This document shows positions 1 to 12,785 of a DNA stretch of 12,785 nt, one piece after another; position 1 is the stretch's first letter; the number at the start of each line of letters is the position of its first letter. Source of the stretch: a virus (taxonomy: Duplodnaviria > Heunggongvirae > Uroviricota > Caudoviricetes); the IMG/VR virus record IMGVR_UViG_2563366819_000004; one strand, 5' to 3'. The notes beneath the pieces are model-generated. The model did not search any database. It saw only the letters and a program-made list of their open reading frames with translations, and had not been told where the DNA came from. The position numbers were made by a program, and so were the translations under genes.

Positions 1-1074
1 TCATTTGTCGATTTCAATTTTGTCCCATTCCCGTCCACGGCGGTCCCTATACCGCGCCGCCATTGAATCTGATTTATGCCCGAGAAGACGTTGAGCAAAC
101 TTATCGCCAATCTGGTTCCGGTATAGCCTCGCTGACAGGCTACGCAGTTCATGGAATGTTGGCGGGTCTCCATCAAATGAGAGTCCAGATGCATTTCTCG
201 CCTTTGTAAAATACTTCGATACTGTTTTAGGGGAAAGCGGATCGTGATGCTTTGATGCGATTATAGTTTCACTGCCGCTGGCCTCCCTGCATTTCTGTAG
301 TGTATCAGCCAATGAGATATTGAGCGCGTCAATCGTTAGCGTTAGCGGAATGGCGAGCTTAGCCCCTGTTTTACTCTGTTCAATGTGAAGATGGTTGTCG
401 TTTATGTCTGACCATTTCATTCTACACAAATCGCCCACTCTCTGCCCTGTAACGACCGCCAAATCCATTGCCAGCCTCAGCCAGATTGGGAGAGGTTCGG
501 CTGCATGGTAAATCGCGACATACTCATTAGCCGTCAGCCTTGAGCGCCTTACTTCTGACTTTGCTGTGCGGGTCGCTGTTACTGGATTCGTTTCCACATG
601 CCCCTCGGCTATTGCCTCACGAAAAACGTCAACAAGGGTTGACCTGATTAATTTTGCGGAAGCCGCTTTACCTTCTGCTACGTAGGTGTTTAGCATTGCT
701 GCCACCTCTTTCGTTGATATGTCAGTGAGCGGTTTGTCCGGCAATTTTCTTCGAATTGCCCTGATTTTGCTGGCGTAGTCGAGTAGAGTTTTCGGTCTGA
801 TACCCCTCTCGCTGATGATTGTTTCATATCGGTCAAGCCACGTATGAAGAGTGATTGCGTCAGCGCCTTTAATCCTGTCGATCAGTGACTCACGCCTGCT
901 CTCGGATAGCAACTCAATATTGGCCTGAATGGCCTCTGAAACTGCTATCCTTCTGTCTCTGCCTAATCCGAACTCTTTACCCGTCCTTGGGTCCCTGTAG
1001 CAGTAATATCCATTGTTTCTTATATAAAGGTTAGGGGGTAAATCCCGGCGCTCATGACTTCGCCTTCTTCCCAT
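1..1074 (-). CDS. int: Tyrosine site-specific integrase, lambda Int-type (357 aa, complete)
   Basis: Translation begins MGRRRSHERRDLPPNLYIRNNGYYCYRDPRTGKEFGLGRDRR and ends RGREWDKIEIDK, which I recognise as very close to phage lambda Int. ATG at 1074..1072, stop at 3..1. Overlapped at its 5' end by xis, as in lambda. Confidence 0.95.
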   Translation of the reverse strand: MGRRRSHERRDLPPNLYIRNNGYYCYRDPRTGKEFGLGRDRRIAVSEAIQANIELLSESRRESLIDRIKGADAITLHTWLDRYETIISERGIRPKTLLDYASKIRAIRRKLPDKPLTDISTKEVAAMLNTYVAEGKAASAKLIRSTLVDVFREAIAEGHVETNPVTATRTAKSEVRRSRLTANEYVAIYHAAEPLPIWLRLAMDLAVVTGQRVGDLCRMKWSDINDNHLHIEQSKTGAKLAIPLTLTIDALNISLADTLQKCREASGSETIIASKHHDPLSPKTVSKYFTKARNASGLSFDGDPPTFHELRSLSARLYRNQIGDKFAQRLLGHKSDSMAARYRDRRGREWDKIEIDK

Positions 1075-1270
1075 TTCTGATCCTCTTCAAAAGGCTACCT
1101 GTTACTGGTCGATTTAAGTCAACCTTTACCGCTGATTCGTGGAACAGATACTCTCTTCCATCCTTAACCGGAGGAGGGAATATCCTGCACTCGCGTACCC
1201 ATCGACGAACTGTTTCAAGGCTTCTTGGGCGTCGCTGGCGTGCGTTCCACTCCTGAAGTGTCAAGTACAT
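1052..1270 (-). CDS. xis: Excisionase Xis (72 aa, complete)
   Basis: Translation MYLTLQEWNARQRRPRSLETVRRWVRECRIFPPPVKDGREYLFHESAVKVDLNRPVTG.LLKRIRNGKKAKS is essentially lambda Xis from memory. Overlaps the int start by 23 bp, the classic lambda arrangement. Confidence 0.93.
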   Translation of the reverse strand: MYLTLQEWNARQRRPRSLETVRRWVRECRIFPPPVKDGREYLFHESAVKVDLNRPVTGSLLKRIRNGKKAKS

Positions 1271-1375
1271 CGCAAAGTCTTCGCAATTACACGCAAGAAA
1301 AGCTGCATTGATGCGGCAATGGTAGGTCTGGATATCTTGAGAAATGAACAGGCCTCATCGAGTGTGAGGCTGTGG

Positions 1376-1657
1376 TTAGTCCTTGCGTAACTCGCTAATT
1401 CTTCTGTAAGTCTCTGGTGCTTTGTTTCCGTGTATCTTCATTTCAGACTTCAACAGAGCAACGAGGGAATCCCATTCGTTGAGGATGCCTTTGAATGCCG
1501 GAACGCGCTTTGCAACCTTGTCGAATGAATCTCTGATTTCTGGAATCTGCTCAACAAGTGCAACGCATCGTCGGAAATCGGCTGCGTCATGTGGAGCGCC
1601 GAAGTGATGACCATAGATATTCTTTTTCAGTCCACATGCGATTGAGGCAAGAGTTGC
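1376..1657 (-). pseudogene. 3' portion of a small leftward accessory gene split by the IS100-like insertion
   Basis: The minus-strand ORF has no ATG; it opens with TTG immediately inside the IS boundary. Removing the IS and one copy of the target duplication joins it in frame to the fragment at 3614..3681, giving a 114-aa protein MSDLAMKVLKWQSTGDVGISSATLASIACGLKKNIYGHHFGAP...RRISELRKD. Product not recognised. Confidence 0.6.
1653..1657. repeat. Target-site duplication GTTGC (left copy) of the IS100-like insertion
   Basis: GTTGC immediately precedes the IS left terminus TGT at 1658 and recurs at 3614..3618 right after the right terminus ACA. A 5-bp duplication fits the IS21 family. Confidence 0.65.
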
Positions 1658-1685
1658 TGTTACCAACGGTGCAAAACTGATCCAC
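1658..1685. repeat. IS100-like left terminal inverted repeat
   Basis: TGTTACCAACGGTGCAAAACTGATCCAC matches the reverse complement of 3586..3613 (TGTCAACAACGGGTAAAAAGTGATCCAC) at 22 of 28 positions. Confidence 0.55.
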
Positions 1686-1715
1686 CCCAGCGGTTGAAAA
1701 TTGATCCAGGGGTTA

Positions 1716-3545
<1,830 letters not shown>

Positions 3546-3585
3546 ACAAGGTGGATCAATATTAAACCGTTGGTGGTGACGGTTA

Positions 3586-3613
3586 GTGGATCACTTTTTA
3601 CCCGTTGTTGACA
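3586..3613. repeat. IS100-like right terminal inverted repeat
   Basis: Reverse complement matches the left terminus at 22 of 28 positions. A second inward copy of the motif, ACCAACGG followed by TGATCCAC, lies at about 3551..3577. Confidence 0.55.
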
Positions 3614-3681
3614 GTTGCGCTACTGATGCCGACATCGCCAGTCGATTGCCATTTCAAAACCTTCATAGCCAAATCTGACAT
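3614..3681 (-). pseudogene. 5' portion of the same IS-split accessory gene
   Basis: Minus-strand ATG at 3681..3679 preceded by GGAG with about 8 nt spacing. Translation MSDLAMKVLKWQSTGDVGISSAT then runs into the IS right end and stops after 3 IS-encoded codons. Confidence 0.55.
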
Positions 3682-3756
3682 TTCTTGTCTCCATAAAACA
3701 AAACCCGCCGTAGCGAGTTCAGATAAAAGAAATCCCCGCGAGTGCGAGGATTGTTA

Positions 3757-3885
3757 TTCAATGCCGATATTTACCTTTATCGCGTATACCTTTACCGGTT
3801 TATCGCCAAAGTGTGGATGTGTGATTGTCTTTATTTCATATCCGTCATACGGGACGTCAATTCTACGACTGGAGTCGTCGCGCTT
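3757..3885 (-). other. Possible 3' remnant of a leftward early gene at the deletion junction
   Basis: Minus-strand frame ends ...[36 protein letters not shown] with stop at 3756..3754. There is no internal start; the upstream part of the frame is antisense to the coat gene, so only the tail can be genuine. Product not recognised. Confidence 0.3.
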
Positions 3886-4937
3886 CGGATAACGATTTCT
3901 TCGAGCTTCGTGCAGATGACCTGCGTGATGAGCGTTCTTACCGTCGCCGCATCCAGGCATCCGCCAAAAAACTGGCGAATAACATTGAGTCAGCGATTGC
4001 CAAACAGGCAACTGAAATGGGCTCGCTTGTTGTTCACGATACCCGCGCAATTGGTCCATCTACTGGCCTGTCTGGCTGGGATTTTGTGTCTGATGCAGAG
4101 CGCCTGATGTTCTCCCGTGAGCTAAACCGCGATATGGGCATCAGTTACTTCCTGAACCCTGACGATTACCGCAAAGCAGGCCGCAACCTGGTAGATGGTG
4201 ACATCTTTGGTCGCGTTCCTGAAGAAGCGTATCGTAACGGTACTATTCAGCGTCAGATTGCTGGCTTTGATGAAATTCTTCGCTCACCGAAACTTCCGGC
4301 AGTTACCAAGTCAACCGCTACTGGTGTAACTGTTTCTGGTGCGCAGAAGTTTAAGCCGCAGGCATACACCCTTGATACCGATGGTAACAAAGAGAACGTC
4401 GACAACCGTGTTGCAACGGTGACCGTATCCTCCACCACCGGATTTAAGCGCGGCGACAAAATCAGCTTCACTGGTGTGAAATTCCTGTCTCAGATGGCGA
4501 AGAACGTGCTGACTGATGATGCGACTTTCTCAATCACCCGTGTGATCGATAGTACTCACATCGAAATCACGCCGAAGCCGATTGCACTGGATGACGCGTC
4601 ACTGACAAAAGAAGAGAAGGCTTACGCTAATGTAAACACCTCTCTTGCTGATAACACTCCGGTGAACGTTCTGAACGTGGCAACAACCACCGCTAACGTG
4701 TTCTGGGCTGATGACTCAATCCGTCTGCTGTCTCAGCCGATCCCGGTAACCCATGAACTGTTTGCTGGCATGAAAACGTCTTCCTTCAGCATTCCTGGTA
4801 TTGGTGTTAACGGCATCTTCGCAACGCAGGGTGATATCAACACTCTGTCTGGTAAGTGCCGTATTGCTGTGTGGTATTCAGCATGTGCTGTACGACCAGA
4901 GGCAATTGGTGTTGGTCTGCCTAACCAGACCGCGTGA
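3886..4937 (+). pseudogene. Major capsid (coat) protein, P22 gp5 type, 5'-truncated (about 80 N-terminal codons missing)
   Basis: From [32 protein letters not shown] to the C-terminus ...[14 protein letters not shown] the translation is collinear with P22 coat protein as I recall it. Upstream in-frame sequence shows no coat similarity and hits TGA at 3822..3824. No ATG or ribosome-binding site; the ORF track start at 3825 is TTG. Confidence 0.85.
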
Positions 4938-4943
4938 TAACCA

Positions 4944-4967
4944 GAGGGAGCTTCGGCTCCCTTTTTT
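4944..4967 (+). terminator. Rho-independent terminator downstream of the coat gene
   Basis: GGGAGC-TTCG-GCTCCC hairpin (6-7 bp GC-rich stem, UUCG-type tetraloop) followed by TTTTTT, starting 7 nt after the coat stop. Confidence 0.65.
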
Positions 4968-5030
4968 ATCTGGAGACAAGCATGACACACATGATCTTTC
5001 GCCATGGCAACATGAAGAAGTGGAAAGGCG

Positions 5031-5226
<196 letters not shown>

Positions 5227-5249
<23 letters not shown>

Positions 5250-5646
5250 TTTAGTTCTTGCGGCATTACGTAAGCTCGGTGTGGCATCAAATGCCACGTT
5301 AACCGATGTCGAACCTCAGTCCATGGAAGATGGTGTCAACGACCTTGAAATGATGATGGTGGAATGGCTTGGCGGTGATGCGTCACCAGGTATCAACGTT
5401 GGCTACATTTTCGCTGATGCAGATGTCGCTCCAGATCCGGGCGATGAGCACGGTTTATCAAATAACGCTATCAATGCCGTCATTTTCAACCTTGCCTGCC
5501 GCATTGCTCCAGATTATGCGCTGGAAGCGTCTGCAAAACTTATAACCACTGCCAGATACGGGAAAGAGCGACTCGTCAAACTGTCTGCAATGGACAGAGC
5601 AAAAGCCGCTAAATGTAAGTCCGGTTACCCGTGTTGGTCACCTTGA
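5227..5646 (+). CDS. Head-completion / portal-binding protein, P22 gp4-like (139 aa)
   Basis: First gene downstream of coat, as in P22-like gene order. ATG at 5227 with AAGG 9 nt upstream. Assignment is by position and size plus partial sequence recollection. An upstream in-frame ATG at 5122 would add a (QS)n leader but has no usable ribosome-binding spacing. Confidence 0.6.
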
Positions 5647-5726
5647 TGATGCGTACATGAGTAACGGAAAACCGGTAGGAATCACCCTCTATCAATTACC
5701 TCGTTCGAAATATGAGGAGCTAATAA

Positions 5727-6386
5727 ATGTTAGTACTTAGCAAAAGCTTCAAGAATAAATTGCTTCCCATGAATGGGTATATGAAAGGCGGCAGCGACTC
5801 CGGATCTAAAGCCCAGGCACGCGCAACTGAAAAGGGCATCGAACTGCAGCGTGAAATGTGGCAGACGAACATGCAAAACCTTGCACCGTTCACGCCACTC
5901 GCTCAGCAGTACGTATCACAGTTACAAAATCTTTCCTCTCTTCAGGGGCAAGGTCAGGCGCTTAACCAGTATTACAACTCCCAGCAGTATAAAGACCTTG
6001 CAGGGCAGGCGCGTTACCAGAGTCTGGCAGCAGCAGAGGCAACGGGTGGATTAGGCTCTACAGCGACAGGAAACCAGTTAGCAGCAATCGCACCTACACT
6101 CGGTCAAAACTGGCTGTCAGGTCAGATGAATAACTACAACAATCTGGCAAATATCGGCCTTGGTGCTCTTACAGGTCAGGCAAACGCTGGGCAGAACTAC
6201 GCTAACAACGTCAGCCAATTGTATCAACAGCAGGCGGCGGCAGCGGCAGCAAATGCCAATAAACCGTCTGGTTTTCAGAGTGCTCTCGGTAGAGCTGCGG
6301 CAGGTGCTGCGATGGGTACTGCAATCATGCCTGGTTGGGGTACAGCAATTGGTGCTGGCGTCGGCCTTCTTGGTTCACTTTTTTAA
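5727..6386 (+). CDS. Ejection (DNA transfer) protein, P22 gp7-like (219 aa)
   Basis: Strong GAGGAG 7 nt upstream of the ATG. Q/N/A/G-rich with a C-terminal glycine-zipper hydrophobic segment (GAAMGTAIMPGWGTAIGAGVGLLGSLF). Size and position match the first of three ejection genes in P22-like phages. Not verified by similarity search. Confidence 0.5.
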   Translation: MLVLSKSFKNKLLPMNGYMKGGSDSGSKAQARATEKGIELQREMWQTNMQNLAPFTPLAQQYVSQLQNLSSLQGQGQALNQYYNSQQYKDLAGQARYQSLAAAEATGGLGSTATGNQLAAIAPTLGQNWLSGQMNNYNNLANIGLGALTGQANAGQNYANNVSQLYQQQAAAAAANANKPSGFQSALGRAAAGAAMGTAIMPGWGTAIGAGVGLLGSLF

Positions 6387-6398
6387 TGGAGGTGTCTC

Positions 6399-7700
6399 TT
6401 GGCTACATGGCAACAGGCTGGTAATTCAGGCGCGCTTCTTGCCGGGTTAGGCGGCATGAACTCCAACGCTCCAAGAGCAAGTGATGCAGACGCCACGCTT
6501 GCATACATTCGACAGAATAACGAGATGGAGCGTTCAGGACGTAATAACGTTGGCTTGCAGGCTTTGCAGGGAATTTCATCTGTCATGGATATGTATAAGC
6601 AGATGGATCAGCAGAAGCGACAGCAAGAGTTTCAGCAGGCTTATGCTGATGCATATACATCTGGTGACCGCGATGCAATGCGAAAACTGGCATCACAGTA
6701 TCCTGAGCAGTTTGACGCTGTAAGAAACGGCATGAAATTTGTCGATGAAGACCAGCGTTCCACTGTCGGTACACTGGCAGCAAGTGCCAGACTCGCAGCT
6801 TCATCTCCAGAAGCCATGATGTCATGGTTGCAGAACAACTCATCTGAGCTTACTCGTGCCGGAGTAGACCCTCTGGATGTGGCGAAAATGTATCAGCAAA
6901 ATCCACAAGGTTTCACAGATTTTGTTGATCACCTTGGAATGGCTGCTCTTGGTCCGATTGACTACTTCAATGTTCAGGACAAGATGGCTGGTCGTGAAAT
7001 TGACCGAGGCAGGCTGGCAGAGACAATCCGCAGCAATCAGGCTGGAGAAGCACTAACAGCTCTAGGTCAGGACATCCAGATACGTGGACAGAACATCAGC
7101 GCACAGAATGCTGCTCTTTCCAGAGAAATACAAAGAGCAGAATTACAAGAAAAGGCTCTGGACAGACAGATAGCCAGAGAAAGTAATCAGTTAAAGCTTG
7201 AAGAGCTAAAACAGAAACAGGCAGATGTTCGGCAAAAGGCTGACATAGCCCGTGCTGACAGGCAGGCCGCCGCTCAGGGTGCAGTTGATACGTTCAGCAC
7301 CGCGCTTGATTCTCTCAACGAGATAGAGCAAAGCCCCGGCCTTTCAAAAGCAGTAGGAATTCGCTCAGCGTTTCCGACAGTTCCTGGCTCTGATGCGGCT
7401 AACTTTGAAGCAAGGCTCGACACCTTTAAAGCTCAAACTTTCCTTCCTATGGTGCAGTCCCTTAAGGGGATGGGGGCTTTTTCAGATGCTGAGGGTAAAA
7501 AATTATCCGATGCGGTTGGTGCACTAAGCCCCAAAATGAGTGAAAAGGCTTTTCGTGACTCTATCGGAAAGATTAGAAATCAGCTTGAAATCAAGTTGAG
7601 CACTGTTAAAAAACAGTTTGATTATCAGAAGCCAGTACAGAATACGCCAGGGCAACAATCTACTACTGGCAGTAACTTTTCTTCACTATGGGGTGATTAA
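6399..7700 (+). CDS. Ejection protein, P22 gp20-like (433 aa); TTG start
   Basis: GGAGG 6 nt upstream of TTG at 6399, 12 nt after the preceding stop. Coiled-coil-like central region. Size and order fit gp20. Stop overlaps the next start (TAATG). Confidence 0.5.
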   Translation: MATWQQAGNSGALLAGLGGMNSNAPRASDADATLAYIRQNNEMERSGRNNVGLQALQGISSVMDMYKQMDQQKRQQEFQQAYADAYTSGDRDAMRKLASQYPEQFDAVRNGMKFVDEDQRSTVGTLAASARLAASSPEAMMSWLQNNSSELTRAGVDPLDVAKMYQQNPQGFTDFVDHLGMAALGPIDYFNVQDKMAGREIDRGRLAETIRSNQAGEALTALGQDIQIRGQNISAQNAALSREIQRAELQEKALDRQIARESNQLKLEELKQKQADVRQKADIARADRQAAAQGAVDTFSTALDSLNEIEQSPGLSKAVGIRSAFPTVPGSDAANFEARLDTFKAQTFLPMVQSLKGMGAFSDAEGKKLSDAVGALSPKMSEKAFRDSIGKIRNQLEIKLSTVKKQFDYQKPVQNTPGQQSTTGSNFSSLWGD

Positions 7701-9696
7701 TGGCTAAAGCATGGAAAGATGTTATCGCCTCTCCACAGTATCAGGCGTTAGCACCAGAACAAAAAGCGAAGGCGCAGGAGCAATACTTCAATGAAGTCGT
7801 TGCCCCGCAAGCCGGAGAAAATGCAGAGCAGGCTAAGCAAGCTTTCTATGCTGCCTATCCATTGCCATCTGCGCAGCCAGTGGAGACACAGCAACCAGTA
7901 GCACAGCAACAACCACAGCAAAGTGGATTTATGTCTGACCTTGGCGAAGCAGTAAAAGAGACTGGTCGCGGACTGGTGCAGGCCGGCGTGAAAGTGGCAA
8001 ACATACCTGCATCAGTTGCCGATGCTGTAACAAGCGCGGCGGCTTGGGCTGGCGGTAAACTCGGCATTGGCGATGGGACATATCAACCAGCGCCACGAGT
8101 AACAACGCAGGGATTAGAGCAGGACTTTGGCCTTCAGCAAGGCGCGCTGACTCCACAAACGACAGAGGGCAGGGTATTTGCTGAAGCATTGCCTTACCTC
8201 ACTCCTGCTGGTGTTGAGAGAGCGGCAACACAGGCACCAACACTTGCTGGTCGAATTGCTCAGGGGGCAACTCGCCTTCTCTTAGAAAAGCAGTTGGATC
8301 ACTTGCTGTAAATAGTGCGAAAGATGATGCGGAAGCACTCGCCACCGATTTAGGCGTTGGCGTTCTGTCTGGCGGTGCTATTAACGTTGCCGGACGTGGA
8401 TTAGGTGCTGCTTATCGTGGCGTTCGTGGCGCGATAGCACCCGAAGCGCAACAGGCTATCAGGTTTGCAGAGCGTGAAGGCGTACCTCTGCACACCACAG
8501 ACCTGTTACAACCGACTTCCCGCGTCGGGAAAATGGCGCAGACGACAGCGGAAAATATCCCTCTGGCTGGCACAAGCGGAATGAGAGCAACGCAACAGGA
8601 AGCGAGAAGCCAGTTGGTGCAGAGATTTGCCGATAAATTCGGTGAGTATGATCCAGCGGTTGTTATTGACAGCCTTAAAGCGAAAACATCAGGAATTCGT
8701 CGTGCCGCCGGTAATAGACTGGAGCAGGTTCAGAATGCTATGGCTGGAGTAAACATTCAGCCTGCGCGAGCAATTCAGCAGATTGATACAGAAATATCTA
8801 ACCTGCAGAAGCTTGGTAAGGTTGCTGATAACGAGACTATTTCAAAACTTCAGTCCTATCGTGATGAGCTTGTTCGCAATGCTGGTCCTGATGGTCCGGT
8901 AAATCTGGATTTGAAGCAATTAAGCGATCTGCGCAGCCAGTTCAGAATGGACGTGAAGGGTGAGCGACCAGTGTTACCAAACCGTTCCGATGCTGCCATT
9001 CAGCGCGTTTACAAGGCAATGACCGACGATATCAATGGTGCCATTGGTCAGAATCTTGGCAACGATACTCTCCGTAAATATCAGCAGGCCAATGCCGTCT
9101 ACGCTGACGAAGCGGCGAAACTAAAGAATACCAGGCTGAAGAATGGTCTCATGAAAGGCGACCTGACGCCGGAAGTTGTCAACAACATGCTATTCAGCAA
9201 GAACAAATCGGAAATTAAGACGCTGTATAACTCAGTTGGTCGTGTTGGCAGGGCGCAAATGCGCAATGGCATCATTGGAAAGGCGATGGAGAAATCAGGT
9301 GGATCCCCTGACCAGTTCCTTCGGCAGCTTAACATCCTGCAAAACCAGACTGGAATAACATTTAAGGGGCAGGATGGTGCTTATCTGAAAGGATTGAAAA
9401 ACTACCTTCAATCCACGCAGCAGGCTGCAAAAGCGGCAGTAACAACCCCCACAGGGCAGCAAACCATCCCGTTCATTATCGGGTATGGGACGGCAATGAA
9501 CCCTGCAACAACTGGCGCAGCAGTAAGCTACGGACTTCTTACTCGCACCTATGAGAGCGAGCCATTCAGAAATGCAATGCTCCGAATGGCAAACACTCCA
9601 CGCGGATCAACAGCGTTTGAGAAAGCCATGCAGCAAGCGCAAAAAGCGATTAATGCACTGACGCAGGGTGCGAAGTCTGATTCGTTGTCAGAATAG
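7700..9696 (+). pseudogene. Ejection protein, P22 gp16-like, interrupted by a frameshift (two ORFs: 7700..8311 and 8218..9696)
   Basis: The 7700 frame stops at 8311; a second frame is open from 8218 and continues to 9696 with no start codon until 8533. The overlap contains an A4 tract at 8286..8289; adding one A there fuses the frames into a single protein of about 665 aa (...ATRLLLEK/AVGSLAVNSAKDD...). Confidence 0.55.
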
Positions 9697-9785
9697 CTTT
9701 GCAAACACCAGGAGCGTGCAAAAACCAAATATGTAGAACGTAATATTCAGTATGTCTCTTTGCATAAATCCTCCGTAACTGATGG

Positions 9786-10046
9786 TTAGCCGCTGTCTTT
9801 TTTATATAGCTCTTTGAGCGTATCAAAGACAATTTTCTTAACCATATCAGATTGTTGTTCTGCCATACGCTCTGCATCGTCAATGTAAACTGATGCAGAG
9901 CTTTGTTTAGTCAATGATTCTTCAATCGCTGCAATTATCTCTGAGTTCAGCGACCTGTTATTCATCTTCGCGCGCTGTTTAATTTTCGCGTGGAGTTCAT
10001 ATGGAAGTCTCAAGTGAAACTGCGCCTCGTCGTATTTGCTGTACAT
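9786..10046 (-). CDS. mnt: Mnt-type ribbon-helix-helix repressor (86 aa)
   Basis: Translation MYSKYDEAQFHLRLPYELHAKIKQRAKMNNRSLNSEIIAAIEESL...DAERMAEQQSDMVKKIVFDTLKELYKKDSG is collinear with P22 Mnt as I recall it. Start taken at the second in-frame ATG (10046), which has GAGG 8 nt upstream; the ORF track start at 10079 has no ribosome-binding site. Confidence 0.85.
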   Translation of the reverse strand: MYSKYDEAQFHLRLPYELHAKIKQRAKMNNRSLNSEIIAAIEESLTKQSSASVYIDDAERMAEQQSDMVKKIVFDTLKELYKKDSG

Positions 10047-10167
10047 CCTTGATGCCTCACCAGTTGGGTGGAATGGCATCGTAACCTACTGGATAAATAC
10101 TCAATAGTACCATTTCGGTATGCAATCACATCATGGTTGCATCATATCATTCTTCTGGAGCAATGAT
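10047..10167. promoter_or_regulatory. Divergent intergenic control region between mnt and the tailspike gene
   Basis: 121-bp AT-rich spacer between divergent starts. Contains short inverted repeats (ATGCAA-N11-TTGCAT at about 10120..10142; TACT-N4-AGTA at about 10099..10110). No promoter or operator is proven. Confidence 0.35.
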
Positions 10168-11892
10168 ATGTCAGATATCACCGCAAATGTTGTGGTAAGC
10201 ATGCCTTCGCAACTATTTACTATGGCTCGTTCTTTTAAAGCCGTAGCCAATGGCAAAATTCATATCGGGAAAATTGACACTGACCCGGTAAATCCTGAAA
10301 ACCAGATTCAGGTTTATGTAGAGAATGAAGACGGTTCTCACGTCCCTGTTTCGCAACCAATCATCATTAACGCTGCTGGATATCCGGTATACAACGGACA
10401 GATTGCCAAATTCGTTACCGTGCAAGGCCATTCTATGGCTGTTTATGATGCGTATGGTGCGCAGCAGTTCTATTTTCCTAATATTCTGAAATATGATCCA
10501 GACCAACTTAGACAAGATCTTTCAAATGGCGGAGATAGTTTAGGTGATAGCTTGGTAGCTGTTAATCAGCCAGTTATTGAAAGCATAAAAAGAACCCAGC
10601 ATGATAAAAACTATGAATCTATATCTTTACGTGATTTTTCTGGTTCAATTGGTGAAGACTGGACTATACCGCTACAAAATGCATTTAATTGGTTATCATC
10701 TGGACCAAATAGAACACTTGTGATACCTCATGACGGAGTATTTGGACTTACATCCGCAACTCTTACTCTTAATGGAGACTTAAGTAGAAATTCCAGAATT
10801 GTATGTGAAGGTAGTTTGAAGCATTTAAGAACAACCGGAGATATGATAACGATCTCTGGCGGAATGTACGGTGAGTTTGAATTCAATATTTATGGGAGTG
10901 GGTATAATCCAGAAAGTATCCCTGACTATCAAATGCCGGATCCAGATGGATGTCAACAGGCAATTGTCTTTGCTGGTAATAGGGCGTGCAAGCTTAAGAT
11001 AATGGCTATAGGATACCCTGGACGTGTATTAAGAACTAAACAAGTTGGGCCTGTGAAGCAAAGTTTTATCGATCTTGATATTACAACGGGCAATGATACT
11101 TGCGGACAAGCAATGTATCTTCAGGGTACTGATGCTTTTGGGTGCATTAGCTTTGCTAACACCAACTGGGATTATTATGGCAGTGTTATTGATGGAATAA
11201 CTGATTTAAGCATTGTCTATTGGGAGGCTGGCTCAAAAGGTTCTAACACACCGGAGGTTACGTTTGATAATATAAATAACTGTCATATTGGAACCATTGC
11301 AATAGGGCAGGATGGAACTAACTCTGCTTTATTAGTTAACAGTGGTAGAGCAATCACTATTCAAAAGGCTTTGCTCGGAGAGTCAACCTACGGGTTAGAA
11401 GTGATTGGAAGTGGAGTAGGGCAGCCAATGCATCAACTGACAATACATTCACTACTATGTGCTAACATAAGAACTGCTGGAGTCAGGCTTTCAAATGCGG
11501 TTGGAGTTACAATCAAAGACCATGTCTTTGACGGATGCCCTTACGATGTAATGTTTTTCAATTTGTGTCGGGATATAATTATAAAAGGCCATCATCGAAA
11601 CCCAATAATCGCATGTTTTTATGGTGTGGAATCGTCTACCATTGAAAATCTCACTTTAAATGGCAAGTTTTATACAGCCGGTAACAGTACGTTTTGTGAT
11701 TTCAGGCTTTCTGATACCATAAACGTGCTGATTGATGACTTTACAGTTGTTACACAAGGTAGCTACCTCATGCTTAAGGATGCGAACAATGGTGTTTCAG
11801 TAAGAGGTGGGAATTGGTCAGGAACTTTACTTCCTATTTCAACCGCAATTGAATTCCAGCCGCGAACCATAAAGGACGTAACAGGGTTTTAA
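10168..11892 (+). CDS. Tailspike protein (574 aa as annotated) with P22-type head-binding domain and divergent receptor-binding domain
   Basis: N-terminus [59 protein letters not shown]...[13 protein letters not shown]...LKYDPDQ is collinear with the P22 tailspike head-binding domain. The remainder is unrelated to the P22 endorhamnosidase domain and visibly AT-richer. GGAG 7 nt upstream of the ATG. Confidence 0.9.
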
Positions 11893-11907
11893 ACCAGAAA
11901 AACAAAC

Positions 11908-12159
11908 GTGGCTAAATCCTTCCCCATTGGTTCAGTTACAGGATCTAAGATTTCTTACGCTCACGGACTCTACCGTTCACCAACAGAGATTTCTGTGGTG
12001 ATACTTGACACCCCTGATGTATTAGGTGCTGCTAACTCTTCGATAATTGTGCAAAGTGTCGATAGCGTGAACATCGTTTTCAAATATGTAGGGAGTGAAA
12101 CACTAGCCAATACTCTAAACTTCAGGGTTACATTGAAAGCCGAGGACAGATCTAATTAA
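11908..12159 (+). CDS. In-frame downstream ORF (83 codons): either the displaced C-terminus of the tailspike or a small tailspike-associated protein
   Basis: Same frame as the tailspike, separated only by TAA (11890..11892) plus 5 codons. No ATG (GTG at 11908) and no Shine-Dalgarno. Beta-strand-rich composition. Followed immediately by a strong terminator. Confidence 0.4.
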   Translation: MAKSFPIGSVTGSKISYAHGLYRSPTEISVVILDTPDVLGAANSSIIVQSVDSVNIVFKYVGSETLANTLNFRVTLKAEDRSN

Positions 12160-12183
12160 AAAGGGGCTTTAGCCCCTTTTATT
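12158..12183 (+). terminator. Rho-independent terminator ending the tailspike transcription unit
   Basis: AAAAA-GGGGC-TTTA-GCCCC-TTTTATT directly after the TAA at 12157..12159; the A-run before and T-run after make it potentially bidirectional. Confidence 0.75.
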
Positions 12184-12195
12184 GTGCACAGAAAA

Positions 12196-12214
12196 CCCCC
12201 AGCTAGGCTGGGGG
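12196..12214. other. IS200-like left-end hairpin (8-bp stem CCCCCAGC / GCTGGGGG)
   Basis: Perfect 8-bp inverted repeat with a 3-nt loop, flanked by GAAAA on the plus strand. Position matches the IS200 left-end terminator-like hairpin that blocks read-through transcription. Confidence 0.6.
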
Positions 12215-12251
12215 TTCCGGAAAGCTTTCAGCTTTAAGCCAGTTATTAAAA

Positions 12252-12320
12252 CCCCTTTTGATTTGTTAAAACACCTTGCGGTCTGGCAACTGCAAGTGTC
12301 AAACAAGAAATCAAAAGGGG
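12252..12320 (+). promoter_or_regulatory. Long-range stem sequestering the tnpA Shine-Dalgarno
   Basis: CCCCTTTTGATTT (12252..12264) is the exact reverse complement of AAATCAAAAGGGG (12308..12320); the latter contains the AAGGGGG ribosome-binding site just upstream of the tnpA ATG at 12327. Confidence 0.6.
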
Positions 12321-12326
12321 GTCCCA

Positions 12327-12785
12327 ATGGGGAACGAAAAGAGCTTAGCGCACACCCGATGGAACTGTAAATATCACATAGTTTTTGCGCCAAAATACCG
12401 AAGACAGGTGTTCTACAGAGAGAAGCGTAGAGCAATAGGCAGTATTTTGAGAAAGCTGTGTGAGTGGAAAAGTGTACGGATTCTGGAAGCTGAATGCTGT
12501 GCAGATCATATCCATATGCTTGTGGAGATCCCGCCCAAAATGAGCGTATCCGGCTTTATGGGATATCTGAAAGGGAAAAGCAGTCTGATGCTTTACGAGC
12601 AGTTTGGTGATTTGAAATTCAAATACAGGAACAGGGAGTTCTGGTGCAGAGGGTACTACGTCGATACGGTGGGTAAGAACACGGCGAAGATACAGGATTA
12701 CATAAAGCACCAGCTTGAAGAGGATAAAATGGGAGAGCAGTTATCGATTCCCTATCCGGGCAGCCCGTTTACGGGCCGTAAGTAA
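12327..12785 (+). CDS. tnpA: IS200-family transposase TnpA (Y1/HUH type, 152 aa)
   Basis: Translation MGNEKSLAHTRWNCKYHIVFAPKYRRQVFY...CCADHIHMLVEIPPK...FWCRGYYVDTVG carries the HUH motif (HIHML) and the catalytic tyrosine region typical of IS200 TnpA. The ORF track start at 12276 is upstream of the true ATG. Stop is the last 3 nt of the window. Confidence 0.9.
   Translation: MGNEKSLAHTRWNCKYHIVFAPKYRRQVFYREKRRAIGSILRKLCEWKSVRILEAECCADHIHMLVEIPPKMSVSGFMGYLKGKSSLMLYEQFGDLKFKYRNREFWCRGYYVDTVGKNTAKIQDYIKHQLEEDKMGEQLSIPYPGSPFTGRK

Follow-up and report, generated by a model that had tools for sequence, protein, structure and literature searches.

We found that the tailspike gene in the remnant of a P22-like E. 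coli prophage, carried on a 12,785-nucleotide stretch of DNA (hereafter the window), is a mosaic with a swapped receptor-binding module, that its ancestral target was probably the O120 O-antigen, and that it is now truncated by a nonsense codon and most likely a relic; to this reading as a whole we assign a probability of roughly 0.8. The gene would be the gene 9 equivalent of a temperate P22-like E. coli phage, with a first module (residues 1–115) that would plug the trimeric spike into the tail hub and a second (residues 116–663 in intact alleles) predicted to form a neck, a parallel beta-helix and a small C-terminal beta domain, the helix being the putative element that binds and cleaves a surface polysaccharide. 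For the E. coli version of this module, the ancestral substrate would be the O120 O-antigen. In the window copy, TAA in place of TCA at codon 575 strips away the whole conserved C-terminal domain, and the particle-building genes are also gone; the copy appears to be a relic in decay that has become fixed within a single, widely sampled lineage of E. coli.

A P22-like prophage remnant spans the window, as judged from the ORF list and Pfam scans. It begins with an integrase gene (1–1074, minus strand) with an excisionase beside it, and an IS21 element encoding istA and istB (1744–3545) lies between the integrase-excisionase end and a 5′-truncated P22-family coat gene (3825–4937; Pfam model positions 84–422 of 423). 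A gp4-like gene and then the gp7 and gp20 ejection genes lie 3′ of the coat gene, followed by a gp16 ejection gene split into two ORFs (7700–8311 and 8533–9696). An mnt-type repressor on the minus strand (9786–10079; Pfam Arc and Repressor_Mnt), a remnant of the immI region, sits immediately upstream of the tailspike ORF (10168–11892, plus strand; 574 aa), and an IS200-family element (12186–12785, plus strand; Pfam Y1_Tnp, E 3.9e-38) runs off the window, its transposase extending from 12324 to the window end. The gene order upstream of the tailspike rests on Pfam matches to P22_CoatProtein, P22_Tail-4, P22_gp7 and Inj_translocase, with mnt adjoining, and places the tailspike ORF where a P22-type tailspike gene lies, after the ejection genes and the immI region. 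The intact prophages of E. coli strains CT02 and S87 showed the same gene order.

The remnant in E. coli 19KM1831 was 99.7–100% identical to the window, which differed from it in being without the IS4 in the integrase gene, in an extra 2.7-kb deletion at 5626–5627 (L001 6812–9526) that takes the gp4 3′ end, gp10, the gp26 tail needle and gp14, and in carrying the IS200 insertion. By ORF list, Pfam and genome comparison, terminase, portal, scaffold, gp10, gp26 and gp14 were missing from the remnant, and early and lysis genes were likewise absent from the window. Since terminase, portal, scaffold, gp10, gp26 and gp14 are gone, there is no virion to carry a spike, and the surrounding prophage cannot make virions. 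Two smaller features of the virion genes were also noted. The gp16 orthologue of 19KM1831 is annotated as frameshifted, and at the start of the gp4-like ORF (window ~5130–5190) there is a hexanucleotide repeat that is read as (EP)n or, in the other frame, as (QS)n, the gp4-like product being 174, 172 or 170 aa depending on the assembly, which suggests variation in repeat number.

The N-terminal part of the gene encodes a head-binding (particle-anchoring) domain (codons 1–115; 10168–10512, plus strand). The original prediction had called the first ~115 residues P22-like, and this was borne out by a PF09008 Head_binding match over residues 1–113 (model positions 1–113 of 113; E 7.6e-67) and by a PDB search in which the P22, Sf6 and HK620 head-binding domains aligned (E 1e-44 to 1e-75), the P22 and Sf6 domains being solved structures. 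At the DNA level this part was ~92% identical to Sf101, IME10 and HK620. The domain closes with a YDPDQ motif (10489–10503), and directly after it comes the module junction (10498–10527, plus strand), where identity with the tailspike genes of other P22-like phages collapses. Against HK620 and CUS-3, identity in 30-nt bins fell from 90–100% to ~50% at gene nt 330–360, which is window 10498–10527, and in a megablast search 29 phage and 1157 E. coli records matched only the first ~400 nt of the query, with matches stopping at window 10496–10524. The proposed mosaic with a swap at the classical YDPDQ point is therefore confirmed by the identity collapse, whereas the accompanying statement that the sequence diverges completely beyond YDPDQ was too strong, since similarity to the Sf6 tailspike protein persisted through the neck and cap to ~residue 210 and Sf6 DNA identity was still 63–76% up to ~nt 510. 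As translated in the window, the receptor-binding module comprises residues 116–574 (10513–11889, plus strand), with a linker or neck, an N-terminal cap and the beta-helix body.

A second exchange lies further upstream. Comparison of the window with the CT02 tailspike gene gave 26 mismatches in the first 252 nt and 16 in the following 1740 (nt 253–1992), window 10168–10420 being ~10% divergent from its CT02 counterpart (L002 14016–14268), with <1% divergence thereafter. This skew indicates, as read from the aligned genes, a second recombination breakpoint inside the head-binding coding DNA and not at YDPDQ. The three E. coli prophages that bear the module have differing virion-gene backbones and occupy two integration sites (torT-side and argW-yfdC); together with the internal breakpoint, this provides direct evidence of movement of the module by homologous recombination via the conserved 5′ part of the tailspike gene. 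Recombination both within the head-binding DNA and at YDPDQ would shuttle the module between phage backbones.

To describe the fold of the module, an AlphaFold2 monomer model of an intact allele (P0001; 98% identical) was obtained with 14 homologs as input. The model had a mean pLDDT of 79.7 (~90 over residues 150–660) and showed stacked beta-strands forming a right-handed parallel beta-helix of the pectin-lyase-like fold. A structure prediction of the region beyond ~residue 120 had been proposed as a check for just such a helix, and it was found there, like those of polysaccharide depolymerases; we regard the modelled right-handed beta-helix fold of the module as established. For the helix body, PDB searches by single sequence or family profile gave no match, the hits being to the head-binding domain and the N-terminal cap only, and Pfam gave nothing (E ≤ 0.01 for the window protein, E ≤ 0.001 for P0001), PF12708 Pectate_lyase_3 included. 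Several homologs carry a precomputed PF12708 match, and the family profile matched the cap region of pectin-lyase-fold PDB proteins. The homolog alignment contained a dense invariant block at residues 254–362, including D258, D310, D322, D346 and E353. From the pattern of conservation, this block is likely the substrate or active-site region and its acidic residues are candidate catalytic residues, and we infer that the module is enzymatically active, as a putative polysaccharide depolymerase.

We then compared the module with those of known phages. A tblastn search against phages gave 52–59% identity to tail proteins of Klebsiella podophages (Koku, Pkp-1, phi1_146013, P7124, SAKp10309, SU552A and P929) and 34–36% to Menlow, Magnus and ZCEC13; overall, the closest phage relatives were Klebsiella proteins at 50–59% identity. 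With a best phage match of 59% at the amino acid level, the C-terminal part is not near-identical to a characterised tailspike. By megablast the receptor-binding module had no DNA relative among phages, a one-genome-per-species scan with close-relative patterns gave no match, and IMG/VR yielded a single match, one truncated contig at 98% identity. Homology extended over the whole module (50–56% identity at 95–100% coverage for the P929, SU552A and Pkp-1 types), and the two Klebsiella types were 49% identical, as distant from each other as each is from the E. coli module. The N-termini on homologs of the module were Head_binding PF09008 (E. coli and Leclercia), the TSP1/gp66 N-terminal domain PF18668, the T7 tail-fibre domain PF03906 (P0009, 763 aa) and a bare short N-terminus (proteins of 543–548 aa); in Klebsiella and Escherichia phages, related copies are carried on T7 tail-fibre, TSP1/gp66-type and short KP34-like anchors.

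Several of these relatives are tied to the Klebsiella K19 capsule. The short-N-terminus type is the second receptor-binding protein of KP34-like phages, for example YP_009204843 of SU552A (PMC6872550). The P929 homolog (548 aa) is the 56th of 57 annotated features in its genome; ORF56 of P929 has been listed as a K19 depolymerase, and the phage as KL19-specific (PMC10051899). K19-Dpo41 (ORF41 of NGDC GWHBGZN00000000), a 763-aa protein encoded by 2292 bp with a T7 N-terminal domain, has been found experimentally to degrade K19 capsule (PMC9257171). The gp17 gene of Pkp-1 is exactly 2292 bp and its product is 97% identical to P0009; judged by length, architecture and genome size against the Pkp-1/P0009 type, K19-Dpo41 likely belongs to the same module family. 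The O120 serotype of the E. coli carriers suggests that the substrate of the E. coli module differs from the K19 capsule and is possibly related to it.

This serotype association was drawn from complete genomes. The module was carried by 3 of 5426 complete E. coli genomes (19KM1831, CT02 and S87). The annotated O-antigen cluster of 19KM1831 includes wzx and wzy of type O120, and the O120 wzy-wzx segment was present in only 10 of the 5426, all three module carriers among them (hypergeometric P = 4.5e-9; n = 3 carriers, complete genomes). Since the O120 alleles varied (97.3–99.2% identical) and the prophages differ, the carriers are not one clone. The genes gtrA-gtrB-gtrC(DUF2142) lay directly downstream of the tailspike in 19KM1831, S87 and three further assemblies (L012, L013 and L014). 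The gtrABC operon modifies the O-antigen, and this linkage therefore fits the expectation that a phage modifies the O-antigen that serves as its own receptor. Based on the lysogen serotype in three complete genomes and the gtrABC linkage, intact alleles are probably specific for the O120 O-antigen. The specificity, which the original prediction had left as unknown, can thus be narrowed: the module falls in a family with Klebsiella K19-associated depolymerases, and among complete E. coli genomes it occurred in O120 strains only.

Alternatively, the module could target an E. coli capsular (K) polysaccharide, as its Klebsiella relatives and the K1 endosialidase of CUS-3 do. The nearest relatives with functional information are those tied to the K19 capsule, and at least one P22-like phage, CUS-3, has a capsule receptor. 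We nevertheless consider a capsular target unlikely, given that the module and the rare O120 cluster co-occur perfectly and that the module is physically linked to O-antigen-modifying genes. In addition, the colanic-acid wca cluster adjoins galF in 19KM1831, as it does in strains that lack a group 1 capsule, which argues against a capsule of that group, and of that group only.

The O120 reading also has a chemical side. The O120 cluster carries rmlBDAC and a rhamnosyltransferase gene, and the structure of the O120 O-unit has reportedly been published (Perepelov, in Carbohydr Res, 2012). According to a composition table, Klebsiella K19 is rich in rhamnose (PMC6856556). We put forward tentatively the speculative possibility that the intact 663-aa alleles of CT02, S87 and E. 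marmotae represent the first O120-specific tailspike depolymerase, in a family that crosses genus and O-antigen/capsule boundaries, with rhamnose-containing O120 and rhamnose-rich K19 sharing a cleavable motif. If this were true, one catalytic scaffold, at ~50% identity, would serve both O120 and K19 on several virion anchors.

While the original prediction had taken 11892 as the end of the gene, we found that the codon ending there is a premature in-frame TAA (codon 575; 11890–11892, plus strand), which is TCA (Ser) in intact alleles, and that the frame runs on to 12159. The CT02 and S87 alleles have TCA at codon 575 and are 1992 nt and 663 aa long (WP_223602112.1 in CT02), 663-aa intact alleles being known from CT02, S87 and E. 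marmotae, and the window frame 10168–12159 is likewise exactly 1992 nt with one internal stop. Unlike a complete P22-type tailspike frame, it is interrupted at codon 575 of 663. The untranslated remainder (codons 576–663 and the natural stop; 11893–12159, plus strand) corresponds to a conserved C-terminal beta domain. The lost 89 residues aligned with 12 of 12 full-length relatives of P0001, with T576, R577, G588, G592, H599, E659 and R661 near-invariant (≥90% of sequences in the homolog alignment), and in the AlphaFold2 model of P0001 the lost segment formed a separate six-stranded beta domain (577–657). The same TAA was present in 19KM1831, and the exact 574-aa product was found on at least 62 contigs (135 index blocks), always in the same IS21-bearing remnant; therefore the mutation is real and fixed in one widely sampled E. 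coli lineage.

Maturation of tailspike trimers needs the C-terminal domains, as established for P22 gp9, and since maturation depends on them, we infer that the window copy is most likely a non-functional, dead gene. The P22-type family assignment holds for the gene lineage, and the window copy is most likely a pseudogene. An 83-aa ORF at 11908–12159 was considered as a separate gene (a chaperone, for example) and rejected; it is in frame with the tailspike and aligns to homolog C-termini, its GTG start lies only 15 nt past the TAA, and no obvious ribosome-binding site was seen. Directly past the natural stop lies a hairpin with a T-rich tail (12159–12185, plus strand; 9-bp stem, −14 kcal/mol, z −2.6 by folding). 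It is conserved in 19KM1831 and CT02 and is likely the terminator of the late operon; a simple consensus terminator scan did not list it. The IS200 element inserted exactly after this hairpin, between the tailspike terminator and the gtrC gene, and homology with 19KM1831, CT02 and S87 stops at window 12185.

It could still be argued that the 574-aa ORF encodes a tailspike or depolymerase that is whole and functional, and an active host-range determinant of unspecified target, since the frame is long and unbroken to 11892, retains the head-binding domain in full and the beta-helix almost in full, is annotated in RefSeq as a normal CDS and recurs as the exact allele on those ≥62 contigs. We find this very unlikely. 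Intact alleles are 663 aa and the window frame continues past a single TCA to TAA change, the missing segment was present in all 12 full-length relatives aligned, clonal spread with the same IS21 and deletions accounts for the abundance of the allele, and no particle is possible without terminase, portal, scaffold, gp10, gp26 and gp14. The proposal of an active host-range determinant in the window is therefore not supported: with nonsense at codon 575 in a prophage that cannot make virions, the truncated gene is most likely a relic.

Related assemblies showed what lies beyond the window end. In L013 and L014 (12160–15440), the identical truncated tailspike was followed by IS200, an intact gtrC(DUF2142)-gtrB-gtrA and then torT, so that the seroconversion operon is retained while virion genes decay. 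An even more stripped prophage (L012 6300–14684) contained int, xis, a cIII-like gene, the tailspike and gtrC-gtrB-gtrA, the tailspike (P0004) being an intact 663-aa relative at 62% identity. Judging from this prophage, the tailspike and gtr genes seem to be the last block to survive.

The original prediction had also described the DNA as visibly AT-richer after YDPDQ. Against the whole window this holds, with 39.9% GC (GC3 31%) in the receptor-binding part, the lowest in the window, compared to 48.5% across the window and 50% in the virion genes. The change at the junction itself, however, is only ~2.4 points (head-binding part, 42.3%), and the drop begins at ~9600, upstream of the tailspike gene, mnt being at 42.2% and the gtr operon at 41–42%; the receptor-binding parts of HK620, Sf6 and CUS-3 were at 44–46%. 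AT-richness extends over the whole mnt-tailspike-gtr end in these prophages and does not mark a particular swap. For the idea that the module came in recently from a low-GC donor outside the Enterobacteriaceae, one could cite its lowest GC in the window and the 52.6% GC of its homolog in Klebsiella phage P929, but this is very improbable, since the head-binding part, mnt and gtr operon are just as low, other P22-like receptor-binding modules are at 44–46%, every relative detected belonged to Enterobacteriaceae or their phages with no close relative (>80% nt identity) in a low-GC organism or its phages in the collections searched, and composition is uninformative on a recent donor at ~55% protein identity.

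As a mosaic the gene is textbook P22 biology, and the window pseudogene adds nothing on the mechanism of host-range switching. What the locus offers is a prediction that can be tested, that of an E. coli tailspike module, so far uncharacterised, with specificity for the rare O120 serogroup, which may find use in serotyping or as an O-antigen depolymerase, and it documents one depolymerase module common, at 50–60% identity and on several anchor types, to P22-like temperate phages of E. coli and to virulent phages of Klebsiella. It is also a clean example of differential prophage decay, in which the tailspike and virion genes rot while gtrABC is intact in sister assemblies.

Among known systems, P22 gp9, Sf6 gp14, HK620 gp9 and the CUS-3 endosialidase likewise have a full Head_binding domain, the YDPDQ junction and a beta-helix module, and P22-like tailspike genes occupy the same position, downstream of gp7/gp20/gp16 and the immI remnant, with the O-antigen modification genes and attachment site following. 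The likeness to Sf6 extends into the neck and cap (~residue 210), whereas the helix body shares no detectable sequence similarity with P22, Sf6, HK620 or CUS-3 and resembles them in fold only (10–15% identity); unlike these Lederbergvirus tailspikes, the window copy is cut by a nonsense codon. Ackermannviridae and other multi-spike phages (Menlow, Magnus, ZCEC13 and CBA120 TSP3) carry distant relatives of the module, with matches at 34–36% over >90% of its length, the family profile matching CBA120 TSP3 in the cap region only, and they differ in anchors and virion architecture. The Klebsiella K19/KL19 depolymerases are homologous from the cap to the C-terminal 'EDRSN' end at 50–56% identity and come in two types, the 763-aa gp17 of the T7-like phages Pkp-1, phi1_146013, P7124 and SAKp10309 (the K19-Dpo41 type) and the 548-aa second receptor-binding protein of the KP34-like phages P929 (ORF56) and SU552A. 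They differ from the E. coli module in their anchors (T7 tail-fibre or short N-terminal), in belonging to virulent Klebsiella phages, in a gene GC content of ~53% compared to 40%, and in a documented or predicted substrate that is the K19 capsule and not an E. coli O-antigen; common to both is an invariant block around a 15-residue stretch followed by NWDYYGS and YWEAG.

Follow-up and report, generated by a model that had tools for sequence, protein, structure and literature searches.

Layout of the locus

The window analysed here is a stretch of 12,785 nt. Over positions 1-12185 it is 99.8% identical to part of the E. coli 19KM1831 genome that is flanked by torS and torT. Its main features are as follows:

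1744..3545, + strand: IS21-family element (istA, istB), from Pfam rve and IstB_IS21 matches and the RefSeq annotation of the near-identical locus
3825..4937, + strand: capsid gene remnant without its N-terminus, from Pfam P22_CoatProtein (profile positions 84-422 of 423); annotated “missing N-terminus” in 19KM1831
5620..5635, no strand: junction of a 2.7-kb deletion relative to 19KM1831, from BLAST blocks; gp10, the tail needle gp26 and part of gp14 are lost
7700..9696, + strand: gp16-type ejection protein gene with a 1-nt deletion near 8282, leaving ORFs 7700-8311 and 8533-9696, from alignment with the intact S87 gene
10168..11892, + strand: truncated tailspike ORF (574 aa and TAA) with head-binding domain, neck and predicted beta-helix body, from translation, Pfam, AF2 and Foldseek
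11887..11892, + strand: lesion, TTT TAA against the intact GTT TCA, from DNA alignment and the polarised substitution table
11893..12159, + strand: putative orphaned coding sequence of the C-terminal domain, 88 codons and the original stop, outside the tailspike translation
12159..12185, + strand: intrinsic-terminator-like hairpin and U-tract ending the ancestral full-length gene, from folding; identical in 4/4 E. coli copies
12186..12785, + strand: IS200, left end and tnpA (12327-12785), from the point at which alignment with IS-free relatives diverges (12186)

The tailspike ORF (10168-11892, 574 aa) starts at an ATG with GGAG 8 nt upstream, as read directly from the sequence, and its N-terminus, MSDITANVV..., is that of the P22/Sf6 head-binding domain. 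Codon 575 is a TAA (11890-11892), beyond which the frame runs uninterrupted through 88 sense codons (11893-12156) until a second TAA at 12157-12159; with the first stop replaced there would be 663 sense codons in total. This continuation is unlikely to be accidental: an open stretch of 88 codons is expected by chance in 0.25% of cases from base composition and was seen in 78 of 20,000 shuffles of the segment (P about 0.003), and the other five frames across it have 4-8 stops each. No ATG was found in its first part. Its sole in-frame start-like codon is the GTG at 11908, from which an 83-aa ORF (11908-12159) appears in the ORF list, and the sequence upstream of this codon, ACCAGAAAAACAAAC, contains no Shine-Dalgarno motif.

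The final stop is followed directly by a hairpin, AAAAGGGGC-UUUA-GCCCCUUUU (12159-12180; -14 kcal/mol, z = -3.0 by folding), and then AUUGU; the hairpin is identical in all four E. coli copies compared (the window, 19KM1831, CT02 and S87). A rule-based scan of 11700-12400 for terminators and promoters detected none, the hairpin being confirmed by folding instead; the scan probably missed it since the T-run is taken up into the A/U-extended stem. The initial annotation, made from the sequence alone, had described a tailspike stopping at 11890..11892, a frame open for another 88 codons up to a terminator, and no ATG or Shine-Dalgarno sequence ahead of this continuation, and the direct sequence read and the folding agree with it on each of these points.

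Protein domains on either side of the stop

The N-terminal domain is recognizable by sequence: Pfam Head_binding (PF09008) covers residues 1-113 (E = 7.6e-67), and in a PDB sequence search Sf6 and P22 chains matched residues 1-114 and 1-212, i.e., the anchor and neck only, with E = 1e-74 to Sf6 residues 1-224. For the remainder we used an AF2 model of an intact homologue, 98% identical to the window protein. This model has a beta-helix at ~150-570 (pLDDT mostly >90) and a distinct beta-sandwich at 576-660 (pLDDT mostly 84-90, with a dip to ~61 at 611-620), and as a whole it matches the Sf6, P22, HK620, Det7 and Pam1 tailspikes in Foldseek with probability 1.0. With the predicted beta-helix running to ~570 and a separate domain occupying 576-660, codon 575 is therefore placed by the model at a domain boundary, where the beta-helix body gives way to a C-terminal beta-sandwich of lectin-like type. 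Body and C-terminal domain are contiguous in all homologues; in the window the TAA separates them, so that they are not encoded in the same translated chain.

Because the PDB sequence search matched the anchor and neck only, the tail was identified by its predicted fold. A Pfam search of the 88 residues gave no family, and a PHROGs search gave only a weak match (E = 0.004) to a family of unknown function. In monomer structure prediction, the window's own tail folds confidently as a compact domain, similar both to H-type lectins, which are trimeric, and to domains found at the C-terminus of other tailspikes. Fold comparison of the tail gave the following values:

Discoidin I (H-type lectin), 8.2
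LKA1 gp49, 8.0
Helix pomatia agglutinin, 7.5
phi297 gp61, 7.3
AP22 gp54, 6.8
KP32gp38, 5.7

The extreme C-terminus of the ancestral spike is thus predicted to be a six-strand, H-type-lectin-like beta-sandwich. It had been proposed that the tail is beta-strand-rich in the manner of tailspike trimerisation domains, and that folding the fused sequence would help to evaluate this. The separate sandwich at 576-660 in the model of the intact homologue bears out the general idea, and the likeness is to the lectin-like domains of LKA1, phi297, AP22 and KP32gp38 and not to the interdigitated C-terminus of the P22 type.

C-terminal domains matter for assembly in other spikes. The C-terminal region of the P22 tailspike is an auto-chaperone for trimer assembly (PMC3357383), and the equivalent lectin-like LEC domain of KP32gp38 is reportedly essential for trimerisation, the protein without this domain being still enzymatically active (PMC13082707). 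By analogy, the 574-aa product would not be expected to mature into a normal trimeric spike; the truncated beta-helix could retain some depolymerase activity, because KP32gp38 did so without its LEC domain.

Intact homologues and the ancestral state

By megablast, three complete E. coli genomes carry copies of the gene: 19KM1831, CT02 and S87. In 19KM1831 the annotated CDS has 1725 nt and carries the TAA, as in the window; in CT02 and S87 it has 1992 nt (663 aa) and spans both the window ORF and its continuation. The site reads GGG TTT TAA ACC in the first pair and GGG GTT TCA ACC in the second, the difference consisting of two substitutions, both G:C>T:A: 11887 G>T (V574F) and 11891 C>A (S575stop). 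All four copies share one and the same final stop and terminator.

More distant relatives give the same picture. A protein-collection search with the intact sequence returned 663-aa full-length relatives at 98, 81 and 66% identity, and further relatives at 40-65% identity in which the body and tail are joined to other N-terminal anchors (PF18668, PF03906 or none). In 15 homologues (40-98% identity, with at least three different N-terminal anchors) the tail is co-terminal and there is no break. Across the site they read ...[DQGN][VI].G[IV][SANT]TR.T..., and end 88 residues further on in ...K.E[DE]R[SA]N; position 575 is S, A, N or T in distant relatives P0001-P0015. All 574-aa alleles end in ...DVTGF, and all intact ones read ...DVTG[VI]S.... 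No relative among the homologues compared stops at the window's TAA, and none has a separate downstream gene.

Orthologues thus have a sense codon at the position of the stop and continue in frame to a shared terminus, and the alignments identify the TAA at 11890-11892 as a nonsense mutation of an ancestral TCA (Ser575). This was the option favored in the initial annotation, which had suggested aligning intact homologues over this position and had named, as the result that would speak against a mutation, homologues ending at the same point with a conserved downstream ORF having its own start. The alignment found TCA in CT02 and S87 and S/A/N/T further away, and that contrary arrangement was seen in no relative. 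The combined length had also been noted as close to that of the P22 tailspike (667 aa). This match is coincidental, because only the N-terminal head-binding domain matches P22/Sf6 by sequence; the meaningful number is the exact 663 aa of the true orthologues.

The two G:C>T:A transversions, 4 nt apart at 11887 and 11891, always occur together in the alleles examined, and no intermediate allele (TTT TCA or GTT TAA) is present among the 15 of 57 cluster members listed. Together they turn GGTT-TC-AACC into a longer inverted repeat, GGTTT-T-AAACC. A quasi-palindrome template switch was considered as the source of both and found unconvincing, since the register changes.

The receptor-binding part gave no megablast match among 50,697 phage records, its relatives being found only at the protein level. 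These include tail proteins of lytic Klebsiella podophages, which align with the module in one piece at 50-58% identity; in phi1_146013 the match is unbroken to the last codon of the annotated tail protein. This is a clear instance in which temperate phages of E. coli and lytic phages of Klebsiella have exchanged a receptor-binding module. The anchors joined to the beta-helix and lectin-like tail number at least three: the P22-type PF09008, PF18668, and the T7-type PF03906 (P0001-P0016; L016 862-3153).

Decay of the surrounding prophage

The RefSeq gene order at the 19KM1831 locus is integrase, excisionase, IS21-family element, a capsid gene lacking its N-terminus, frameshifted gp10, gp14 and gp16, the 574-aa tailspike, and then gtrC-gtrB-gtrA. 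The IS21 element, ISSen3-like by RefSeq naming of the near-identical copy, abuts the capsid gene remnant. It stands in place of the early, replication, lysis, terminase, portal and scaffold genes and of the N-terminal part of the capsid gene.

The window has a further 2.7-kb deletion: BLAST blocks pair its positions 630-5627 with 17068-22053 of locus L004, and 5626-12185 with 24769-31328. The deletion leaves a chimeric 174-aa ORF (5122-5646) of which the front part is gp4. In 19KM1831 there is instead an IS4 in the integrase gene, and the two remnants therefore decay independently. They have in common the IS21 element, the capsid remnant and the lesion in gp16. The last of these is annotated in 19KM1831 as “frameshifted”: CTTCTC-TTAG in the window against CTTCTCGCTG in S87, splitting the gene into ORFs of 203 and 387 aa.

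Directly behind the terminator is an IS200, and the window ends at its tnpA stop, a point at which many draft contigs break. The heptamer TTATTGT precedes the element and also makes up its right end. Two longer loci, L005 and L006, contain the full 709-bp IS200 with its Y1_Tnp gene (L005 12019-12727), followed by gtrC-gtrB-gtrA-torT; the O-antigen modification genes downstream of the IS200 in both (12763-15440), gtrC (DUF2142), gtrB and gtrA, are intact. Selection probably now acts on no other cargo of the remnant than these gtr genes, and this may be why the remnant persists.

The CT02 and S87 prophages are less decayed: the portal gene of CT02 is truncated, and the structural genes that remain are all intact. 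The element in the window has been inactivated by the IS21 insertion, the capsid truncation, the loss of gp10 and gp26, the gp16 frameshift and the IS200. Its gene content marks it as a badly decayed P22-like prophage remnant of E. coli that would no longer be inducible. No virion is possible from such an element, and therefore nothing selects for an intact spike.

Distribution of the truncated allele and pattern of substitution

The exact 574-aa protein is present on 62 contigs (135 index blocks), from E. coli wherever the source names an organism, and two more 574-aa variants occur in public collections. Ten fetched loci, from independent assemblies, are identical to the window in DNA sequence across the gene, tail and terminator, and in none of the copies is the ORF upstream of the stop further disrupted. 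The truncated allele is thus no artefact; it has spread clonally and become fixed in an E. coli lineage that has been sampled widely. In the 90% cluster, truncated forms are on more contigs than intact 663-aa forms, an excess that is explained by clonal sampling but would also be compatible with retention.

Changes were polarised with CT02 and S87 as outgroups. Derived changes common to the truncated lineage are V194L, T480I, V574F, S575stop and I615T, the last of these behind the stop; the window has in addition G124S, A363E, T370N and one synonymous change, and 19KM1831 has M233I and one synonymous change. In the truncated lineage there are thus 8 non-synonymous (plus 1 nonsense) to 2 synonymous substitutions, against 31:75 between the intact CT02 and S87 genes (Fisher's exact p = 0.0024, on a small sample of 10 substitutions). 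This pattern fits relaxed constraint on both sides of the stop. Decay is barely visible in the tail itself, which has a single substitution and no indel.

Of the 14 mismatches that separate the window from 19KM1831 over 5626-12185 (6.5 kb), seven are concentrated in a 745-bp part of the tailspike body (window 10532-11276, gene positions 365-1109), and five of these seven are non-synonymous. The cluster is either one of local drift or a small recombination patch.

Interpretation

Taken together, these results make it very probable that the tailspike gene is a nonsense-mutation pseudogene in a decayed E. coli prophage remnant between torS and torT. The gene has been hit by TCA>TAA at Ser575 and by the adjacent missense change GTT>TTT (V574F); in the reading we propose, translation would now halt at the junction of the beta-helix body and the C-terminal lectin-like beta-sandwich, and the 88 codons past the stop would be an untranslated relic of the last domain, the mutation being too young for their frame to have closed. 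Any 574-aa product would presumably be non-functional as a virion spike, because other spikes cannot form trimers without the corresponding C-terminal domain; nor could any virion use it, because the remnant is without portal, terminase, gp10 and tail needle.

Could the gene still be functional in some form? If the stop were read through or suppressed by an ochre suppressor, some full 663-aa tailspike would be made and the gene would work at a low level; the intact, in-register downstream frame and the wide occurrence of the truncated allele count in favor of such a model. UAA is the most efficiently terminated stop codon in E. coli. Here its context is GGGUUUUAAACC, UAA-A, which is not leaky; the 100 nt after the stop contain no stable RNA structure, their fold being no better than those of shuffles (z = +0.93), and a search for a suppressor tRNA found no tRNA gene in the window. 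Far from being conserved across homologues, the stop is confined to one near-clonal lineage, with a sense codon in all other relatives, and the substitutions point to relaxed constraint in a remnant that cannot build virions. Read-through, which had been listed earlier as a less likely option, fares poorly against this one-lineage UAA without downstream structure, and we regard it as very improbable. A frameshift at the U-rich GGGUUUUAAAC was also rejected: it would not restore the continuation, which is conserved in the zero frame, and the heptamer UUUAAAC is out of the register that a -1 shift requires. Alternatively, the continuation might be an independent small gene (83 aa from GTG 11908) encoding a partner or chaperone of the truncated spike, as had also been suggested. 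The ORF exists, and in silico its peptide folds as a compact domain; against this, the GTG has no Shine-Dalgarno sequence before it, the rule-based scan found no promoter-like site in 11700-12400, and the Val codon is not conserved, relatives reading TASAQT or TARALT there. In every relative the segment is the C-terminus of a large protein, and in none is it a separate gene with a start and ribosome-binding site of its own. The odds of such a gene seem extremely low.

A different possibility is that the host has retained the truncated head-binding and beta-helix protein for use as a polysaccharide depolymerase, soluble or monomeric, perhaps to remodel the O-antigen or capsule of that host or to hinder superinfecting phages. 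In favor of this, the truncation coincides neatly with the predicted domain boundary, in no copy is the ORF before the stop further disrupted, the allele is common, and KP32gp38 is described as active without its LEC domain. The adjoining gtrABC operon, moreover, is intact in L005 and L006, which means that some of the remnant has kept its usefulness. Working against this model, nearly every derived change upstream of the stop is non-synonymous (V194L, T480I, G124S, A363E, T370N, M233I), a pattern that points to drift and not to purifying selection; the element has lost its late-gene activator and late promoter region, and there would appear to be no export signal or lysis system left to release the protein. 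We consider its retention quite improbable, and there is likewise only a slender chance that the locus functions either through a domesticated, possibly monomeric depolymerase acting with gtrABC (in surface remodelling or a block to superinfection) or through a UAA read-through trickle of full-length spike. That the gene is intact and the stop an error of sequencing or assembly has negligible probability: this has in its favor only that it is a general possibility, and both base changes are present in one complete genome and 10 independent assemblies from different projects. A nonsense-mutation pseudogene therefore remains our preferred reading.

Seen as a pseudogene, the locus records a textbook step of prophage decay, a point nonsense mutation in a gene without a virion to serve, and carries little biological weight. 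It has some practical consequences. RefSeq names the 574-aa product “phage head-binding domain-containing protein” rather than a pseudogene (NZ_CP151026.1, WP_137511692.1; L001 2669-4393), and with this naming as a normal protein the truncated sequence contaminates catalogues of tailspikes and depolymerases. The stop also marks a clean natural boundary between beta-helix and lectin-like domain in a depolymerase module shared with lytic Klebsiella phages, which could guide construct design, and the E. coli clone with the torS-torT remnant can conveniently be recognized by the paired G:C>T:A changes, which serve as a lineage marker.

Comparison with known systems

The closest counterparts are the intact 663-aa E. 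coli tailspikes (CT02 WP_223602112.1; S87 WP_479453820.1; cluster representative P0001), which are the same gene: they are 92.7-99.1% identical to the window in DNA sequence, with the same start, final stop and terminator, and the CT02 and S87 alleles differ from it in codons 574-575, which are GTT TCA, and in encoding the C-terminal domain. The tail proteins of Klebsiella podophages (phi1_146013 XCO38107.1, vB_KpnP_SU552A), putative capsule depolymerases, have a body and 88-aa tail like those of the window; they differ in having another N-terminal virion anchor and no internal stop, and belong to viable phages. Sf6 gp14 and P22 gp9 (PDB 7sg7, 2vbk, 2xc1) have the same plan of head-binding domain, neck or anchor, beta-helix and C-terminal domain, but their body and C-terminal domain have no detectable sequence similarity to those of the window. 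For LKA1 gp49, phi297 gp61, AP22 gp54 and KP32gp38, the likeness of the LEC or H-type lectin domains is one of fold, at only 4-11% identity.

A parallel to the lesion itself is found in P22 gene 9, for which chain-termination (amber) fragments without the C-terminal part reportedly fail to reach the native trimer (the work is that of Fane and King, in Genetics in 1987). Those were laboratory mutants of a spike with another C-terminal fold, whereas the window allele is natural and fixed in a prophage remnant. Each element of the description is thus already known in kind: the P22/Sf6 anchor, the depolymerase module shared with Klebsiella phages, and the nonsense mutation in a cryptic prophage.
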